A stretch of 64,000 nt of DNA from Phycisphaeraceae bacterium (GTDB lineage Bacteria > Planctomycetota > Phycisphaerae > Phycisphaerales > Phycisphaeraceae), in assembly GCA_040878035.1 (NCBI GenBank), contig JBBDMX010000099.1, positions 1,367 to 65,366 on the forward strand, given 5' to 3'. The stretch's first letter is position 1, and each line of letters begins with the position of its first letter. Below, one piece after another: positions 1-64,000 of this stretch. Under the pieces are notes generated by a model, which was given only the letters and a program-made list of their open reading frames with translations, searched no databases and had not been told where the DNA came from. Both the position numbers and the translations under genes were made by a program.

Positions 1-743
1 GCATTCCTCGGCAGCGGGCGCCTCGGCGATGATCACGCCACCGGGGTCGGCGATGAAGGAGCTGCCCCAAAACTCCAGATCGTCCTCGACGCCGATGCGG
101 TTGATGGCGGCGACGAACACGCCGTTGGCAATGGCGTGGGCGCGTTGAATGGTCTGCCAGGCCTCCTTCTGTTGCCGGCGGTCGGCGGGCTTTTCGAGGT
201 GATACCAGCCGATGGCCGTCGGGTAGAAAAGGATCTGTGCCCCCGCCAGGGCGGTGAGCCGCGCGGCCTCGGGGTACCACTGGTCCCAGCACACGAGCAT
301 GCCGGTGGTCGCCTGGCGCATCGACTGCGTGGTGAATCCCAGATCGCCGGGCGTGAAGTAATACTTCTCGTAGAAGCGCGGATCGTCGGGGATGTGCATC
401 TTGCGGTACTTGCCGACGATCTTGCCCGCCGGGTTGATCATAATGCTGGTGTTGTGATACAGGCCCGGGGCTCGTTGCTCAAAGAGCGAGGCGGTGAGTT
501 CGACCTTGTGCTTCCTGGCCGCGGCACAGAGTTTCTGGGAGGTGGGACCGGGGATCGGCTCGGCCAGGGCGAAGCGCGATGGGTCCTGGACCTGGCAAAA
601 ATAGGTGTTGGCGAAAAGCTCCTGGGTGGCGATGATCTGGGCGCCTTGGCGGGCGGCGTCGGCGATGAGGCGCAGCGTCGTGGCGACATTCTTGCGCTTG
701 TCCGGCCCGCAGGCGTGTTGGAGCAGGCCGAGGCGGACCATCG
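1..743 (-). CDS. Carbon-nitrogen hydrolase, N-carbamoylputrescine amidase-like; C-terminus runs off the window start
   Basis: Reverse translation from ATG at 743..741 gives MVRLGLLQHACGPDKRKNVATTLRLIADAARQGAQIIATQELFANTYFCQ...IMINPAGKIVGKYRKMHIPDDP...MLVCWDQWYPEAAR (nitrilase-superfamily E-K-C context). It is absent from the ORF track because there is no in-window stop. The listed + strand ORF 136..804 is its antisense. Confidence 0.75.
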
Positions 744-745
744 AG

Positions 746-782
746 TCATTTCGGATTTCGGATTTCGGATTTCGGATTTTCA
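746..782. repeat. Heptamer microsatellite (TTTCGGA/CGGATTT)n with a conserved TTTTCAAGG tail (REP-A family)
   Basis: gtcatttcggatttcggatttcggatttcggattttcaagg read directly. The same array recurs at 10598-10650, 10828-10898, 48459-48491 and 52676-52698. Confidence 0.85.
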
Positions 783-902
783 AGGCAGGTGTTCCGTATT
801 GTGATCTTATGGTACGACACAACCAGCGCGCCGCGTCAAGCCGGTTCGTCGTGGCGCGCCATGGCCGGTATCATCGGCGTCCCTCCCGATGGTGAGTCAA
901 CG

Positions 903-2372
903 ATGAATCGCTCGTACCAGGATTCCACGCCCAGCGCGGCTGTCGCCGAGCCGATTGATGCTCCCGATGCATCGATCAGCCGGCCTCCCGCGCGGGTCGG
1001 GACGGGCGAGTTGTCGGGCCGACTGGCGGGACTGTCGCTGCCGCGCCAGGTGCTGGTCCTGGCGATCTGGCCCTTGATGGAGCAGATTCTCAACTTTCTG
1101 GTGGGCATGACGGACCTGATGCTGGCCGGGCGGCTGTCGCCTGATGCCGTCAAGGTGGCGGCGATCGACGCCCTGGGCGTGGCGGGCTACATCGGCTGGG
1201 CGATGAACCTGCTCCAGGCGGCGGTGGGCGTGGGCTCAGCGGCACTGATCGCCCGCGCCATCGGCGCCCGCCATCGCCGCGTCGCCAACTCTGCCCTGGG
1301 CCAATCGCTGCTGCTGGCCACATGCAGCGGCGTGACGGTTGGGGTCGTGATCTACCTGGGTGCCGGGGTCATCGGGCGGTTTGCCGGCCTGGAAGGCCAG
1401 GGCCTGGCGTTCTGCATCACTTACCTGCGCATCGTCAGCCTCGTGGCGCCCGCCAGCGCCATCCTCTTTGTCGGCAGTGCCTGCCTGCGCGGCGCCGGCG
1501 ACACGCGAACGCCCTTTGCCGTGATGGTCGTCGTGAATCTCACCAACGCCGTGGCCAGCATCCTGCTGGTGTTCGGCCCGGCGCCGCTGGGCGGACACGG
1601 CGTGGCGGGCATCGCCGCCGGCACCGCCATCGCCTGGATCGTCGGCGCCGCCATCGTCCTGACCGTGCTGATCCGCGGCTGGGGCGGCATCCGCCTGCGC
1701 CTCATCCGCCTGCGCCCCCATGCCTACACGATGAAGCGCATCGTCCGCGTGGGCCTGCCCAATCTCGCCGAATCCTCGGGCATGTGGATCGGCAACTTCC
1801 TGATTCTCAAGATCGTCGGCGCCCTGGGCATCTACGGCGCCATCGGCGCGCACATGATCGCCATCCGCATCGAGGCGATCAGCTTTCTGCCGGGCTTCGC
1901 CATCGGGCTGGCGGCCGCGACGCTCACGGGCCAGTACCTGGGCGCGGGCAATCCGCAGCGTGCCCGCCAGGCGGTGCTGCTTTGCTGGTTCGCCGGCGCG
2001 GGCATCATGATGCTGCTGGGCCTGGTGTTCATTCTCATTCCCGAGCAGTTGGTCTGGCTGATCAGCAATGCCGACACGCACATGGAGCAGGCTCCGCGCC
2101 TGGTGCGCATGGCCGGGTTCATCCAGGTGTTCTTTGGCACCTATGCCGTGCTGTCCAACGCCATTCGCGGCGCCGGCGACACCCGCAGCGCCATGCTGAT
2201 GACTTACGCCTCCACTTTTCTCATCCGTCTGCCCGCGGCGGCACTGCTGGGCGTGGTCCTTGACCTGGGGTTGCTGGGCGTGTGGATCGCGCTGTGCGGG
2301 GAGCTGATAATCCGCGGCGGCATGTTCGCGGCGCGATTCCTGCACGGCGGGTGGGCGAAGGTGAAGGTGTGA
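903..2372 (+). CDS. MATE family multidrug efflux transporter
   Basis: ORF 789..2372, ~12 predicted TM helices, MATE-like LVLAIWPLMEQILNFLVGMTDLMLAGRL and a duplicated half-repeat. Start chosen at MNRSYQD (903); the upstream in-frame Met at 789 is an alternative. Confidence 0.8.
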   Translation: MNRSYQDSTPSAAVAEPIDAPDASISRPPARVGTGELSGRLAGLSLPRQVLVLAIWPLMEQILNFLVGMTDLMLAGRLSPDAVKVAAIDALGVAGYIGWAMNLLQAAVGVGSAALIARAIGARHRRVANSALGQSLLLATCSGVTVGVVIYLGAGVIGRFAGLEGQGLAFCITYLRIVSLVAPASAILFVGSACLRGAGDTRTPFAVMVVVNLTNAVASILLVFGPAPLGGHGVAGIAAGTAIAWIVGAAIVLTVLIRGWGGIRLRLIRLRPHAYTMKRIVRVGLPNLAESSGMWIGNFLILKIVGALGIYGAIGAHMIAIRIEAISFLPGFAIGLAAATLTGQYLGAGNPQRARQAVLLCWFAGAGIMMLLGLVFILIPEQLVWLISNADTHMEQAPRLVRMAGFIQVFFGTYAVLSNAIRGAGDTRSAMLMTYASTFLIRLPAAALLGVVLDLGLLGVWIALCGELIIRGGMFAARFLHGGWAKVKV

Positions 2373-2455
2373 TGCACCCTCACTCGAGGAGAGGGTGCGC
2401 CCCTGGTACGACTCGGGCTCGGCTTGGCGACAACACCACAGGAACTCAAACGCCC

Positions 2456-3760
2456 ATGATCCGCATCAGTGACAACCGACGTTTCCTCATCAACGACGAT
2501 GGTTCACCTTTCTTCTATTTGGCCGACACCGCGTGGGAGCTGTTCCACCGCCTTACCCGCGAGGATGCCCGCTTCTATCTGCGTGATCGCGCGGCCAAGG
2601 GGTTCAACGTCATCCAGGCGGTGCTGCTGGCGGAGTTCAACGGATTGACGCTGCCCAACGCCTATGGCCACCTGCCGCTAGAGAACGGCGACCCGGCGCG
2701 ACCCATCGACGCTTACTTCCAGCACGTGGATTGGATCGTGGACCAGGCCGCGGCGCTGGGCCTGTACATCGGCATGCTGCCGACCTGGGGCGACAAATGG
2801 AACAAGAAATGGGGCACCGGGCCGGAGATCTTCACGCCGGACAACGCGCGGGTGTATGGCCGCTACGTGGGCCGGCGCTATCGCGACAAGCCGATTATCT
2901 GGATTATGGGCGGTGATAGGCATGTCGAGACCGAGCCGCATTTGGCGATTCTCATCGCCATGGCCCAGGGCATCCGCGACGCGGGCGCCGACCAACTCAT
3001 GACCCTGCACCCGCATGGCGGCCACGGATCATCAGAGTCCGTGCACCAGCAGCCGTGGCTTGACTTCAACATGTGGCAGTCCGGCCACGCGCGGCGCTAC
3101 AACCCCAACTGGCGCATGATCGACGGCGACTACCAGCTCATGCCGACCAAGCCGACGCTCGATGGTGAGCCGTGGTACGAAAACCACCCGGTAGCGCACG
3201 GCAAGCAGAGCATCTGGTGCGACGAGCACGATGTGCGCTGCCTGGCATACTGGGCGGTGTTCCACGGCGCCTGCGGGCACACCTACGGCTGCCATGACAT
3301 GTGGGGCTTTACCGAGCCGGGGTGGCAGCCCGTCGCCACCGTGCGCGGCCACTGGTTCGATTCGATCCACCTGCCCGGCGCCCGCCAAGTCGGCTACTTG
3401 AAGAACCTGATGCTCTCGCGACCGTATCTGACCCGCATTCCCGATCAGTCGATTCTGATCGGCGACGCCGGTTGTGAATCCGACCATCGCGCTGCTACGC
3501 GCGACGGCACCGTGGGCCAAAAGGACGCAACCTATGTCATGGCCTACTGCCCCACACCCGCAGCGCAAGCGCTGGACACTTCGGTCATCGCCGGGGCGAA
3601 GCTGCGCGTTTGGAGCTTCAATCCGCGCAGCAGCCACGCGCGGCGGGAACGCGAGATCGACAATGCGGGCCGGTTTCACACCGACCGCTCGCAGGTCGGG
3701 CCGGACCGTGTGATCGTGATCGATGATGCGGCGCGGGATTACCCGCCGCCGGGGAGTTGA
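2456..3760 (+). CDS. GH140-like (DUF4038/DUF5060) glycoside hydrolase
   Basis: MIRISDNRRFLINDDGSPFFYLADTAWELFHRLTREDARFYLRDRAAKGFNVIQAVLLAEF... is typical of the DUF4038 apiosidase-like TIM barrel. Start at ATG 2456 inside ORF 2282..3760. Confidence 0.6.
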   Translation: MIRISDNRRFLINDDGSPFFYLADTAWELFHRLTREDARFYLRDRAAKGFNVIQAVLLAEFNGLTLPNAYGHLPLENGDPARPIDAYFQHVDWIVDQAAALGLYIGMLPTWGDKWNKKWGTGPEIFTPDNARVYGRYVGRRYRDKPIIWIMGGDRHVETEPHLAILIAMAQGIRDAGADQLMTLHPHGGHGSSESVHQQPWLDFNMWQSGHARRYNPNWRMIDGDYQLMPTKPTLDGEPWYENHPVAHGKQSIWCDEHDVRCLAYWAVFHGACGHTYGCHDMWGFTEPGWQPVATVRGHWFDSIHLPGARQVGYLKNLMLSRPYLTRIPDQSILIGDAGCESDHRAATRDGTVGQKDATYVMAYCPTPAAQALDTSVIAGAKLRVWSFNPRSSHARREREIDNAGRFHTDRSQVGPDRVIVIDDAARDYPPPGS

Positions 3761-3780
3761 CTCGGAATATTCACCACGGA

Positions 3781-4050
3781 GGACGAAGAGAAAAAGGCGT
3801 GAACACGAAGACACGAAGGCACGAGGAGGAAAAAAGGCGAAGGAACCGCGGATGAATGCGGACAAACGCGGATAGAAGGCAGAAAGATCAAATAAGGATC
3901 GAGTGGTTGATGTTCATCCTGTCTGTCCTTGCATGGATCCTCTTGCTTTTTTCATCCGCGTCCATTCGCGTCCATCCGCGGTTTCTTCTTCTTCGTGTCT
4001 TCGTGCCTTCGTGTTCATCCCCGTTCCCTCTTCTCCGTGTTCTCCGTCGT
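3781..4050. terminator. Composite long hairpin built from tandem 8-10 nt units (GAACACGAAG / CGCGGATGAA), between convergent genes; candidate bidirectional terminator
   Basis: gaacacgaagacacgaaggcacgagg pairs with cttcgtgtcttcgtgccttcgtgttc, and gcggatgaatgcggacaaacgcggat pairs with catccgcgtccattcgcgtccatccgcgg (nested inverted repeats). Confidence 0.55.
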
Positions 4051-4062
4051 AAATGGTTCGCA

Positions 4063-5031
4063 TCAATCACGCTGTGCCTCGGCGCGGGGGCTGGGCGGAC
4101 CGACGGCTGGGCCCGCGGCCGGACCGGTCGCCGGGCCTGCGCCAGCATCGCGCCGCCCTCGGCCTTGCGGGCGATTGTCCATCAGCACATACACGCGGTC
4201 GCGATGCTCGGCGGGAATCGCCGCCTCCACCTGCCGCTTGGCGATCCCCATGTTCGTCCGCCGCGACATGTGCGTCAGCACGATCGCCTCGGCCTTGCTC
4301 TTGGACAGCAGCGTGACGATGTCGTCCAGGTGCAGGTGCATGCCGATGTTGGCCCGGCCGCGATGCTCGGCCTCGAGAAAGGTGCACTCGGTGATGAGGA
4401 TCTTGGCATTGAGCACGTCCGGCCGGTCAAAGTGCTTGCCCCAGGCCGTGTCGCCCGTGTAGCACACCAGCGGGATCTCGTGCTGATCGGTGATGGCCTT
4501 GCCCGCGGTCTTGAGCTTCATCAACTCCTCCTGGGGTAGACCCGCCAGTTCGGCCTTGAGCTTACTCCGCCGCTCCAGCACCACATAACCCAGCGAGGGA
4601 ACGCGATGCTCGGTCGCAAAGCCACGCAGAAAGATATTGTTCTTGATCTCGACTTCGTTGTCGGGCGCCAGGCCGATGACGCGGTAAGGCGTCTTCTGGG
4701 CCTCGATGTCGATCCAGGCGCGCATGAGATTGTGGATCGGCTTCTCCAGGTCGGGGTGACAGACGACGGTGCCCTCGCCCATGCCCTGGAAGGCACGTTG
4801 GGAGAAGTAGTATGCCAGTCCCGCCGAGTGATCCATGTGCCCGTGCGACAGGGCGACGTACTTGCTGGTCAGCGCGGTGCGCGGGCAGCGGCCGATGTCA
4901 AAGCACACGTCCAGCTCGGGCACCTGCACGACCGACTCTTCGCCGGCAATGGAAATGCCCTGCACGCGGTAAGGCGGCAGATAGAGAAAACAGGTGGGGG
5001 GACAGCGCGGCGGTTCTTTGGGAACAGACAT
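4063..5031 (-). CDS. MBL-fold metallo-hydrolase, RNase Z (ElaC)-like, with a low-complexity G/P/A C-terminal tail
   Basis: HxHxDH motif in LSHGHMDHSAGL, plus downstream His/Asp ligand spacing. Start at Met MSVPKEPP (cat at 5029-5031) within ORF 4063..5223. Confidence 0.6.
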   Translation of the reverse strand: MSVPKEPPRCPPTCFLYLPPYRVQGISIAGEESVVQVPELDVCFDIGRCPRTALTSKYVALSHGHMDHSAGLAYYFSQRAFQGMGEGTVVCHPDLEKPIHNLMRAWIDIEAQKTPYRVIGLAPDNEVEIKNNIFLRGFATEHRVPSLGYVVLERRSKLKAELAGLPQEELMKLKTAGKAITDQHEIPLVCYTGDTAWGKHFDRPDVLNAKILITECTFLEAEHRGRANIGMHLHLDDIVTLLSKSKAEAIVLTHMSRRTNMGIAKRQVEAAIPAEHRDRVYVLMDNRPQGRGRRDAGAGPATGPAAGPAVGPPSPRAEAQRD

Positions 5032-5175
5032 CGGGAGAGCCTGGGGGTCAGTGTCCAACAGCAAAAAACCCGGGAACGGCGTCGATCCACAGCGGGCGGC
5101 CTGGCGATGAACAAAGTCATGACAAGCCCGACACTGACCACAAGGCCCCTGGCAAACGGGTCGCCGAACCCAACA

Positions 5176-5255
5176 GGCCGCGGTGGGATTCGAACCCACG
5201 AAGCTTTCGCAACGGATTTGCAATCCGCCCCATTAGTCCACTCTGGCACGCGGCC
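5176..5255 (-). tRNA. tRNA-Cys (anticodon GCA), 80 nt, with a 12-nt variable arm (4-bp stem) and no encoded CCA
   Basis: Reverse complement GGCCGCGTGCCAGAGTGGACTAATGGGGCGGATTGCAAATCCGTTGCGAAAGCTTCGTGGGTTCGAATCCCACCGCGGCC. It has a 7-bp acceptor stem, a GTGGG-TTCGAAT-CCCAC T-arm, and an anticodon stem-loop GCGGA-TTGCAAA-TCCGT matching E. coli tRNA-Cys. CGAA-AGC-TTCG forms an extra arm. Confidence 0.6.
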
Positions 5256-5732
5256 GGAAGCGGCTATTGTACGCCCCAACCGCAGGTTATGCCACTTGGT
5301 TGCCAACGCTCGAAAAGTGATTGCGTCCAGATTTGCGTCGCTTTCGGACGCAGCCGCGGATAGCGACGCTTTCGCTGAGTTCGGGTCGCGCTGTACCGCT
5401 GCCAAATGCGAAGTAGGCGGTCACGTATCGGTATTCACAGCACAAGTTCAGCGTAGGATGGCAGGAAGCGCTACACGTCCCGATACGCCCCGATATCCTC
5501 TGCGGTGGGCTCGAAATCTCCGGGCAACCACTCGTCAGTACAGGGCATCGCCCAGTCCAAATGAAGCCGCTCTTTACGGGTGAATCGTGGGATGCGCAAC
5601 TCGCACGGATCGGAAGCAAATGAGTTCCGGTAGTAGATGGTGCTGTCGAGCCCCGCGGCGAGGAGCTTGCGTTTGTCGTCGGGAGCGCAAAACATCCCAC
5701 CGACTGTCAGCATCTGGTGCCCGTCCTTGGAA

Positions 5733-6044
5733 CCTGAGTTCGGGATAAGCCATGAGTTGCTGGAGAAGCGCCGGGCCGAGAACCAGGTGTCTTGCAGGCC
5801 CAAAGGGCTGTGATCCCTCAGCCCGGCCCAACGGGCCGGGAACCTCGGCCACCCGGTCTGGCAGGCCCCAACGGGGCGGTATAGGGATGCTCGATCATGC
5901 CAGCGATCAGGCGATATCGCGGCCCTTCAGGCCGCAGAACACGCCACACCGTCGACCCCCCAGCCCGTTGGGCTGGGCTGAGGAATACCGGCCCTTCGGG
6001 CCTCAAAGAAGCTTCACGACGCGCGGGCTTATCCCGAACTCAGG
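5733..6044. repeat. ~312-bp element bounded by a perfect 19-bp terminal inverted repeat (cctgagttcgggataagcc / ggcttatcccgaactcagg); MITE-like or structured RNA
   Basis: IR arms at 5733-5751 and 6026-6044. The interior is packed with short hairpins (ggcccttcaggcc, ggcccttcgggcc, cagcccgttgggctg). It lies ~480 bp from the tRNA in a lower-GC stretch without a convincing CDS. Confidence 0.45.
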
Positions 6045-6347
6045 TTAAGACGCGTTGCCGCTCGGAGTGCAGTTCCGGATCGTGTTGAAGTGGCGATGGC
6101 ACAGGCGGCGCGGCGGTCAGGAATCACCAGCTACAAGAGGCTGATGCGCCAATCAGCCAAGCCCGCACGTCGTAGCTGCGACCCCCTGCAATAGTGCCGC
6201 ATCGACATGGCTGAAACCTGTCGCCGCCCAGTTGCCTGATCATCTTACACGGGCGGATGTTGAAGAACGTCTGCCCCCCGTCGCGGACGGGCGGCGCTGT
6301 GCTGTCATCGCGGCGGCGAAGTATAATCACACCCCACTATCTTCTGA

Positions 6348-7124
6348 ATGGGGTGGGTCATGACTCTGATCGTTGCGAGCAGTCTGGCGGAGACCGTGGA
6401 GGCGGTTAACGAGGCGTGGTTCGAGGGTCGGTGTGTCGCGGCCGATGAGCGGCTGGCGGCGGCGCGGTGGATCGCGGCGCGGCAGGGATTGCCCGGCAGC
6501 TACGCCGGCTCGTTCGCCCTGCTTCCGGACGAGGCGCGCCAGGGCGTCCGCCTGTTCACCGGCGAGCGCGCGACCAATGCCGGGGCGCGGCACATCCTGG
6601 GGCAGGAAGCCTGCCGGGTGCTGCGGCTGATGAAGGTGCGCGACCGTGCGGTCGACGCGGCCCTGGCGACGGCGACGAGTAATCTTGATGCTCGCATCGG
6701 CCCGGTGCGCCCTCCCTCCGGGGCCGGGGGCGGGGCCGGGGGCAGCAGTCACTGGTGGGAGCCGTATCTCGGCGGCGTGTACTGTTGCGGCCGATGCAGC
6801 GTCGGCTACTGGCGACATCTTTCAGTCGGCGGCTTCGACGACCAGGAACGCCGCCTGGCGGTCGGCCTGCGCTGGTTGAAAGAGTGCCGCAAGGGCAATG
6901 GCAAGTCGCAGTCGAACGGGCGAGCGCCCGGCTTGTGGGGGTGGCGCGTCTTTCCGTTCTGGTACACCCTCTCGGCGTTGATGGAGATGGACCTGCCCGC
7001 CGCGGCGGATGAGATCCGTTACGTCGCCCCGCAACTCGAGCGTGTCGTCAGGCGCGTGCCGCGCGACGATCGCTACGCCCAGCGACGGCACGAGCTGGCC
7101 CAACGCGCCCTGGCACGGATCTGA
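6348..7124 (+). CDS. Hypothetical protein with a Cys-rich CCGRCSVGYW motif
   Basis: ORF 6348..7124, GC-rich codon usage like its neighbours. TATAAT sits at ~6322, and a 7-bp hairpin (caccccac...gtggggtg) overlaps the start. Confidence 0.5.
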   Translation: MGWVMTLIVASSLAETVEAVNEAWFEGRCVAADERLAAARWIAARQGLPGSYAGSFALLPDEARQGVRLFTGERATNAGARHILGQEACRVLRLMKVRDRAVDAALATATSNLDARIGPVRPPSGAGGGAGGSSHWWEPYLGGVYCCGRCSVGYWRHLSVGGFDDQERRLAVGLRWLKECRKGNGKSQSNGRAPGLWGWRVFPFWYTLSALMEMDLPAAADEIRYVAPQLERVVRRVPRDDRYAQRRHELAQRALARI

Positions 7125-7476
7125 ATCCGTCTTCGGATAGCCCTTTTGCCTCACACCGAAGCACAAAGACACAGAGAAACAGGATGACCGAAAACCCATT
7201 AGAAATCCGCCCCACTCGAATCGGTGACTTGGACTCCGTGGCCTCTAATTGCTGGGTGGGCCGACGTCCTCGCCGCCCTGCGCGGACGGTGGCAGGACCA
7301 GCCGGCCGCAACCGCCGTGGCGCAGCAGGTCCCACAACGATTGGGCGAATCCACACCGGTCAAGCAGTGACTGGTGCGTCTTCTGACCCATCGCCTCCAC
7401 AGGCTGCAACGCGACAGCGGCAGTTTGCACAAACTGGTCGGCGCCACCAAGAACAGCTGCCTTTCGGAGCATCGAC

Positions 7477-8664
7477 ATGATCGGCAAACATCCGTACAAC
7501 GGCGTCGTCTTGGTTTTGATAATCGCCGCGCTGTTGCTGCAACCGGGCTGTGGAGTATCAACCATGTCATCGAACACTGCTGTTTCATCGTCCACCACTC
7601 CATCCGATCGAGTCCACCGCGACGGCGAGAAGGTGTGGATCGACGGCGTGCAAGGTTTCCACCCCGACGAGTTTGCCAGCAGCATCCACGGCGTTTGGGC
7701 GCGCATGGGCCAGGCGGTCGGCGACGGGCCGAGCTACGAAGAGTTGATCTGCTACGGCGGGCTGGCGTTCCGTGTGCAGGTGCATGAGGCGATGTGCCCC
7801 AGTGCTGCTCATCCCTGTTGTGGGTACCAGTGCTTCGCCAATTCCGAGCGCGGCTTACCGTGGAAGATGCAGAAGTTCTTCGACTTCCCCTGGGATAAGC
7901 CCAAGGACGATCGCGCGGCTTTCGAGGCCCAGGCCCGGGCCGCGATTAAGGCCAGCATCGACCGCGGCATCCCCGTTCACTACGGCAGCGAGGAGGACGG
8001 GCTGATCATCGGTTACGCCGACGAGGGCCGGCGCTGGTGGTGCGTGCATCCGTATCACAAGGGCGGCAAGGCAGCGTTCTGGCACGACGAGGCGACGGGC
8101 TTTGCAGGCTCCAACGGCAAATGGCCGTGGGGCATTGGCGTGTGGACCCAGCCCAAGCCCGCGGCCGAGCGCGTGTCGCAGCGTGAGCTGACGGTCGCCG
8201 CCCTCAAGCAGGCGGTGGACATGTGGAAGATCCAGAAGCGTCAGGCCTATTTCGTGGGCGAGGCGGCCTACACGCACTGGCTGGGCTGGCTGCGTGACGT
8301 CGACGCTGGCAAGGTCGCCGACCCCAAGGCCGGCATGCAGGGCAACGGTTGGTGCTTCGACGTGCTGATCCACTCGCGGCGCATCGCCGGACCGTGGCTC
8401 AAGGCCAAGAGTCAGCAGTTCGACGGCGAGGCGCGCAAGCAACTGCTGGTCGCGGCGGACCATTACGGCCAGATCACCGAGGGATGCATGAAGGGCGTGA
8501 AATGCCCGTGGGACGTGACGCTGGGACCGGCGGAGTTCGGGAAGTGGACCAGCGCCCTGCGACAGGACGAGATCGCCCGACTCGAAGCCGCCCGCGATCA
8601 CGACCGCGCTGCGATTGCCGCGATCGAGCGCGCCCTGGCGAACCTCGAAGGGGCCTCGCAATGA
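7477..8664 (+). CDS. Lipoprotein, hypothetical (paralog A); papain-like Cys/His arrangement
   Basis: Signal peptide plus lipobox LLLQPGCG. It shares ordered motifs with the next gene (ICYGG/PSCMRAV, IxASIDxGxPV/I, LIIGYADEG/LICGYDEAG, and a C-terminal helical ARLEAARDHDRAAIAAIERALANLE / RRLDEQAIEHIEKALATI). Confidence 0.65.
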   Translation: MIGKHPYNGVVLVLIIAALLLQPGCGVSTMSSNTAVSSSTTPSDRVHRDGEKVWIDGVQGFHPDEFASSIHGVWARMGQAVGDGPSYEELICYGGLAFRVQVHEAMCPSAAHPCCGYQCFANSERGLPWKMQKFFDFPWDKPKDDRAAFEAQARAAIKASIDRGIPVHYGSEEDGLIIGYADEGRRWWCVHPYHKGGKAAFWHDEATGFAGSNGKWPWGIGVWTQPKPAAERVSQRELTVAALKQAVDMWKIQKRQAYFVGEAAYTHWLGWLRDVDAGKVADPKAGMQGNGWCFDVLIHSRRIAGPWLKAKSQQFDGEARKQLLVAADHYGQITEGCMKGVKCPWDVTLGPAEFGKWTSALRQDEIARLEAARDHDRAAIAAIERALANLEGASQ

Positions 8665-9803
8665 TCGCGAGCACTCGCCGTGTCCTGGACGCCGTGCCGC
8701 GCGTCGGGTTCTATCCCGACGTTAAGGGCCACGGCGGCAAGCCCTGGCCCGAGGACGTCATCTTTCCCTCGTGCATGCGGGCCGTAATGGAGCACCTGGG
8801 CCATCCGGAATACGACTACATTCACTTTGTCGGCGTCACCGGGGCCGGGTTCTTTCTCAACTGGAAGGACGGCTGGCATCCCGACAACTGCGCTATCTAC
8901 TTCATGGTTCCGTTCGATCAGCACGTCAAGCTGTTCGAGTACGCCTTCGATTCAACCGGCTATGCGATGGACTTTGCCGCCATCAAGGGCCACCAGGCGA
9001 TCGACGAGGCCCAGGCCAAGCGGCGCATCATCGCGAGCATCGACGCTGGCAAGCCGATCATGTCGCATGGCATCGTCGGCCCGCCCGAGACGTGTCTGAT
9101 CTGCGGCTACGACGAAGCCGGCGACGTGCTGATCGGCTGGAGCTTCTTTCAGTCGGTGCCGCATTGCAGCACCGGCGTCGAGTTCGAGTCCAACGGCATG
9201 TTCCGCAAGCGTGACTGGTACACCAACGCCTGGGACCTGTTTGCCTTGGGCGAGCGCGGTGCGCCGGTCGATCCCAGCATCGTGCGGCGGCAGTCGCTGG
9301 AGTGGGCAGTGAAAGTCGTGCGAACCCGAGAAACGTGGGACGGCCGGAAGAACAACGGTCTGACGGCCTACGACGCCTGGGCCGATCACCTGCTGCGCGA
9401 TGGCGAGATCACGCCCGACGGCAAGCCGCCGCGCGATGGCGAGCAGTCGCCCTTTGGCGTGCATGACGATTTCGTCGGCATCGTGGCCGAGGCTCGCTGG
9501 TACGCAGCCAAGTACCTGGCCCGCGTTGCCGGCGAAGAGCCGAAGATGGCGGTGGAACTCTACGAAGCCGCGGCGTGTTACGCTCGGGAGCACGACCTGA
9601 TGTGGCAGGTGTGGGGCTGCGTCGGCGGCAACGGCCGTTCGCCCGAGCATGTCAGGCGTTTCGCGGACTCCGAGGCGCGTCGCCGGATCGTCGAACTGGT
9701 TCGTGAGGCGCGTCGTCTCGATGAGCAGGCGATTGAGCACATCGAAAAGGCGTTGGCGACGATCCAATCGGGGCAGCCCCCGGAAGATTGCCCGGCCATA
9801 TAG
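8661..9803 (+). CDS. Hypothetical protein (paralog B of 7477..8664)
   Basis: Start ATG at 8661 overlaps the upstream stop (ATGA at 8661-8664), indicating translational coupling. Sequence is MIASTRRVLDAVPRVGFYPDVKGHGGKPWPEDVIFPSCMRAVMEHLG... Internal start within ORF 8349..9803. Confidence 0.65.
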   Translation: MIASTRRVLDAVPRVGFYPDVKGHGGKPWPEDVIFPSCMRAVMEHLGHPEYDYIHFVGVTGAGFFLNWKDGWHPDNCAIYFMVPFDQHVKLFEYAFDSTGYAMDFAAIKGHQAIDEAQAKRRIIASIDAGKPIMSHGIVGPPETCLICGYDEAGDVLIGWSFFQSVPHCSTGVEFESNGMFRKRDWYTNAWDLFALGERGAPVDPSIVRRQSLEWAVKVVRTRETWDGRKNNGLTAYDAWADHLLRDGEITPDGKPPRDGEQSPFGVHDDFVGIVAEARWYAAKYLARVAGEEPKMAVELYEAAACYAREHDLMWQVWGCVGGNGRSPEHVRRFADSEARRRIVELVREARRLDEQAIEHIEKALATIQSGQPPEDCPAI

Positions 9804-9851
9804 CCCCGTCATCCTGGCGGGACTATCCGGGGCTTTTCGGGAGACTCCACC

Positions 9852-10400
9852 ATGCGACGCACGCTGGGCATTCACTGGATCGCCACCACGCACGGCACGT
9901 GGCTGCACGGCGACGTGCGCGGGTCGTGGAGCAATGGACGACTGGTCGGCCCCGACCCGTTTCTTGAAGAAGCGATTGCCGCCCGCATGACTCACGACGC
10001 GGTGGTGCTGTCAGCGACGGAGGTGATCAGCGTGGCGGTGGAAATGGGCAGCACCATCCGCGAGCATGGTCATCGTGTGTGTGCCGCGACGATCCAACCG
10101 ATGCACGTACACATCGTGTTCGCCCCGCTGCCGGAGGATGTGAAGACGACCATTGCGCGGCTTAAGAAGCGCACCGCCGACCTGGTGCTGGGTGTTCGTC
10201 GCAAGATGGGGGATGACCGCGAGCACCTGTGGACGCAGGGGCAGTTCCCCGTGTTCATCTTCGACGAGGATCATCTGCGCAACGCCATCGAATACGTGCG
10301 GCGGCACAATGTCCGCATCGGTCGCCCGGCCGACCCGTACGAATGGATCGACCCGTTATATCCCGCATTGGAATCCGGCCAAAATGGCCGGGCTATATAG
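9852..10400 (+). CDS. IS200-like / REP-associated tyrosine transposase (RAYT) family protein
   Basis: HuH motif MHVHIVFAP, a C-terminal tyrosine region NAIEYVRRHN, and N-terminal W-x-T-x-G-x-WLHGD. It is a paralog of 60045..60575. Confidence 0.6.
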   Translation: MRRTLGIHWIATTHGTWLHGDVRGSWSNGRLVGPDPFLEEAIAARMTHDAVVLSATEVISVAVEMGSTIREHGHRVCAATIQPMHVHIVFAPLPEDVKTTIARLKKRTADLVLGVRRKMGDDREHLWTQGQFPVFIFDEDHLRNAIEYVRRHNVRIGRPADPYEWIDPLYPALESGQNGRAI

Positions 10401-10528
10401 CTGGCCCATATCCGCAAAGTGCTGGAAAACGGCCCGCGCTTCGGCATTCAGGTTCCTCTCTGACCGTAAGGACCTTGCAGCGCCAGCGGCCGCGAGCTGC
10501 GGGCGCCCGACTACGCACAGTTGAATCT

Positions 10529-11992
10529 TCACGTGGCGCGGATCACTGCGCCGGCGACGTGGCCACCGAAGCCGGCGGCGAAGATGGCGTGGGTGCGGAG
10601 GGGAATTTCGGATTTTGGATTGCGGATTTCGGATTTGGGATTCAAGACACTGGAAACTGGACACTGGACACTGGACAACTTGAGCAGAAAGGAGGTCTTG
10701 ACCGGTTCGCGGAGCCAGGGCATGGGGGGGATGCGGTTGGTGCGGGCGACCAGGGCGGCGATGACCAGGGACGCCAGACCAGCGGCGCCCAGGCCGTGGC
10801 CGATGGCGCCTTTGAGGGCGTAGAGACGGGGAATTTCGGATTTCGGATTTCGGATTTCGGATTTGTTTCGGATTTCGGATTTGGGATTTCGGATTTCGCC
10901 CGCACCGCCCCCGGGGGTGGTGCTCGGGCTAACTTCTGTCTCCTGACTCCTGTCTCCTGACTCCTGACTCCTGCCTTGCCGCAGTATTTGCTCGTATACC
11001 GCCAGTTCCATTTCGTCGTTTTCGGCGGTGCCGGTGGCGTGGGGGTGGAGGACGTCGATGCGGCGGTTGGCCAAGAGTTCGCTGGCGACGTGCGCCAGGG
11101 CGGGCATGTGCGGGGCGGGGCGGATCAGGTCGTGGGCTTCGCAGGCGATGGCGGTGGCATCGAGGTAGAGGCGGGGCGCTAAACCGCACGCGGTGGGGGG
11201 GGCGTTGGGGTGATCGGTTCGCTCCAGGACGACCGCGGCGGCCAGTTCGGTGAGCATGAAGCCTTGGCGGGCTTTATCCAGCGGTCGGGCCTGGTATTCG
11301 TCAGGCGTCAAGGGGGGCAGGACCCCCAGGCGACGGTAGCTGTGGATGAACGTGGGCAACAGCGCGGCTTCGGAGGTCAGGACGAGGACGCGGTCGGCCT
11401 GGCCGCGCAGAAGCGCCAGCCTGGCGAAATGGAGGGCGGTGAGGCTCGAGGCACAAGCGGCGACGACGGTGTGGACCTGGCCCAAGCCCAGTCGCCGGCG
11501 GAGATGGTGCGCCATGTAGCCGACCGGACCGAGGGTGACGGCGAGGGGGAGGTCAGGATATTGAGCACCAGGAACGGCTTGAGGGACTGCGCGAAGCCGC
11601 AAGCGGCTGGGGACCGTATTGTATCGCTCGATGGCTTGGGATAGGGCGTGGACGGCACCCTTACTGACGCCCAGGTGGCAGTCGATGGGTGAGACGCCCG
11701 TGTCGTCCGGATCGATTCTGGCCATCGCAAGTGCTTGTCTTGCAGCACGTTCTGCCAGATTGACGGCCGGATCGATGCCGCTGTGCTGGACGGCGCTGAC
11801 ACAACCGACGGCCCGCACCAGTTGCACGGGTTCGACTTGGCCGCCTGGGGACAGGTCCTGCCCTAGTGCGGCGCAGCGGTCAGCGATGGTACGGCCGCGC
11901 AACAGTGCCGCGTAGGTCTCCCAAGCTGATAGTCCCAGCGGCGAAACCAAGCCGAATCCGGTAATGGCGATAGATGGCTCGGATTTGTCCAA
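10529..11992 (-). CDS. Beta-ketoacyl-ACP synthase (KAS I/II family) carrying two in-frame REP-A insertions
   Basis: Active-site VVAACASSLTAL (Cys), HPHATGTAENDEMELAV (His), LKGAIGHGLGAAGLASL (His), C-terminal IFAAGFGGHVAGAVI. Inserts encode EIRNPKSEIRNKSEIRNPKSEI and LNPKSEIRNPKSEIP. Probable TTG start at 11992 (MDKSEPSIAITGFGLVSPLG) inside ORF 10529..12427; the upstream 145 aa of that ORF is P/R-rich non-protein-like. Confidence 0.65.
   Translation of the reverse strand: MDKSEPSIAITGFGLVSPLGLSAWETYAALLRGRTIADRCAALGQDLSPGGQVEPVQLVRAVGCVSAVQHSGIDPAVNLAERAARQALAMARIDPDDTGVSPIDCHLGVSKGAVHALSQAIERYNTVPSRLRLRAVPQAVPGAQYPDLPLAVTLGPVGYMAHHLRRRLGLGQVHTVVAACASSLTALHFARLALLRGQADRVLVLTSEAALLPTFIHSYRRLGVLPPLTPDEYQARPLDKARQGFMLTELAAAVVLERTDHPNAPPTACGLAPRLYLDATAIACEAHDLIRPAPHMPALAHVASELLANRRIDVLHPHATGTAENDEMELAVYEQILRQGRSQESGDRSQETEVSPSTTPGGGAGEIRNPKSEIRNKSEIRNPKSEIPRLYALKGAIGHGLGAAGLASLVIAALVARTNRIPPMPWLREPVKTSFLLKLSSVQCPVSSVLNPKSEIRNPKSEIPLRTHAIFAAGFGGHVAGAVIRAT
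10596..10700. repeat. REP-A array (CGGATTT)n followed by (CACTGGA)n, located inside the KAS coding sequence
   Basis: ggggaatttcggattttggattgcggatttcggatttgggattcaagacactggaaactggacactggacactggacaac. Confidence 0.8.
10826..10976. repeat. REP-A array (CGGATTT)n followed by (TGTCTCCT/GACTCCT)n, located inside the KAS coding sequence
   Basis: ggggaatttcggatttcggatttcggatttgtttcggatttcggatttgggatttcggatttcgcc...tgtctcctgactcctgtctcctgactcctgactcctgcc. Confidence 0.8.
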
Positions 11993-12569
11993 AGTCCAGG
12001 GTCTTTCAGGGCCGATCGCGGCTTCGCGCAGGGCTGGAAGCAGGGCGTGACCCCGGTTAATCGTGCGGTCTCGCGAAGCCGCAAGCGGCCTATGGCAGGA
12101 CGTTGGACAATAGTTTAGCGGGATTCGCGTCCGATAGCCGAAAGCGGAAAATTGCTGTCGGTGTTGAAACTGGGGATAGGCAGGGGAGGGGTTTGTCCCT
12201 ATAATGGCGGTGCCAGTCGGTCGGCAGGCTGGCGGGAATCGGTCAACGGCCATGGGCAGTCGGCGTTGAACCGGTTTGGGTGGCGGATCGTACGCTACCT
12301 GACGCCTGCCGGCTGGGGGAGAATGGGATCGGCCGCCCGGCCGAGTCGAATCAGGACGGTTCGATCGGAAAGACAGGAGGTCAAGCGTACCATTAGCCAC
12401 CCTAAAAGGACTGACAATCCCGGACATCCGGAATCCCTAGACCCAGACCTCGGGAGTCACCCGGCGCACGGCGTCATCCCCGAAGGCCCCCGGCGTTACC
12501 CCGGGAACACCGGCACCCGAAACGTGATTTGCACCCATGCCCACCACCGGTGGACATGCCTGAACCATC

Positions 12570-15500
12570 ATGATGAGCATTGATCCCCGCTTTATCCGCG
12601 AGCAAGGCCCGGAGGTCTTCACCGGCAACGAACTGCTGGTGAAAGGCGCCTTGGAAACCCGAGGCGGTGTGCATCTGCTCACCGGCTATCCGGGGTCGCC
12701 CATCGCCGGGTTCTTTGACGGCCTGGAAGCCCTGGGCCCCCTGCTTAACGACAAGGGTATCGTCGCCAAGATGGCCAACAACGAGGCCCTCTCGGTCGCC
12801 ATGGTCAACGGCGCCCAGATGGCGGGGTGCCGGGTCGTCGTCGCCTTTAAGTCTGTCGGCCTGCACGTGGCCGCCGACGCCCTGGCGTTGGGCGTCCTGG
12901 CGGGCACCCGCGAGGGCGATCCGTCCAATGGCGGAGGGTCGGGCGGCGTGGTCATCTGCGGCGAAGATCCCTGGAGTGATTCCACCCAGGTCCCCGCCGA
13001 CTCACGCTTCCTGGCTGAGCACCTGCGCATGCCCATGATCGAGCCGTCCTGCCCGCAGGAGGTCAAGGACTGGATCGACCTGGCGTTCACCCTGGGCCAC
13101 GCCGGCCGAATTTACATCGGCTACAGCATGACCACCGCCCTGGCCGACGGCGGCGGCACGGTGCAGTGCCGGCCCAATCAGTACCCCCTCTTCAACGAAC
13201 ACAAGAAACGCTCCCTCTCCTACGAAAAGGACATCCAGCCGCATCTGGACTCGACCGTGCTGCTTCCGCCGCGTACCTGGCAGAAGGAGTTGAAAATCGA
13301 TGATCGGCACGCCGCCGTCAAGGCCGAGGCACGCCGGCTGGGCATCAACCGCATCCTGCACAAGCCGCAGCGCGACGAAGTCGTGCCCATGGGCTTCATC
13401 GCCGCCGGCCACGCCTATGCCTATCTCAGCCACGCCCTGGCGGAGATGAACCTCACCGGCCGAATCCCCATCCTCAAATTGGGTATGCACTACCCCGTGG
13501 ACGAGGTGATCGTCACCGAGTTTGCCCGCCAGTGCCGCCAGGTCATCGTCATCGAGGAGCGACGCGGTTTCGTCGAGCGGCAGGTGATCGAGATCCTGGC
13601 CCCGCTGCGGCAGAGTGGCGAACTGGAAGTGCAGGTCTTCGGTAAGCAGTTCCCCAAGCCCCACCCCGGCATCCCGGCGACGCGCGGCCTGAACCCGTCG
13701 ATCCTCATCGAACGCCTGGTCCCCCTGATCAAGAACCACCCGACCCTTCCCATCGAGTTGACCAACGGTCGACTGACCGCCGAGTTGGACCGCATCCGCG
13801 CCACCGCCGATTACCAGGTGCAAATCCCCACGCGCACGCCCACGTTCTGCCCCGGCTGCCCGCACCGCGACTCCTCCAGCGTGCTGCTGGAACTCCGCCG
13901 CGACCTGCGTGACCCGCAGTACATGGTCCGCCATCACAAGAGCAAGCCCGTGGACTTGGTGGCGCACGGCGACACCGGCTGCTACACCATGCTGATGTTC
14001 GCCCCCAACCAGGCGCTGATGCACAACTACAGCGGCATGGGCTTAGGCGGCGGCACCGGCAGCGGCGTCGATCCCTTCATCGACAACAAGCAATTGGTAT
14101 TCATGGGCGACGGCACGTTCTTCCACTCCGGCCAGATCGCCATCTCCCATTCGCTTCAGACCGGCCAGGACATTACTTACATCATCCTGGAAAACAAGAC
14201 CACCGCCATGACCGGGCACCAGACCAATCCCGGCCTGGAGTACGACCTGCGCGGCAACCCTACCTCGGCGCAGGACATCGAACGCATCGTCCACGGCATG
14301 ATCCCCAAGCAGTTGACCAAGGACGTGCGTATCGTCCGCATCAACCCCGCCGACCGTGATCGCTACCGCAAGCTGCTCGAGCAGACCATCCTGGCCGACG
14401 GGGTCAAGATCATCATCGCCGACAAGGAATGCGGCATCACCTATCACCGCCGCATCCGCGGCCAGGAACGCAAGACCCTTAGCGAACTGGGCTTCCTCCC
14501 CCGCAAGACCTACATGAACGTCGCCACCGAGGTCTGCGAATACTGCCTGGAATGCACCAGTCAGACCGGCTGCCCCGGTCTGACCGTGACCGATACCGAC
14601 TACGGCCCCAAGATCCAGACCGACTTTTCCTGGTGCGTCAACGACGGCGCCTGCGAACGCGTGCACGCCTGCCCATCGTTTGAGGAAGTGACCATCGTGC
14701 GCAAGAAGGCGCCGCGCTGGGGCGACGAACATGTTGACCTGGACGACATCCCCCAGCCGCCCAAGCCGATCCATGCCGACCAGGACACCTGGCGCTGCTA
14801 CCTGACGGGCGTGGGCGGCATGGGCGTGGGGCTGTGCACGGCCATTCTGACCACCGCCGGTCACGAAATGGGCTACCACGTGCAGTTCATGGATAAGAAG
14901 GGGCTGGCGATCCGCAACGGCGGGGTGTTTAGCCAACTGGTCTACACGCGGCCGACCAGGCCTGATGCTGCGACCGCCGTAGGCTCCGTCGGGGCCGGAG
15001 GCTCGGGGGGGACCGGGGCATCAGGGGTGTCCGGGGCATCCGGGGCATCCGGAGCTTCCGGGGCGTTTGAAGCGGCGACCACGCCGATCATCCCCTACGG
15101 CAAGGCCGACCTGCTGCTGGGCGTGGACCTGTTGGAGGCGGCGCGGGCGATCGATCCCAAGCATCCCTACCGCGTGGCGTCGCCGCAGTGCACTGCGGCG
15201 GTAGTCAACACCGCCAAGACGCCCACGATTCTGACCCTCATGGGCCAGGACAATTTCGACGTGGGTCACTTGGAGGACACGCTGCGCCGCTACACGCAGC
15301 CGAACCATTACTTTGGCTTCAACGTCGGCGATCTGTGCGAGCGCGTGCTCGACTCCAAGCTTTACGCCAACATCATGATGCTGGGCATCGCCTATCAGAA
15401 GGGCTACTTGCCGCTGAAGCTCGAAGCCATTGAGAAAGCGATCCGCACGGTGATCCGCAGCGAAACGGAGCGCAACCTGCGTGCGTTCAACATCGGGCGC

Positions 15501-16394
15501 AAGATCGCGGTGCGCCCCGACTTGTTCGTGGTCGAGCTCAAGCACGAGTATGAGTCGGCACGGCAGGCGTTTCGCCGCAAGGTCAACATGATCCGCGCCA
15601 GCGTAGGCCAGGGCCGCCGCGGCAAGCGCATCGCCAAGCACTTCCGTGTGCTCATGAAGCAGACTTTCCGCGCCACCGCCCGCCTGCGCGTGGACGACCA
15701 ACTCATGCGCGACGTGATCGTCCGTGCCTATGACTGTTACGTCTGGGGCGGGATGAAATATGCCCAGCGCTACTGCAAGCGGCTCACCGAGGTGTTCGCC
15801 AAGGACGATCCTTCCGCCGACTACGCCATCACGCGCGCCGTGGTGTGGAACCTGGCCAAGGTGATGCTGATCAAGGACGAGGTCTACGTTTCGGCGATGC
15901 TCACCAGCCCCGAGAAGTACAAGCGCGACATGCGCCGCTTCAACGTCAACCCGGCGCGGGGCGACCGGATTCTCTACCGCCATCACAACCGGCCCGAGTT
16001 CCAGGTGCTGGGCCATCGCCTGCGCTTTGTGTGGAAGAGCCGCGACTGGCAGCTTCGCCTGATGGCGCGCGGCGCTTTCCTGCGCAAGCTCCTGCCCACC
16101 TGGCATCGCCGCGAACGCAACTTCCGCGACTGGTACGAGTCGCTGGTGGACCAGTTGGAAGTCCAGCACCCCTCGACCGATCCGCGCAACTACCAGCGCT
16201 GGCTGACGATGCTGTGCGGGCCGGAGAACGTCAACGGCTACCGCGAGGTGCGCTATCCCAAGATGGAGGCGGCGCGGCTGATGGCGGCACGCGTGCTGGC
16301 CATGCCCGCCGAGGATTTCAACCCGCCCGAGCCGCCGCCCCCCGCCGAACCCGGCACCCGCACCGTCAGCCTGACGGTGATGTCAAGCGCGTAA
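12570..16394 (+). CDS. Indolepyruvate/2-oxoacid ferredoxin oxidoreductase, fused alpha-beta (IorAB-like), 1274 aa
   Basis: The N-terminus (MMSIDPRFIREQGPEVFTGNELLVKGALETRGGVHLLTGYPGSPIAGFFD) is typical of the fused IOR family. TPP-binding and [4Fe-4S] Cys clusters (CPGCPHRD, CEYCLECTSQTGCPG) are present. An internal G/S-rich low-complexity insert sits at ~15000-15070. Confidence 0.85.
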   Translation: MMSIDPRFIREQGPEVFTGNELLVKGALETRGGVHLLTGYPGSPIAGFFDGLEALGPLLNDKGIVAKMANNEALSVAMVNGAQMAGCRVVVAFKSVGLHVAADALALGVLAGTREGDPSNGGGSGGVVICGEDPWSDSTQVPADSRFLAEHLRMPMIEPSCPQEVKDWIDLAFTLGHAGRIYIGYSMTTALADGGGTVQCRPNQYPLFNEHKKRSLSYEKDIQPHLDSTVLLPPRTWQKELKIDDRHAAVKAEARRLGINRILHKPQRDEVVPMGFIAAGHAYAYLSHALAEMNLTGRIPILKLGMHYPVDEVIVTEFARQCRQVIVIEERRGFVERQVIEILAPLRQSGELEVQVFGKQFPKPHPGIPATRGLNPSILIERLVPLIKNHPTLPIELTNGRLTAELDRIRATADYQVQIPTRTPTFCPGCPHRDSSSVLLELRRDLRDPQYMVRHHKSKPVDLVAHGDTGCYTMLMFAPNQALMHNYSGMGLGGGTGSGVDPFIDNKQLVFMGDGTFFHSGQIAISHSLQTGQDITYIILENKTTAMTGHQTNPGLEYDLRGNPTSAQDIERIVHGMIPKQLTKDVRIVRINPADRDRYRKLLEQTILADGVKIIIADKECGITYHRRIRGQERKTLSELGFLPRKTYMNVATEVCEYCLECTSQTGCPGLTVTDTDYGPKIQTDFSWCVNDGACERVHACPSFEEVTIVRKKAPRWGDEHVDLDDIPQPPKPIHADQDTWRCYLTGVGGMGVGLCTAILTTAGHEMGYHVQFMDKKGLAIRNGGVFSQLVYTRPTRPDAATAVGSVGAGGSGGTGASGVSGASGASGASGAFEAATTPIIPYGKADLLLGVDLLEAARAIDPKHPYRVASPQCTAAVVNTAKTPTILTLMGQDNFDVGHLEDTLRRYTQPNHYFGFNVGDLCERVLDSKLYANIMMLGIAYQKGYLPLKLEAIEKAIRTVIRSETERNLRAFNIGRKIAVRPDLFVVELKHEYESARQAFRRKVNMIRASVGQGRRGKRIAKHFRVLMKQTFRATARLRVDDQLMRDVIVRAYDCYVWGGMKYAQRYCKRLTEVFAKDDPSADYAITRAVVWNLAKVMLIKDEVYVSAMLTSPEKYKRDMRRFNVNPARGDRILYRHHNRPEFQVLGHRLRFVWKSRDWQLRLMARGAFLRKLLPTWHRRERNFRDWYESLVDQLEVQHPSTDPRNYQRWLTMLCGPENVNGYREVRYPKMEAARLMAARVLAMPAEDFNPPEPPPPAEPGTRTVSLTVMSSA

Positions 16395-16395
16395 G

Positions 16396-16499
16396 CGTGA
16401 GAGTGAAAAAGTGGAAAGTGAAAAGTAGAAAGCAGCAAACCGGTAGGCCTGCGTCTGCTTGGTTCTTCTGACTTTCTACTCCCCACTTCTCACTTCTCG
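16396..16499. terminator. Hairpin from tandem (GTGAAAAGT/GAAAGT) units between convergent genes
   Basis: gagagtgaaaaagtggaaagtgaaaagtagaaagcagcaaacc pairs with ggttcttctgactttctactccccacttctcacttctc. Confidence 0.55.
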
Positions 16500-18038
16500 C
16501 TATGGCCCGTCACTTCGCAGCTTGTCCACCAGCGCCGCCACCGGCACCGTGGCGATCTTGGTCGCCACATCCGACATCGCATAGGGGATGATCAAGGTGT
16601 CGCGGTGAATCATCGGCCCGCATGAATAGACCACGTTGGGCACGTAGCCTTCACGCTCGTCGGCGGTGGGAACCAACAGCGGCTGGCGCAGGCGGCCGAG
16701 CACCTTGCCCGGATCGTCGCGGTCCAGCAGCATCGCGCCCACGCAATACTCGCGCACCGGCCCCACGCCGTGTGTCAACAGAATCCAGCCTGCCTCGGTC
16801 TCCACCGGCGAGCCGCAGTTGCCGATCTGCACCAGTTCCCAGGGCTCCCTGGGCTCCTGAAGCGGCTGCGACACGTTCCAGAAGTGCGGGTTGTCTGAGC
16901 GCAGCAGGTACAGCTTCTCCCCGTCGTGCCGCGACACCATCAGGTAGTCCCCGCCGACCTTGCGCGGGAACATCGCCATGCCCTTGTTACGGACGAATTT
17001 GCCGTTGAGCGTACTGATGTGGTAGCGGCGGAAGTCGGTGGTCTCCAGCAGCATGGGCATGATGCGGTACCCGTCGTAGGCCGTGTAGGTGCCGTAGTAG
17101 CACGCCTGGCCCCGGTCATCAATGAAGCGCACCAGGCGCAGGTCCTCCATGCCGCGGCTTTCGTTTTCCGTGGCGGGGAAGATGACGGTTTCCGCGGGCA
17201 GGCAGTGCGCGGGGAAGCGCAACTCGTAGTTGGCGCGGGCCAGCCATTGCATGCTCTTGACGTCGATTTCGAAGGATGCGGGCAGGTCGGGCGCGGCGCC
17301 CGCCTCATTAATGGCGCCTTCCAGCTCCTTGAGCGTGAACTGGTCCCCGACCCGCTCCAGCACCAGTAGCGCCGACGGTTCGTGGCCCGCCATTTCCTGC
17401 AACTTGCGCAGAAACAGCGCCTTGTTGTAGAGCTTGTCGGGAATCGGCTTGGCGGTATAGGCATAGCGCTGCGCCGGATCGAAACTGATCTGGCAGTCCT
17501 TGTCGATCACGCCGCGACGATAGACGATCGACGAAACATGGCCTTCGCCCGTGGCACGCATGCTCATGAGGAAGCGGATCGCACCTTCGGGCAGGCCGGT
17601 CTGGTCGGGGTGCAGGACGATCGACGGATTGAACAGCGCCGCCGACTCGATGGAGTATTCGAGGGTGAAGTAGGCGCCAATCAGCGCGCGGCGTGCCGGG
17701 CTGACGGGCTGGCCGTCCAGACGCCCCGCCACTTCGTTGAAATGCGACTCAAACGCACCGTCCAGATCGTAGTGCCGATCGGAGAAGTGCTCTTGCACCG
17801 TCGCCAGCAGTTGGACCACTTCCGGCTCGCCCAGGGCCATCAGGCGTTGCAGGATCGATTTGATCCGCGTCTCATCACCGAAGTTGAGGTAGCGCGTGAT
17901 CACCCGTTTGTCGTCGGAGACGAACTGCTCGGGGAGGCGCACGATCGACAGGGGGGCGACGGTGGGCGCTTCGGGTGTAAGGGTGGAGGCGGTCGTGGTG
18001 GTCATGGCGGTGTCGAGCGCACTTGCGTCATGGGGCAT
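16500..18038 (-). CDS. GH130-like (DUF377 beta-propeller) glycosidase/phosphorylase-family protein with an extra N-terminal domain
   Basis: The C-terminal VPNVVYSCGPMIHRDTLIIPYAMSDVATKIATVPVAALVDKL resembles the GH130 C-terminus. Start taken at Met MPHDAS (18038); MTTTTAST (18005) is an alternative. The 5' extension of ORF 16500..18260 overlaps the ilvC start and is unlikely to be coding. Confidence 0.5.
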   Translation of the reverse strand: MPHDASALDTAMTTTTASTLTPEAPTVAPLSIVRLPEQFVSDDKRVITRYLNFGDETRIKSILQRLMALGEPEVVQLLATVQEHFSDRHYDLDGAFESHFNEVAGRLDGQPVSPARRALIGAYFTLEYSIESAALFNPSIVLHPDQTGLPEGAIRFLMSMRATGEGHVSSIVYRRGVIDKDCQISFDPAQRYAYTAKPIPDKLYNKALFLRKLQEMAGHEPSALLVLERVGDQFTLKELEGAINEAGAAPDLPASFEIDVKSMQWLARANYELRFPAHCLPAETVIFPATENESRGMEDLRLVRFIDDRGQACYYGTYTAYDGYRIMPMLLETTDFRRYHISTLNGKFVRNKGMAMFPRKVGGDYLMVSRHDGEKLYLLRSDNPHFWNVSQPLQEPREPWELVQIGNCGSPVETEAGWILLTHGVGPVREYCVGAMLLDRDDPGKVLGRLRQPLLVPTADEREGYVPNVVYSCGPMIHRDTLIIPYAMSDVATKIATVPVAALVDKLRSDGP

Positions 18039-18180
18039 TGTGCAATCATACGCGCCTACCGCGCAGCGGGCAGCCCCGCCTAAAGCTGAGCCGCCGGGCC
18101 GCGTGTGCGCGTCCTCATCTTTACCCCAGGGCTGATTCCCGATAAACTGCCGGGCTCGACCTCTTTTTGGAGAACTGACG

Positions 18181-19209
18181 ATGACCATCGCCGCCGCCGC
18201 ACCGACCAAACTGGAAACTCTGTACGACAAAGACGGCTCGCTCGATGCCTTGCGCGGCAAGACCGTGGCGGTGCTGGGCTACGGCAGCCAGGGCCACGCC
18301 CATGCCCAGAACCTGCGCGACAGTGGCGTCAAGGTCGTCGTCGCCAACCGCAAGGACTCGCCCAACGGCAAGCTGGCGATCGAGCATGGCTTTGACCCCA
18401 TGAGCGTTGCCGACGCCGTCAAGCAGTGCGATATGTTCATCATGACCCTGCCCGATGAAGTGCAGCCCGAGGTATTCGAGCAGTCGATCAAGCCGAACCT
18501 GCGCCCGGGCATGGTCATGGGCGCGACGCATGGGTTTAACATTCACTTCAAGACGATCGTGCCGCCCAAGGATCTGGACGTGGTGATGGTGGCGCCCAAG
18601 GGCCCGGGGCACACCGTGCGCAGCGAGTTTGAGCGTGGCGGCGGCGTGCCGTGCCTGCTGTCGGTGCACCAGGACCCCTCGGGGCAGGCCCGCGACATCG
18701 CCCTGGCGTGGGCCATCGGCGTCGGCGGCGGCCGCTCGGGCATCCTCGTCTGCACCTTCAAGGACGAGTGCGAAACCGATCTCTTCGGCGAGCAGACGGT
18801 GCTCTGCGGCGGATTGTCGGCGCTGATCAAGGCCGCATTTGAAACCCTTATCGAGGCCGGCTATCCCCCCGAAATGGCCTACTTCGAGGTGTGCCATGAA
18901 CTCAAGCTCATCATCAACCTCATCGAGCGCGGCGGGCTGAACTACATGCGCTACTCGGTGAGCAATACCGCCGAGTTTGGCGACTATCACACCGGCCCCA
19001 AGATCATCACCCAGCAGACCAAAGAGACGATGAAGGCGGTGCTGGCGGACATCCAGTCGGGCAAGTTCGCCCAGACCTTTCGCGGCGACTACGCCAAGGG
19101 TTTCCCCTGGTTCAAGGCCCAGCGCGAGAAGGACCGCAACCACCCGGTGGAGCAGGTGGGCAAGAAGCTGCGCAGCATGATGCCGTGGCTCAAGCCGATT
19201 GAGATGTGA
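18181..19209 (+). CDS. ilvC: Ketol-acid reductoisomerase
   Basis: The GKTVAVLGYGSQGHAHAQNLRDSGVKVVV Rossmann motif and full-length class I KARI similarity. Confidence 0.95.
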   Translation: MTIAAAAPTKLETLYDKDGSLDALRGKTVAVLGYGSQGHAHAQNLRDSGVKVVVANRKDSPNGKLAIEHGFDPMSVADAVKQCDMFIMTLPDEVQPEVFEQSIKPNLRPGMVMGATHGFNIHFKTIVPPKDLDVVMVAPKGPGHTVRSEFERGGGVPCLLSVHQDPSGQARDIALAWAIGVGGGRSGILVCTFKDECETDLFGEQTVLCGGLSALIKAAFETLIEAGYPPEMAYFEVCHELKLIINLIERGGLNYMRYSVSNTAEFGDYHTGPKIITQQTKETMKAVLADIQSGKFAQTFRGDYAKGFPWFKAQREKDRNHPVEQVGKKLRSMMPWLKPIEM

Positions 19210-19300
19210 GCCGCTTGCGGCTTCGCGCCAACGCACGGAGAACCTGGGCTTCTGGCATCACCCACCGCTGCGCGAAGGCGCAAGCGGCCGAGGAGAGGGA
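19209..19300. repeat. REP-C inverted pair (GCCGCTTGCGGCTTCGCG ... CGCGAAGGCGCAAGCGGC) between convergent ilvC and skp-like genes
   Basis: Read directly. Related copies occur at 11589-11612, 12069-12090, 32501-32519 and 51005-51022. Confidence 0.7.
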
Positions 19301-19324
19301 GCCGGAGGCTAAGCCGCCAGCGGC

Positions 19325-19942
19325 TTACGGCGCCGGTTGCGTCGTGGGCAGCGGCTCGGGCGTCCTGATCGTGGGGATCGGCGGGGAGGCGGGCTTTTCC
19401 TTGAGCATGCGGTCCACCACCGGGTCGGTGATGTCCACGCTGCTGTCGTACCACACCACGTTGTCCAAGGGCACCAGCACCAGGGTCATGCCGTGCTCGC
19501 TGGCGACGTTGCGGGCGTAGGGCTGGATCACATCGCGGTATTGGCGGACGGCCGTGTCGCGCACGCGCTGCAACTCCTGCTTGGCCTGGGCGAACGCCTG
19601 GTTGTACTGGTTGTTGGCCACCGCGGCCATCTGCTGGACCTGCGCTTCCTGCTCCTTGGTGAGCTTGTCGCCCATCTTCTGTCGCTCGGTCTGGAGCGTC
19701 TGCGCCAAGCTGTTACGCAACGCGGCGACCTTGAGACCCAGTTCCTGATCGGCGGCGCCCAGGGCCTGCTGGAGTTCCTTTTCCCAGCCCATGGCCTTGG
19801 CGACCTTGTCAAGGTCGATCACCCCGACCTTGCCCGTACCGGCGGCGTCATTACTGGCGTTGGCCGAGGGCGAGCCGTCGCCGCATCCCGCCAGGCCGAG
19901 AGTCGCCGCCAACATCGCCACCATGATGAATCGCTGAACCAT
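19325..19942 (-). CDS. OmpH/Skp-family periplasmic chaperone-like lipoprotein
   Basis: Signal peptide plus LAGCG lipobox, a Q/A/E-rich helical body, and the typical ~170-200 aa Skp length. Confidence 0.55.
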   Translation of the reverse strand: MVQRFIMVAMLAATLGLAGCGDGSPSANASNDAAGTGKVGVIDLDKVAKAMGWEKELQQALGAADQELGLKVAALRNSLAQTLQTERQKMGDKLTKEQEAQVQQMAAVANNQYNQAFAQAKQELQRVRDTAVRQYRDVIQPYARNVASEHGMTLVLVPLDNVVWYDSSVDITDPVVDRMLKEKPASPPIPTIRTPEPLPTTQPAP

Positions 19943-20089
19943 GATTGATTGCTCCTGGAGGACGGAAAGGGAAAAAGGGCTTGATCCGTCGCTGTGGATA
20001 TGGTACCCATTCTTCAGGCGAAGGTCTGCAAAGCTTGTTCACCCCAGGCCTCTCCCGCGCCGCGGAGGAGGCCATATGGAGCGACAGGG

Positions 20090-21037
20090 ATGTCCGCTGG
20101 TATGCCATTGTTATCTGATGACCCGTTAACCGCTGCGCCAGTGGAACCGGCGAATCCGGAGAGTCCGGGCTCGCGCAAGGCATTGCGCTTCTGCGTGCTG
20201 GGCAGCGGGTCGGGCGGCAACAGCAGCGTGATCGCGCTGGGGGATCAGGCGATCCTGGTGGATGCCGGCTTTGGCCCGCGCACCATCGGCCGCCGGCTGG
20301 AGCAGGCGGGGTTGCACTTGCGGCAGGTGCGTGCCTTGTGCCTGACCCATCTGGATCAGGATCACTTTCGGCCGCATTGGGTGCGCACGCTGGTCGAGCA
20401 GGGCATCGGCCTGTATGTGCACCGCTGGCACCTGCCGGACCTGCATCGCGTGCCGTTGATTGATGCGTTGTACGACGCGGGGCTGGTGAAGATTTTCGAG
20501 GGCGGTGCGTTCCTGCCGCTGGGGGGCGCGGCGGACCTGGAGGCCCGGCCGGTGCGGCTGCCGCACGACCGCAAAGGCACGGTGGGCTTTCGCTTCGAGA
20601 GCGGCGCGGGGCGCATCGGCTATGCGACCGACCTGGGCCGGGTGCCGCGCGAGCTCATCGACGTGTTGAGCGACGAGGGCGGCGTGGACCTGCTGGCGAT
20701 CGAGAGCAACTACGACCCGCCCATGCAGGAGGGCAGTCACCGGCCCGCGTTCCTGAAGCGGCGCATCATGGGCGGGCACGGCCACCTGTCCAACCAGGAA
20801 GCGTTCGAGGCCGTGCAGACCATCGCACAACGCTGCGCGCCGGGATGTCCCTCGCGCATCGTGCTCTTGCATCGCAGCGACCAGTGCAATTGCCCGACGA
20901 TCGTGCAGCGCGTGTTCGATCAGAATCCGCACCTGTCGCAGCGCGTGATGCTGGCACAGCAGCGGCGGCGCTCGCCGTGGATCGAGGTGCGGCCGCTGGC
21001 GGCGGCGGGGCGCAAGCAGTTGACGCTGGGGTTTTAG
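20090..21037 (+). CDS. MBL-fold metallo-hydrolase (YycJ/PhnP-like)
   Basis: LTHLDQDH metal-binding motif, RFCVLGSGSGGNSSVI N-terminus, late GHGHLSN histidine. Start at ATG 20090 inside ORF 19994..21037. Confidence 0.6.
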   Translation: MSAGMPLLSDDPLTAAPVEPANPESPGSRKALRFCVLGSGSGGNSSVIALGDQAILVDAGFGPRTIGRRLEQAGLHLRQVRALCLTHLDQDHFRPHWVRTLVEQGIGLYVHRWHLPDLHRVPLIDALYDAGLVKIFEGGAFLPLGGAADLEARPVRLPHDRKGTVGFRFESGAGRIGYATDLGRVPRELIDVLSDEGGVDLLAIESNYDPPMQEGSHRPAFLKRRIMGGHGHLSNQEAFEAVQTIAQRCAPGCPSRIVLLHRSDQCNCPTIVQRVFDQNPHLSQRVMLAQQRRRSPWIEVRPLAAAGRKQLTLGF

Positions 21038-21039
21038 GG

Positions 21040-21147
21040 CAGAAGTGAAAAGTGCAAAGTATGAAGTGGGGACGCGGCAAGCCGCGGCGCTTCGTATGGC
21101 GTGCTCTTTGCTTTCGACTTCTATGTTCTACTTTACACTTTTCACTT
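21040..21147. terminator. Hairpin from (GAAGTGAAAAGT) units between convergent genes
   Basis: gaagtgaaaagtgcaaagtatgaagtgggg pairs with ctatgttctactttacacttttcactttc. Confidence 0.55.
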
Positions 21148-24100
21148 TCACGTCAACTCTTCCGCCTGCCAGCCCAGGACGCGGTAGGCGGCGGCCTTGA
21201 TGTCGATCACCAGGCTCAAGAGCAGGGGCACGACCAGGAGGGTGAACATTGCCGACAACAGCAATCCGCCCAGGACGACGCTGCCCAGGCCGCGGTAGAT
21301 TTCGCTGCCGGCGCCGGGCTTGATCACCAGGGGGCTTAGGCCAAAGAGCGTGGTGAGCGTGGTCATGAGAATGGGCCGCACGCGGGTGCGCACCGACTCC
21401 TTGATCGCCAGGCGCGGGGGCATGCGCTCGATCTTATCCAGTTCGCTTTCGCCAAAGCCACGCATGAAGTTGAGCGCCTGCGCCACCACGAGAATGGCGT
21501 TATTAACCACCGTGCCGATGAGGATGACAAAGCCCAGCATGGTCACCACATCGAGCATCTGCGTGGGGACAAAGGAGTGTGTGATGCGCAGACCCAGGAA
21601 GCCGCCCACCGTCGCCAGCGGCACGGTGAACATGATGACAAAGGGATAGACCCAGCTCTCGAACAAGGCGCACATCAGCAGGTAGTTGATCAACAGCGCG
21701 ATGAACATGCGGCTCTGGATGAGGCTCTGGAAACTGCGCAGGTTGACTCCATACCACTTGCCCAGCAGGGCTTCGCGAACCTCCGCCAGGTCGTCGGCGG
21801 TGCCAGCGGGACGGGCGTCCATTCCGGGCTGGATGACATTCTCGGCCTTGAGCTTGTCCACCATGGTCTGGATCAGGTTGGTCGCCTCTTCCAGCGGCAT
21901 ATTCGCGGGCGGCGTGACGCTCAGCGACACCGCTTTGCGTTGCTCGACGCGATTGATCTGCTGGGGCGCCTCGGCCTCCACGAAATGCGCCGCCGTGCTC
22001 AGCGGCACCGTCTTGACCGAACCATCAAGGGTGGAAACCGCCAGGGAAACGTTCTTGAGCTGATCAGGGTACAGCTCGATCCCCGGCTTGCGGATCGCCA
22101 GCAGGTCGATAGTGTCGCCCTTGTATCGGTAGTCGCCGATGGCCAGGCCATCGACCAGTGCCGAGATGCCGGCGCCGAGGTCGGCGGTGTTGATCTGGAG
22201 GTCGTTGGCGACGACCCGATTGGTGCGCACCTGTAGTTCGGGGCCGGGCAAGTTGAAATTCTGCGGACTGGGAAAGACCGCCATCACGCCGAAGCGCTCG
22301 CGCAACTGGCCCTGAAGCACCTCGGCGGCGCGGCGAATCTGCGCCATGTCGTCGCCGGTGATCTCCACGTTAATGGAGTTAGTGCCGCCCAGTCCCCGGC
22401 CAAAGAGGCTCTGTTGGAACGCCAGCGGGTAGACGCCGGGAATCGCCCCTGCCGCCCACGGCAAAGCCGAGGTGAGCGGCTGGACATTGTCCTTGTCGCC
22501 GCTCATCGCCCCGTAGAAAATGCCGCCGTTGTAGCCCACGAAGAAGAAGCTTTCGATCGGCGGCACGTGCGGCACCGGCTGACCGGTGAAGGCGTTGACC
22601 ACCGGCACCTTGGCGGTGTCCTGGTACGACTTGGCCTCCCACAGCGGACGCAGGTTCCCCTCCATGCGTGCCGCCAGGGTCTTATTCTGCTCCATGCTGT
22701 ACGCCGGCGGCACCAGCATGATCCCGAACACCAGGTTGCGGTTGCCCGCGGGCAGGTAGGTGGTCGGCGGCATCAGCAGCCAGGCGCCCAGGATCGATGC
22801 CACCGTGATGATTGCCACGACGCCCAGGCGTACGGCCCAACTGCCCAGGCACCAGTAGATGAAATTGGCGAAGACGGCGTTAACCCGGCCCAGCAGAGGC
22901 ACCAGGCCCAGCAGTTGGTCGGAGCGTTCGGCCCAGAGGTGCTTACGATGCTGGTGCGGCTTGAGCATCCGCGCCGAGGCCGAGGGAATCACCGACACCG
23001 CCACGATCAGCGACAGACTTACCGCCGCGCAGACCGCCAGGGAGATATCGCGGAACAACTGGCCGGCCTCTTCCTGCATGAAGATCACCGGCAGAAAGAC
23101 GATCAGGGTGGTGAGCGTCGAGGCGAGGATGGCGGCCCAGACTTCGCTGGTGGCGTCGTAGGCGGCCTGGCGTGGCCGCTTGCCCATGCCCAGGTGCCGG
23201 TCGGTGTTCTCCAGCACCACGATGGCGTTGTCCATCACCATGCCCACGGCAAACGCCAGCCCCGCCAGGCTCACCACGTTGAGATTGCGCCCCAGCGCCG
23301 CCAGGGCGACGAATGTGCCGATGATCGACAGCGGAATCGCCATGCTGATGATGAAGGTCGGTCGGATTTTGCGCAGGAACACCGCCAGCACCAGGATCGC
23401 CAGGACGCCGCCTTGCCAGAGGTTGTCGGTGACCAGGCGCAGCGAGTCGTGGATGTAGATCGTCTCGTCGTAGACCTGCTCGATGCGCAGCGTCAGCCCG
23501 GGACTCAGATGGTGCTCGGCGACATACTCCCTGGCCATGGCGGGCAGGACCTGGTCGTTGACCTCCTTGATCTGCCCGCGCAGTTGGTTCATCACCGCCA
23601 TGACATTGGCGCCGGTTTCGCGAATGGCGTTCATCGCCAGCGCCCGTTCACCCTTGGAGTGCACGAACGAACGCTGTTTTTCGACGGTAAGGACGACGTC
23701 GCCCAGATCCTTGACGCGCACCGGCCCGCCGGGACCATACGTCACCACCGTCTGCCGCACCGCCTCCAGATCCTCGTACTGGCCAATGGTGCGGATACGC
23801 ACGTCCAGCCGGCCGTTGGTCAGGTCGCCCGCCGAGGTGTTGACGTTTTCCTGCTGAAGCGCCCGCCGCAACGTATTGAAGGTGATGCCCCGCTGCGCCA
23901 TGAGATCGGGATCAATCTCGATGTGCACCTCACGCTCACGACCCCCGTAAATGTTGATCTGGCTTACGCCCGAGACACGTTCCAGATATGGCTTGACCCG
24001 CTTGTCCACATCGTCGTAAATCTTCTGCACGTCGAACGTCGGATCGCTCGAGGTCAGAATCATCCAGGTGATCGGGCTCTCGATGGCCGACTCGGCGGCG

Positions 24101-24483
24101 ACGATCACCGGCTGATCCACGTTGTCCGGGTAGCTGCTCACCTCACGCAGCTTGTCGCTCACCTCCTGCAAGGCGCGGGTCATCTCCGTCCCCAGGTAAA
24201 ACTCCAGCGTGATCTGCGCCTGGCCCTGGTTGGCGGTGGACGTCATCTTCTTCAGATTCGACACGCCCTTGACCTTCTCCTCCTGTTTCTCAATGACCTG
24301 GCTCTCGACCTCCTCGGGGCTCTTGCCCGTCCAGTTGGTCGTGACCGAGATGATCGGCTTGTCGACGTTGGGCGTGAGCTGCACGGGGATCGCAAACAGC
24401 GCGATCAAGCCGAAAAGCAGCGTCAACAGCACGCCGACGGTCACCTTCACCGGGTTGTCGATGCAGAATTTGATGTAGTCCAT
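21148..24483 (-). CDS. RND efflux transporter permease (AcrB/CzcA superfamily), 1111 aa
   Basis: MDYIKFCIDNPVKVTVGVLL N-terminus, 12-TM architecture with two large periplasmic loops. Confidence 0.9.
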   Translation of the reverse strand: MDYIKFCIDNPVKVTVGVLLTLLFGLIALFAIPVQLTPNVDKPIISVTTNWTGKSPEEVESQVIEKQEEKVKGVSNLKKMTSTANQGQAQITLEFYLGTEMTRALQEVSDKLREVSSYPDNVDQPVIVAAESAIESPITWMILTSSDPTFDVQKIYDDVDKRVKPYLERVSGVSQINIYGGREREVHIEIDPDLMAQRGITFNTLRRALQQENVNTSAGDLTNGRLDVRIRTIGQYEDLEAVRQTVVTYGPGGPVRVKDLGDVVLTVEKQRSFVHSKGERALAMNAIRETGANVMAVMNQLRGQIKEVNDQVLPAMAREYVAEHHLSPGLTLRIEQVYDETIYIHDSLRLVTDNLWQGGVLAILVLAVFLRKIRPTFIISMAIPLSIIGTFVALAALGRNLNVVSLAGLAFAVGMVMDNAIVVLENTDRHLGMGKRPRQAAYDATSEVWAAILASTLTTLIVFLPVIFMQEEAGQLFRDISLAVCAAVSLSLIVAVSVIPSASARMLKPHQHRKHLWAERSDQLLGLVPLLGRVNAVFANFIYWCLGSWAVRLGVVAIITVASILGAWLLMPPTTYLPAGNRNLVFGIMLVPPAYSMEQNKTLAARMEGNLRPLWEAKSYQDTAKVPVVNAFTGQPVPHVPPIESFFFVGYNGGIFYGAMSGDKDNVQPLTSALPWAAGAIPGVYPLAFQQSLFGRGLGGTNSINVEITGDDMAQIRRAAEVLQGQLRERFGVMAVFPSPQNFNLPGPELQVRTNRVVANDLQINTADLGAGISALVDGLAIGDYRYKGDTIDLLAIRKPGIELYPDQLKNVSLAVSTLDGSVKTVPLSTAAHFVEAEAPQQINRVEQRKAVSLSVTPPANMPLEEATNLIQTMVDKLKAENVIQPGMDARPAGTADDLAEVREALLGKWYGVNLRSFQSLIQSRMFIALLINYLLMCALFESWVYPFVIMFTVPLATVGGFLGLRITHSFVPTQMLDVVTMLGFVILIGTVVNNAILVVAQALNFMRGFGESELDKIERMPPRLAIKESVRTRVRPILMTTLTTLFGLSPLVIKPGAGSEIYRGLGSVVLGGLLLSAMFTLLVVPLLLSLVIDIKAAAYRVLGWQAEELT

Positions 24484-24692
24484 GGCGGCTGCTTCTGGTC
24501 AGAAGAAGAGGAAACAGGGATGAATACGGACGAACACGGATGAAGAGGAAACAGTGATAGACATGATGGACAGGATTTGAAGAGGGAGGCTGAACAGTAA
24601 CCTGGATGGATCATGTTCATCATGTCCATCCTTGTTCCTTCTTCTTCTTATCCGTGTTCATCCGTGTTCATCCCTGTTCCCTCTTTCTGATG
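24484..24692. repeat. Long imperfect hairpin of (GGATGAACACG/AAGAAGAGGAAACAG) units between the adaptor and permease genes of the RND operon
   Basis: Arm 24508-24560 pairs with 24611-24672, and there is a central palindrome around atggatcatgttcatcatgtccat. Confidence 0.6.
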
Positions 24693-25970
24693 TCAATGAT
24701 CCGTTGTTGCGGGCGCGGTGGCCGGCGCCTGGGCCTCGGCGGCGACAGCCATCACCGGGGCCGTGGGCCAGAGTCGCTCAGCGCCTTCGATCACCACCTG
24801 CATGCCCGGCGCCAGCGGCGGGCCGGCGTTGCTCGGCGCGGTCTGAACCGCATAGCGGCCTCCATGACTGAAGAGCACCTCCACCGCGATGGGCAGCGCC
24901 TTGCCGTTCACGTTGGCCCAGATCACCTGCCCCATGCCCTGCGCCACCACCGCATCGCGCGGCACGGTGAGCACCTTGGTCTTTTCGCCCATGGGCACCT
25001 GCGCCACCACGCTCATCCCCGGCTTGAGCTGGCCCGCCTGATCGTCCAGCTCGATCTTCACCGGGAACGTGCGCGCCGAATTCACCCCCTCGGGCACAAT
25101 GGCGCGCACCTTGCCCGTCACCCGGCGAGCGCCGGCCGCCAAGGGCTCGATGACCACCTCGACCGTCCGGCCGATCGCCAACTGGTTCACCATCCGCTCG
25201 GGCACGTCGATCAGCGCGTCAATCCTGCCCGTGGAGACGATCTCGGCGACGGGGGTTCCCACCGCGGCCCACTGACCCACCTCGATGAGCTTGCGCACCA
25301 CCGCGCCGTCGAACGGCGCGACCACCTGGAGGCGCTGCATTTCGGTGGCGATGCGGTCGAGCGTGGCTTGTGCCGCCAGCACCGCCGCCTGCGCCGCTTC
25401 CAGCCGAGCCTTGCCCGCCTTTTCCGCGGCGCGGGCGTCGTCAACTTCCTTGGGCTTGGCCGAGCCGCCCGCCAGCAGCTCCTCAAGCTGCTGGCGGTCA
25501 CGCTGCGTCTGGTCGTAGTCGGCCTCGATCTCCAGCACCGTCGCCTTGGAGCGCTGAAGATCGGCACGGGACTGCTGATCGTTGAGCTGCACCCACACGG
25601 GGTCGATCTTGACCAGCACCGTCTTGCCGCCGATCACCGCGTCGCCCTCGGTCACAGGCATCTGGACGATCTTGCCGGTGGTCTCGGTGGCGACAAGGGT
25701 GCGGCGTTGTTCATGGAGTCGGCCGATGGCTTCCCATTGGTTCTCCAGTTCCTGCTGCTGGACCTGGCCAAAGCGAACCATGGCCGGCGGCGGCCCGGTC
25801 GGCGCGCCGTTGCCTGGCGCGCCGCCGGGGCTTCCGGGGACGCCCATGGCGCCAGCGAGGGCGGGCACGACGCGGAACCACATGATGCCGGCTCCGACCG
25901 CGACGCCGATGGCCAGAGCGATGACGCTGACGATGATGATCAGAACCAGATTCGCGGCATTGCGAGGCAT
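24693..25970 (-). CDS. RND efflux periplasmic adaptor (membrane fusion protein, HlyD-like)
   Basis: N-terminal TM anchor MPRNAANLVLIIIVSVIALAIGVAVG, then coiled-coil/lipoyl/beta-barrel pattern. Start at Met 25970 within ORF 24693..26015. Confidence 0.8.
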   Translation of the reverse strand: MPRNAANLVLIIIVSVIALAIGVAVGAGIMWFRVVPALAGAMGVPGSPGGAPGNGAPTGPPPAMVRFGQVQQQELENQWEAIGRLHEQRRTLVATETTGKIVQMPVTEGDAVIGGKTVLVKIDPVWVQLNDQQSRADLQRSKATVLEIEADYDQTQRDRQQLEELLAGGSAKPKEVDDARAAEKAGKARLEAAQAAVLAAQATLDRIATEMQRLQVVAPFDGAVVRKLIEVGQWAAVGTPVAEIVSTGRIDALIDVPERMVNQLAIGRTVEVVIEPLAAGARRVTGKVRAIVPEGVNSARTFPVKIELDDQAGQLKPGMSVVAQVPMGEKTKVLTVPRDAVVAQGMGQVIWANVNGKALPIAVEVLFSHGGRYAVQTAPSNAGPPLAPGMQVVIEGAERLWPTAPVMAVAAEAQAPATAPATTDH

Positions 25971-26075
25971 AAAGGTCTCCAGGATCCGCGGGGCCAGGCG
26001 GTCCGGCGGTCCCAAGTCCGAGGTCGGGCCGGGGCCGTCGTAAGTGCGGCCGTCGGGGTGGTGGACAACACGGGT

Positions 26076-26122
26076 ATCTGCGAGTACCGTACAGTGTACG
26101 ATCCAGAATGGTACAGCGTACG
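26076..26122. promoter_or_regulatory. Two near-palindromic sites (ccGTACAGTGTACga and tgGTACAGCGTACga) in the divergent TetR / RND-operon intergenic region; candidate TetR operators
   Basis: Read directly. GTACAGTGTAC is self-complementary except for the central base. Confidence 0.35.
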
Positions 26123-26183
26123 AAGCCGATTGCGCCCGGTCAAGCGCCGACCGTTAAACCACTTTTTTTCGGATCTGCCGGTC

Positions 26184-26909
26184 ATGGCCCAACCCGCCCG
26201 TTCGCCAAACCGACTGGGCATACGCTGGCGCGGCGCCGACGCCCAGGCCCGACGGGAATTGATCATCGACGTCGCCATGGAAATGCTCCATCGCCATGGG
26301 CCGGCGGCGGTGACCATGCGTCGTGTGGCGCATCGCCTGGGCGTAGGCGCCATGACGCTCTACACTTACATCGACGGGCAAGACCAGCTTCGCATGGCCA
26401 TGATCCACCGTGGTTTTGATGCCCTGCGCGCCAGTTGCCAGAAGGGTGGCGCCGCGGCACCCAAGGCCCCGGATACCCCGGATGTCCAAGGGCCCCCCGA
26501 GCCCCCGGCCGCGGCCGATGCCTCGACCACGCCGACGACCCCTTGTGCCGCCGACACGTCCCTCAGTTGGCGCGACGGCGCCAAGGCATACGTGCAATTC
26601 GCCCTGGACAATCCCAAACTCTACGAGCTGATGTTCAGCACGCCGGTGGGCGACGACGGGATTGCCGCCGAAGGGCTCGACAGCGAGTTTCGCCTGTTTT
26701 TCGAGCGGGTGCGCACGCGGCTGATTGAACAAGGCTGGCCGGAAATCCGCTCGGAGCAACTGGCACGCCAGACCGCCGGCCGGTACTGGATTACCCTGCA
26801 CGGCTTGGCGTCGCTGGCCGTGGCGCAACGCCTGGGCGTGCTGCACGCCAGTCTCGACCAGATCATCGACGACCTGCTCCAGCGCGTTGCCCCGGATGTG
26901 CGTCGTTGA
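26184..26909 (+). CDS. TetR/AcrR family transcriptional regulator
   Basis: HTH TMRRVAHRLGVGAMTLYTYI. It is divergent from the RND adaptor gene. Only the last 241 aa of the 767-aa track ORF 24606..26909 are real. Confidence 0.8.
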   Translation: MAQPARSPNRLGIRWRGADAQARRELIIDVAMEMLHRHGPAAVTMRRVAHRLGVGAMTLYTYIDGQDQLRMAMIHRGFDALRASCQKGGAAAPKAPDTPDVQGPPEPPAAADASTTPTTPCAADTSLSWRDGAKAYVQFALDNPKLYELMFSTPVGDDGIAAEGLDSEFRLFFERVRTRLIEQGWPEIRSEQLARQTAGRYWITLHGLASLAVAQRLGVLHASLDQIIDDLLQRVAPDVRR

Positions 26910-27120
26910 TTTGGGGATCTAGCGATTTGGCTTTATGTGGCACGATCCCACATCGCCATATCGCCTTTTCTCATCATTTTGAAACATAGGTGCCACTTGC
27001 GCCGATACAAGAATGGAGGGGGAGTTGTGCGTTTGGGACGAAGTGGCCTGCCGGGAGCTAAGTGCTGCGTATAATCCTTCGGATTCATTGCTCGCCATCA
27101 TCACCGTTTAGGATCTGAAC

Positions 27121-27543
27121 ATGGCCCTGGAACCCGTTACAGCCTCTCACGCTCCCAAGCGCGGCAAGAAGTATTTCACGGTGGCCGAGGCCAATCGTTC
27201 CCTGCCCTACGTCGGCCGAGTCGTGGGTGACATCGCCGACACCTACAAGCAGGCCATGGCGCTGCGCGAGCGCATCGACCATCCGCAGCCCGAGGATGCC
27301 CAGGACAAGCTGCGCGACGGCTACGACCGCACGATGGACCGGCTCAACGACCTGGTCGATGAACTGCGCCAGGTGGGCGTGGAGCTCAAGGACTTCGAGA
27401 AGGGCCTGGTGGACTTCCCCGCGGTGCACGAGGGCCGGGAGGTGCTGCTGTGCTGGCACCAGGGTGAAGCCAAGGTCACGGCCTGGCATGAAGCGGACGC
27501 AGGGTACTCGGGCCGGCAGGATGTGGCGTTGCTGGAAAGCTGA
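27121..27543 (+). CDS. DUF2203-like conserved hypothetical protein
   Basis: KKYFTVAEANRSLPYVGRVVGDIADTYKQ is the typical DUF2203 N-terminus. TATAAT at ~27068. Confidence 0.5.
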   Translation: MALEPVTASHAPKRGKKYFTVAEANRSLPYVGRVVGDIADTYKQAMALRERIDHPQPEDAQDKLRDGYDRTMDRLNDLVDELRQVGVELKDFEKGLVDFPAVHEGREVLLCWHQGEAKVTAWHEADAGYSGRQDVALLES

Positions 27544-27615
27544 TCTCTGATCTCTGATCTCTAAATTAGGCCAAGCCCCGTCATGCCCCGCTTTGGTGAC
27601 TTTCCGGGGATCGCG

Positions 27616-29346
27616 TCATTCTCCCTTGTCCTTCGTTCCTCGTTCCTCGTTCTTCACCACTTGGACTGTCAACTCGCGATTGGGGTCGCCCGCCAGGTAC
27701 AGCGTCTGGGTCGGGAAGGCGAATTCGATGCCTGCTTCGCTATAGGCGCGCAGCAGGCGGTGGTTGAATTGCTCCGACATCTGGTTGTAAGTCCACCAAT
27801 CCCGGCTGTCCCCCAGCCGGTACCAGTACATCACGCGGATGTTGAGACTGGCGGCGTTGTACTCGTTGAAGTAGACGCGCGGCGGGTTCTTGTCCATATC
27901 GAACTCCGCGGCGAACTGGGGCTCCGCCAGCATGTCGCGGATGATGCGCACCGCTTCTTCGACCTTTTCCGGCGGGGTGTCGTAGGTGATGGTCACGTCC
28001 AGGATGCGGCGGATCGACGGCCGGGCAGCGATGTTCTCGACGTTGTTGTCGATGAACTTCATGTTGGGAATTGTGACCAGGTGGCCCACCAAGGTGCGCA
28101 CGCGGGTGGAGCGGAAGCCGATCTCCTCGACCGTGCCGTCGATCCCGTCGAAGTTGATGCGGTCGCCGATAAGGAAGGGCTTGTCGAAGAAGACGGTGAG
28201 GGAGCCAAAGAGATTCTTGACTGAGTCCTGCGCGGCGAGCGAGATCGCCAGTCCCGCCAGGCCCAGGCCCGCCAGGAAGGAAAGGATGTTGAGCCCAAAG
28301 ACGTTCTGGGCCACCACCAGGGTGAAGATGATGACCAGGAAGATGCGCAGAGCTTTGCGGATCAGCGGCACCACCATGTCGTCGAGCTTGGTGTGGGTCT
28401 TGGAGGTGATGCGCGTGAGCCAGTGGTCGATGACATCGACAAGGTTGTAGAGCAGCCAGCCGACGGTCAGGAGATAGAGCAGGGCGACAAAGCGCATGGC
28501 AAAGTCGCGCAGGCCGTCGCCCAGCACCAGGCCGCCCAAGCCCAGGTGAATGCCTACCGTCAGGCACAGGAGCGACAGGGGGCTGGCGGCATCATGGAAC
28601 ACCGCGGCGCGCAGGAGTTGTTGCCGCTGGGTCGCGCGTTTCGCCACGGCGCGGAAGCCCGTCTGGAACAGCTTGCCCACCACCAGGCCCACGAAGATCA
28701 GCACCAGCAGGCCCGCCCAGCCCCACCAGGGCGTGCGCGTGAACGTCGGCCCGACCAGGTTGTAGATCTGGCTCTGGGCGCCGTGGCGATCCTCCAGCGC
28801 CGCCATGGCCGCGTGCAGATCAGGGGTCTCGCTGACCGTCCGTGCCGAGAACAGCCAGCGGCCGTCGGGCGCGCGGGTCAGGGCGACCTTGCCCTCGGGA
28901 TACTGCCCCAGCTTCTCTTTCACCCATGTGTGCTCGGGGAAGCGCGGGAAATAGACGTAGCGCTTAAGCTCCAGATCGGCGACAGTTTTGTCATCGGGCA
29001 ACTCCTCGGGCGTCACGGTGCCCAGGCGGTTGAGCACACCATAGAGCTGCTCGGCCACGCCCAGATTGGCGCCTTCATTGGCATCGGCGAAGTTAAAGCA
29101 CGCCAGCACGCTGGCGACCACGCGCAGACGATCCTTGGCCGACAGCGAACTGTCCGTCAGGTCGTTCATGCCCTTGAGAAAGGTGAACATGGTGGCGCGC
29201 GGGCTGGCCAGCTCGGCAGGGACGGCATCCGCCGGCGGGGTGGCGCCATCTTCCGCCTGGCCCCAGACGGGCGCAGGCAGGAACAGGGCGAGACACAACA
29301 GAACCCAGGTGAACCGATAAGCCATGAATGCAGGATGGGGAATCAT
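27616..29346 (-). CDS. Mechanosensitive ion channel (MscS family) with an extended N-terminal periplasmic and multi-TM region
   Basis: An MscS pore helix and beta-domain: GLAGLAISLAAQDSVKNLFGSLTVFFDKPFLIGDRINFDGIDGTVEEIGFRSTRVRT. Confidence 0.85.
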   Translation of the reverse strand: MIPHPAFMAYRFTWVLLCLALFLPAPVWGQAEDGATPPADAVPAELASPRATMFTFLKGMNDLTDSSLSAKDRLRVVASVLACFNFADANEGANLGVAEQLYGVLNRLGTVTPEELPDDKTVADLELKRYVYFPRFPEHTWVKEKLGQYPEGKVALTRAPDGRWLFSARTVSETPDLHAAMAALEDRHGAQSQIYNLVGPTFTRTPWWGWAGLLVLIFVGLVVGKLFQTGFRAVAKRATQRQQLLRAAVFHDAASPLSLLCLTVGIHLGLGGLVLGDGLRDFAMRFVALLYLLTVGWLLYNLVDVIDHWLTRITSKTHTKLDDMVVPLIRKALRIFLVIIFTLVVAQNVFGLNILSFLAGLGLAGLAISLAAQDSVKNLFGSLTVFFDKPFLIGDRINFDGIDGTVEEIGFRSTRVRTLVGHLVTIPNMKFIDNNVENIAARPSIRRILDVTITYDTPPEKVEEAVRIIRDMLAEPQFAAEFDMDKNPPRVYFNEYNAASLNIRVMYWYRLGDSRDWWTYNQMSEQFNHRLLRAYSEAGIEFAFPTQTLYLAGDPNRELTVQVVKNEERGTKDKGE

Positions 29347-29490
29347 GGCGGATACGTCAAGCCATGAGACGAAGCAACTTGACCACCAAGCCGAGTCTGA
29401 GCCTCGTCACGCCGACGCTGAGTCCGCCAAGCGTCTGGTATTCATGCGCCTCATACCCGATGCTTCGCGGACTCAGCCCCGGCTTGGCAA

Positions 29491-29826
29491 TCACTGCCGC
29501 AGGATCACGCGGACATTGCGCCGGCCGTCATCGGCCGTGGAGGTGCCGCGCCAGGGCGTGGGAGGCCCATCCCGGCCCGTCACGATGCCGCGCACGATGC
29601 GGCGCGGCAGCGAGCCCAGCCACAACACCAGCATGATCAGGCCGAACACCATCGCTCCCGCCAGCACCGCCGCGGCGACCAGCATCAGCACCGGCACGAT
29701 CAGCACCAGCAGGCCCACGAGCATCGCGGCCCGCATCGGCGCACGCGGCTGCCGGCGCACCCAGGCGTAACCCTGTCCAGCGCGCCCCGCGGCGTATTGG
29801 ATGTTGTGCAGATCTACTCGCATCAT
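29491..29826 (-). CDS. Small membrane protein (hypothetical), 111 aa
   Basis: MMRVDLHNIQYAAGRAGQGYAWVRRQ plus two hydrophobic helices. It is co-directional between prmC and mscS. Confidence 0.4.
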   Translation of the reverse strand: MMRVDLHNIQYAAGRAGQGYAWVRRQPRAPMRAAMLVGLLVLIVPVLMLVAAAVLAGAMVFGLIMLVLWLGSLPRRIVRGIVTGRDGPPTPWRGTSTADDGRRNVRVILRQ

Positions 29827-29947
29827 GTCCCAAGCATAGGAACCGAAAACGAAAAGTAAAAAAACGCGAAAAGAAAAAGTGAAGAATCGCGGCCCGCTCC
29901 CCAGACTATTTACCTTACTTTCCACTTCACACTTTTCACTTTCCCAC

Positions 29948-30838
29948 TCACTCCACATCCGCCACCAGCACGCGCGGCAGCGCCTCGTGGTCCGACATCA
30001 CATGCGCGTTGGTCAACTCGCCCGTTTCTTCCACTAGTTTCAGCACCGCCGCCTTCTGCGAGGCGGCGATTTCCAGCACCAGTTGCCCGGGCTTGTCCAG
30101 ATATTGGTGCGCCTGGGCGATCAATGGGCGAATGTATCGCAACCCATCCACACCGCCGCGTAAGGCGTGCTCGGGTTCGTAATCCTTGACGTTGGGCGCC
30201 ACCGCCTGCCACTCCTCGTCGCTGATGTAAGGCGGATTGCTCACCAGGTAGCGCACCCGCTGGCCCACCAACGGCTCCAGCAGGTCGCCTTGCACGAAGT
30301 CGATGCGGTCGGCCACGCCCTGGGCCTGCGCGTTCTCCCGCGCGATCGCCAGCGCTTCGGGGCTGATGTCGGTGGCGATCACCCGGCTGGTGGGAATGTG
30401 CTTAGCCAGCGCCACGGCGATGGCGCCCGAGCCGGTACAGACATCGGCGATGAGCGGTGCGGCAAAGCCGGGCGTTCGCCGAGCGTGCTGCACCACGTGC
30501 TCGACCAGCGTTTCCGTGCTGGGCCGGGGAATCAGCACCGCCGGCGTGACCTTGAGCATCATGGAAAAAAACGGCGCCTGGCCCACCAGGTAATCCACCG
30601 GCTCATGCCTGGCAGCCCGTTCGACCAGTTCGCGAAAGGCGGCCCGCTCCAACTCGGTCGCCGGGCGGTCCGGGTCCATGTACAGCTTAAGCCGGGCCAC
30701 GCCCAGCACGTGCGACAGCAGCATTTCCGCCGAGAGCCGCGGACTGTCGATGCCCTTCTTGTGGAAGTAGTCGTGGGTCCACGTCAGCAGCCGCCGGGTG
30801 GTCCAGCGCTCTTCGGTGATGTGCCGGCCGTCGCTCAT
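29948..30838 (-). CDS. prmC: Release factor glutamine N5-methyltransferase
   Basis: The LVSNPPYI motif, an AdoMet-binding VCTGSGAIAVALA, and an N-terminal RLLTWTHDYF. Confidence 0.85.
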   Translation of the reverse strand: MSDGRHITEERWTTRRLLTWTHDYFHKKGIDSPRLSAEMLLSHVLGVARLKLYMDPDRPATELERAAFRELVERAARHEPVDYLVGQAPFFSMMLKVTPAVLIPRPSTETLVEHVVQHARRTPGFAAPLIADVCTGSGAIAVALAKHIPTSRVIATDISPEALAIARENAQAQGVADRIDFVQGDLLEPLVGQRVRYLVSNPPYISDEEWQAVAPNVKDYEPEHALRGGVDGLRYIRPLIAQAHQYLDKPGQLVLEIAASQKAAVLKLVEETGELTNAHVMSDHEALPRVLVADVE

Positions 30839-30975
30839 GCGGGGCGATTGTAGCGAGGCGGTCAGAGCCGCGTGGCGTAAACCCGCCGATCGGGGGGGGG
30901 TACAACGGCGCTTGCTTTCGCGGGCTTACGCCGCGCGGCTCTGACTCTCGACTCCCGACTGTTACACTGCTATCC

Positions 30976-32475
30976 ATGAGCGGCACCGCCTCCGATCAAG
31001 CCTTCGATGCGGCCGTGGACGTCGTGCGCACGCTGCGCGCCGCCGGCCACGTCGCATATCTGGCGGGCGGTTGCGTGCGCGATGAGCTGCTGGGTCTGCA
31101 TCCCAAAGACTACGACGTGGCGACCGATGCCACGCCCGATCGCGTGGCCCAGCTTTTCCGCAACACGCAAGCGGTGGGCGAAGCCTTCGGCGTCATGCTG
31201 GTCAAAGTGCGTGCGCCGGGCCGGGGGGCAAACCGCGCAACAAACCGGGGGGCACGCCGGGGGCCGGTTCATGCGATCGAAGTGGCGACCTTTCGCCAGG
31301 AGTGGGGCTACGCCGACGGCCGGCGGCCCGATACGATCCAATACAGCGATGCCCAGCACGACGCCCAGCGGCGCGACTTCACAGTCAACGGCCTGTTCTG
31401 GGACCCGTTGACCGACGCCGACGCCGCGGACTCACCTGACGCCGTCGCCCACCGCTTCACCGTGCGATCCGGCCACGTCATCGACTACGTCGGCGGCCTG
31501 GCCGACCTGCGTGCCGGCGTGCTGCGCGCCATCGGCGATCCGGGGCAACGCTTCGGCGAGGACTACCTGCGCATGCTGCGCGCGGTGCGCTTTGCCGCAC
31601 GCTTCAACTTCACACTGGAGGAGCGCACGACGGCGGCGATCCGCGCCCACGCACGCCACCTGGGGCAGATCAGTCGCGAACGCATCGGCCAGGAGGTGCG
31701 CTGGATGTTCACCCAGCCGCGCGGCGCCCAACCGGGATTGGCGGCGAAACTGATCCAGGCGTTACAACTCGACGGCCCGACGCTCAACGAGGATCACGCC
31801 GATCCGCCGCTGCCCCTTCTCTCGGCCCTGCCCGCCGGGGCGTCGATCGCCGCACCCCTGACGGCGTGGCTGCTTGATCGGCAGTTGCCGTCCATGCGGA
31901 CCACGACTGAACCCGCGCCGCCCGCGGCGCGTAGTGATGCAGCCGCCGATGCCCTCGCGAGTCTGCCCGATGACCTGGAGCGCTGGCGCTGGGCCCTGGC
32001 GGCGCTGAATGCCGGGCCGGCCCCTGTTATCATCCGTCGCTGGCGCCGCGCCTTGTGTCTGACCAATGATGAAACTGCTGAGCTTAAGTCGATGATCAAC
32101 CAGTTGCCCCTTGCCCTGTCCTGGCCAGTGCTGCCCCTGGCGGGACGCAAGCGCCTGCTGGCGCAGACGACCTGGTCGGGGGTGGACGGGCTGATGGCAG
32201 CTCTGGGGATCGCGCAAGGCTCGTCCCACCCGCGGCTTGCGGAATTGATCGAGCAGGTGCGCCGCCAAGCGGCGCAGTTATTGGCCCAGGGCGTGGCGCC
32301 CCCGCCGTGGCTCACCGGCAATGACCTGATCGCCGCCGGTCGCAATCCCGGCCCCTTGTTTCGCCGAATATTGGAAGAGGCTTATGATCTCCAACTGGAA
32401 GGCCAACTGACCAGCCGCGACCAAGCCCTGGGATGGCTCGGTCAGCGGTTGGTGAAGTCGGACGAGAATCTCTGA
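30976..32475 (+). CDS. CCA-adding enzyme / poly(A) polymerase family nucleotidyltransferase
   Basis: Pol-beta-like head GGCVRDELLGLHPKDYDVATDATPDRV with a long helical tail. Confidence 0.7.
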   Translation: MSGTASDQAFDAAVDVVRTLRAAGHVAYLAGGCVRDELLGLHPKDYDVATDATPDRVAQLFRNTQAVGEAFGVMLVKVRAPGRGANRATNRGARRGPVHAIEVATFRQEWGYADGRRPDTIQYSDAQHDAQRRDFTVNGLFWDPLTDADAADSPDAVAHRFTVRSGHVIDYVGGLADLRAGVLRAIGDPGQRFGEDYLRMLRAVRFAARFNFTLEERTTAAIRAHARHLGQISRERIGQEVRWMFTQPRGAQPGLAAKLIQALQLDGPTLNEDHADPPLPLLSALPAGASIAAPLTAWLLDRQLPSMRTTTEPAPPAARSDAAADALASLPDDLERWRWALAALNAGPAPVIIRRWRRALCLTNDETAELKSMINQLPLALSWPVLPLAGRKRLLAQTTWSGVDGLMAALGIAQGSSHPRLAELIEQVRRQAAQLLAQGVAPPPWLTGNDLIAAGRNPGPLFRRILEEAYDLQLEGQLTSRDQALGWLGQRLVKSDENL

Positions 32476-32610
32476 TTTCAAATCTCTGATTTCTAAATTG
32501 TGAACCGCTTGCGGTTTAGCCTTCCCTTGGCGCAAATCAGAAATCAGAATTCAGACGGCCTCAACAGCGTAACGCTAAATCAGAAATCAGAAATTAGAAA
32601 TTAAACGGCA
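32470..32610. repeat. Inverted repeat of (TCTCTGATTTC / AAATCAGAAATCAGAAATTAGAAATT) units containing a REP-C core
   Basis: tctctgatttcaaatctctgatttctaaatt ... ccgcttgcggtttagcc ... aaatcagaaatcagaattcag ... aaatcagaaatcagaaattagaaatt. Relatives occur at 27541-27570 and 47272-47300. Confidence 0.7.
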
Positions 32611-33242
32611 TGGATTGGTTTTTCGTCGAGCTTCCCCTGTGGGTGGATCAAGCTGGCCCCGTGCTGGTCGTGCTGGTTTTTGCCGTCATCCTCATCAGCG
32701 GCTTTGGCCTACCCCTGCCTGAGGACATCCCGCTCATCGTCGCCGGATATCTGTGCTACCGCGACGTGGTGTCGCTCTGGTACATGATCCCCGCGGTCTT
32801 CATCGCCGTCGTCGGCGCCGACTGCACGCTTTACTGGATCGGCCGGCGCTACGGCATCCACCTGCCCAATATCTGGCTCCTGCGCCATTACCTGACGCCG
32901 CAGCGCCTGGCGCGCGCCGAACGCGCCTTCCACGCCCACGGCGGCAAGACCCTCTTTATCTCCCGCTTCCTCCCCGGTCTGCGTGCCCCGACCTACTTCA
33001 CCGCCGGCATGTTCCGCATCCCCTTCTGGAAAATGCTCCTCTTTGACGGCACCGCCGCCCTCCTGAGCGTGCCCACCATCGTGCTGCTGGCATACTTCTT
33101 CGGCACGCAACTGGAGATGGTCCACGCCAAAGCCGCCTGGGCCGGCCGCTTCATCGCCATCGGCCTGATCCTGGCCATCGCCGGCGTGGTCGCCTACAAG
33201 TTCCTCCGCGCCCGCCGCGTCGCCCCCGGCGGCGTGGGGTAA
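32610..33242 (+). CDS. DedA/VTT-domain family membrane protein
   Basis: GFGLPLPEDIPLIVAGYL and the downstream DedA signature. Confidence 0.8.
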   Translation: MDWFFVELPLWVDQAGPVLVVLVFAVILISGFGLPLPEDIPLIVAGYLCYRDVVSLWYMIPAVFIAVVGADCTLYWIGRRYGIHLPNIWLLRHYLTPQRLARAERAFHAHGGKTLFISRFLPGLRAPTYFTAGMFRIPFWKMLLFDGTAALLSVPTIVLLAYFFGTQLEMVHAKAAWAGRFIAIGLILAIAGVVAYKFLRARRVAPGGVG

Positions 33243-33504
33243 GGCCCAAACGCCGAATCGATCGGTGCAGGGCCGTCCTGGAAGTGCTTTCCGCCCCTTT
33301 TCTTCCGGCCCGGCGCGGGAATGACGGACACGAAGCGCCGCTCTGCTCCACGAGGCTTGGCTTGCAGCCGCGCTATCACGCGGAATCTTCACGAAGGGGG
33401 GTCCTGCGCTTCGCACCGATACCCCGGCACGCCTTGCAGACGGGACAGGCCGGGGCTTGACCGAAGGCGGCCAGCAGTGCCGCCGTGGTGAGAGACTGGA
33501 TCGT

Positions 33505-34521
33505 TCAGCCCTTGACCGCGCCGAGTTGAATGCCTTTGACCAGGTACTTCTGGAGGACGATGAAGACCAGGACCATGGGGATGACGGACATGGTGACGGC
33601 GGCCATGAGGAGGTTGGTTTCCTGGCCGGCGGTGGAGTCGAAGTACATCAGGCCGATGGGCAGGGTGTACTTGTGCTCGCTGCGGAGCATGACCAGGGGC
33701 CAGAAGAAGCTGTTGTAGTTGCCCATGTAGGTGAAGATGGCCAGGGTGATCAGGCCGGGGCGGGAGAGGGGGAGGATGATGTCCCAGTAGAGTCGCCACT
33801 TGCTGGCGCCGTCGATCTCGGCGGCCTCGTCGAGACTGGAAGGAATGGTGAGCATGAACTGGCGCAGCAGGAACGTACCAAAGGCGGAGAACGCCCCGGG
33901 CAGGATCAGGCCGACCATCGAGTCCACCAGGCCCAGTTCGATCATGATCTGGTAGTTGGGGATCATCATGACCAGACCCGGTAGCATCATGGTGCAGAGG
34001 TAAAGGACAAAGACCTTGTCGCGGCCGGGCCACTGGAGGCGGGCGAAGGAGAAAGCCGCCAGCGAACTGGTGAAGACTTGAAGAAACGTGACCCAGGCGG
34101 CCACGAAGAGGCTGTTCCAATAGTAGCGTGCAAAGGGGATCGCGCTAAAGACATCCTGGTAATTGCGTGGCACGTTGAAGAGCTCAAAGCCAAAGATGCG
34201 CAGCGGCGCCCATTCGACGCTCGCGGGCAACCACGTGTCCAGGCCGACCTCCTGAAGCTGCTTGAGGCTGGTGAGGACCATCCAGGTGAAGGGCAGCACC
34301 ATGGCAAAGCTCATGACCGCCAGGACCATGTGCAATGCGGAGGTGCCCAGGAAGCGTTTGGCGGCGATGCTGGGTTTGACCGGCAGGTCGGGCAGCGGGC
34401 GGGGCTTGGGGTCGGACGGGCGCAGGGCGGCCTGGGCGTCGATGGCGGCGGCGGGGAAGGTGGACGCCGGCGTGGTGGGCTCGGCGGTGCCGGGGTTCGA
34501 GTTGGCCAGGGGATCGCTCAT
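33505..34521 (-). CDS. Carbohydrate ABC transporter permease (MalG-like)
   Basis: EAA loop DEAAEIDGASKWRLYWDIILPLSRP. Start at Met 34521 within ORF 33505..35010; ATGA overlap with the upstream permease. Confidence 0.8.
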   Translation of the reverse strand: MSDPLANSNPGTAEPTTPASTFPAAAIDAQAALRPSDPKPRPLPDLPVKPSIAAKRFLGTSALHMVLAVMSFAMVLPFTWMVLTSLKQLQEVGLDTWLPASVEWAPLRIFGFELFNVPRNYQDVFSAIPFARYYWNSLFVAAWVTFLQVFTSSLAAFSFARLQWPGRDKVFVLYLCTMMLPGLVMMIPNYQIMIELGLVDSMVGLILPGAFSAFGTFLLRQFMLTIPSSLDEAAEIDGASKWRLYWDIILPLSRPGLITLAIFTYMGNYNSFFWPLVMLRSEHKYTLPIGLMYFDSTAGQETNLLMAAVTMSVIPMVLVFIVLQKYLVKGIQLGAVKG

Positions 34522-36011
34522 TCGTTGACGTATTTGTTGCCGAATTTCCAGTTGAACATCGTGACGCTGAAGACCAGGAGGAACAGGGCCCAGGCGGTGG
34601 CGGAAGCGAAGCTGAGCCGGCCGGTGTCGAACCCCTCGGTATAGATGAAGTAGGCCAGGGTGGTGGTGGAGCCGGCGGGGCCGCCCTTGGTCATGACCCG
34701 CGCCATTTCGAAGCCGCCCTGGAGTCCGCCGATAGTGCTCATCACCGCGATGAAGAAGGTGGTGGGCGCCAGTTGAGGCCAGGTGACGTGCCAGAATTTC
34801 TGGAATCGGCTGGCGCCGTCGATGTTGGCGGCCTCGTAGAGCTCCTCGGGGACGTTGGTCAGGGCCGCCAGGTAGAGGAGCATGTTGTTGGAGCCGATAG
34901 CGCCCCAGAATCCCATGATCATGATGGCGGGCTTGGCCCAGTTGTAGTCCGCCAGCCAGGTGGGCGAACCGAGTCCGCCGGGTCGTGCCGCCAGATCGGG
35001 CAGGTTCCATGCCACCGCCGCCAGGCCCAGCAGGACGAACTGGAAGACCATGACAAAGAGCGCCAGCATCAGGGACGTGCCGGTGCCGGCGCTAGGCCGG
35101 CTGGGGAAGTCACGGCCGGCGCCGGCGACGCGGACTCCCTGCCAGAGGATGACCGCCAGGACACCGGCGGTAAGCCAGAGGGCCTGTCCGCGCGTGGTGC
35201 TCCACACCCACGCCATGACCGTGGGCAGGAGCAGCAGGATGAGGGGCAGGATCAGGGCGGCGCTGCCCGCATCGCCATCGCTCCACATCTGCCGCAGCTT
35301 GGACAGCGACCAGGCCAGCAGCAGGACGATGAGGGCAAAGCCAAGCCACAGCCCCAGGTGCAAGGCGCTGGGCGGCATGGCATTGACGGCGCTGGTGGCG
35401 GCGTCCATGACGGGGCGTACGCCGGCGTTGATGGGCCCGGTTTCCGGGTTGTAGAGCTTCTTCCAGAGGATGTACGTGGCGACGCCGGCGGTGAAGTGGG
35501 GCGCGTAAAAGAGGGTGCGGTAGGCGGTGACGCCGCCGGAGAGTCCCAGGACGACGACCACGCCCGCCAGGCCGACCATGAGGATGGCCATGCCCGTGCC
35601 GCCCATGCCCACGACGGTGAGCATGGCGACGCTGACGATGAGTCCGAAGGTGGCGCAGACCCACAGGTAGACGCGCCTCCCGCCGCCGCGCGTGTCCTTA
35701 CTGAGCAGGATGGCGGCGCCCAGGGACGCGGCGATGCCAAAGGGAATGCCCATCATCAGGAAGAGCGTGTTGCCGAAGTAGCGGAGGAAGTCGCCCTCGC
35801 GGATGAGGCGGATGAAATTGCCCAGGCCGACGAATTCGAGCTTGGCGTCGGGCTTCCACATGTTGTGCAGGCGCAGGTCCCAGTTGGTGAACGCCAGCAT
35901 GATGGCAAAAAGCACGGGAAAGACGACGAACACCAGCATGCCGCAGATATTGGGCGTCAGGAAGGCCAGGCCCAGAATGAGATTGCGGGCTTGCTTGCGG
36001 CGGGAAATCAT
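34518..36011 (-). CDS. Carbohydrate ABC transporter permease (MalF-like) with a large inserted loop
   Basis: EAA loop EELYEAANIDGASRFQKFWHVTWPQLAP; ATGA overlaps on both sides. Confidence 0.8.
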   Translation of the reverse strand: MISRRKQARNLILGLAFLTPNICGMLVFVVFPVLFAIMLAFTNWDLRLHNMWKPDAKLEFVGLGNFIRLIREGDFLRYFGNTLFLMMGIPFGIAASLGAAILLSKDTRGGGRRVYLWVCATFGLIVSVAMLTVVGMGGTGMAILMVGLAGVVVVLGLSGGVTAYRTLFYAPHFTAGVATYILWKKLYNPETGPINAGVRPVMDAATSAVNAMPPSALHLGLWLGFALIVLLLAWSLSKLRQMWSDGDAGSAALILPLILLLLPTVMAWVWSTTRGQALWLTAGVLAVILWQGVRVAGAGRDFPSRPSAGTGTSLMLALFVMVFQFVLLGLAAVAWNLPDLAARPGGLGSPTWLADYNWAKPAIMIMGFWGAIGSNNMLLYLAALTNVPEELYEAANIDGASRFQKFWHVTWPQLAPTTFFIAVMSTIGGLQGGFEMARVMTKGGPAGSTTTLAYFIYTEGFDTGRLSFASATAWALFLLVFSVTMFNWKFGNKYVNE

Positions 36012-37537
36012 GGGGCGTTCTCGTCCGTCTCTGGCGCCGCCTGATTGGTGCGGCGATAGTACGCGCGATAGAAAGTGCTGGTGACCAGTTCCAGCGGGAT
36101 CGCTTTGCCTTGGGCTTTGTACTGATCGATCAGCTTCTGCTGCTGCACAAGCTGGTCGTAGCGGGCCCTGAGCTTGGGCTGTTCTTGGAGCGAGCGAGCA
36201 ATCTCCGCGTTGACGCGCTGGGCCACTTCCGCCGCAGCTTCCTTGGCGGAGCGCATGTCATTCATAAACAACTCGTGGACCCTGTTGACTTCGCGATTGG
36301 CGATGGTGTCGAGCACGAACGGGCTGTAGTCGCCGCCGATGGCGATGTCCTGGGCCGCGTTGAAGAACATTTCGTGGCAGCCCCATTCGTTGGGGTGGTC
36401 CGGCGGACGGTTAAACAACTCGGTCTGGGCGTATTGCGGAATGGGTGGCAGAGCGTCGGCGTCACGGACGATCTGCATGTTGTAATCTTCGCTGGCGAGA
36501 AAGGCCTGGAACAGCCGCGCCAGTTCGGGGTTGGGGCTGCCGATGTACATGCCCGCGGCGCGCGTGGCGATGGTGGTGCTGGGGAACCCGCCGTGCGGCG
36601 GCTCGGAAACGCTCAGCGCCAGGGGGCCGCCCTGGGGGTCCTTGAACTTGCGAAGCTGGATCAGGGCATAGCGCCCGCTGTAGAACATGGCGAAGTTGCC
36701 GCTGTTGAACAACTGGAGTGTCGGCCCGCCGTAGCCCTGCTGGGTGTCAAATCCCTGCCGATCCGCGGCCGTTGGCAGCAGGTGATCGACATAAGTCCAC
36801 TTGTAGACGCGCTCGAGCACCGCAACGAACCGCGGATCGTCCAGTGTGCAGCGCGTCCCGGTTTCGTTGAACTTGCCCAGGCCCAGACTGCGATACATCA
36901 GTTCCAGCACGACGCCATCGGCGAAGAAAACGGTGCGCCGCTGCCCCGGTGGGTTGGCGGCCTCGACCAGTTGCTTGCCGATCGCCTCGAACTGGTCAAA
37001 CGTCCACCGCTTGGGCGGCACGGGCACGCCGTATTTCTCGAACGTCCCCTTGTGGATCCAGTACATCGTCACCGCGACGTTGCAGGGGAACATGTACTGC
37101 CGGCCGTCCAGGGTAATCTCCGGCTCGATCGCGGCGTAGGTGTAGGAGGGGTCGAACTTGAGCTGCCGGCCCCAGTCCGTAACGTCGCGCAAAAGGCCGA
37201 TCGATTGGAAGTAGCGCATGCCCGTGCCGCTACCGATGTCCAACAGGTCGCCCGCCACGCCGCTGACGCCCTGGATCACCTGCTTGGACACTTCGCGGTT
37301 GGCGGTATCCAGGCGCAGGCGCACGGCCGGCTCAGGCTTGCCCTCGGCGCCCGGCACCGTGTAGCCGTTCTTCACCAGCCACTGGTGGAACAATTCCACC
37401 TGCATGTCCCGGGCCGGATTGCGGTCGGTCACCCAATAAATCACCGGCACCTCGCTCTGCTGGTCGGGATACGACCACCAGGTTCCAAAGGCGGCGGCAG
37501 CGAGCACCACGGCAATAGCGGCAAAAAGAAGCTTCAT
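36008..37537 (-). CDS. ABC transporter extracellular solute-binding protein (family 1)
   Basis: Signal peptide MKLLFAAIAVVLAAAAFG and an SBP-1 fold pattern. Start at Met 37537 within ORF 36008..38368. No ATPase gene adjacent. Confidence 0.8.
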   Translation of the reverse strand: MKLLFAAIAVVLAAAAFGTWWSYPDQQSEVPVIYWVTDRNPARDMQVELFHQWLVKNGYTVPGAEGKPEPAVRLRLDTANREVSKQVIQGVSGVAGDLLDIGSGTGMRYFQSIGLLRDVTDWGRQLKFDPSYTYAAIEPEITLDGRQYMFPCNVAVTMYWIHKGTFEKYGVPVPPKRWTFDQFEAIGKQLVEAANPPGQRRTVFFADGVVLELMYRSLGLGKFNETGTRCTLDDPRFVAVLERVYKWTYVDHLLPTAADRQGFDTQQGYGGPTLQLFNSGNFAMFYSGRYALIQLRKFKDPQGGPLALSVSEPPHGGFPSTTIATRAAGMYIGSPNPELARLFQAFLASEDYNMQIVRDADALPPIPQYAQTELFNRPPDHPNEWGCHEMFFNAAQDIAIGGDYSPFVLDTIANREVNRVHELFMNDMRSAKEAAAEVAQRVNAEIARSLQEQPKLRARYDQLVQQQKLIDQYKAQGKAIPLELVTSTFYRAYYRRTNQAAPETDENAP

Positions 37538-37732
37538 GCAATCGCGCGATCTTACGACAAATCGCTCCATACTGCCATTGCGCAAGTGAGCCCTGGAGCC
37601 AGGGGACCCGCCGGAGGTCTCCTGGCTTTTATCCCGTAACGGTTGTGGACCCCGGCATGCGGCGGTACCATGATTCCACTCGGTACGCGACCATGCCGAG
37701 CGCCCGGGGAACCGGGCCTTCGGGGACATGTG

Positions 37733-38398
37733 ATGCAGGAACTGCTTGATGCCATCGCCTCTCCGGTAAACCTGGCTCTCACCGTGCTGCTGGGCTTGGC
37801 GGTCCTCTACTGGCTGCTGGTCATCTTCGGGGCCTTGACGATCGATGCCCTGGACTTTGACATGGATGGCCCGGGCGATCTGCCCGACGGCGGCGACATC
37901 GATCTGCCGGCGCACGGCACCGACGACCTGGCGCACGCCGCCATGAGCCTCTCCTGGCTTCGCTTCTTCAACGTCGGCACCGTCCCGCTGATGTTCCTCC
38001 TGTCTATCTTCCTGCTCATGCTCTGGCTCGCCGGCGTCATCCTCCACCCTGTGATCGGTGCCTGGGGCGTCCTGTTCCAGATTCTGCTGCTGGTGCCCAT
38101 GGCTCTCGCCGCGGCTCTGATCACCAAGGTGCTGACGATGCCGCTGGCCACGATCTTCCGCCGCATGCGCGAACAGGAGGAAGCCGAGCGCCGGGTCGTC
38201 ATGGTCGGCCAGCGCGCCCGCGTGGTTTCCACCAGGCTCACCGATCGCTACGGGCAAGTCGAGGTGGAGACCAACGGCTCGCCCTTGCGGCTCAACGCCC
38301 GCGTCACCGAGGCGGGCCAGGAACTCAAACGTGGCGACGAGGTGATCCTCGTCGCCGAGGACGAACAAGGCAAGTTCTTCATTGTCCGGGGCCTATAA
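37733..38398 (+). CDS. NfeD-like (YqiJ-type) membrane protein with a C-terminal OB-fold
   Basis: TM helices, then GQRARVVSTRLTDRYGQVEVETNGSPLRLNARVTEAGQELKRGDEVILVAEDEQGKFFIV. Confidence 0.65.
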   Translation: MQELLDAIASPVNLALTVLLGLAVLYWLLVIFGALTIDALDFDMDGPGDLPDGGDIDLPAHGTDDLAHAAMSLSWLRFFNVGTVPLMFLLSIFLLMLWLAGVILHPVIGAWGVLFQILLLVPMALAAALITKVLTMPLATIFRRMREQEEAERRVVMVGQRARVVSTRLTDRYGQVEVETNGSPLRLNARVTEAGQELKRGDEVILVAEDEQGKFFIVRGL

Positions 38399-38416
38399 GC
38401 CCCAGGAGCTGAGACG

Positions 38417-40477
38417 TTGACGCAAGCATTGACCGTATTGGTCGCAGCCGCCTTGGCGGTCTTCATCCTGGGCCTGCTGATCACCATCGTCAAGTGTTAC
38501 CGCAAGGTCGAGCCGGGCACCGCCATGGTCCGGCGCGGCTACGGCGGACCGCGCGTGTCCTTCAACGGCATGCTCGTGTTCCCCATCTTCCACCGTGCCG
38601 ACGTGATGGACGTCTCGGTCAAGCGCGTGGAGATTTACCGCCACGGCTCGGAGGGCCTGATCTGCAAGGACAACGTCCGCGCCGACATCAAGGTCGCCTT
38701 CTTCATGCGCGTCAACAACGTCGAGAAGGACGTGCTCCAGGTCGCCGACTCGCTGGGTGTCCGCCGCGCCAGCGACCAGGCCGAACTGGTGGAGCTGTTT
38801 GACGCCAAGTTCTCCGAAGCTCTCAAGACCGTGGGCAAGAAGTTCGACTTCACTGAGCTTTACACCGAACGCGACCGCTTCAAGGACGAGATTCTGGCGC
38901 ACATCGGCACCGACTTGAACGGCTACGTGCTCGACGATGCCGCCGTCGATTACCTCGAGCAGACCGACCTGGCGCAGCTTGATCCCAACAACATTCTCGA
39001 TGCCGAGGGCATTAAGAAGATCGCCGACCTGACGGCCCGCGAGGCGATCCGCGCCAACGAGATCAACCGCGAGAAGGAAAAGACGATCAAGAAGCAGGAC
39101 GTCGAGGCCCGCGAGACGATCCTGGAGCTGGAGCGTCAGCAGGCCGACGCCGAGTCCAAGCAGCAGCGTGAGATCGCCGTGGTCCGCGCCCGCGAGCAGG
39201 CCGAGGCCGACAAGGTGCGTGAGGAGGAGCGGCTCAAGGCCCAGCGCGCGCGCATTACGACCGAGGAGGAGCTGGGCATCGCCGAGGAGAACAAGCAGCG
39301 GCAGGTGCTGGTGGCGCTTCGCTCCAAGGAGCGTACCGACGGCATCGAGCAGGAGCGCGTGACACGCGAGCGCGACCTGGAGGCGACCGACCGCGAGCGC
39401 GTCGTCGAGCTGGCGCGCATCGACAAGGAAAAGGCGCTGGAAGTCGAGCGCAAGAAGATTCAGGACGTGATCCGCGAGCGCGTGGTGGTCGAGCGTGCGG
39501 TGGTCGAGGAGCAGCAGCGCATCCACGACACCGAGGAGCTGATGACCGCCGAGCGCGCCAAGCAGGTGAAGGTGATTGGCGCCACCGCGCTGGCGGAAGA
39601 GAGCAAGATCAAAGAGGTCAAGATGGCCGAGGCTTCGCGGGAGGCCTCCAAGTTCCAGGCGGACGAGATTCTCATCGAGGCTGAGGCCAACCGTCAGTCG
39701 GCCGAGAAGCAGGCGCAGGGCAAGATGAAGCTGGCGGAGGCGACCAGAGCCGAGGCGGCGGCGGGCGGGTTGGCGGAGGCCGAAGTGCTCGACGCCAAGG
39801 CCGGGGCGATCCGCAACTACGGCACGGCGGAAGCCGACGTCGTGGCCGCCAAGGGGCTGGCCGAAGCCAAGGCACTGCAGCAGAAGTATGAGGCCGAGGC
39901 CACCGGCGTCGCTGCCAAGGCCGACGCCATGAAGAAACTCGACGGCGTCGGACGCGACCACGAGGAGTTCAAACTCCGCCTCAACAAGGACCGCGACATC
40001 GAGATCGCCGCCATCAACATCCAGCGTGACGTCGCCGCCGAGCAGGCCAAGGTCCTGGGCGAGGCGCTCAAGCAGGCCAATATCGACATCGTCGGAGGGG
40101 ACAGCGCCTTCTTCGACCGCATCGTCAACTCCATCACCGCCGGCAAGCAGGTCGATCGTTTCGTGGGCAACTCCGATACCGCCCGCTTGGTGCGCGACAC
40201 TTTCTTCAGCGGCAACGGCGAGGGCTTCGGCCAGCGCCTGCGCGAATTCAGCGAGCAGTTCGGCGTCAGCGCCGAGGACCTCAAGAACCTGACGGTCTCG
40301 GCCCTGCTGGCGAAACTGCTGGCGCAGAGTGCTGACGGCACGCTCACCGACGAGCTGCGCCGCATGATCGGCTACGCCCAGAGCCGCGGTCTGGCAGATC
40401 GGCCGGTGCACGATATCGCCGCGGTCACCACCACGACCACCGTGGCCTCAGCCGCTAAGCCCAAGAGCAGGAACTAG
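38417..40477 (+). CDS. Flotillin-like SPFH/band-7 protein (YqiK/FloT type), 686 aa, TTG start
   Basis: N-terminal TM anchor, SPFH head, long E/A/R-rich coiled-coil region. AGGAG sits 8 nt upstream of TTG 38417. Confidence 0.8.
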   Translation: MTQALTVLVAAALAVFILGLLITIVKCYRKVEPGTAMVRRGYGGPRVSFNGMLVFPIFHRADVMDVSVKRVEIYRHGSEGLICKDNVRADIKVAFFMRVNNVEKDVLQVADSLGVRRASDQAELVELFDAKFSEALKTVGKKFDFTELYTERDRFKDEILAHIGTDLNGYVLDDAAVDYLEQTDLAQLDPNNILDAEGIKKIADLTAREAIRANEINREKEKTIKKQDVEARETILELERQQADAESKQQREIAVVRAREQAEADKVREEERLKAQRARITTEEELGIAEENKQRQVLVALRSKERTDGIEQERVTRERDLEATDRERVVELARIDKEKALEVERKKIQDVIRERVVVERAVVEEQQRIHDTEELMTAERAKQVKVIGATALAEESKIKEVKMAEASREASKFQADEILIEAEANRQSAEKQAQGKMKLAEATRAEAAAGGLAEAEVLDAKAGAIRNYGTAEADVVAAKGLAEAKALQQKYEAEATGVAAKADAMKKLDGVGRDHEEFKLRLNKDRDIEIAAINIQRDVAAEQAKVLGEALKQANIDIVGGDSAFFDRIVNSITAGKQVDRFVGNSDTARLVRDTFFSGNGEGFGQRLREFSEQFGVSAEDLKNLTVSALLAKLLAQSADGTLTDELRRMIGYAQSRGLADRPVHDIAAVTTTTTVASAAKPKSRN

Positions 40478-40637
40478 ACCTGCCCCGTTGCGCCATGGGC
40501 AAACTCCCTCTCCCTTCTTAAGGAGAGGGCTGGGGTGAGGGATTCAACGGATTAACATGGCTGGAATGACGCAAGTATCCCAGCCGATGGGGCTGCGGCC
40601 GTGCTGGTGCAAGCACCGAAATTAGGTCCAGGGCACG

Positions 40638-43600
40638 ATGGCTGAAACCGACTCCAATACAACCGCCCCCCAGAGCGCCGCGCCGCCGTCGGCGCCGCTG
40701 GACATCGATCAGGGCGCCTATCAGGTCCTGCGCGACCGCCTGCTCGCCTCGGGGCGCGAGCTGCGCGAGCGCGTGAACAAGCTCAACGCCCAACGCATCG
40801 ACGTGTTCGGCGGCATCCCCACCCAACTGCTCACCACCGAGCAGATCACCACCAGCCACAACTGCGTCCCGCGCGACATGGCGGCCTTCGGCGACCGCTT
40901 TGTCTTTGGCTACAACGTGCGCTTCGGACTCAAGCAGGAAATCGACCTGCCCGATGTCTTTGCCTGCGCCCGCTTCGATGGCCAGCGCTTCCACGAGGAG
41001 CCTATCACCTTCATCGCCGACGTCGTCTTCCGCAAGGAGTTCCAGGACCTCTACCGCTTCTACAAGCACGCCCTTTTCACCAAGTTCTTCAGTCATGGGC
41101 CGCACCTGTACATGAAGTTCCGCGTTGGGCGGAACATGGACGACTTTAAGGCATTCAAGTGGGCCATCAGCCCCGACAAACTCACGTACATCGACAACCG
41201 GTCTGACCACGAGGTCCGCTATCCACAACAGCACTCCTTCGACTGGAATCGCGTCACCCGCGACATGCTCCGGCCGGGCAAGAACCCGCACTACGCCATT
41301 GATGACTGCCTGTTCGTCGAGACCACCGGCGGGGACCTGACCATCAAGATCGAGGACAACACCGAGCACGGCCGGGGCATCTACAGCGAGCCGGTGGACG
41401 ACCCCAGCCAGAGCCCCGACGACGCCGAGATCAGCTACGCCCTGCACGGGAACCTCGTATTGCTGCGCATCCGTCCGTTCGGCGAAGACGGCCACCGCCA
41501 CTTCATCTTCAACCGCAAGCTGCGCGAGGTCATTCGCCAGGACTTCATCGCCGACGCCTGCCAGGCGCTGCCCGACGACCACGGCCTGATCTTCGCCGGC
41601 GGGTACTACCTGGCCTCCGGCAGGCACCATGTCTTCCCCAACATGCCCGCGCGCCTGACCTTCGAGAAACGCATCGCCAGCCCCAACGGCGAAGACTACC
41701 TCTACGTCATGTACGACCGCGGCGAAGGCTTGTACGTGCTGATGCCCTACAACGTCATCGAGCAGCGCGTCGATACGCCCATCGTCTGCTCAGGCTACAG
41801 CATTTTCGACAACGGCCGGCTCGTATTCTTCAAGGCGCACGAAGAGCCGCAGCGGCACCACGCGCTCCAGATCTGGCAGACCCCCTTTGTCGCCGCGGAC
41901 TTCCCCGTCGAACGCAAAAGCGATTCACGCCTCTACCAGATCGGCAACCGCGACATCGTCCGCGGCATGGCCGAGTGCACTCGGCTGCTCCAGTTGATCG
42001 AGCGCGAGCAGCTCTACGCCGAGCTGTACCTCGACATCGTCAAGGCGGCGTCGGCGATGCTCGACGGGTATCACTGGCTCAATGAGCCGGCATCCTTCCA
42101 ACTGGCGCAGGTGATCACGCAAATCCGCGACACCGGCCAAGCCGCCGTCAGCGAGTACGAGAAAGTCGTCCGCCTCCGCAAGGCGTCCCAGGACGCCCTG
42201 GCGCAAGAGCAGGAGCGCACGCGCAACCTGATCAGCGAGAACGCCGCGCGGCTTTACAACGGCGTCGATGCGTTCGTCAAGTCGCTGGCGCTCCTGCGCG
42301 AGGCGCGCGGTCGAATCATCGGCCTCAAGGATGTCCGCTACATCGATGCCTCGCAGGTGGAGGAACTGGAAGGCCAGATCACTGAGCAGACGGGCGAACT
42401 GAGCCGCCGGGCGGTGGAGTTCCTGCTCAAGCCCGACTCGCTGGCGCCCTATGCGTCACGCGGCGAGCAGTTCGCGCAGATGATCGGCGCGGTGGAACGT
42501 GTGGTCGAAGCCAAGGCCCTGTCGGAGAAAATCGAGACCGCCGCCGGCGAGTTGGAGATGCTCATCGAGATCGTGAGCAACCTGCGCATCGAGGACGCGA
42601 CGCAGCGGACGACGATCGTGGACAGCATTTCGGCGGTGTTCGCGACTCTCAACGCCTCGCGGCAGGCGTTGCGCAACCGCATCGCCGAACTGGGCCGCGC
42701 CGAGGGCGCCGCCGAGTTCAACAGCCAGCTCCGCCTGCTGGCTCAGAGCGTGTCCAATTACCTGGACCTGTGCGACACGCCGGAGAAGGTGGACAACTAC
42801 CTGACCAAGATGATGGTGCAGTTGGAGGAACTGGAAGGTCGCTTTGCCGAGTTTGACGATTTGGTGGTGCAACTGGCCCAGACGCGCAACGAAGTGGTCA
42901 CGGCGTTCGAGCAGCGCAAGTTACAGATCACCGAGCGGCGCAACCGCCGGGCCATCGCGCTGGCGCAGGCGGCCGACCGCATCCTGGCGGGCATCAAGTC
43001 GCGCGTCGACGCCATGGACTCGATCCAGCAGATCCACGGCTACTTCGCCTCGGACCTGATGATCGACAAGGTGCGCGACATTCTCGAGGAACTGGCGTCG
43101 ATTCAGGACACCGTCCGCGCCGACGACATCCAGTCCCGGCTCAAGAGCATCCGCGAAGACGCTGTTCGCCAGCTCAAGGACCGCCAGGATCTCCAGGCCG
43201 AGGGGCCCAACACTATTCGCTTCGGCCGGCACGTATTCTCCGTCAACACCCAACCGATCGAGCTGACGCTGGTCCGCCGTGATGCGGGCATGCAGCTTCA
43301 CATCAACGGCACGCGTTTTTTCGATCCCGTAGAGGACGCCGGGCTGCTTGACACGCGCGAGGCGTGGGACCAGGAACTGGTGAGCGAGCGCGACGAGGTC
43401 TATCGCGCTGAATACCTGGCGTACAAGATGCTGCCCTGGGTGACGAATCTGCCCGAGAATGAGCGGCGCGAGCTGCTGGATGAATCGAGCCTCGCCCTGC
43501 TGCAACGTGTGCAGCAGTTCATGGCCACGCGTTACGCCGAGGGCTACACCAAGGGCGTGCACGACGCCGACGCCACCGTCCTCCTGCGGCAGTTGATCGA

Positions 43601-45971
43601 CCTGTCGGCAACCATCGGCCTGCTCCGCTACTCGCCGGCGGCACGCACGCTGGGCGTCCTGTTCTGGCAGATGAACGAGGACACCGACCTGCGGCGCAAG
43701 CTCGCGGGCCAGTTGCTCGCCGTGCGCGAGGTGTTCACTTCCTTCCCCACCCAAGGCAAGCACCCGCGCAGCATTGAAGAGCTGGAGGCCGCGGTGCGTG
43801 CCTTTGCCGCAGAGCGCCCGCCGCTGGATCCCGACCTGGCGCACCAGGCCGCCGAGTACCTGTTCATGGAGGGCACCATCCGTGCCGAGGGCTTTGCCAG
43901 CAGTCCCGAGGCCGACGATCTGATGCGTGGCTTCAACGACCACCTGCGCAATACCGCCGCGGCACGCCGATTCAAGGATTCCCTCGACAAGGTCGGCGAT
44001 GACCCCTGGCGGCGCTACCTGCTGCATCGCGATTGGATGCAGGCGTTTTTCATGGCGTCGGATCTCGATCGCGGGCGCCTGGCGTCTTATCTGGATGAAG
44101 CGGCGCTGCGCTTGTTCGAGGGCCCCAACAGTCACGCCCGGCTCGTGCCCGTGAGCACGCGACGGCGCATCGAAGGCTTGCGCGGCGGGCACAAACGCAT
44201 CGACAACGGCGCCATGGACCTGGAATACACGGAGTTCATGACCCGGCTCCAGCGCTTCGAGCGCCTCGCCGTGCCCCGCTTTGAGCGCTTCACCCAGGCC
44301 AAGCGCAAGGTGGTCGAAGCGGCGCGGCACGACATCCGCGTCGAGGAGTTCAAGCCGCGCGTGCTCACCTCCTTTGTGCGCAACCGGCTCATCGACCGCG
44401 TCTATCTGCCGCTGATCGGCGACAACCTGGCCAAGCAGATCGGCGTCAGCGGCAACACCACCCGCACCGACCGCATGGGCCTGCTGCTGGTCATCAGCCC
44501 GCCGGGCTACGGCAAGACCACGCTCATGGAGTACATTGCCAGCCGGCTGGGCATCGTCTTTGTCAAGATCAACGGCCCGGCGCTGGGCCACGGCGTCACG
44601 TCGCTGGATCCCGAGGAAGCGCCCAACGCCGGCGCTCGCGAGGAAATCGAGCGGCTCAATCTCGCCTTCGAGATGGGCGACAACGTGATGATCTACGTGG
44701 ACGACATCCAGCACACCAACAGCGAGTTTCTCCAGAAGTTCATCTCGCTCTGTGACGCACAACGGCGTGTCGAGGGCGTGTTCCGCGGACGCACGCGCAC
44801 CCACGACCTGCGCGGCCGAAAGGTCGCCGTGGTCATGGCGGGCAACCCCTACACCGAGAGCGGCGAGAAATTCCGCATCCCCGACATGCTCGCCAATCGC
44901 GCCGACACCTATAACCTGGGCGACATCATCGGCGAGCACGGTGATTCATTCCGCAGCAGTTACCTCGAAAACGCATTGACCTCCAACCCCGCGATTAACG
45001 ACCTGGCGGCACGACCCGCCAACGACGTGCACGCCGTCATCCAGATCGCCGCCACCGGCTCACGCGAAGGTGTGGACTTCGAAAGCTCCTTCACCAGCGA
45101 CCAGGTCGACGAGATGGTCAACGTGATGAAGAAGCTCATCCAGGTGCGCGATGTGGTGCTGCGCGTCAATCAGCAGTACATCCGCTCGGCGGCGATGGAG
45201 GACCGCTACCGCACCGAGCCGGCGTTCCTGCTCCAGGGCTCGTACCGCAACATGAACCGCATCGCCGAACGGGTGCTGCCGGTGATGAACGACGCGGAGC
45301 TGCGCACGCTGATCCTCTCGGCGTACGAGCAGGATGCGCAGACGCTGACCACCGGCGCCGAGGCGAACCTGCTCAAGTTCAAGGAGATGATGGGCTGGCT
45401 TGACGAGACGGAGGCCAAGCGCTGGGACGACATCTGCCGGACGTTCCGCCGGACCAACGAAGTGGCGATGATGGGCGGCGACCAGGCGGCGGCGGTGGTG
45501 TCGCAGTTGAGCCGATTCAACGAGGGGCTGGGCGACATCGGTAAGGCGATCGCCGTGGCGGCGGCTTCCGGGGGCCGGCACAACGGCGACGCCAAGGCGG
45601 TGCTGGCCATCGACGAACAAACCGCCGGCGTGATCGCGGCGCTGGCATCGCGCATGGACGCCATGGCGCAGGCCATGGCCGACAGCGCCGCCGCAGCCGC
45701 CCGCCAGGAAGATGTCCCGCCCGCGCCGCCGTCGCCCGAGCAGATCACCGGCAAGACCAGCCCGTATGAAATCAAGGTCATCAACCGCGTGCCCGAAGCG
45801 TTCCTGGTCATCATCCGTCAGCAGTTCGAGCTGATGAAAAGCTGGCTCGAACCGCTGGGCCGCATCGCCGCCGGACAAGAGGACCGTATCCGGCAGGTAG
45901 TCGATTCACTGGAAACACTGACGGCCAAGTACGAACGTGTGATCGAACGATTGGAAAAAGGGCGCGAGTGA
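40638..45971 (+). CDS. Giant uncharacterized protein, 1777 aa: N-terminal globular domain, ~900-aa helical/coiled-coil region, P-loop NTPase module, helical C-terminus
   Basis: Walker A VISPPGYGKTTLMEY (~aa 1285) and Walker B NVMIYVDDIQ (~aa 1355). Clean single ORF with host-like codon usage. Confidence 0.8.
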   Translation: MAETDSNTTAPQSAAPPSAPLDIDQGAYQVLRDRLLASGRELRERVNKLNAQRIDVFGGIPTQLLTTEQITTSHNCVPRDMAAFGDRFVFGYNVRFGLKQEIDLPDVFACARFDGQRFHEEPITFIADVVFRKEFQDLYRFYKHALFTKFFSHGPHLYMKFRVGRNMDDFKAFKWAISPDKLTYIDNRSDHEVRYPQQHSFDWNRVTRDMLRPGKNPHYAIDDCLFVETTGGDLTIKIEDNTEHGRGIYSEPVDDPSQSPDDAEISYALHGNLVLLRIRPFGEDGHRHFIFNRKLREVIRQDFIADACQALPDDHGLIFAGGYYLASGRHHVFPNMPARLTFEKRIASPNGEDYLYVMYDRGEGLYVLMPYNVIEQRVDTPIVCSGYSIFDNGRLVFFKAHEEPQRHHALQIWQTPFVAADFPVERKSDSRLYQIGNRDIVRGMAECTRLLQLIEREQLYAELYLDIVKAASAMLDGYHWLNEPASFQLAQVITQIRDTGQAAVSEYEKVVRLRKASQDALAQEQERTRNLISENAARLYNGVDAFVKSLALLREARGRIIGLKDVRYIDASQVEELEGQITEQTGELSRRAVEFLLKPDSLAPYASRGEQFAQMIGAVERVVEAKALSEKIETAAGELEMLIEIVSNLRIEDATQRTTIVDSISAVFATLNASRQALRNRIAELGRAEGAAEFNSQLRLLAQSVSNYLDLCDTPEKVDNYLTKMMVQLEELEGRFAEFDDLVVQLAQTRNEVVTAFEQRKLQITERRNRRAIALAQAADRILAGIKSRVDAMDSIQQIHGYFASDLMIDKVRDILEELASIQDTVRADDIQSRLKSIREDAVRQLKDRQDLQAEGPNTIRFGRHVFSVNTQPIELTLVRRDAGMQLHINGTRFFDPVEDAGLLDTREAWDQELVSERDEVYRAEYLAYKMLPWVTNLPENERRELLDESSLALLQRVQQFMATRYAEGYTKGVHDADATVLLRQLIDLSATIGLLRYSPAARTLGVLFWQMNEDTDLRRKLAGQLLAVREVFTSFPTQGKHPRSIEELEAAVRAFAAERPPLDPDLAHQAAEYLFMEGTIRAEGFASSPEADDLMRGFNDHLRNTAAARRFKDSLDKVGDDPWRRYLLHRDWMQAFFMASDLDRGRLASYLDEAALRLFEGPNSHARLVPVSTRRRIEGLRGGHKRIDNGAMDLEYTEFMTRLQRFERLAVPRFERFTQAKRKVVEAARHDIRVEEFKPRVLTSFVRNRLIDRVYLPLIGDNLAKQIGVSGNTTRTDRMGLLLVISPPGYGKTTLMEYIASRLGIVFVKINGPALGHGVTSLDPEEAPNAGAREEIERLNLAFEMGDNVMIYVDDIQHTNSEFLQKFISLCDAQRRVEGVFRGRTRTHDLRGRKVAVVMAGNPYTESGEKFRIPDMLANRADTYNLGDIIGEHGDSFRSSYLENALTSNPAINDLAARPANDVHAVIQIAATGSREGVDFESSFTSDQVDEMVNVMKKLIQVRDVVLRVNQQYIRSAAMEDRYRTEPAFLLQGSYRNMNRIAERVLPVMNDAELRTLILSAYEQDAQTLTTGAEANLLKFKEMMGWLDETEAKRWDDICRTFRRTNEVAMMGGDQAAAVVSQLSRFNEGLGDIGKAIAVAAASGGRHNGDAKAVLAIDEQTAGVIAALASRMDAMAQAMADSAAAAARQEDVPPAPPSPEQITGKTSPYEIKVINRVPEAFLVIIRQQFELMKSWLEPLGRIAAGQEDRIRQVVDSLETLTAKYERVIERLEKGRE

Positions 45972-45995
45972 GCGGGTTGGCCCGGCGCGCTTTTT

Positions 45996-47108
45996 TCAGT
46001 GAGCCTGATTCAGTTCGATCTCCAGCACTTCCAGGGCGGCGTCGACGTGGTGGGGGTCGCCGTCGGCTTGGAGCATGGCGGGGGTACTCATCGCCAGCAG
46101 GGCGCGTTTGACCGACGCCAGGCGGGGCCAGTCGGGTTCGGCGTGCAGGCCCAGGGCTTTGCGTTCGTGGGCGATCATGCTGCACAGCCGCCGGCCGCGC
46201 AATTTCTGCCGTCGCGCCCAATAGAGGTGCTCGAAATATACCGCGTCCTCGACCCAGAAGCCCGCGTGCACCTGGGCGAAATCCAGCAGCAAGGCCGGCC
46301 CGTCGGGCGCCGGAACACGGGTCATGGCGTTGCCCAGATGCAGGTCGCCGTGGCACCATTGGTCGCGCGGGCGGTCGTTCCAGATCTTCATCCAGTCGCG
46401 CAGCTTCTTGTGCGCGGTCTTCAGCGCGTTCTTCCAGCGCTGCTCGTTGCGGACATCGTGGTCCCGGGTGATGTTGCGACGGGCGGTGTCGAGAATGGCC
46501 TTCCAGTCCCTTTCCGGGTGTGGGGCTTGACCGGTGATGGGCACCTCGGCGGCGGCGGCATGGAAGCGGGCGGCGGCCTGCGTCAGCAGGTCGAATTCGG
46601 CGCCGTTCCACGCGCTGCCCAGCGGGCCATGCGGCAGGCGCTCCATCACCACCCACGCCAGGTCATAGCCGTTAAGCGTTTCACCCTGGGCATAGACGCG
46701 CGGCACGATGTCGCTGTATCGCGTCAGATGGAGCAGCCAGAAGCGTTCGATAGGCGGCACGGGGAGCTTGACGACGACGGGCTGGTCGATGCCGTGGTCA
46801 TCGCGGAAGGTGGCGTAACCCGTGGCGGCGCCGCCGCGCTGCCAGGTGGTGCGGAACCAGGTGATGGCGGAAAGCCGGCCGTCGCAGGCGCCGGCGAGCA
46901 CGGGCTCCAGCGCGGCCCCAAAGGGCGACTCCTGGCCGGGCAGGTTGTGCAGGGAACCACTGCCGGCCGAAGGCAGCGTGGGGGGAATAGATTGCGATAA
47001 CGGAGGCAGGGCCGGCATTAAGCCGGAAAATCTGGCCGGGTCGCCTGAACCTCCGAACAGGCGCCGGCCCAACTGTGGCTCGGATGTGGGCGATTGCTCC
47101 ATCCGCAC
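45996..47108 (-). CDS. Phosphotransferase (APH/choline-kinase-like) family protein
   Basis: CHGDLHLGN catalytic motif and the downstream DFAQVHAGFWVEDAVYF. The N-terminal ~60 aa is low complexity; the real start may be the internal Met at ~47018. Confidence 0.6.
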   Translation of the reverse strand: MRMEQSPTSEPQLGRRLFGGSGDPARFSGLMPALPPLSQSIPPTLPSAGSGSLHNLPGQESPFGAALEPVLAGACDGRLSAITWFRTTWQRGGAATGYATFRDDHGIDQPVVVKLPVPPIERFWLLHLTRYSDIVPRVYAQGETLNGYDLAWVVMERLPHGPLGSAWNGAEFDLLTQAAARFHAAAAEVPITGQAPHPERDWKAILDTARRNITRDHDVRNEQRWKNALKTAHKKLRDWMKIWNDRPRDQWCHGDLHLGNAMTRVPAPDGPALLLDFAQVHAGFWVEDAVYFEHLYWARRQKLRGRRLCSMIAHERKALGLHAEPDWPRLASVKRALLAMSTPAMLQADGDPHHVDAALEVLEIELNQAH

Positions 47109-47303
47109 TATGCCTCTGGGCCAAGAGTCATATTATCCTGTCCACCCTAGCCATTACGCTCGTGGAATTCAATAGGTTCATCGACAGAATCGGCGCAAGA
47201 TTGTGATAACATCCTTCGGAATACCTGACGCTTCGCCCAAAGCGGCTCAGCGTCGGCGTGCTGGGATGCTCCTAAATCAGAAATTAGAGATTAGAAATCA
47301 AAC

Positions 47304-48458
47304 ATGCGTGACCCTCGAATCGACAAACTGGCCCGCGTGATCGTCGAATATTCCACCGGCGTCAAGAAAGGCCAGCTCGTGCGCATCAGCGGCGATCCCG
47401 TGGGCATGCCGCTGCTGGAGGCAGTATATGAGCACGCCCTGCGGGCCGGGGCGCACCCGTTTCTCAAGCTCACGCCCAACAGTGCTGCTGACCTGTTCAT
47501 GGAGCTGGCCAATGAGGAGCAGCTCAAGTACGTCAGCCCGCTGGCGCAACAGGAGATCGAGAAGATCGACGTGTCGATCGGCTTGTGGGCCGAAACCAAC
47601 ACCAAGGCAATGTCGCGGATCGACCCGGCGCGGCAGGGCATGGCGTCGGCGGCGCGCAAGCCGATCTTCAAAGTGTTCATGGACCGCGCCGCCAAGGGCG
47701 AACTCAAGTGGTGCGGCACGCTGTACCCGACACTCGCCAGCGCCCAGGATGCGGAGATGAGCCTGCGGCAGTACGAGGATTTTGTCTTTGCCGCCGGCCA
47801 CCTGGACAAGGACGATCCGGTCGCCGAGTGGCAGAAGATCGCCGCCAGTCAGCAGAAGGTGGTGGATCATCTCAAGGGCAAGAAGGTGGTGCATTTTGCC
47901 TCCGGCGCCGGCACCGACCTGACGGTGAACGTGGAGGGCATGACTTGGATTAACTGCTGCGGACACGAAAATTTCCCCGATGGCGAGGTGTTCACCGGGC
48001 CGAACTTGAAGGCGGCCGATGGTGGGGTCAACGGCGTGGTGCGCTACTCCTTCCCGGCGGTGCACCACGGCCACGAGGTGCACGACATCGAACTGACCTT
48101 CGAGAAGGGCAAGGTGGTCAAGGCCACGGCGGAGAAGGGTCAGGATTTCCTGGAGAAAATGCTCGATCAGGACGAAGGCTCCCGCCGTCTGGGCGAAATC
48201 GCCATCGGCACCAACTACCAGATACAGCAATACAGCAAGAATACGCTGTTTGATGAGAAAATCGGCGGAACCTTCCACGCGGCGGTCGGGGCGGGCTATC
48301 CCGAAACGGGCAACAGCAACGAATCAGGTCTGCACTGGGATATGGTGTGCGATCTGCGCGGCACGGCCAAGGGCGGCGGCGGGACGATCACCGTTGATGG
48401 GGAAGTGATTTCGCGGGATGGAAAATTTGTGTTTGAGGGATGGCCCGGGGGGACGTGA
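47304..48458 (+). CDS. Aminopeptidase, M29 (AmpS/aminopeptidase T) family
   Basis: MRDPRIDKLARVIVEYSTGVKKGQLVRISG N-terminus and the C-terminal metal-ligand region HWDMVCD. Confidence 0.85.
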   Translation: MRDPRIDKLARVIVEYSTGVKKGQLVRISGDPVGMPLLEAVYEHALRAGAHPFLKLTPNSAADLFMELANEEQLKYVSPLAQQEIEKIDVSIGLWAETNTKAMSRIDPARQGMASAARKPIFKVFMDRAAKGELKWCGTLYPTLASAQDAEMSLRQYEDFVFAAGHLDKDDPVAEWQKIAASQQKVVDHLKGKKVVHFASGAGTDLTVNVEGMTWINCCGHENFPDGEVFTGPNLKAADGGVNGVVRYSFPAVHHGHEVHDIELTFEKGKVVKATAEKGQDFLEKMLDQDEGSRRLGEIAIGTNYQIQQYSKNTLFDEKIGGTFHAAVGAGYPETGNSNESGLHWDMVCDLRGTAKGGGGTITVDGEVISRDGKFVFEGWPGGT

Positions 48459-48533
48459 TTTCTGATTTCGGATTTCGGATTTCGGATTTTTCAAGCCCGG
48501 CCATGCGAGTCTTCGAGCTTGGCCGGGATCCCG
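48459..48533. repeat. REP-A heptamer array immediately followed by one REP-B unit (AAGCCCGGCCATGCGAGTCTTCGAGCTTGGCCGGGAT)
   Basis: Read directly after the aminopeptidase stop. Confidence 0.8.
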
Positions 48534-48625
48534 CCCGCACCGTTGGTGCCTGGGCTAACCACAAAAAAGCCGGGCGCGATCTGGCGACCAGGCCCGGCCG
48601 GAGGAGTTGGAACTGTCAGCGTACG

Positions 48626-48793
48626 CTATTGCTGTTTTCGGCCGCGGTCCTGCTGGCCCGGCTGACCCTGCTGACGCGCCTGGCCCTGCTGCTTCTGGCC
48701 CTCACGCTGCTTCTGTTGCTGCTGCTGCTGCTCCTTCTGTTGCTGCTCCTTGCGCTGCTGCTGATTGGGCTGCTGACGTTCCTGTTCGGGCAT
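48626..48793 (-). CDS. Possible small Q/K/R-rich protein (55 aa) encoded by a CAG/CAA microsatellite
   Basis: MPEQERQQPNQQQRKEQQQKEQQQQQQKQREGQKQQ... with AAGGAG 8 nt upstream of the ATG. It could equally be a non-coding repeat. Confidence 0.3.
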   Translation of the reverse strand: MPEQERQQPNQQQRKEQQQKEQQQQQQKQREGQKQQGQARQQGQPGQQDRGRKQQ

Positions 48794-49164
48794 GACGAGA
48801 CTCCTTGATCGGGCGGCCCCGATTTGCGGGGGCCAAGCATCGTTCGGGCGATCGTCCACGCGACGAATCGGTCCCGAGCAAAGCAGTCGCCGCCCAGTCA
48901 GGGCGGCGACTGCGTACATCTTTCATCCCGCTGCCGCTCCCAAAAGGCAGTCACGGCCGGTCAAGGCCGTGACTGCACGCCCCCCTACGCGGGGTCTCAA
49001 CACCCCTGCCTACCCGCTCCCCATCCCGCGTCGCGGCAGCTCCTACGGCACAGATGAAGCCACCCTGATCGCACTTTCCCAGCTTAGCCCCCCGCCGCGC
49101 GACTGCCATAGGCAAATCTCCTACTCCTACCCTAAGCACTTTGCTGAACCTCACGGAAGGATGA

Positions 49165-49307
49165 CCACCAAGACACCAAGACACGAATAAGAGAGGAATG
49201 AAGAACGAGGAACGAAGAACAGCGCCGTTGCGGCGCTTCCTACCCTTCTCCCTGGTTCCTCGTTCTTCTTCCCTCGTTCCTCGTTCTTCACTTCGTGTCT
49301 TCGTGTT
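49165..49307. terminator. Composite hairpin of (AAGACAC/GAACGAAGAAC) units downstream of the TrmH-family gene
   Basis: gaagaacgaggaacgaagaacag pairs with ctggttcctcgttcttcttccctcgttcctcgttcttc, and caagacaccaagacacgaa pairs with cttcgtgtcttcgtgttc. Confidence 0.55.
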
Positions 49308-50156
49308 CTACCCCGGCCGCGTGCAGAAATGGAACAGCATCACTGCGGTGGCGACGGCGATGTTGAGCGAGTCGGTGCCCAGGTGCATGGGGATGGTGAC
49401 GCGGCGCTGGCACATGGCGATGTGATCGGCGGACAGGCCTTGCGACTCGCTGCCGACGAGGATGGCCAGGCGATCGGGCGCCCCCGGAAGCGACGGGCGA
49501 CGCGCCTGTGAGAGCGGCTGGGCATCGGCGTCGGTCACCGTGGCGATCAACTCCACTTGCCAGTCGTCGCGCAGGCGCTGGAGGTCGGCGGCGATGTCGC
49601 TGCTGCGGATGACCGGCAGGGTGAAGATCGCGCCCATGGACACGCGGACGGAACGACGCCAGTAGGGATCGCAGGAGCGTTCACCCAGGAGCATGGCATC
49701 GACGCCGAAGGCCGCGGCGATGCGGATCAGAGCGCCCAGGTTGTCGTGGTTGATCACTTGGGGGCAAACCAGCAGCGTGACGCCGGCGTGCTGACCCGGT
49801 CTGGTGGCACTCTCCATCACCGATCCAATCGTCGGCCTGTCGGGACGCACGCCGGCGGCCATGAGGCCCGAGTGAAACTTGAAGCCCATGATGCCGGTCA
49901 TGAGGGCGTCGCTCACGACGTAGATGGGCACCTGATCCGGTGTGATCGGCACGACGCGATCGAGAACGCGCTGGGCGACCAGGAGCGAGTGCGTCCGTAG
50001 GCCGCTGGCCAGCAGTCGCCTCACCAGGTGCTCCCCCTCGGCCAGGAACAGGCCGCCCTGTGCCGCCAGTTCGCGGTCCTTGAGGTTGCGGTAGGGCGCG
50101 ACACGAGGATCCTCCAGGGCATGAATGGGAATCACCGGCATGGCGGCCGACAGCAT
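49308..50156 (-). CDS. SpoU/TrmH-family RNA 2'-O-methyltransferase
   Basis: The C-terminal LAILVGSESQGLSADHIAMCQRRVTIPMHLGTDSLNIAVATAVMLF SPOUT knot motifs. Confidence 0.8.
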   Translation of the reverse strand: MLSAAMPVIPIHALEDPRVAPYRNLKDRELAAQGGLFLAEGEHLVRRLLASGLRTHSLLVAQRVLDRVVPITPDQVPIYVVSDALMTGIMGFKFHSGLMAAGVRPDRPTIGSVMESATRPGQHAGVTLLVCPQVINHDNLGALIRIAAAFGVDAMLLGERSCDPYWRRSVRVSMGAIFTLPVIRSSDIAADLQRLRDDWQVELIATVTDADAQPLSQARRPSLPGAPDRLAILVGSESQGLSADHIAMCQRRVTIPMHLGTDSLNIAVATAVMLFHFCTRPG

Positions 50157-50356
50157 AGGTCAGTCCGCGCCGCTCCGCCGGGCTTTGCCGGGACGGACCG
50201 CGAAAACCTTGGCAAAATAAGGCCGGGAAGCTTGCCTGCATGAGCTTGGGCGGGTAACCTTGTCGATACAGCTATCGGACCCGAGGGTTCGTCCTTGGGT
50301 TCGCAGCCGGCGCCGCCGCGTGGGCGGGCCTTATGTTTTTGTTCGGAGGTATCACC

Positions 50357-51001
50357 ATTAGTCGAGGCCGTTTTCAACCGTCGAAGCCTGTCGGCAAGCA
50401 GCTCCGCATCAATGATCAGGTTCGCATTTCCCCCGTCCGCTTGATTGACGAAAATGACGCCCAGGTCGGCGTTGTGGATCTCCTGGAGGCCAAGCGCCGC
50501 GCCCGCGAGGCCGGCTTGGACCTGGTCGAGGTCGCGCCGCAGAGTCAGCCGCCCGTTTGCCGAGTCATGGACTACGGCAAGTGGAAGTACCAGCAGAAGA
50601 AGAAAGAACAGAAGGCCCGCACGCACTCCAAGCAGAGCGAGCTTAAGGAAGTGCGCCTCCGTCCCAAGATCGACGACCACGATCTCCAGATCAAAATGGA
50701 ACGAGCCCGCGAGTTCCTGGGCGACGGCGACAAGGTGCAGTTCACTATGCTCTTCCGCGGGCGTGAGATGGTGCACCGCGACATCGGCTTGAACGCCATG
50801 CGCGCCATTCGCGATGATCTGGCGCCGTTGTCGAAAATCGAGGCCGAGCCGCGCATGATGGGTCGGCGCATGACCATGGTGCTGGCGCCGGACCGCAAGC
50901 AGCAGAAGAGCGAGCCCAAGCCGGCCGCCGCAGCGTCAAGCCAGCCCGCCGCCCCGCGCGCCGAAAAGCCGCAGCCGCAACCCCAGCCCGCCGCTCCCTG
51001 A
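50357..51001 (+). CDS. infC: Translation initiation factor IF-3, probable AUU start
   Basis: INDQVRISPVRLIDENDAQVGVV and the C-terminal domain. GGAGG sits 7 nt upstream of ATT 50357. The track ORF begins at an upstream in-frame ATG (50333) with no SD. Confidence 0.8.
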   Translation: MSRGRFQPSKPVGKQLRINDQVRISPVRLIDENDAQVGVVDLLEAKRRAREAGLDLVEVAPQSQPPVCRVMDYGKWKYQQKKKEQKARTHSKQSELKEVRLRPKIDDHDLQIKMERAREFLGDGDKVQFTMLFRGREMVHRDIGLNAMRAIRDDLAPLSKIEAEPRMMGRRMTMVLAPDRKQQKSEPKPAAAASSQPAAPRAEKPQPQPQPAAP

Positions 51002-51015
51002 TCCCCGCTTGCGGC

Positions 51016-51660
51016 TTAGCCTCCGACACGCTGGATCAACCACCGAGCAAACTCGACCTTGCTCATCGCTCCTCCTGGTGATCCGACGGGAACCTCCCGC
51101 CGGCCGTCGGCCCACAGCAACACCGGCCTGATCGCATCCCCCTCCATGGTTCCCAGCGGATTGGCGACGATTGCATCCACGCCCTTGCGGCGCAGCTTTG
51201 CGACCGCACGCTCCTCCAGTTGCCCAGCCTCTTCCAGGGCAAACGCGACGACCCGCTGCCCCGGCCGCTTGCGCGACGCCATCGAGGCTACCAGGTCCGG
51301 CGTCGCCTCCAGTGCCAGCATCATGCCTCGCTCCTTGTCGCTCGAAAGCTTGCCCGCCGCCGCTTGGGCCGGGCGATAGTCCGCCACCGCTGCCGCCATG
51401 ATCAGCACGTCGTGATCGGCAAAATGGGTTTCGAGCAGTTGCTGAAGCTGGGTCGCCGTCTCGAATGACCGCAGCGTCAGCCCCGTGAGCTTCGCCGCCT
51501 CGGCCTGGACTGGACATGGCCCCAGCAGCAGCATCACCTGGTGCCCCTCCGCAATTGCCGCCGACGCCAGCCACAGCCCCATCTTCCCGCTGGAGCGATT
51601 GCTGATAAACCGCACCGCATCAATCGGCTCGCGCGTGGGCCCGGCTGTGATGAGAATTTT
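51016..51660 (-). CDS. coaB: Phosphopantothenate-cysteine ligase (CoaB domain only, not fused to CoaC)
   Basis: MKILITAGPTREPIDAVRFISNRSSGKMG and the downstream DFP-domain pattern, 214 aa. Confidence 0.7.
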   Translation of the reverse strand, partial: KILITAGPTREPIDAVRFISNRSSGKMGLWLASAAIAEGHQVMLLLGPCPVQAEAAKLTGLTLRSFETATQLQQLLETHFADHDVLIMAAAVADYRPAQAAAGKLSSDKERGMMLALEATPDLVASMASRKRPGQRVVAFALEEAGQLEERAVAKLRRKGVDAIVANPLGTMEGDAIRPVLLWADGRREVPVGSPGGAMSKVEFARWLIQRVGG

Positions 51661-52011
51661 CATGGCTGCCAGCACGCGGCAGAGCCGCGGCGCTTCCTAT
51701 GGAATCCAGCATTCCCTTCTCTTATCGACAACCCGGGCCTCTTCGGCCCAGATCGCGGTTGTCAAGCTGCGGCGAAGAAAACATCTTACGGGGTCCGCTG
51801 GCAACGGGCGAGAGCTGGTTCAGCGCCGTAAGTGCGACGCCGGGTCTATCACTGGCGGTTTTCTCCAAGGCTTAGCGTACGCCAAGGGTGTCGGGCCAGT
51901 CGCTTACCACGGGGATGGAAACCGAGCGCGGAAAAAGCCCGACAGAGACTGCATTCGTCAACACCCGGTCCGCTTGTTACGCTGTTTCGCCAATCCTTAC
52001 AAGGTCACATT

Positions 52012-52677
52012 ATGTCCAACAAAAAAGCATTGATCGTCTGGGGCGGATGGGCTGGGCATACGCCCAAGCAGTCAGCTGACGTATTCGCGCCCTTCCTTGA
52101 GCAGCAGGGTTACGAAGTCCAGGTGTCCGACACTTTGGATGCCTATCTCGATGAGGCAAGCATGTCGGCCCTGGCGCTGATCGTGCCCATCTGGACCATG
52201 GGCACCATCACCAAAGAGCAATGGGACGGCCTGAACAAGGCGGTGCGCAGCGGCGTGGGCCTGGCGGGGTTCCACGGCGGCATCATCGACTCCTTCCGCA
52301 ACAACACCGAGTACCAGTTCATGACCGGCGGACAATGGGTCGCCCACCCGGGCAACTGCATCCCCGCCTACGACGTGAAGATCACCGACAAGAACCACCC
52401 GATCACCCGCGGCATCAGCGATTTTGCTCTGCGCGACACCGAACAGTATTACGTGCACGTCGACCCCGGCAATCACGTGCTGTGCAGCACGACGTTCACC
52501 GGCGAGCACGGCGACGCGAGCCTGTACAAGCCGGGCACGGTGATGCCCTTTGCCTGGACGCGCACGTGGGGGCAGGGCAAGGTGTTCGTCGCGGCGTGGG
52601 GGCATACGTTCAAGGATTTCGACGTGCCCGAGGCCAAGCAGATCGTGGAGCGCGGCATGATGTGGGCCAGCAGGTGA
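52012..52677 (+). CDS. ThuA-like class I glutamine-amidotransferase-fold protein
   Basis: MSNKKALIVWGGWAGHTP...GFHGGI is typical of the ThuA family. Confidence 0.7.
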   Translation: MSNKKALIVWGGWAGHTPKQSADVFAPFLEQQGYEVQVSDTLDAYLDEASMSALALIVPIWTMGTITKEQWDGLNKAVRSGVGLAGFHGGIIDSFRNNTEYQFMTGGQWVAHPGNCIPAYDVKITDKNHPITRGISDFALRDTEQYYVHVDPGNHVLCSTTFTGEHGDASLYKPGTVMPFAWTRTWGQGKVFVAAWGHTFKDFDVPEAKQIVERGMMWASR

Positions 52678-52732
52678 TTGCGGATTTCGGATTTGTCTCC
52701 TTGTCTCCTTGTCCCCTTGTCACTCCGATACC

Positions 52733-53629
52733 ATGACCAAGCTAAATCAAGCGAACTTACCCGAAGGCATGCGGCTGGAGCGCGTGGGCGAATTGGAGCG
52801 ACTGGCGATTGCGACGCCGGCGGTGGAGGGGCAGGTTTATCTGCACGGCGCGCATGTGGCGCACTGGCGGCCGGCGGGCCGGCAGCCGGTGTTGTGGATG
52901 AGCGGCCAGAGTTGGTTGGAGCCGGGTAAGCCCATTCGCGGCGGCGTGCCCATCTGCTTTCCGTGGTTCGGGCCCAAGGTGAACGACCTTGAGGCACCCA
53001 ACCACGGCTTTGCCCGCCTGCGGCCTTGGTCGCTCGAATCGGTGGTGCGCGACGGCCAAGGCGCGGTGACGGTCGCGATGAGCCTGTCATCCGACCGGGC
53101 GACGCGCGAGCTATGGCCACACGACTTTGCGGCACGATTCACCGTCTCATTCTCCAACACGCTGGAGATGTCGCTGGCGATCAGCAACACGTCCGGGGGC
53201 GGCAGCGGGCCGGCTATTTTCGAGGAGGCGCTGCACACCTACTTTGCGGTCGGCGATGTGCGGCAGGTCCAGGTCAGCGGTCTGGCTGGGGCGACCTACA
53301 TCGACAAGCTCGACGCCACGGCCCGCAAGACGCTGGGGCCAGCGCCGATCATCGTCGCCGGCGAGACCGACGGCCTCTACCTGAACACGACCGCGGCCTG
53401 TGTGCTGGATGACCCGAGCCTGTCGCGGCGGATTACGGTGAGCAAGGCCGGCTCGAACACGACGGTGGTGTGGAACCCGTGGATCGCCAAGTCGCAGGCG
53501 ATGCCGGATTTTGGCGATGACGAATGGCCGGGGATGATCTGCATCGAGACCGCCAACGCCGCCGACAACCGCGTCAACCTGCCGCCCGGCGCGACGCATG
53601 TGATGTCGGCGCGCATTACGGTCGCATGA
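52733..53629 (+). CDS. D-hexose-6-phosphate mutarotase (aldose 1-epimerase family, YeaD-like)
   Basis: GGVPICFPWFG and the downstream His/Glu catalytic context. Confidence 0.75.
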   Translation: MTKLNQANLPEGMRLERVGELERLAIATPAVEGQVYLHGAHVAHWRPAGRQPVLWMSGQSWLEPGKPIRGGVPICFPWFGPKVNDLEAPNHGFARLRPWSLESVVRDGQGAVTVAMSLSSDRATRELWPHDFAARFTVSFSNTLEMSLAISNTSGGGSGPAIFEEALHTYFAVGDVRQVQVSGLAGATYIDKLDATARKTLGPAPIIVAGETDGLYLNTTAACVLDDPSLSRRITVSKAGSNTTVVWNPWIAKSQAMPDFGDDEWPGMICIETANAADNRVNLPPGATHVMSARITVA

Positions 53630-53648
53630 AACCCCCGTCCATCCGCGG

Positions 53649-54305
53649 CTACTTCTTCCCGCCCCGTGCCTGCCTGACGATCTCGCTGAACTGCCGGGCC
53701 AGGCTGGTCAGGCCGGCCCAGTCTTTACTCTTGATCAGGTCTTTCTTGACCAGGGCCGAGCCGACGCCCAGGCAGGCGGCGCCGGCGGCGAGCCAGTCCT
53801 TGGCGGTCGAGAGGTCCACGCCGCCGGTGGGCGTGAGCTTGAGCTGGGGCATCGGCGCCAGCAGGTCCTTGAAATAGGTCGGGCCAAAGTGATTGGCGGG
53901 GAACACCTTGACAAAGTCGGCGCCCGCCTGCCAGGCGCCTAGGATTTCCGTGGGCGTCAGGCCGCCGGGGATCACCGGCTTGCCGTAGCGGTGCGCCATT
54001 TCGATGGTCGCCAGGTTGGTCGTCGGGCAGACCACGAACTGCGCCCCGGCCAGGATCGCCGCCCGCGCGGTTTCCGGGTCCAGCACGCTGCCCACGCCGA
54101 TCACCGCGTCCTTGCCCAGGGCCTCGCTGGCCTTGGCGATGGCGTCCAAGGCGCCCGGCGTGGTCATGGTGATCTCGGAGAAGACAACGCCCCCCTCGCG
54201 CAGGGCCTTGCACACGTCCACCAGCTGCCCGGGCGAGTCGGCACGAATCACCGCCACCAGTCCCGAGGCTTCCAACTGCGACGCAAGTTCATGTCGGCTG
54301 AGCAT
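53649..54305 (-). CDS. eda: KDPG/KHG aldolase
   Basis: The Schiff-base lysine region GADFVKVFPANHFGPTYFKDL and an Eda-length TIM barrel. Confidence 0.8.
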   Translation of the reverse strand: MLSRHELASQLEASGLVAVIRADSPGQLVDVCKALREGGVVFSEITMTTPGALDAIAKASEALGKDAVIGVGSVLDPETARAAILAGAQFVVCPTTNLATIEMAHRYGKPVIPGGLTPTEILGAWQAGADFVKVFPANHFGPTYFKDLLAPMPQLKLTPTGGVDLSTAKDWLAAGAACLGVGSALVKKDLIKSKDWAGLTSLARQFSEIVRQARGGKK

Positions 54306-54462
54306 GGGCCATAACATACCGATTTGTCCGGACAGGTGCCAATCACCTCTACCAGTTGGCTAATCCAAACGAGAACGTGAAGAAGAAAGCCTTGACAATC
54401 CCGGAAGCGTCACGTAATCTTATAAACCGGTTAATAACGGAGCGCTTACCGCCTTCGCCGCC

Positions 54463-55554
54463 ATGGCCAACCCCAAAGCCACAACCTTGATGGAAATCTC
54501 CCGCCTGGCGGGCTGTTCCAAGGCCGCGGCGTCGTCCGTGCTCAACGGCTCCAGAGGCAACATCGGCGTCAGCAAAGAGTTACGCAAGAAGGTGATGTCC
54601 GTTGCCCAGCGACTAAACTACCGACCTAACTTCGCCAGCCGGTCCCTGGCACTGCGGCGAACCCAGACTTTGGGCGTCTACGTGCCCCCGCATCCCTGGG
54701 GCGGCATCGGCAACCCGCAATACGCCGGCGCCATGCTCCGCGGCATCGAAAGCGCCTGTCTCCAGCGCCACTACAACCTGCTGATCATCAATGTCGCCGG
54801 CATCGCCGCGCCCGAACGCTGCGTCGAATCGCTCATCGAACAGCGCGTCGATGGCCTGCTGATTCTGTGGGCCGATGGCGACGAGCCTTGGATCGACGAC
54901 CTGCTCCAGCGTGGCAGCACGCTGGCGGCGGTGGACTGCCTGCGGCCGGACTCCCGCCTCGATGCCGTCATGTTCGACAACGCCGCCGCCATCCGCATGG
55001 CGCTGGATCACCTGATCGGCCTGGGCCATCGTCGCATCGGCTACCTGGGCACCTGTACCACGCAGACGATCCCGCACAACGAAGCCCGCCGGCAAGCATA
55101 CATGGAGGCCATGGCCGGCCATGGCCTCGCGGTCGATCCGCACTGGGTCTTTGACGCCAGCCGCATTGACCATGTGGTGGAGCGCGGCGGGTTGCACTGC
55201 GACGAGGCGGGACTGCTGGGCGCCGCCTACTTTGCCGCCATGGGCCAGGACCGGCCGACGGCGCTGGTGGCGTTCAACGACATGGTCGCCGCCAGCGCGT
55301 TGCGGCAGTTTGCCGACGCGGGGCGCAGCGTGCCGGGGGATATGAGCCTGATCAACGTCGAAGACACGCCGCTGTGCCGGTACCTGCATCCGCGGCTGAC
55401 CTCGGTGCGTCACCCGCTGGAAGAGATGGGCGCCCTGGCGGCGCATCGGCTCATCGAGCGGGCGACGGGCCAATCCGCCGGCCCCCAGGCCTTGCGATCG
55501 TATTGCCCGCCGGAACTGCGCGTGCGCGAGAGCACCGCGGCCCCGGCCTGTTGA
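54463..55554 (+). CDS. LacI-family transcriptional regulator
   Basis: [25 protein letters not shown] plus a periplasmic-binding-fold sugar domain. Confidence 0.85.
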
Positions 55555-55574
55555 TTCCCGCTATGGAGTTGGCC

Positions 55575-56330
55575 ATGAAGCGTCGCGCTGCTTTTACCTT
55601 GATCGAGCTATTGGTGGTCATCTCGATCATCGCGCTGCTGATCGCGATGCTGCTGCCGGCGCTGGGCAGCGCGCGTGATGCGGCGCGGGCGGTGCAGTGC
55701 GCCAACATGCTCAAGCAGATCGGCGTGGCCAGCGCCAACTACGGAGTCAGCCACAAGGGCGGGCGGCTGCCCCATTGGGCGCGCGAGCCTAACGGCCTGC
55801 AAGTCACTGCCTCCGCGCCGCACCATGTGCCCTGGTACAACAACACCGACTTCCGCATCGACATGCAACTCCCCATGACTGTCACCGGCAGCAAGTGGAT
55901 AAGCATGCCCCGCAACCAGATCTGCCCGAAGGCGGAATGGAGTCTGGCCAATCCCAGCGGCGCAGGCAACTACGACATGCGCTATAGCTTTGGTCAGAAT
56001 GTCCAAGTCACCAATGGTGCCGCAGGTTTGTTGCCCGAATGGGACGCCGATCCCGCCATGGGCGCCGCGGGCTTCCATGAGAAGGACGTACAGGCCCCGG
56101 CCCGCAAGCTCGAGTTCGCCGACGGATATCGCCAAACCCTCACCAAGCAGCATTCGGGTGGGTACCAGGGCGAGATCGCGCCGGTCGCCGCCAACAAAAA
56201 TTCGGTGGCCACGCGGCACGACGACTCTGCCAACGTGCTGTTCTTCGATGGCCATGCGACCCGCATGCCACGCAACGATGTCGTCGGGGTGGTCGGGGTA
56301 GCCAACCAACTGTGGGATGTGACGCAATGA
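55575..56330 (+). CDS. DUF1559 / prepilin-type N-terminal methylation-domain protein (planctomycete pseudopilin-like)
   Basis: [27 protein letters not shown] class III signal with a C-terminal FFDGHA H-X9-DG box. Confidence 0.8.
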
Positions 56331-58459
56331 TGATCCGCTCCGTGCCTATCGCTTTCGCCGCCGCTCTGCTCGCCTGGCCCGCTGTGGGACTGGCGGAGCC
56401 GACGACGCTGTTCGACTTCGAGACGCCCGGCGTCATGACGCAGGTCGGCGGCATCGATACGGCGCGAAAGATCATCGAACTCAACGGCTCGCGTGCCCTG
56501 GAGGTCGCCACCGGCGTCGATAAGCCCTATCCCAACATCACGCTCAAGCCCACGGGGCAAACCTGGAACCTCGACCGCTTCACACGCATTGAGATCGACG
56601 TCACCAACCTCAGCGACGAGTCGCTCAAGATCGGCGCGCGGGCGGACAATCCCGGCGCCACCGGGCGCAGCAACTCGACCACCGGCAGCATCGGGCTGGA
56701 TCCGGGTGAAACCGGCACGCTGACCGTCGAGTTCGACCGCAAGTTCGCCCAGGAACTGCGCGCCAGCCTCAAGGGTATGCACCACACGCCCTGGGGCGTG
56801 CGCGGCCAGTGGGGCGGCGTGATCGACCCGGCACAGGTGACGCAGATCAGCCTGTTTCTCAACAAGCCCGATCGGCCGTATCGCTTTGCCATCGACAACC
56901 TCCGCGCCGCCGGCACCTTCGATCCGTCCACGCTGGTGGTGCCCGAGCCGTTCTTCCCCTTCATCGATCGCTTCGGTCAATACGTGCACCGCGACTGGCC
57001 GGGCAAGGTCAAGAGCGAAGCGGACTTAGCGGCGCATCGCCAGGCCGAGGCGAAAGAGATGGACTCGATGCCGCGCCCGTCGCAGTGGAATCGCTATGGC
57101 GGCTGGGCCGACGGGCCGCAACTCCAGGCCACGGGCCACTTCCGCACCCACAAGCATGAGGGTAAGTGGTACCTGGTCGATCCCGAAGGCCGGTTGTTTT
57201 TCTCGATCGGCATCGACTGCGTTCGCCCCGGCGGGCTCACGCCCGTAACCGAGGATCGGGCGGGCTGGTTCGCCGACCCGCCCTGGGAGACCGACGCAGC
57301 GCTCAAAGCCTACCTGGTGCAGGCCAACACCAACCGCCGCAATGAATACGACGGCAAGCCGGTGCCCGCCTACGGTTTCTTCAACGCCAACGCCCATCGC
57401 AAGTACGGCCCGGAGTGGCAGCCCACCTGGCGCGACTTGATCGGTAAACGCCTCATTAACTGGGGCTTCAACACGATCGGCAACTGGTCGGACCCCGAAC
57501 TGCTGCCGAACGCGGGCTTGCCCTACACGCATTGGGTCTACATCAACGCCCCCAAGCTGCCCTGGCAGGCGGGCACGCGCAACCGCATCTCCGACCCGTT
57601 CCATCCGGGCCTTGAGCCCGAATTGCGCCGCCGCGCCGAGGGCATGACCAAGGGCACCACCGACGACCCGAATTGCATCGGCTACTTCGTGGACAACGAG
57701 CTGTCGTGGGGCGATGCGACCTACCTGGCACGCGGCGTGGTCAAAGGTGAACCCGCGCAACCCGCCAAGGTCGCGATGGTCGAGGACCTCAAGGCCCGCT
57801 ATGGCACGATCGACAAGCTCAACGCGGCGTGGGCGATGGAGTTTGCCGCGTGGGACGATGTGCTGGCGTCCAAAGTTCTGCCTACCACGGATGCGGCCGC
57901 GGCCGACTTGGAGCTATTCAACGAGCAGATCGTGCGGGCGTACTTCAAGACCGTGCGCCAGGTGATGAAGTCGGTGGCGCCGGACAAGCTGTACCTGGGC
58001 TGCCGCTTTGCCGAGAGCAATCCGCAGGTGGTGCGCGTGGCGGCCGAGTATTGCGACGTGGTGTCGTTCAACCTGTATCGCGAGACGGTGATGGCCTGGC
58101 GTCCGCCGGCCCCCGGAAATGGGGCAATCGACAAACCGGTGATCATCGGCGAGTTCCACTTCGGCGCCAGCGACCGCGGCGTGTTTGGCCAGGGACTGGT
58201 GCATGCTGACAACGCCCCGGACCGCGCCCGCAAATTCGCGCGCTATGCCGCCAGCGCGGCCCGCAACCCGTTGATCGTCGGCGCCCACTGGTTCCAGTTA
58301 GTCGATGAGCCGGCGTCCGGCCGCACCCTCGAAGGCGAGAACCACGGCATCGGCTTCCTCGATATCACCGACACGCCCTATCCCGAGATGATCCAGGCCT
58401 CGCGCGACGTAGCGGCGAGGCTGTATGACTTGCGTGCCCAGAGCAAGCAGAATCCCTAG
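56327..58459 (+). CDS. Secreted glycoside hydrolase (TIM-barrel, clan GH-A-like; family not resolved), 710 aa
   Basis: Signal peptide, an N-terminal beta-sandwich, and a catalytic-Glu context [10 protein letters not shown] ... IIGEFHFGA. The start ATG at 56327 overlaps the DUF1559 stop (ATGA). Confidence 0.55.
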
Positions 58460-58512
58460 CGTTCCCTGTGAATCCATGTCCTTCGACCCACTTGCCAAAG
58501 GAGGTTTGTCCC

Positions 58513-59256
58513 ATGCGAATTGACACACTGACAGCTCTTCTCGCCACCGTCACCTTGACCGCTCTGCCCGCGCTGGCGGACGTGATCCTGGTGAACGACA
58601 CGTTCAGCGATGGCGGCAATCCCGGCTACACACTTTCGCCTTCGGGTGGCGGAACCGTGAGCGTGGCAACCTCGGGTACAGACCTGACTGGCAATGCGCT
58701 TCTCCTTTCGACCACCAGCAGCAACCGCATGGCGATACGCAGCCTCGGCTCTTCCATTGCCCTGGCCAATACGGGTGACTACATCGAGCTTGCGCTGGAT
58801 TACCGCTTTGCCGCGACTCTAAACGATCCATTCGGTGCCACGGTGGCGCTGACTGGCACCGGCGGTGTCGGAGCAGGGGTCAACTTCAATCCCACTGCCG
58901 GCACCAACCAGGGCACCTACTTTGCAAATCCCGACACCAACGCCGGCAGGTTCACGGCCATCGACAGCGCGACGACCGCTCACTCGCTGACCCTGCGGAT
59001 CACGCGCGTTTCAGACACCGAAGTTCGGCTCACCTCCAGCTTTGATGGCTCGCCGCGCGCCGACTCCAATCTCGAGGTGATCGGCACTGACATTTCCGCC
59101 ATACTGACGTTCGACGGCCTCGTAGTTGGTTGGGTGAGCGGCAACAATGGCGATGTTTATTACGACAACATCCTCGTCAGCACCAACGTCCCCGAGCCCG
59201 CGTCGCTGGCGCTGCTGGGCCTTGCCACCCTGTGCCTGCTGCCGCGGCGGCGGTAA
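58513..59256 (+). CDS. PEP-CTERM sorting-domain protein
   Basis: The C-terminal VPEPASLALLGLATLCLLPRRR and a signal peptide. Confidence 0.7.
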   Translation: MRIDTLTALLATVTLTALPALADVILVNDTFSDGGNPGYTLSPSGGGTVSVATSGTDLTGNALLLSTTSSNRMAIRSLGSSIALANTGDYIELALDYRFAATLNDPFGATVALTGTGGVGAGVNFNPTAGTNQGTYFANPDTNAGRFTAIDSATTAHSLTLRITRVSDTEVRLTSSFDGSPRADSNLEVIGTDISAILTFDGLVVGWVSGNNGDVYYDNILVSTNVPEPASLALLGLATLCLLPRRR

Positions 59257-59331
59257 GAGCGCGGTTCTCCTCAGGGCCTATGATTGCGGGTGCTTGCGCT
59301 TCGCTCACGCCGGCTTACGCGAGGGTAGCCG

Positions 59332-59886
59332 ATGTTCATGGCCACGGCGCTGTGGCGGCGGCTGGACACACCGGGACATGACGCCTGCGCTCTCGAGTCG
59401 CTGGCGCTGGGCTGGCGTCTCCAGGGCGCAGCCGTCTTCCGCCAGCAGGGGGCGCCGGTGTGGCTGACCTACCGCTTGACCTGTGACAGCTCGTGGAACA
59501 CCATCGAGGGCCAGGTGCAGGGTTGGCACGGCGATCAGCCCGTGCAGTGGGCGATCCAGCACAACGGCCAGGGTGGCTGGATGCTCAACGGCCAGGCGGT
59601 CGCGGGTCTGGAGGCGTGCCGGGACCTGGACCTGTGCTTCACGCCGGCGACGAACTTCTTGCAGATTCGCCGCATCGCGTTGGCGATCAGCCAGACCGCC
59701 GATGTGCCCGTCGCCTGGCTCGATCCCGCGGCTGGCACATTGTCGCTCCTGCCCCAGCGCTACCAGCGGCGCTCAGAGTTCACCTACTGGTACGAAGCGC
59801 CGACGGTGGGCTACCAGGGTCTGCTGGAGCTGGCGCCGACTGGCATTGTCCGCCGCTATCCGGACTTGTGGGAGCTGGTGGAGTAG
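59332..59886 (+). CDS. Putative glycolipid-binding-family protein (hypothetical)
   Basis: ALWRRLDTPGHDACALESL ... WLDPAAGTL pattern; 184 aa. Confidence 0.5.
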   Translation: MFMATALWRRLDTPGHDACALESLALGWRLQGAAVFRQQGAPVWLTYRLTCDSSWNTIEGQVQGWHGDQPVQWAIQHNGQGGWMLNGQAVAGLEACRDLDLCFTPATNFLQIRRIALAISQTADVPVAWLDPAAGTLSLLPQRYQRRSEFTYWYEAPTVGYQGLLELAPTGIVRRYPDLWELVE

Positions 59887-59932
59887 GCCAAAGGGCGGCG
59901 CCCGAGAAGGCCGTTGGTCCATCCCCAGCCGA

Positions 59933-60028
59933 TCCCGGCCAAGCGAGAGGACTCGCATGGCCGGGCTTGGCGCGTGACAGAAGAAGCCCGGCCATGCGAG
60001 TCTTCGAGCTTGGCCGGGATCCTCCCCG
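59933..60028. repeat. REP-B palindromic pair (two ~37-nt units in inverted orientation)
   Basis: atcccggccaagcgagaggactcgcatggccgggctt ... aagcccggccatgcgagtcttcgagcttggccgggat. Confidence 0.8.
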
Positions 60029-60044
60029 GGATTACCATGGCTCC

Positions 60045-60575
60045 ATGTCGCCCCTGCGCTGGTACCACACGCAGATATGGCTCTACGGTCACTGGCTGCC
60101 GGGTGACGCCAAGGGATTCCGCAGTCGGAACCACCGGGTTCACTCCAGTGGCGACTACAAGCAGCTACCTCCGGCGGGGGAGCATGCCGGCCTTTACCGC
60201 CACGCCAAGGCACTACTCAAAGGCCAGCCCATCACGCTTACGTCCGCCCAGCGCCAATGTGTCGGGCCGTTGATCGTGCGGTGGTTTGAACTGAAAGAAT
60301 TGGCCATTGCCGCAGTGTCGGTCGGCGGCGCCCATGCGCATCTTCTTGGCATGCTTCCGGTGGGCGATGAGGATGCCATGATCGGCAAGGTCAAACGCTA
60401 CGCGTCGGCCGAGTCGAGCCGGCGGGATGCGATGATCCCATCGAAACTGTTCGCGGGGAAAGGTGAGCCCAAACGGGTTGAGAATTGGCCGCATTTCACC
60501 GCGAGCTACGAGTACGTGACGGAGAAGCACGCTCGGGAAGGAGCATGGGCGTGGGGCGTGGGGCGTGGGGGTTGA
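60045..60575 (+). CDS. REP-associated tyrosine transposase (RAYT, IS200-like), second copy
   Basis: MSPLRWYHTQIWLYGHWLPGD, HuH HAHLLGMLPV, and tyrosine region SYEYVTEKH. It is flanked on both sides by REP-B pairs. It shares a frame with ORF 59493..60575, whose 5' part is repeat-derived. Confidence 0.6.
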   Translation: MSPLRWYHTQIWLYGHWLPGDAKGFRSRNHRVHSSGDYKQLPPAGEHAGLYRHAKALLKGQPITLTSAQRQCVGPLIVRWFELKELAIAAVSVGGAHAHLLGMLPVGDEDAMIGKVKRYASAESSRRDAMIPSKLFAGKGEPKRVENWPHFTASYEYVTEKHAREGAWAWGVGRGG

Positions 60576-60605
60576 GGCGCTGGAGCGGCTGTGGGAACTT
60601 GGCGC

Positions 60606-60735
60606 GGAGTAATCCCGGCCAAGCTCGAAGACGAGTATGGCCGGGCTTGAGAAAAGAATCGTATGGCCGGGCGAGGAAGACCTGCACGCGCCATAGCTCG
60701 GCCATGCTCGTCTTCGAGCTTGGCCGGGATTCGGC
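60606..60735. repeat. REP-B palindromic pair (inverted units separated by ~50 nt)
   Basis: atcccggccaagctcgaagacgagtatggccgggcttg ... tcggccatgctcgtcttcgagcttggccgggat. Confidence 0.8.
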
Positions 60736-60758
60736 GCCGGTGTGAATCGCGCTTGGCC

Positions 60759-61310
60759 TCAACCCTTGTTGAGGATCTCGAAGATCGACTGCGTGCGCAG
60801 AACCACGCCTGTGCAGCCCAGCAGGTGGTAGCTCTGGATGTGGTACTGCTTCTTGAACTTCTGGCAGTCGATCACCGAGAGGCATGGCACGTTTTCGCCG
60901 TCTTTCCACTCGAAGCTCATCGAGTTGGTTTCGGCGGCGAAATCGCGCATCTCAATGAGCGTGGCGTTGTAAAGATTGTCCGTCAGCGATTCGGTCTGGA
61001 TGGACGTGACATAGCCGAGGTTGCCCTGGGCGGGCATTTCGTAGTCCTTTTCGCCCAGGCAAGGCAGGGCGTGGACCAGACCATGCTCGGGCAGATGGTC
61101 ACCATTCTCCATGACCACTTCGGTCAGGCATTCGCCGTTGAACTGGAAGCGTACCACGTGCCCGGCGGAGAGGAGCCAGGTTTCGACCTCGTAGTCACCG
61201 TGCCGTGCCAAGCGCCGCCCCTGAAGCTCAAAGAGCTCGGGGTGCAGTGCCCGACCATACACGATCATGCGGAACATCTGGGTATTGGATGACTTATGGC
61301 TAACGCTCAT
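60759..61310 (-). CDS. Conserved hypothetical protein, 183 aa
   Basis: A clean ORF (MSVSHKSSNTQMFRMIVYGRALHPELFEL...) with slightly lower GC than its neighbours. Confidence 0.5.
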   Translation of the reverse strand: MSVSHKSSNTQMFRMIVYGRALHPELFELQGRRLARHGDYEVETWLLSAGHVVRFQFNGECLTEVVMENGDHLPEHGLVHALPCLGEKDYEMPAQGNLGYVTSIQTESLTDNLYNATLIEMRDFAAETNSMSFEWKDGENVPCLSVIDCQKFKKQYHIQSYHLLGCTGVVLRTQSIFEILNKG

Positions 61311-61549
61311 TGCTTAACCTGTACTTTCTAGCAGTATTGGGAGCCCTGATCGCGGTCTTGGGAGTCCTGATCGTGCTGGGGGATACACGACTCATCTCGG
61401 AAGGCGGATTCTAGCATTTCGCAGGTGCATTGTGAAGAGGTAACGCTTGATATTCCAACAAATCCGTCAGTTTAGGTGATATTCAGCACCGGGCGAGTCT
61501 TGGGCCGATAAGTCCTCTAATCCACCTTTCCTGCACGAGATACGTTCGC

Positions 61550-63487
61550 GTGCGGCAGATGGTTCGCCTGGCTCCCGGAATGACATCGACTCAGGACCTT
61601 TTTGCGCGACTGAAAAAAGAGACCGACCCGTCGGTCGCCGCGGCGGTGGCGGCGGCACTGCCGACGGCCGATCCGGCGGCCCTACGCCTGGGCGTCCAAT
61701 ACCTCCTGGAACGCGGTTCGGCCGCCCACGGCGTGATCCTGATTCTGCATTATCACCGACTGGGATTTGACTTACAGCGAGCCGTGGCCCGACACCTCGT
61801 GCAGACGGTCGGCCCACTGCGCCAAGCCATCTACCATACCGACCCCCATGCCGCACCCAACGTCCTTAGAATCATCCGCGATTCCCTGTCGCCTGATTTG
61901 GGCTATCTGGCCGTTGAACTGCTGCAAAGCGGCCCAAGCGACCTGTGGCCCGAGGCGGCGCGATGTCTGCTGGAATTGACCCACATCAACCAATCGCTCG
62001 AAGGCGACAGCGACTATCCGGGGCACCCGGTGCAGCAGTCGGTTCGCGAGGCGCTGGCGGCCTTTGCCCACCACAAGCAGCCGGCGGTGGTGCTGGCGTG
62101 GATGTGGCTCTCGCCCCGACCGCTGGCGCCCCTGGCACCAACCCACGCCCTGGCGGATGAACGCAGTCCCCTGGTGGTGGCGGCGCGATATCTGCTCCAG
62201 GGCGGTCGGCACCGCGCCGCCCGTCGCGCCGCCATATCGCTTCTGGCGATTCCCCACCTGACGGGCGCCGCATTGCAGGGACTGGGCCGGTGCACGCCCC
62301 AACAGGGCCTGACGGATGTGCTGTGCTCGGCACATCTTGTGCTTCATCCGGGCATCGCCAGTTCGCTTGCCCGTCTGCCGCAGGCGCATAGGTTGCTGCC
62401 GGGGGCCGCCCATGTGGGTGGATACGCCCCCGCCGGGGTGCGGGCCTTGCCCGGCTGGATCATGGCGTTGCCGGTGCCGGCAGGTGACCGGGTGCGGGCG
62501 CTGGCGGTCGTGGGCAAGGCCGCCGATGATCTGGCGCGATTGTCGGCCCTGCGGGCGCTATTGATGCTCAGCCATCAGTGCATGATGCCGGCGAGCGGGC
62601 CGACGGTATCCCCCGCCGATGCCGGCGCCATTCATCAGGCCATCGCCGCTTTCTGCCACGACAACGACCCAGTGATCGCCCGGCTGGCGCTGCGGCAACT
62701 GATCCTGGCGCGCTGCGCGGGCTTGCCGCGGCTCCTGGCGTGGCTGACCAACTCGCCGCACGAGATGGTTCGCCGCCTGGCGAGCCAGCAACTGGCGCCC
62801 TTGGGCTTTGCCCGGCTCTGGGACGCCTGGCCCAGACTGGATGAGGAGCGCCGCCTGGCCGCCGGCCGGGCACTGATCAAACTCGATTCCACTTTCGCCC
62901 GTCATCTGGGTGAGCGGCTGGGGCAGGATAGCGCCACCGCCCTGCGCGCCATGTCGATCATTCAGACGCTCAACCAGGCGCCGCTGTTCGAGGAAGCTCT
63001 GCGGGCGTTGTCTGCCGCCGACGATGTGAAGGTGGCCGCCACGGCTGTGCGGGCGCTGGGCGCGGTGTCCACCCCGCCGGCCATCGCCGCGCTGGAGGCC
63101 GCCCTGGCACATGCCGACAGCCGCGTGCGCGCCAATGCCGTCGAGGCCTTGGAGCAGGCGCATTCGACGCGGCACATCAAGAGGCTGCTGGAAATGGCGG
63201 CGCACGACGCCGGCCGGCCCCGCGCTAACGCCATCAAGGTCCTGCTGAGCATGCGTACGCGCGACGCCTTTGCCGCGCTGGGCCACATGCTCATGGACGG
63301 CGACGCCGCGCAGCGCACCAGCGCCCTGTGGCTGGTGGAAACCGCCGGCCTCTTCGCCGTGGCGCGCCAGGTCGCCGAGATGTCCATCACCGACCCCGAC
63401 GCCACCGTGCAGCGCCGCGCCGATCGGGTGATCCACGGCCTGATCCAAGCCATGCGCGCCCGCCCCGCCGTGGAGATCCCCGCATGA
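61550..63487 (+). CDS. HEAT/PBS-lyase-like repeat protein
   Basis: Repeated ~30-aa helical units (DSRVRANAVEALEQ, AVRALGAVSTPPAIAALEAAL, RANAIKVLLSM). Confidence 0.65.
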   Translation: MRQMVRLAPGMTSTQDLFARLKKETDPSVAAAVAAALPTADPAALRLGVQYLLERGSAAHGVILILHYHRLGFDLQRAVARHLVQTVGPLRQAIYHTDPHAAPNVLRIIRDSLSPDLGYLAVELLQSGPSDLWPEAARCLLELTHINQSLEGDSDYPGHPVQQSVREALAAFAHHKQPAVVLAWMWLSPRPLAPLAPTHALADERSPLVVAARYLLQGGRHRAARRAAISLLAIPHLTGAALQGLGRCTPQQGLTDVLCSAHLVLHPGIASSLARLPQAHRLLPGAAHVGGYAPAGVRALPGWIMALPVPAGDRVRALAVVGKAADDLARLSALRALLMLSHQCMMPASGPTVSPADAGAIHQAIAAFCHDNDPVIARLALRQLILARCAGLPRLLAWLTNSPHEMVRRLASQQLAPLGFARLWDAWPRLDEERRLAAGRALIKLDSTFARHLGERLGQDSATALRAMSIIQTLNQAPLFEEALRALSAADDVKVAATAVRALGAVSTPPAIAALEAALAHADSRVRANAVEALEQAHSTRHIKRLLEMAAHDAGRPRANAIKVLLSMRTRDAFAALGHMLMDGDAAQRTSALWLVETAGLFAVARQVAEMSITDPDATVQRRADRVIHGLIQAMRARPAVEIPA

Positions 63488-63903
63488 TGCCCATGCTCGC
63501 CCAATACAACGAACGCTGGGAGATGCTCGAGGCCATCTCCGAGGCGTTCGTCAATGAGCGATTTGGCGTGCCCACCGCGGGGCTGGTGATCTGCGCGGTG
63601 GTCCTGGCGGTGCTGCTGGGGTTGGGGGTGCGGCGTTGGTGGGGTCAACAACAGGGGCAAGCGGCGCCGCTGCGCACGTTTAGCCACATCGCCGGCGACC
63701 TGGGCCTGACATGGGTCGAGCAGTGGCTGCTGTGGCGCATCGCGCGGCAACAGCAGTTGCCCACGCCGTTGACGTTGCTCATCTCGCCGGCGACGCTGGA
63801 CCATCACGCCGGGCGGTATGTCCAGTCGCTGGCGTCGCCGCGGCAGGTACAACGAGCCGAAGCCAAGACGCAGGCGATTCGGCGCCGGCTGTTTGGTGAA
63901 TGA
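63484..63903 (+). CDS. Small membrane protein (hypothetical), ATGA-coupled to the HEAT-repeat gene
   Basis: MMPMLAQYNERWEML... with one TM helix GLVICAVVLAVLLGLGV; start within ORF 63328..63903. Confidence 0.4.
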   Translation: MMPMLAQYNERWEMLEAISEAFVNERFGVPTAGLVICAVVLAVLLGLGVRRWWGQQQGQAAPLRTFSHIAGDLGLTWVEQWLLWRIARQQQLPTPLTLLISPATLDHHAGRYVQSLASPRQVQRAEAKTQAIRRRLFGE

Positions 63904-63964
63904 ATGACTACCTGTGGTGATAAAGCCAGGAGACCTACCGCCGGTCCCCCAGGGCAATTGCATA

Positions 63965-64000
63965 TGGCTTTTCCGGTCCCTCTCCCTTCTGAGGGAGAGG
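63965..64000. repeat. CCCTCTCCCTTCT-N-AGGGAGAGG hairpin motif (cut by the window end)
   Basis: The same motif occurs at 40505-40535 (ccctctcccttcttaaggagaggg). Confidence 0.6.

Follow-up and report, generated by a model that had tools for sequence, protein, structure and literature searches.

Non-triplet repeats seldom persist in coding DNA, from which they are normally removed. Among the exceptions and the dispersed repeats most akin to them, the Rickettsia palindromic elements (RPEs; Ogata et al. 2000) are palindromes, about 100-150 bp long, that encode a conserved peptide (PMC10969869). Dispersed families of heptameric SSRs have also been described, namely GGGAATC in Xanthomonas and GGGGAYT in Nostoc (PMC4692102) and TAACTGA in Beggiatoaceae and cyanobacteria (PMC4679880); the cyanobacterial STRR and the general excess of heptanucleotide SSRs in prokaryotes (Mrazek 2007) are noted there as well (PMC4692102/PMC4679880), and intragenic heptamer copies are rare in Xanthomonas (7-11%; PMC4692102). 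In Haemophilus influenzae, furthermore, heptanucleotide tracts of 8-38 units vary among strains and give frameshifted alleles (PMC2651432).

In the window, i.e., the whole 64,000-nt stretch of Phycisphaeraceae DNA analysed here, we noticed two blocks of 7-nt repeats lying in frame within a ketoacyl synthase (KAS) gene (Table 1). These inserts are quite probably heptanucleotide SSR mosaics, belonging to the dispersed array population of the genome and situated in two variable surface loops of an enzyme that tolerates them.

Table 1. Coordinates of the KAS gene, its inserts and the related intergenic arrays in the window.
Feature	Position	Strand	Remark
Ketoacyl synthase gene, 487 aa	10529..11992	-	TTG start 11992, stop 10529-10531; divergent FabF-like family
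Insert A, 144 nt, aa 340-387 (GRSQESGDRSQETEVSPSTTPGGGAGEIRNPKSEIRNKSEIRNPKSEI)	10832..10975	-	Loop between HPHATGT and KGAIGH
Insert A module (CAGGAGT/CAGGAGA)x5, coding strand, peptide QGRSQESGDRSQE	10940..10978	-	TRF and translation
Insert A GC-rich hairpin GCCCGCACC...GGTGCTCGGGCTAAC, 36 nt, peptide VSPSTTPGGGAG	10898..10933	.	
Insert A module (AAATCCG), about 9 units, one 4-nt AAAC interruption	10832..10897	-	TRF
Insert B, 75 nt, aa 439-463 (LSSVQCPVSSVLNPKSEIRNPKSEI)	10604..10678	-	Loop ahead of C-terminal FAAGFGGH
Intergenic (ATTTCGG)x4.6	748..779	.	(AAATCCG)n on minus strand
Intergenic composite at 3' end of gene 47304-48458	48457..48559	.	
Intergenic composite between two plus-strand genes	52676..52721	.	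(CGGATTT)x2, then (TTGTCTCC)x3.6

The (CGGATTT)n arrays within the ORF lie at 10605-10642 and 10833-10898, with second arrays beside them at 10646-10680 and 10932-10973, and translation of the ORF gives the EIRNPKSEIRN peptide repeats reported in the first-pass annotation. While that annotation was right in placing two (CGGATTT)n inserts in frame, they are not copies of one composite: their module content differs, and only (AAATCCG)n with its ...GAAATTCCCC end is common to both. In insert A, TRF detected the AAATCCG module with a period of 7 and 9.9 copies (a period of 32 was also reported), from which the peptide EIRNPKSEIRN-KSEIRNPKSEI is encoded, and the CAGGAGW module with a period of 7 and 6.0 copies at 10932-10973; the mRNA of the latter contains five Shine-Dalgarno-like AGGAG motifs. 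Insert B is made up of (GTCCAGT/TTCCAGT)x4 at 10646-10675 and a degenerate (AAATCCG)x5 at 10604-10642, and several substitutions and a 3-nt deletion are already present in the arrays of the inserts. The label “REP-type” is not supported, since the arrays are direct tandem repeats rather than palindromes; the sense RNA of insert B has no secondary structure (MFE -2.5 kcal/mol, z +1.65), and palindromic structure in insert A is limited to the 36-nt core hairpin. Rfam and tRNA scans of the inserts returned no known RNA, and RNA roles of insert A (a CsrA-like GGA sponge, SD-like AGGAG pausing or an internal translation start) were set aside as speculation, with no start codon nearby. The insert lengths, first given as about 45 and 33 aa, become about 48 aa (144 nt) and 25 aa (75 nt) upon alignment with orthologues; at site B the orthologous loop already has a baseline of about 40 aa, so that the net excess of the window protein is about 18 aa. 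Also, a 21-nt period is by itself insufficient as the proposed reason for the surviving frame, which is kept because both whole blocks have lengths divisible by 3 and the units are stop-free in their sense frames.

Arrays of this kind are dispersed over the window. With at most one mismatch, CGGATTTCGGATTT occurs 14 times against 0.00 expected, and strong arrays number nine at period 7 and 0-1 at periods 5, 6 and 8-11; with head-to-tail 7-nt units, at least 3 copies and the excess at period 7, the window arrays fit the definition of heptanucleotide SSRs. The number of other (CGGATTT)n loci, previously counted as four, is three at two or more units (748-779, 48457-48489 and 52676-52694), and the remaining array loci are composed of heptamers of other sequence. 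Gene boundaries carry arrays, some as inverted pairs, at 748, 16402-16498, 27540-27652, 32534-32603, 47274-47298, 48457, 49180-49300 and 52676; the first of these terminates 10 nt short of a start codon, that of a gene on the minus strand. The composite at the 3' end of gene 47304-48458 runs in the order of (GATTTCG)x4.7, TTCAAG, a hairpin and a second copy of the GCCCGCACC...GGGCTAAC hairpin, and the second array of the composite at 52676 resembles the CTGTCTCCTGACTCC array of insert A. This second copy of the GC hairpin of insert A is intergenic (48533-48559) and again downstream of a (CGGATTT)n array; its pattern has 2 matches in the window against 0.00 expected, with the stem formed being the same in both copies, and was not found in the 80 orthologous loci.

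Both halves of the ketoacyl synthase fold were recognized by Pfam in the ORF (PF00109, 3.8e-20; PF02801, 2.3e-14, the N- and C-terminal Ketoacyl-synt domains), and the catalytic motifs described as intact in the first-pass annotation are all there: AACASS (aa 178-183), HPHATGT (316-322), GHGLGAAG (398-405) and FAAGFGGH (471-478). Catalytic C180, H318, K394 and H399, aligned with the FabF catalytic motifs, are invariant across 71 family members, and 123 of the 125 columns conserved at 90% or more are retained, which exceeds most family members; the two departures are conservative changes. Naming the enzyme KAS I/II is appropriate to its fold and catalytic residues but not to the FabF/FabB equivalog cut-offs (93 bits vs 494): the window protein scores 93.4 bits with the FabF equivalog model TIGR03150, the cut-off of which is 493.75, it reaches none of the NCBIfam KAS models, and the insert-free orthologue P0003 likewise falls under every NCBIfam KAS cut-off. 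The 320 homologues retrieved have a top identity of about 50%, and exact protein look-up gave no match apart from the source MAG and one Logan contig from a single run. The gene stands alone, with no fab/acpP cluster around it, and its sole conserved neighbour is a divergently transcribed 2-oxoacid oxidoreductase (IOR) gene, present in 48 of 80 loci. The enzyme is a member of a separate Phycisphaerae family paired with the 2-oxoacid oxidoreductase gene. It has in common with FabF/KAS II the fold, the Cys-His-His-Lys active-site residues and the C-terminal GFGG motif, whereas its identity to solved FabFs is merely about 18-21%, its partner is an indolepyruvate-type or E1-lipoyl-FabH 2-oxoacid oxidoreductase gene instead of a fab/acpP cluster, and the family has four or five hypervariable loops. 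The coding GC3 signal ends at 11992, the position of the TTG start, and a promoter/terminator scan gave no match in the gene. In the NCBI annotation, a 632-aa ORF with no domain on record is registered at this locus.

AlphaFold predicted a confident FabF fold for the window protein (pLDDT 87.6, pTM 0.89), and Foldseek with the predicted model matched FabF structures at E of about 1e-24 and a target-normalised TM of 0.74-0.80. Confidence is low only at aa 130-145, 346-385 and 437-460, namely the inserts and one other variable loop, and pLDDT falls below 50 at aa 368-382 in insert A and aa 441-445 in insert B. Sites A and B are the most length-variable loops among the 81 orthologues including that of the window: the loop between HPHATGT and KGAIGH has 25-32 aa in most of the 80 others and 74 aa in the window, and that from PPMPW to GH has 35-49 aa and 57 aa, respectively, the window loop being the longest in each case. 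The syntenic orthologues at about 50% identity thus lack the extra length, as the first-pass annotation had proposed to check, and both inserts map within variable loops of the predicted fold that are modelled as disordered there. On the predicted model and the length variability, the inserts would sit in exposed surface loops.

In the orthologues, furthermore, arrays of the same period recur with other units. The CDSs of orthologous KAS contain 17 period-7 arrays, compared with 0-2 for other periods, and these arrays, whose units differ from those of the window, are found at the same four loops. Their density is 0.17-0.22 per kb in the KAS family, 0.003 in other CDS and 0.018 in all flanking DNA, which makes them at least 9-fold denser in KAS orthologues than across the flanking DNA as a whole; heptamer arrays are also present at the 3' end of IOR in the orthologous loci. 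A clade at 57-79% KAS identity has arrays in common at site B (CCTCAAG) and at site 197 (CCGATAC), with copy numbers from 1 to 4.6, and such shared arrays of variable copy number indicate that the arrays are old and alter in place. Between L001 and L010, the KAS proteins of which are just 60% identical, not one base differs in a 31-nt CCTCAAG array, and the arrays of L010 and L018 (dS 0.115) are identical as well. The dN/dS is 0.12 for the latter pair, with two in-frame arrays each, and 0.18-0.33 for other pairs, and array-bearing orthologues are judged from these ratios to be under purifying selection. No frameshifted KAS was found among the 80 orthologues. Two genome-contig scans and one metagenome scan, run with the insert-free protein, detected no relative closer than about 50% identity and hence no true empty site. 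Periodicity at offset 7 on the protein level, an insensitive measure, gave three hits, of which P0088 was informative. The idea that all variable loops of the family are array-derived was abandoned, because the lag-7 signal barely exceeded a compositionally raised background once the array-bearing members were removed.

Arrays of (AAATCCG)n are also distributed among metagenomes. Within coding-like metagenome ORFs, (CGGATTT)4 arrays were found 20 times in the KSEIRNP sense and 5 times in the RISDFGF sense, and the in-frame peptide is flanked on both sides by Pfam domains in MnmE, LeuRS, PNPase and others. The 4-nt AAAC interruption recurs in many unrelated contigs; indeed, (AAATCCG)n with a recurrent AAAC/AAGG interruption occurs in frame in housekeeping enzymes and also directly upstream of start codons, in contigs of 31-68% G+C. 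A protein search with (KSEIRNP)6 returned 21 short hypothetical ORFs only, one of which is from Acidobacteriota, and is uninformative on host families. CGGATTT was not retained as a special unit; viral contigs gave 10 hits of (CGGATTT)4 against 1, 4 and 1 for composition-matched heptamers, numbers too small for the purpose. At the KAS locus, arrays of different units occupy the same four loops, some of them perfect despite deep divergence, and plain tolerance does not explain why arrays favour the KAS gene over its neighbours. We raise as a tentative and rather doubtful proposal that the arrays are more than tolerated passengers, that KAS and its divergent 2-oxoacid-oxidoreductase/FabH partner specifically attract or retain 7-nt arrays across Phycisphaerae, and that (AAATCCG)n with the AAAC/AAGG interruption is a widely shared element. 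A RAYT-like gene next to KAS in the window was considered as the cause of the hotspot and rejected, since it is absent from all other loci.

That neighbour is also relevant to a different origin of the inserts, in which a discrete mobile element of the MITE, REP or RPE-like kind was inserted twice, perhaps through the action of the RAYT-like tyrosine transposase encoded alongside. Several features point in this direction: both inserts end in ...CCGAAATTCCCC, TTCAAG follows three (ATTTCGG)n arrays, the GC hairpin of insert A is duplicated at 48533 beside another (CGGATTT)n array, (AAATCCG)n with the same AAAC interruption is present in many unrelated contigs, and RPEs are a precedent for in-frame insertion (PMC10969869). 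Also, the best NCBIfam hit of a gene 129 nt from the KAS stop codon is “REP-associated tyrosine transposase”, but this hit (NF047646) scores 33 bits under a cut-off of 80; the Pfam hit, to the Y1-transposase-like PF01797, is at 24 bits, and the gene is not flanked by arrays. The transposase-like gene is missing from all 80 orthologous loci, which nevertheless carry arrays, and those arrays alter copy number in place. Terminal inverted repeats and target-site duplications were not found at either insert, insert B is unstructured and the module content is unlike between the two; the mobile origin is hence improbable. As for copies elsewhere, modules and short ends are shared (GAAATTCCCC, TTCAAG and the core hairpin, the last of these twice), and none of the copies detected is full-length. 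Still harder to credit, indeed barely worth entertaining, is an assembly artefact in which chimeric joins induced by the repeats carried intergenic repeat DNA into the gene. The window comes from a MAG contig assembled from short reads (GCA_040881425.1), and a Logan contig from the same run breaks within (ATTTCGG)n at 10853, so the repeat does confuse assemblers; the flanks of both inserts, however, continue one gene in one frame, the independent Logan assembly (L082) agrees with the window from 10853 on, with 0 mismatches over 7960 nt that take in the upstream gene and, of insert A, the array-hairpin-array part, and equivalent in-frame arrays exist in many independent assemblies, complete chromosomes included.

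Alternatively, the arrays might form a contingency locus, kept for the frame shift that follows when one unit is gained or lost, by which the enzyme is toggled, with variation of the lipid product at the population level. Non-triplet SSRs within a KAS coding sequence and their enrichment in the family across lineages would be consistent with such switching, as would the identical CCTCAAG array in L001 and L010, which implies ongoing homogenisation by slippage, and heptanucleotide SSRs of H. influenzae, one inside an ORF, are credited with phase variation (PMC2651432). None of the 80 orthologues is out of frame, however, and the arrays of L010 and L018 are the same; most arrays have just 4-5 units, those of the window are interrupted or degenerate and hence less prone to slippage, and they lie late in the gene instead of near its start. 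We accordingly regard a contingency locus as unlikely, to about the same degree as the mobile element. The first-pass annotation had also allowed for a freshly inactivated pseudogene, the function of which was destroyed by the inserts before the ORF decayed. No family member has longer loops than the window protein at either site, the GC3 of its gene (0.74) is under that of most neighbours (0.8-0.9), and a housekeeping FabF, none of which was seen in the window, is presumably encoded elsewhere in the genome. Both blocks are nonetheless stop-free and in frame (a chance of about 1 in 9), the conserved residues are retained as above, and purifying selection acts on the orthologues that have arrays at these sites; if the arrays began perfect, furthermore, their substitutions and deletion mean that they are not brand new, yet the remaining gene is undamaged. 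Inactivation is thus very improbable. Tolerated surface-loop insertions, the other option in that annotation, are instead favoured by the loop variability, the AlphaFold fold, the intact frame, the 123 of 125 residues and the orthologue dN/dS of 0.12-0.33, from which the window gene appears to be a working one, apparently unharmed by its repeats.

For tolerated SSR mosaics, we propose that arrays arise or spread via slipped-strand mispairing and that the inserts expanded in, or were copied into, the two KAS loops. Template switching between array loci is a possible further route of spread, which would explain the modules in common with 48457-48559 and 52676-52721. Selection would then retain versions with a total length that is a multiple of three, a stop-free sense frame and a hydrophilic, proline-rich peptide, such as KSEIRNP, QESGVRS and VQCPVSS, and would leave the enzyme functional, with two loops that are long and disordered.

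One conserved enzyme with four in-frame 7-nt arrays, the orthologues of which repeatedly have the same at the same loops, provides a natural map of the sites in the FabF fold that accept 20-50 extra disordered residues, and is an example beyond Rickettsia of protein sequence built from dispersed repeats. Genes with such in-frame arrays are mishandled by gene callers and annotators. Should the hotspot be genuine rather than a reflection of tolerance alone, a process creating or maintaining heptamer arrays is indicated, and why heptamers dominate among long bacterial SSRs has been a standing question since 2007; another implication could be that free-living Planctomycetota switch a lipid pathway by means of repeats. 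If the KAS locus attracts or retains arrays, either array generation would be targeted or a lipid-synthesis module would be under selection for variable loops or for switching driven by SSRs.

Like the known heptameric SSR families, the window arrays are genome-specific, have about 4 units, are found for the most part where genes begin or end, frequently a short way ahead of start codons, sometimes form hairpins as inverted pairs and are occasionally intragenic. Their units (ATTTCGG, CTCCTGW, ACTGGAM, AAATCAG and others) match none of GGGAATC, GGGGAYT, TAACTGA and STRR and cannot form G-quadruplexes. Recurrence in one orthologous enzyme family and long in-frame loops are not described in the reports on those families, and no description of the (AAATCCG)n array or its peptide was found in the literature searched. 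With the tracts of H. influenzae, the KAS arrays share 7-nt repeats in or next to genes and the frame shift upon a change of unit, but they have 4-9 interrupted units, no out-of-frame alleles in 80 orthologues and identical sequences at dS 0.115. RPEs and the window inserts are both short dispersed repeats, intergenic as well as in frame in unrelated enzyme genes, the peptide of which is tolerated by the fold; the window inserts are, in contrast, mosaics of 7-nt arrays whose copy number varies; as a whole they are not palindromic, their modules differ by site, and the arrays of the orthologues, unlike RPEs, alter in place. The heptamers in this ketosynthase can be viewed as a relative of both the heptameric SSR families and the RPE-like in-frame repeats.

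The two repeat blocks in the gene of the FabF-like ketoacyl synthase (KAS), called here inserts A and B, are heptanucleotide SSR mosaics that lie in frame in variable loops of an otherwise intact and conserved gene. Four period-7 arrays were detected within KAS by Tandem Repeats Finder, and these are four of the nine strong period-7 arrays in the 64 kb; periods of 5, 6 and 8-11 gave 0 or 1. When at most one mismatch was allowed, CGGATTTCGGATTT occurred 14 times in the window versus 0.00 expected. In coding-strand orientation, insert A is composed of (CAGGAGW)5, a 36-nt GC hairpin and about nine AAATCCG units with a 4-nt AAAC interruption (10865-10869, displayed by Tandem Repeats Finder as a 32-nt period), and insert B of (KTCCAGT)4 and, after it, a degenerate (AAATCCG)5. 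The first-pass annotation had taken the inserts for two copies of one element that recurs at four other loci; they have in common, however, only one module and the terminus ...GAAATTCCCC, and we count three (CGGATTT)n loci outside KAS. The hairpin of insert A, GCCCGCACC...GGTGCNNGGGCTAAC, has exactly one further copy, at 48533-48559 downstream of a (CGGATTT)n array, and this copy folds into the same stem. Also, a (TTGTCTCC)n array similar to the second array of insert A follows the (CGGATTT)n array ending at 52694.

Coordinates of the KAS gene, heptamer arrays and neighbouring features (window positions unless a locus is named)
Feature	Position	Strand	Remarks
KAS ORF	10529-11992	-	487 codons
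(ATTTCGG) x5.4	10605-10642		inside KAS
(ACTGGAA/ACTGGAC) x4.4	10646-10680		inside KAS
(ATTTCGG) x9.9	10833-10898		inside KAS
(ACTCCTG/TCTCCTG) x6	10932-10973		inside KAS
Insert A	10832-10975		144 nt, aa 340-387; delimited against orthologues
Insert B	10604-10678		75 nt, aa 439-463; delimited against orthologues
(CGGATTT)n outside KAS	748-779; 48457-48489; 52676-52694		
Arrays immediately before start codons	32577-32603; 47274-47298; 748-779		the last read on minus strand
Inverted heptamer pair	16395-16500		between two convergent genes; MFE -42.4 kcal/mol, z -5.4
Other inverted heptamer pairs	49180-49300; L010 1871-1951; L018 1881-1956; L036 5056-5138		
Y1 (IS200-like) tyrosine transposase relative	9852-10400	+	182 aa; converges on KAS, 129 nt from KAS stop
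E1 (alpha + beta)/lipoyl/FabH (KAS III) fusion	L073 1376-4978	-	1200 aa; 2-oxoacid dehydrogenase E1
Acido-Lenti-1 sRNA motif	5959-6003	+	Rfam 42.1 bits, gathering score 37
tRNA-Cys	5175-5255	-	Rfam

Both ketoacyl-synthase domains were found in the window KAS with Pfam, and FabF structures were matched at the sequence level. The AlphaFold model, with 70 homologues as input, has a mean pLDDT of 87.6 and a pTM of 0.89, with FabF/KAS II structures accounting for all of its top matches (E ~1e-24, target-normalised TM 0.74-0.80). The catalytic motifs noticed at the first reading are indeed present: AACASS at 178-183, HPHATGT at 316-322, GHGLGAAG at 398-405 and FAAGFGGH at 471-478. The source record, which places the window on contig JBBEDE010000095.1 of MAG GCA_040881425.1, annotates a 632-aa ORF (10529-12427, minus strand, start at 12427) for which no Pfam domain is recorded; since the GC3 coding signal stops at 11992, this ORF is probably over-extended, with a start codon that is probably mis-set. 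Indeed, the GC profile of the 145 extra N-terminal codons (0.64/0.62/0.58) is that of non-coding DNA, and orthologues begin some 8-20 residues ahead of ITGFG. None of the curated KAS equivalog cut-offs was reached, and the gene is not part of a fab cluster; the product is thus best described as a predicted FabF-like condensing enzyme, with the fold and active site of FabF and no assigned substrate. No paralogue was found in the 64-kb window. The search returned 320 homologues, the best only ~50% identical, and the family is confined to Phycisphaerae and other Planctomycetota. Among 80 KAS loci taken from named genomes, 48 have, next to KAS, a divergently transcribed gene for an indolepyruvate-type 2-oxoacid oxidoreductase; this supports the orthology. 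Because of this conserved partner, the gene neighbourhood plausibly links KAS to 2-oxoacid-derived primers; in one sub-clade the oxidoreductase is replaced by a fusion of E1 dehydrogenase, lipoyl and FabH domains (L073, and also L046, L047, L053, L067 and L080), suggesting that KAS works with 2-oxoacid-derived acyl primers. The window oxidoreductase gene also carries, at 15006-15064, a stretch with 9/18/27-nt periodicity encoding a Gly/Ala/Ser-rich linker (GAGGSGGTGASGVSGASGASGASGA), an ordinary triplet-compatible repeat unlike the nearby heptamers. The only Rfam matches in the window were the Acido-Lenti-1 sRNA motif and tRNA-Cys.

As no relative in the collections searched is more than ~50% identical to the window KAS, a true empty site is lacking; orthologues at or below that identity do not have the extra loop length at either site. 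The loop at site A has 74 residues in the window versus 25-32 in most orthologues, and that at site B 57 versus 35-49 in the others, both being the longest among 81 sequences. The model is confidently folded except at residues 130-145, 346-385 and 437-460, namely, both inserts and one more variable loop. In an alignment with Helicobacter pylori FabF (8z5c), the counterpart of site A is the short FGSKEKVP connection preceding the Lys-x4-His strand, and that of site B the DPECDLDYIPNAAREKQV segment preceding the C-terminal GFGG strand. Model confidence and length variability suggest that both sites are solvent-exposed.

Heptamer arrays recur, furthermore, throughout the KAS family. The 81 coding sequences contain 17 strong period-7 arrays, the other periods between 5 and 12 giving 0-2 each, and the arrays concentrate at four loops (around residues ~197 and ~258-266 of the window protein, and at sites A and B) with units varying by lineage (CCGATAC, AGTCCCG, GTTGGCG, AACCGCA, CGAAACC, CCTCAAG and CCCGCTC). 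Array density in KAS is 0.17-0.22 per kb, compared with 2 arrays in the remaining 687 kb of predicted coding sequence and 16 in 871 kb of flanking DNA as a whole; the enrichment over all flanking DNA is at least 9-fold, a figure that does not depend on the quality of the gene calls, which were crude. Enrichment was likewise seen in the 500 nt immediately downstream of KAS and at the 3' end of the oxidoreductase gene. Both arrays in the other coding sequence belong, in frame, to the L073 fusion, the divergent partner of KAS: one lies in a linker and the other is an inverted pair in a hypervariable loop of the FabH domain. In a clade of KAS proteins 57-79% identical, the site-B loop is constant in length and carries a CCTCAAG array, perfect and identical for 31 nt in three loci (L001, L010 and L018), of which six others have a decayed version, and the CCGATAC array at site 197 has anywhere from 1 to 4.6 units. 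The arrays are therefore old and alter in place, with re-homogenisation in some lineages. A further KAS orthologue (P0088, locus L086; ENA ERZ27280278, gene 397-1701), 46% identical to that of the window, has (AAATCCG)n at site A in the same unit and sense, followed by (CTCACTC)n, as well as an AAATTTC-type array at site 197 and, immediately ahead of the gene, (AACYCGG)n. By inspection rather than phylogeny, we count at least 12 independent intragenic array events.

The first-pass annotation had left a choice between tolerated loop insertions and a freshly inactivated pseudogene. Both inserts have lengths divisible by three and stop-free sense frames, and the window KAS retains 123 of the 125 columns at least 90% conserved among the other 70 family members (the losses being F-to-Y and E-to-Q), which places it among the better-ranking half of family members. 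Frameshifts were found in none of the 80 orthologous ORFs. Between L010 and L018, complete genomes with two in-frame heptamer arrays each, dS is 0.115 and dN/dS 0.12, and further array-bearing pairs gave dN/dS of 0.18-0.33; these orthologues are direct evidence that the array-bearing versions work. The window arrays have several point changes and one 3-nt deletion and, provided that they were perfect at origin, would thus have been resident for some time without damage building up elsewhere in KAS. A fresh pseudogene is very unlikely; the earlier observation is essentially right, and the tolerated-insertion reading is supported. An assembly artefact is extremely unlikely, since an independent Logan contig begins at 10853 within (ATTTCGG)n and is then identical for 7960 nt, a stretch that includes the hairpin and the second array of insert A as well as the remainder of KAS.

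We consider it probable that slippage of arrays, perhaps with copying between loci, combined with purifying selection, have left disordered surface loops in a working KAS. The arrays would originate by slipped-strand mispairing, and template switching might also copy them between array loci, which would account for the modules in common; selection would discard versions that break the frame, add stops or encode hydrophobic peptide, leaving disordered surface loops. Enrichment and homogenisation of the arrays would also fit a phase-variable locus, but this is improbable, given that out-of-frame alleles are absent, two close genomes have identical arrays and the tracts are short and interrupted. 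Equally improbable is a discrete mobile element, perhaps RAYT-driven: the common ends and modules fit it, but the inserts have neither inverted termini nor target duplications, and the transposase-like gene beside KAS matches "REP-associated tyrosine transposase", its top NCBIfam hit, with 33 bits against a cut-off of 80, was found at none of the 80 orthologous loci and has no heptamer arrays flanking it. The label "REP-type" is not supported.

Gene boundaries in the window carry further heptamer arrays built of other units, some as inverted pairs forming long hairpins between convergent genes. Several genomes bear one of these pairs at the 3' end of the oxidoreductase gene, the 7-nt unit differing from genome to genome; these pairs resemble terminators with 7-nt-periodic stems. 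Sense (AAATCAG)n or (AAATCCG)n at 32534-32603, 47274-47298 and 748-779 stop 5-10 nt short of starts (ATG 32610, ATG 47304 and a minus-strand start near 741); like TAACTGA repeats, for which this role has been proposed, they may be translation leaders.

When metagenome contigs were scanned for exact (CGGATTT)4, at least 120 matches emerged, on contigs of 31-68% G+C. Among the matches listed, about 25 of 126 arrays sit in ORFs that show a GC3 coding signature on either side, 20 in the AAATCCG sense (peptide KSEIRNP) and 5 in the opposite one (RISDFGF), a bias that fits a filter for hydrophilic peptides. Six of these embedding ORFs encode ordinary enzymes with Pfam domains on both sides of KSEIRNPKSEI: MnmE, leucyl-tRNA synthetase (two arrays), PNPase, molybdopterin oxidoreductase, a PyrK-like protein and a NuoC/D-like protein. 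Contigs with (AAATCCG)4-5 in frame include L200, L122, L120, L153, L152, L171 and L090, the last encoding a putative membrane glycosyltransferase with TPR repeats and both orientations in frame (KSEIRNPKSE ... FRISDFGF). Among the matches listed, many non-embedded arrays stop 0-10 nt from a start codon, with a modest orientation bias (51/112 vs 30/105); on L135, the gene after the array starts MAHKKGVGSS and is presumably ribosomal protein L27. Several metagenome arrays have, like insert A, a 4-nt interruption: AAAC in L103, L123, L146 and L173, AAGG in L090, L126, L179 and L204, and AAAG in L190. In a token parse, every interruption in otherwise perfect (AAATCCG)n was 4 nt long, and a full 7-nt gap, i.e., a single mutated unit, was seen in none of the nine parsed metagenome arrays, unlike the window arrays, which include mutated 7-nt units. 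Viral contigs gave 10 matches versus 1, 4 and 1 for composition-matched heptamers, counts too small for inference.

The tolerance of heptamer loops in KAS is explainable in itself, unlike the locus-specific recurrence in KAS and the in-frame spread of (AAATCCG)n through housekeeping enzymes. Our literature search found no paper with an (AAATCCG)n array or its peptides. The closest functional parallel is the Rickettsia palindromic elements, dispersed repeats that have inserted in frame into many enzyme genes and are predicted to be structurally compatible (PMC10969869). By sequence type, heptameric SSR families are closest: heptanucleotide SSRs are in general excess in prokaryotes, according to work cited in PMC4692102 and PMC4679880; the Xanthomonas GGGAATC and Nostoc GGGGAYT heptamers are only 7-11% intragenic, with inverted pairs noted (PMC4692102); TAACTGA heptamers of Beggiatoaceae and cyanobacteria concentrate upstream of start codons (PMC4679880); and phase variation in H. 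influenzae is tied to heptanucleotide tracts (PMC2651432). The KAS case differs from these systems in its unit sequences and mosaic architecture and, above all, in the recurrence of arrays at identical loops within a single family of orthologous enzymes.

Follow-up and report, generated by a model that had tools for sequence, protein, structure and literature searches.

A probable abbreviated envelope-stress operon joining a YqiJ–flotillin pair to a DUF3686-family AAA+ protein

What is a very large P-loop protein doing beside an NfeD–flotillin pair, and does the adjacency have functional meaning? The question is raised by three co-directional genes in a 64-kb window (the whole stretch of DNA analysed, 64,000 nt), at 37733-45971 on the plus strand, bounded by a divergent ABC-transporter gene on one side and a convergent APH kinase gene on the other (Table 1). 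A first-pass annotation had proposed that they form an undescribed membrane-microdomain ATPase module, and its coordinates all proved correct when checked on the sequence. The region is the abbreviated form of an envelope-stress operon already described by comparative genomics, and its third gene probably encodes a cytoplasmic, ATP-driven remodeller of the flotillin/YqiJ scaffold or of its clients.

Table 1. Features of the locus, with positions counted from the first nucleotide of the window.
Feature	Position	Strand	Basis
Two permease genes downstream of the solute-binding-protein gene	34518-36011, 33505-35010	-	BPD_transp_1
ABC-transporter solute-binding-protein gene (flank, outside module)	36008-37537	-	SBP_bac_1, E=2.5e-13
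Divergent intergenic region, solute-binding-protein gene (-) / yqiJ/nfeD (+)	37538-37732		between both starts
Gene 1, YqiJ/NfeD-like membrane protein, 221 aa	37733-38398	+	Pfam YqiJ_N, BLASTP to E. coli YqiJ
Gene 2, long YqiK-type flotillin, 686 aa	38417-40477	+	Band_7, E=8e-9
Spacer between flotillin and ATPase genes, exactly 160 nt	40478-40637	+	non-conserved
Hairpin, perfect 8-bp stem, 8-nt loop	40506-40529	+	CCCTCTCC 40506-40513 / GGAGAGGG 40522-40529
Gene 3, DUF3686-family ATPase, 1777 aa (propeller, helical stalk, single AAA+ module)	40638-45971	+	Pfam, AlphaFold2
N-terminal all-beta, propeller-like domain, residues 63-414	40824-41879	+	AlphaFold2, Foldseek
Long helical stalk, residues 431-851, including DUF7902 (600-683)	41928-43190	+	AlphaFold2, Pfam
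Middle region, residues 860-1196	43215-44225	+	AlphaFold2 secondary structure
AAA+ alpha/beta core, residues ~1270-1430	44445-44927	+	motifs
AAA+ lid and conserved C-terminal helical extension, residues ~1431-1640	44928-45557	+	homologue alignment
Conserved C-terminal helix, residues ~1714-1777	45777-45968	+	invariant residues
APH-family phosphotransferase gene (convergent flank, outside module)	45996-47108	-	Pfam APH, E=1.4e-14

The YqiJ–flotillin pair and its surroundings

The mechanical open reading frame of the first gene begins at TTG 37643, and the start was taken as ATG 37733 because alignments with homologues begin at residue 1 when the gene is read from that ATG. The product matches Pfam YqiJ_N above the gathering score (E=1.4e-8) and aligns over its full length with E. 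coli YqiJ (BLASTP, E=3e-8). Hydrophobic segments at residues 4-42 and 76-142 would supply about three transmembrane segments, and the C-terminal 60 residues have a soluble, beta-rich look, as judged by eye. Pfam NfeD (PF01957), the model for a C-terminal OB-fold, gave no match in this protein even at E<=10, and a profile of 27 homologues matched no chain in the PDB.

The flotillin gene follows after an 18-nt gap (38398 to 38417), as first annotated. Its earliest possible start is a TTG, and the N-terminal transmembrane helix encoded from that codon (residues 1-31) is also kept in homologues. An SPFH/Band-7 domain comes next and then an E/A-rich coiled coil of ∼300 aa (17 per cent E and 17 per cent A over residues 200-520). 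The protein is 133 aa longer than E. coli YqiK, to which it is 30 per cent identical over residues 5-456 (BLASTP, E=7e-42); residues ∼457-686 have no BLASTP alignment to YqiK and are conserved among 26 ATPase-linked flotillins. NCBI and JGI name the homologues 'flotillin family protein' or 'YqiK', and Pfam Flot (PF15975) matches neither this protein nor any of those 26. Because Pfam NfeD and Flot are without match, the yqiJK assignment rests on YqiJ_N, Band_7 and BLASTP, which, together with adjacency and shared direction, bear out the pairing first proposed; Band_7, the transmembrane helix, composition and YqiK homology do the same for a TTG-start flotillin with an SPFH head and EA-rich coiled coil. 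Gene order and tight spacing are shared with E. coli yqiJ-yqiK and B. subtilis yuaF-floT, but in E. coli no ATPase gene lies downstream and sibD/ibsD is found there instead.

The intergenic region upstream of the pair, which starts beyond the ATG of the solute-binding-protein gene at 37537, presumably contains the module's promoter; a search of it for a sigma-70-type consensus was negative. The ABC-transporter flank is not conserved across related loci, and the APH-like kinase gene, present at the 3' end as had been reported, does not recur beside the module at other loci. The spacer ahead of the third gene does carry a hairpin, as earlier described. The fold of the spacer is no more stable than that of shuffled sequence (z=-0.34), the spacer has no T-tract, terminator call, promoter or Rfam match, and none of 82 related loci has the hairpin motif, which is present once within the window. 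Spacer length ranges from 31 to >2000 nt across related loci (63 nt in the nearest relative), and on these comparisons the hairpin is unremarkable and without signal.

A three-gene cluster that recurs across phyla

Conservation of the gene neighbourhood had been suggested as a check on the functional link, and homologues of the 1777-aa protein do recur beside flotillin. Among 63 homologous loci with at least 3.2 kb of upstream DNA, 60 have a flotillin gene directly upstream of the gene 3 homologue on the same strand, and a YqiJ-like gene precedes the flotillin in 52. These loci come from eight phyla (Planctomycetota, Verrucomicrobiota, Kiritimatiellota, Bacteroidota, Desulfobacterota, Clostridia, Omnitrophota and Fibrobacterota), and the cluster is thus conserved in at least that many. 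In the other three (L015, L029 and L044) no flotillin lies within 8 kb. Among the matches listed in a scan of the collection, 550 of 600 stretches encode a relative. Flanking genes vary between loci, and therefore only the three genes travel together. Since the sole confident family match of the large protein is to a DUF and its synteny with SPFH/NfeD genes is conserved, the refutation first proposed does not apply, and the reading of the three genes as a functional unit is supported by gene order. No fusion of the ATPase with flotillin or YqiJ was found; one candidate (P0241: NfeD1b_N, a low-complexity stretch and the ATPase) looks like a read-through artefact and was rejected.

The description of the module as undescribed, with no known partner resembling the third gene, does not survive, because the operon is already in the literature. 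Ravi et al. (mSystems 2024, PMC11237479; bioRxiv 2020) described a CesT/Tir-PspA-YqiJ-flotillin-(beta-propeller/coiled-coil/AAA+) operon and abbreviated forms of it, with Dokdonia donghaensis DSW-1 as an example, Pfam includes DUF3686 and DUF7902, and NCBI names the protein 'DNA repair ATPase'. In the published operon a 3TM YqiJ/YuaF-type gene comes first, flotillin second and the propeller/coiled-coil/AAA+ gene third on the same strand, all of which is found in the window. The full form has a CesT/Tir-PspA dyad upstream, whereas tblastn and profile HMM searches found neither PspA nor CesT/Tir in the 64 kb; the locus is therefore of the 'abbreviated', PspA-less form that the same paper covers. 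That account gives the operon one paragraph, without clade assignment of the ATPase, motif analysis or experiments, and no experimental work on the operon's function was found in the literature. The full operon is reproduced here among Bacteroidota, where PspA (E=4e-42) is added in 17 of the 24 loci with enough upstream DNA; CesT_Tir_1 (E=7e-56) accompanies it in 15 of those 17, most of them with a divergent HTH+S24 (HTH plus protease) regulator. In some of these loci DUF4178, DUF350 and spermine synthase follow downstream.

Architecture and relatives of the ATPase

The single open reading frame expected after the spacer encodes a protein matched by DUF3686 (PF12458) at E=6e-176 (585.8 bits against a cut-off of 25, profile positions 1-448 of 448), DUF7902 (E=1.4e-24) and AAA (E=3e-6). 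It is 100 per cent identical to a Phycisphaeraceae MAG protein, has at least 4946 homologues at E<=1e-10, and shows ∼44–55 per cent full-length identity between phyla. No transmembrane segment was found in it, so the protein should be cytoplasmic and soluble. AlphaFold2 models have mean pLDDT values of 83 and 79.

In the models a helix at residues 25-57 precedes an N-terminal domain of ∼27 strands (pLDDT ∼90). The Foldseek search that had been proposed returned beta-propellers alone for this domain (WD40, thiocyanate dehydrogenase, prolyl oligopeptidase and CyRPA; E 1e-5 to 1e-3), though with E-values that are weak and rmsd that is poor, and a propeller-like fold is tentatively suggested. The domain was found nowhere but at the N-terminus of proteins ∼1600–1930 aa long (700 clusters at 50 per cent identity), and the architecture thus appears fixed. 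The stalk is modelled as helices of 49–58 residues (pLDDT ∼80), and the middle region as a small beta unit (860-897), a helical domain (923-1161) and a short beta unit (1175-1196). When the PDB was searched with a gene 3 profile, nothing beyond the P-loop was found, and the middle region had no known relative there.

The AAA+ core contains a Walker A motif (SPPGYGKTT, 1287-1295), a Walker B motif (YVDD, D1355-D1356), a pre-sensor-1 beta-hairpin (1376-1393), sensor-1 N1403 and arginine finger R1421; R1525 and R1537 of the lid and extension are candidates for sensor 2. Walker A and these four residues are invariant in 77/77 homologues, which points to an active enzyme. In all 77 the Walker B motif reads D-D where D-E is usual, and ATP may therefore be hydrolysed slowly or in a regulatory manner. 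The hairpin tip is aromatic in 71 of the 77, within a conserved G-V-[Y/W/F]-x-G, and the equivalent of the classical pore loop 1 is G-H-x-V, with no aromatic residue. Homology of the Bacteroidota and Clostridia proteins stops at about residue 1640 (tblastn); the C-terminal helix beyond it (invariant V1714, P1719, Q1729, F1730, W1736 and P1739 in the homologue alignment) is retained by homologues of the Planctomycetota type, whereas the shorter Bacteroidota forms lack it.

Structurally the AAA+ module is, by the models, MoxR/midasin-like and not FtsH-like. It is closest to the MoxR family (CbbQ, NorQ, RavA), whose AAA+ fold has the pre-sensor-1 hairpin, and the midasin and dynein AAA modules group with MoxR as its relatives. 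Canonical MoxR proteins carry a Walker B of the form hhhhDE where this protein has D-D, and they are ∼270–500 aa long, whereas the AAA+ module here comes after ∼1250 residues of propeller and stalk. Profile scores are marginal and non-specific (AAA_5, 24.3 bits against a cut-off of 22; generic AAA, 28 against 21.2). The usual partner of a MoxR relative is a VWA protein, and no VWA/MIDAS gene was seen among the window neighbours or in the annotated neighbour clusters of 80 loci.

The precedent first invoked for the functional link was HflK/HflC with FtsH, where an inner-membrane AAA+ machine is likewise coupled, genetically or physically, to a scaffold of the SPFH family. The coupling holds as an analogy, but an FtsH-like nature does not: FtsH is membrane-anchored, of the classical AAA clade, with an aromatic pore loop and a fused M41 protease, while the gene 3 product is soluble and MoxR/midasin-like, without an aromatic pore loop 1 or a peptidase domain.

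Possible roles at the membrane

There is reason to think that the three products act together at the inner membrane. On the cytoplasmic face, flotillin would oligomerise as a cage or dome of the SPFH type, below which YqiJ would sit in the membrane; an arrangement of this sort is seen in solved SPFH-NfeD and flotillin cages. The ATPase would form a ring and dock on this scaffold through its propeller and stalk, and flotillin residues ∼457-686 are a candidate docking site. Hydrolysis of ATP would then remodel the scaffold, either by assembling and disassembling the cage or by extracting clients or PspA polymers held in it, with the hairpin tipped by G-V-[Y/W/F]-x-G as a putative substrate-gripping loop. 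Unfolded proteins are reportedly stabilised by S. aureus FloA-NfeD without ATP (PMC11222466; PMC13086221), and an action of that kind would leave room for an ATP-driven partner. A more specific version, in which the DUF3686 protein is a dedicated assembly/disassembly (recycling) machine, a MoxR-like ring whose stalks and propellers grip the YqiK-unmatched region of flotillin, can be advanced only tentatively.

A comparable coupling of an AAA+ protein to a membrane-shaping polymer is that of Vps4 with ESCRT-III/Snf7. PspA and Vipp1 are bacterial relatives of ESCRT-III, and PspA shares the operon in Bacteroidota (17 loci, 15 of them with CesT/Tir). It might then be supposed that the ATPase chiefly acts on PspA/ESCRT-III-type polymers encoded elsewhere, as Vps4 does, and that flotillin and YqiJ serve as a membrane platform only. 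This seems unlikely, if less so than the other alternatives. In the comparison with Vps4 itself, PspA is absent from the window and from most loci, and the ATPase lacks an MIT domain and belongs to another AAA+ clade.

An autonomous module with varying flanks and a very large NTPase also has features common in defence islands, and the three genes could in principle be an anti-phage or abortive-infection system in which the SPFH scaffold and the NTPase sense infection at the membrane. Such a role is improbable: PADLOC 2.0 gave no match for genes 1 and 2 and a marginal one for gene 3 (mad8, E=0.0034, in the AAA core), the proteins lack nuclease, toxin and other effector domains, identity between phyla is higher than a defence gene would usually keep, and the Bacteroidota homologues are embedded in a PspA/polyamine envelope-stress operon. 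Least credible is that the protein is the DNA-repair ATPase of the databases and its flotillin adjacency meaningless, for which the Pfam PF12458 title, the NCBI product name and weak P-loop matches to RuvB (E ∼1e-4) speak, and against which stand a RuvB likeness of ∼45 residues around Walker A (21 bits against a cut-off of 282, and no closer than that to p97), no DNA-binding, nuclease or SMC/RecN-type domain and no SMC-type ABC head in Pfam and NCBIfam, conserved neighbours that are membrane proteins and include no repair gene, and no paper in the literature searched that uses DUF3686 or PF12458.

The name 'DNA repair ATPase', borne by thousands of proteins, is thus unsupported, and the evidence points to membrane or envelope biology instead. 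Remodelling of the flotillin/YqiJ scaffold or its clients, the reading preferred here, bears on the wider question of the function of bacterial flotillins and of the way in which SPFH cages are opened, loaded or recycled. Because the ATPase travels with flotillin in 60 of the 63 loci compared, and a relative is encoded in 550 of the 600 stretches listed, it offers a genetically tractable handle on that question. Mutations could be aimed at its MoxR-like fold, at the invariant D-D of Walker B, at the aromatic tip of the hairpin and at the YqiK-unmatched flotillin region. If the proposal of a dedicated recycling machine is true, the DUF3686 protein would play towards a flotillin/SPFH scaffold the part of Vps4 towards ESCRT-III, a role for which no ATPase is so far known in any organism.

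Gene order and its conservation

ORF listing and translation placed three co-directional genes exactly where the first-pass annotation had them (table below). Mechanical ORF calling extends the first, encoding a YqiJ/NfeD-like protein, back to a TTG at 37643, but alignments to homologues in other phyla begin with residue 1 of the form that starts at ATG 37733. The TTG proposed for the second gene, a flotillin, is credible because homologues share the hydrophobic N-terminal helix encoded from it. The third product is identical (100 per cent) to a protein from a Phycisphaeraceae MAG. A divergent gene for an ABC-transporter solute-binding protein (SBP), followed by two permease genes, lies upstream, and the convergent APH-like gene noted earlier is present downstream; the SBP and APH genes bracket the module without belonging to it.

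The window has a G+C content of ∼64 per cent, and shadow ORFs on both strands of 36008–38368 are artefacts typical of high-GC DNA, liable to lead gene calling astray. A plus-strand ORF (36110–37639, 509 aa) was rejected as a fourth upstream gene; it has no Pfam match, and by eye its translation resembles an antisense shadow of the SBP gene. A second shadow is the 5' extension of a minus-strand ORF that reaches 38368, across yqiJ.

Features of the locus (window nucleotides) and of the ATPase (residues; motif conservation among 77 homologues from eight phyla)
Feature	Position	Strand	Detail
SBP gene	36008–37537	-	SBP_bac_1, E = 2.5e-13; ATG at 37537
YqiJ-like gene (gene 1)	37733–38398	+	ATG at 37733
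Flotillin gene (gene 2)	38417–40477	+	18 nt after gene 1; TTG, earliest possible start
Flotillin–ATPase spacer	40478–40637		160 nt
Spacer hairpin	40506–40513 / 40522–40529		perfect 8-bp stem, no U-tract
ATPase gene (gene 3)	40638–45971	+	5334-nt ORF, 1777 aa
APH-family gene	45996–47108	-	convergent, E = 1.4e-14
N-terminal helix	residues 25–57		AlphaFold2 model
All-beta domain	residues 63–414		AlphaFold2 model
Very long helices	residues 431–851		AlphaFold2 model; then small beta unit and further helical domain
Walker A	residues 1287–1295		SPPGYGKTT, 77/77
Walker B	D1355–D1356		D-D instead of D-E, 77/77
Pre-sensor-1 hairpin tip	residue 1382		G-V-[Y/W/F]-x-G, F1382 in this protein; aromatic in 71/77
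Sensor-1	N1403		77/77
Arginine finger	R1421		77/77
Sensor-2 candidates	R1525, R1537		77/77
Classical pore-loop-1 position			G-H-x-V, conserved, without aromatic

A scan for a sequence pattern, run on one genome per GTDB species, gave at least 600 stretches; tblastn confirmed the ATPase in 550 of 600, and the 80 best loci were retained. These come from Planctomycetota, Verrucomicrobiota, Kiritimatiellota, Bacteroidota, Desulfobacterota, Clostridia, Omnitrophota and Fibrobacterota, with two more loci unclassified or tentatively assigned. Among the 63 of these 80 (themselves the best of at least 550) with at least 3.2 kb of upstream sequence, tblastn with the window's own proteins found in 60 a full-length flotillin homologue (36–68 per cent identity) that immediately precedes the ATPase gene in the same orientation, and in 52 a YqiJ-like gene ahead of the flotillin; at three loci (L015, L029 and L044) the ATPase stands alone. 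ORF clustering of the best 80 loci reproduces this gene order and finds no other gene conserved across phyla, and the nearest relative (66 per cent identity) carries the same three genes between entirely different flanks. The ATPase homologue thus recurs beside flotillin and YqiJ-like genes in eight phyla, and the functional link that the first-pass annotation had considered plausible, and had tied to synteny with SPFH/NfeD genes, is strongly supported. The combination that it had named as counter-evidence, a confident match to a characterised family of known role together with a lack of such synteny, was not observed. On the nearest relative's contig (L082, 11483–13309) an unrelated 608-aa AAA (PF00004) protein is encoded two genes past the DUF3686 ATPase, without counterpart in the window.

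The 160-nt spacer and its hairpin exist as described earlier, and a signal in the hairpin does not. The whole spacer folds no better than its dinucleotide shuffles (z = −0.34), contains no terminator, T-tract or promoter consensus, and matches no Rfam family. The hairpin motif is single-copy within the window and was found in none of the related loci searched, and the flotillin-to-ATPase distance varies among these from 31 nt to >2 kb (63 nt in the nearest relative). On these grounds the hairpin was rejected as a terminator or regulatory element. Small ORFs of ∼125–185 aa (clusters c16 and c17) lie between the two genes in several Bacteroidota and Verrucomicrobiota loci (L018, L033, L034; L022, L036, L042, L079) and look like insertions rather than parts of the module.

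A search of 700 representative clusters for fusions of the ATPase to flotillin or NfeD gave one candidate, the 1345-aa metagenomic representative P0241, in which an N-terminal NfeD1b_N domain (ClpP-like, of the long-NfeD type) is joined by ∼260 low-complexity residues to a DUF3686 ATPase. It was not counted, as the linker suggests read-through; the gene call is probably an artefact of read-through or of a frameshift, in which case that genome has a long NfeD gene immediately ahead of the ATPase gene.

The ATPase and its membrane partners

The third product is a full-length member of Pfam DUF3686 (E = 6e-176) that also bears DUF7902 and one generic AAA domain, and it has no transmembrane segment. 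AlphaFold2 models were built from 68-sequence alignments in two pieces, residues 1–1200 (mean pLDDT 83) and 1181–1777 (mean pLDDT 79), the latter containing an AAA+ alpha/beta core with a pre-sensor-1 beta-hairpin, a lid and long C-terminal helices. Beta-propellers were the sole Foldseek matches to the N-terminal model, at modest E-values (1e-5 to 1e-3) and poor rmsd, and the domain is therefore termed propeller-like, its blade number not fixed. Searches of PDB sequences with the single protein, an AAA+ profile and a full-length profile gave matches confined to ∼40 residues around Walker A, so the protein has no close relative with a solved structure. When 1.84 billion cluster representatives were searched with the N-terminal domain, 700 clusters were recovered, and in complete proteins the domain is always N-terminal, in chains of ∼1600–1930 residues; the architecture is therefore fixed. 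The third product is soluble and looks catalytically intact, a MoxR-like AAA+ ATPase with a propeller and a long stalk.

The Walker B segment (window 44685–44705, residues 1350–1356) reads Y-V/L-D-D, the position of the catalytic glutamate being aspartate in every homologue, which is unusual for an AAA+ protein with all other catalytic motifs intact. In a Rubripirellula MAG (L019, 8001–13196) the ATPase gene is present as two ORFs of 776 and 887 aa, perhaps through a frameshift, decay into a pseudogene or faulty assembly.

The first gene had been described as encoding an NfeD-like OB-fold membrane protein. A YqiJ-type membrane protein it is, with a score above the gathering score for Pfam YqiJ_N, a full-length alignment to Escherichia coli YqiJ (E = 3e-8) and about three hydrophobic segments; its OB fold is putative, the Pfam NfeD model having no match, and a PDB search with the YqiJ profile gave none. 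The identification of the second product as a flotillin with an EA-rich stretch holds: it has a single N-terminal transmembrane helix, a Band_7/SPFH domain (E = 8e-9) and a 320-residue stretch of 17 per cent Glu and 17 per cent Ala. Residues 5–456 align with E. coli YqiK (30 per cent identity, E = 7e-42), and residues ∼457–686, which give no BLASTP alignment to YqiK, are conserved among ATPase-adjoining flotillins. In the PDB the flotillin profile matched QmcA only (E = 8.5e-4). At E ≤ 1e-3, Pfam recognises few of the ATPase-linked proteins (YqiJ_N in 8 of 27 YqiJ-likes; Band_7 in 4 and Flot in none of 26 flotillins), so that domain-based surveys undercount the module.

A known operon and alternative roles

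Among the best 80 loci, 17 from Bacteroidota carry a PspA/IM30 gene ahead of the module (representative E = 4e-42) and 15 also a CesT_Tir_1 gene (E = 7e-56). These correspond to the CesT/Tir–PspA–YqiJ–flotillin–AAA+ operon that Ravi et al. (mSystems 2024, PMC11237479; bioRxiv 2020) had already described by computation, so that the module is not, as first proposed, undescribed. The supplement of that paper includes an example from Dokdonia donghaensis with this gene string. Neither PspA nor CesT/Tir was found in the window by tblastn or profile HMM, and the module there is therefore an abbreviated form of the operon.

Most of these Bacteroidota loci (L011, L017, L023, L033, L034, L043, L045, L049, L057, L068, L069, L074 and L078) have a divergent HTH_19/HTH_3 plus Peptidase_S24-like (LexA/CI-type) gene ∼3–4 kb upstream of the ATPase, ahead of the operon, which points to a self-cleaving repressor as its regulator; in the supplement of PMC11237479 this gene is listed as 'cHTH+Protease'. 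At four Bacteroidota loci (L011, L028, L053 and L072) the ATPase is followed by DUF4178, an unannotated lipoprotein-like ORF, DUF350 and a membrane-anchored spermine synthase, a string that links the flotillin–ATPase operon with the class of PspA operons tied to polyamines.

The presence of PspA makes a Vps4-like role of the ATPase centred on PspA plausible, if rather unlikely, since the constant partner is flotillin and not PspA. That the module is a defence system is very improbable: PADLOC models were negative, no effector domain was found, and conservation across phyla is unusually high for such a system. Action in DNA repair, for which the Pfam title 'ATPase involved in DNA repair' is the sole basis, is scarcely credible. 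Literature searches on the family names, on the 'DNA repair ATPase' label and on bacterial flotillins with AAA+ proteins turned up no experimental work on this ATPase, nor any paper in which its Pfam names occur, and the FArhodopsin–flotillin paper mentions no ATPase.

A possible remodelling role

SPFH proteins build membrane-attached cages with NfeD partners (QmcA–YbbJ, HflK/C, flotillin), and ring ATPases of the MoxR and related types use pore-facing hairpins to remodel folded complexes. Staphylococcus aureus FloA–NfeD reportedly stabilises unfolded proteins without ATP, according to the abstract of PMC11222466 and a summary in PMC13086221. From these precedents we infer that the ATPase may form a ring that docks on the flotillin/YqiJ scaffold through its propeller or stalk, a candidate receptor being the flotillin region without a detectable YqiK match. 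In such a scheme ATP would power a change in the cage (its assembly, opening or disassembly) or the extraction of clients, possibly including PspA, with the aromatic-tipped pre-sensor-1 hairpin as the putative gripping loop. From the D-D pair invariant at Walker B, hydrolysis may be slow or gated. This specific mechanism is offered tentatively and is somewhat doubtful, and the identity and functional linkage of the module can be held with high confidence. The window thus holds a further case of a known, computationally defined operon, widespread and mis-annotated, in which a soluble ATPase, a membrane-anchored flotillin and a YqiJ-type protein, in one phylum together with PspA, are inherited as a unit.
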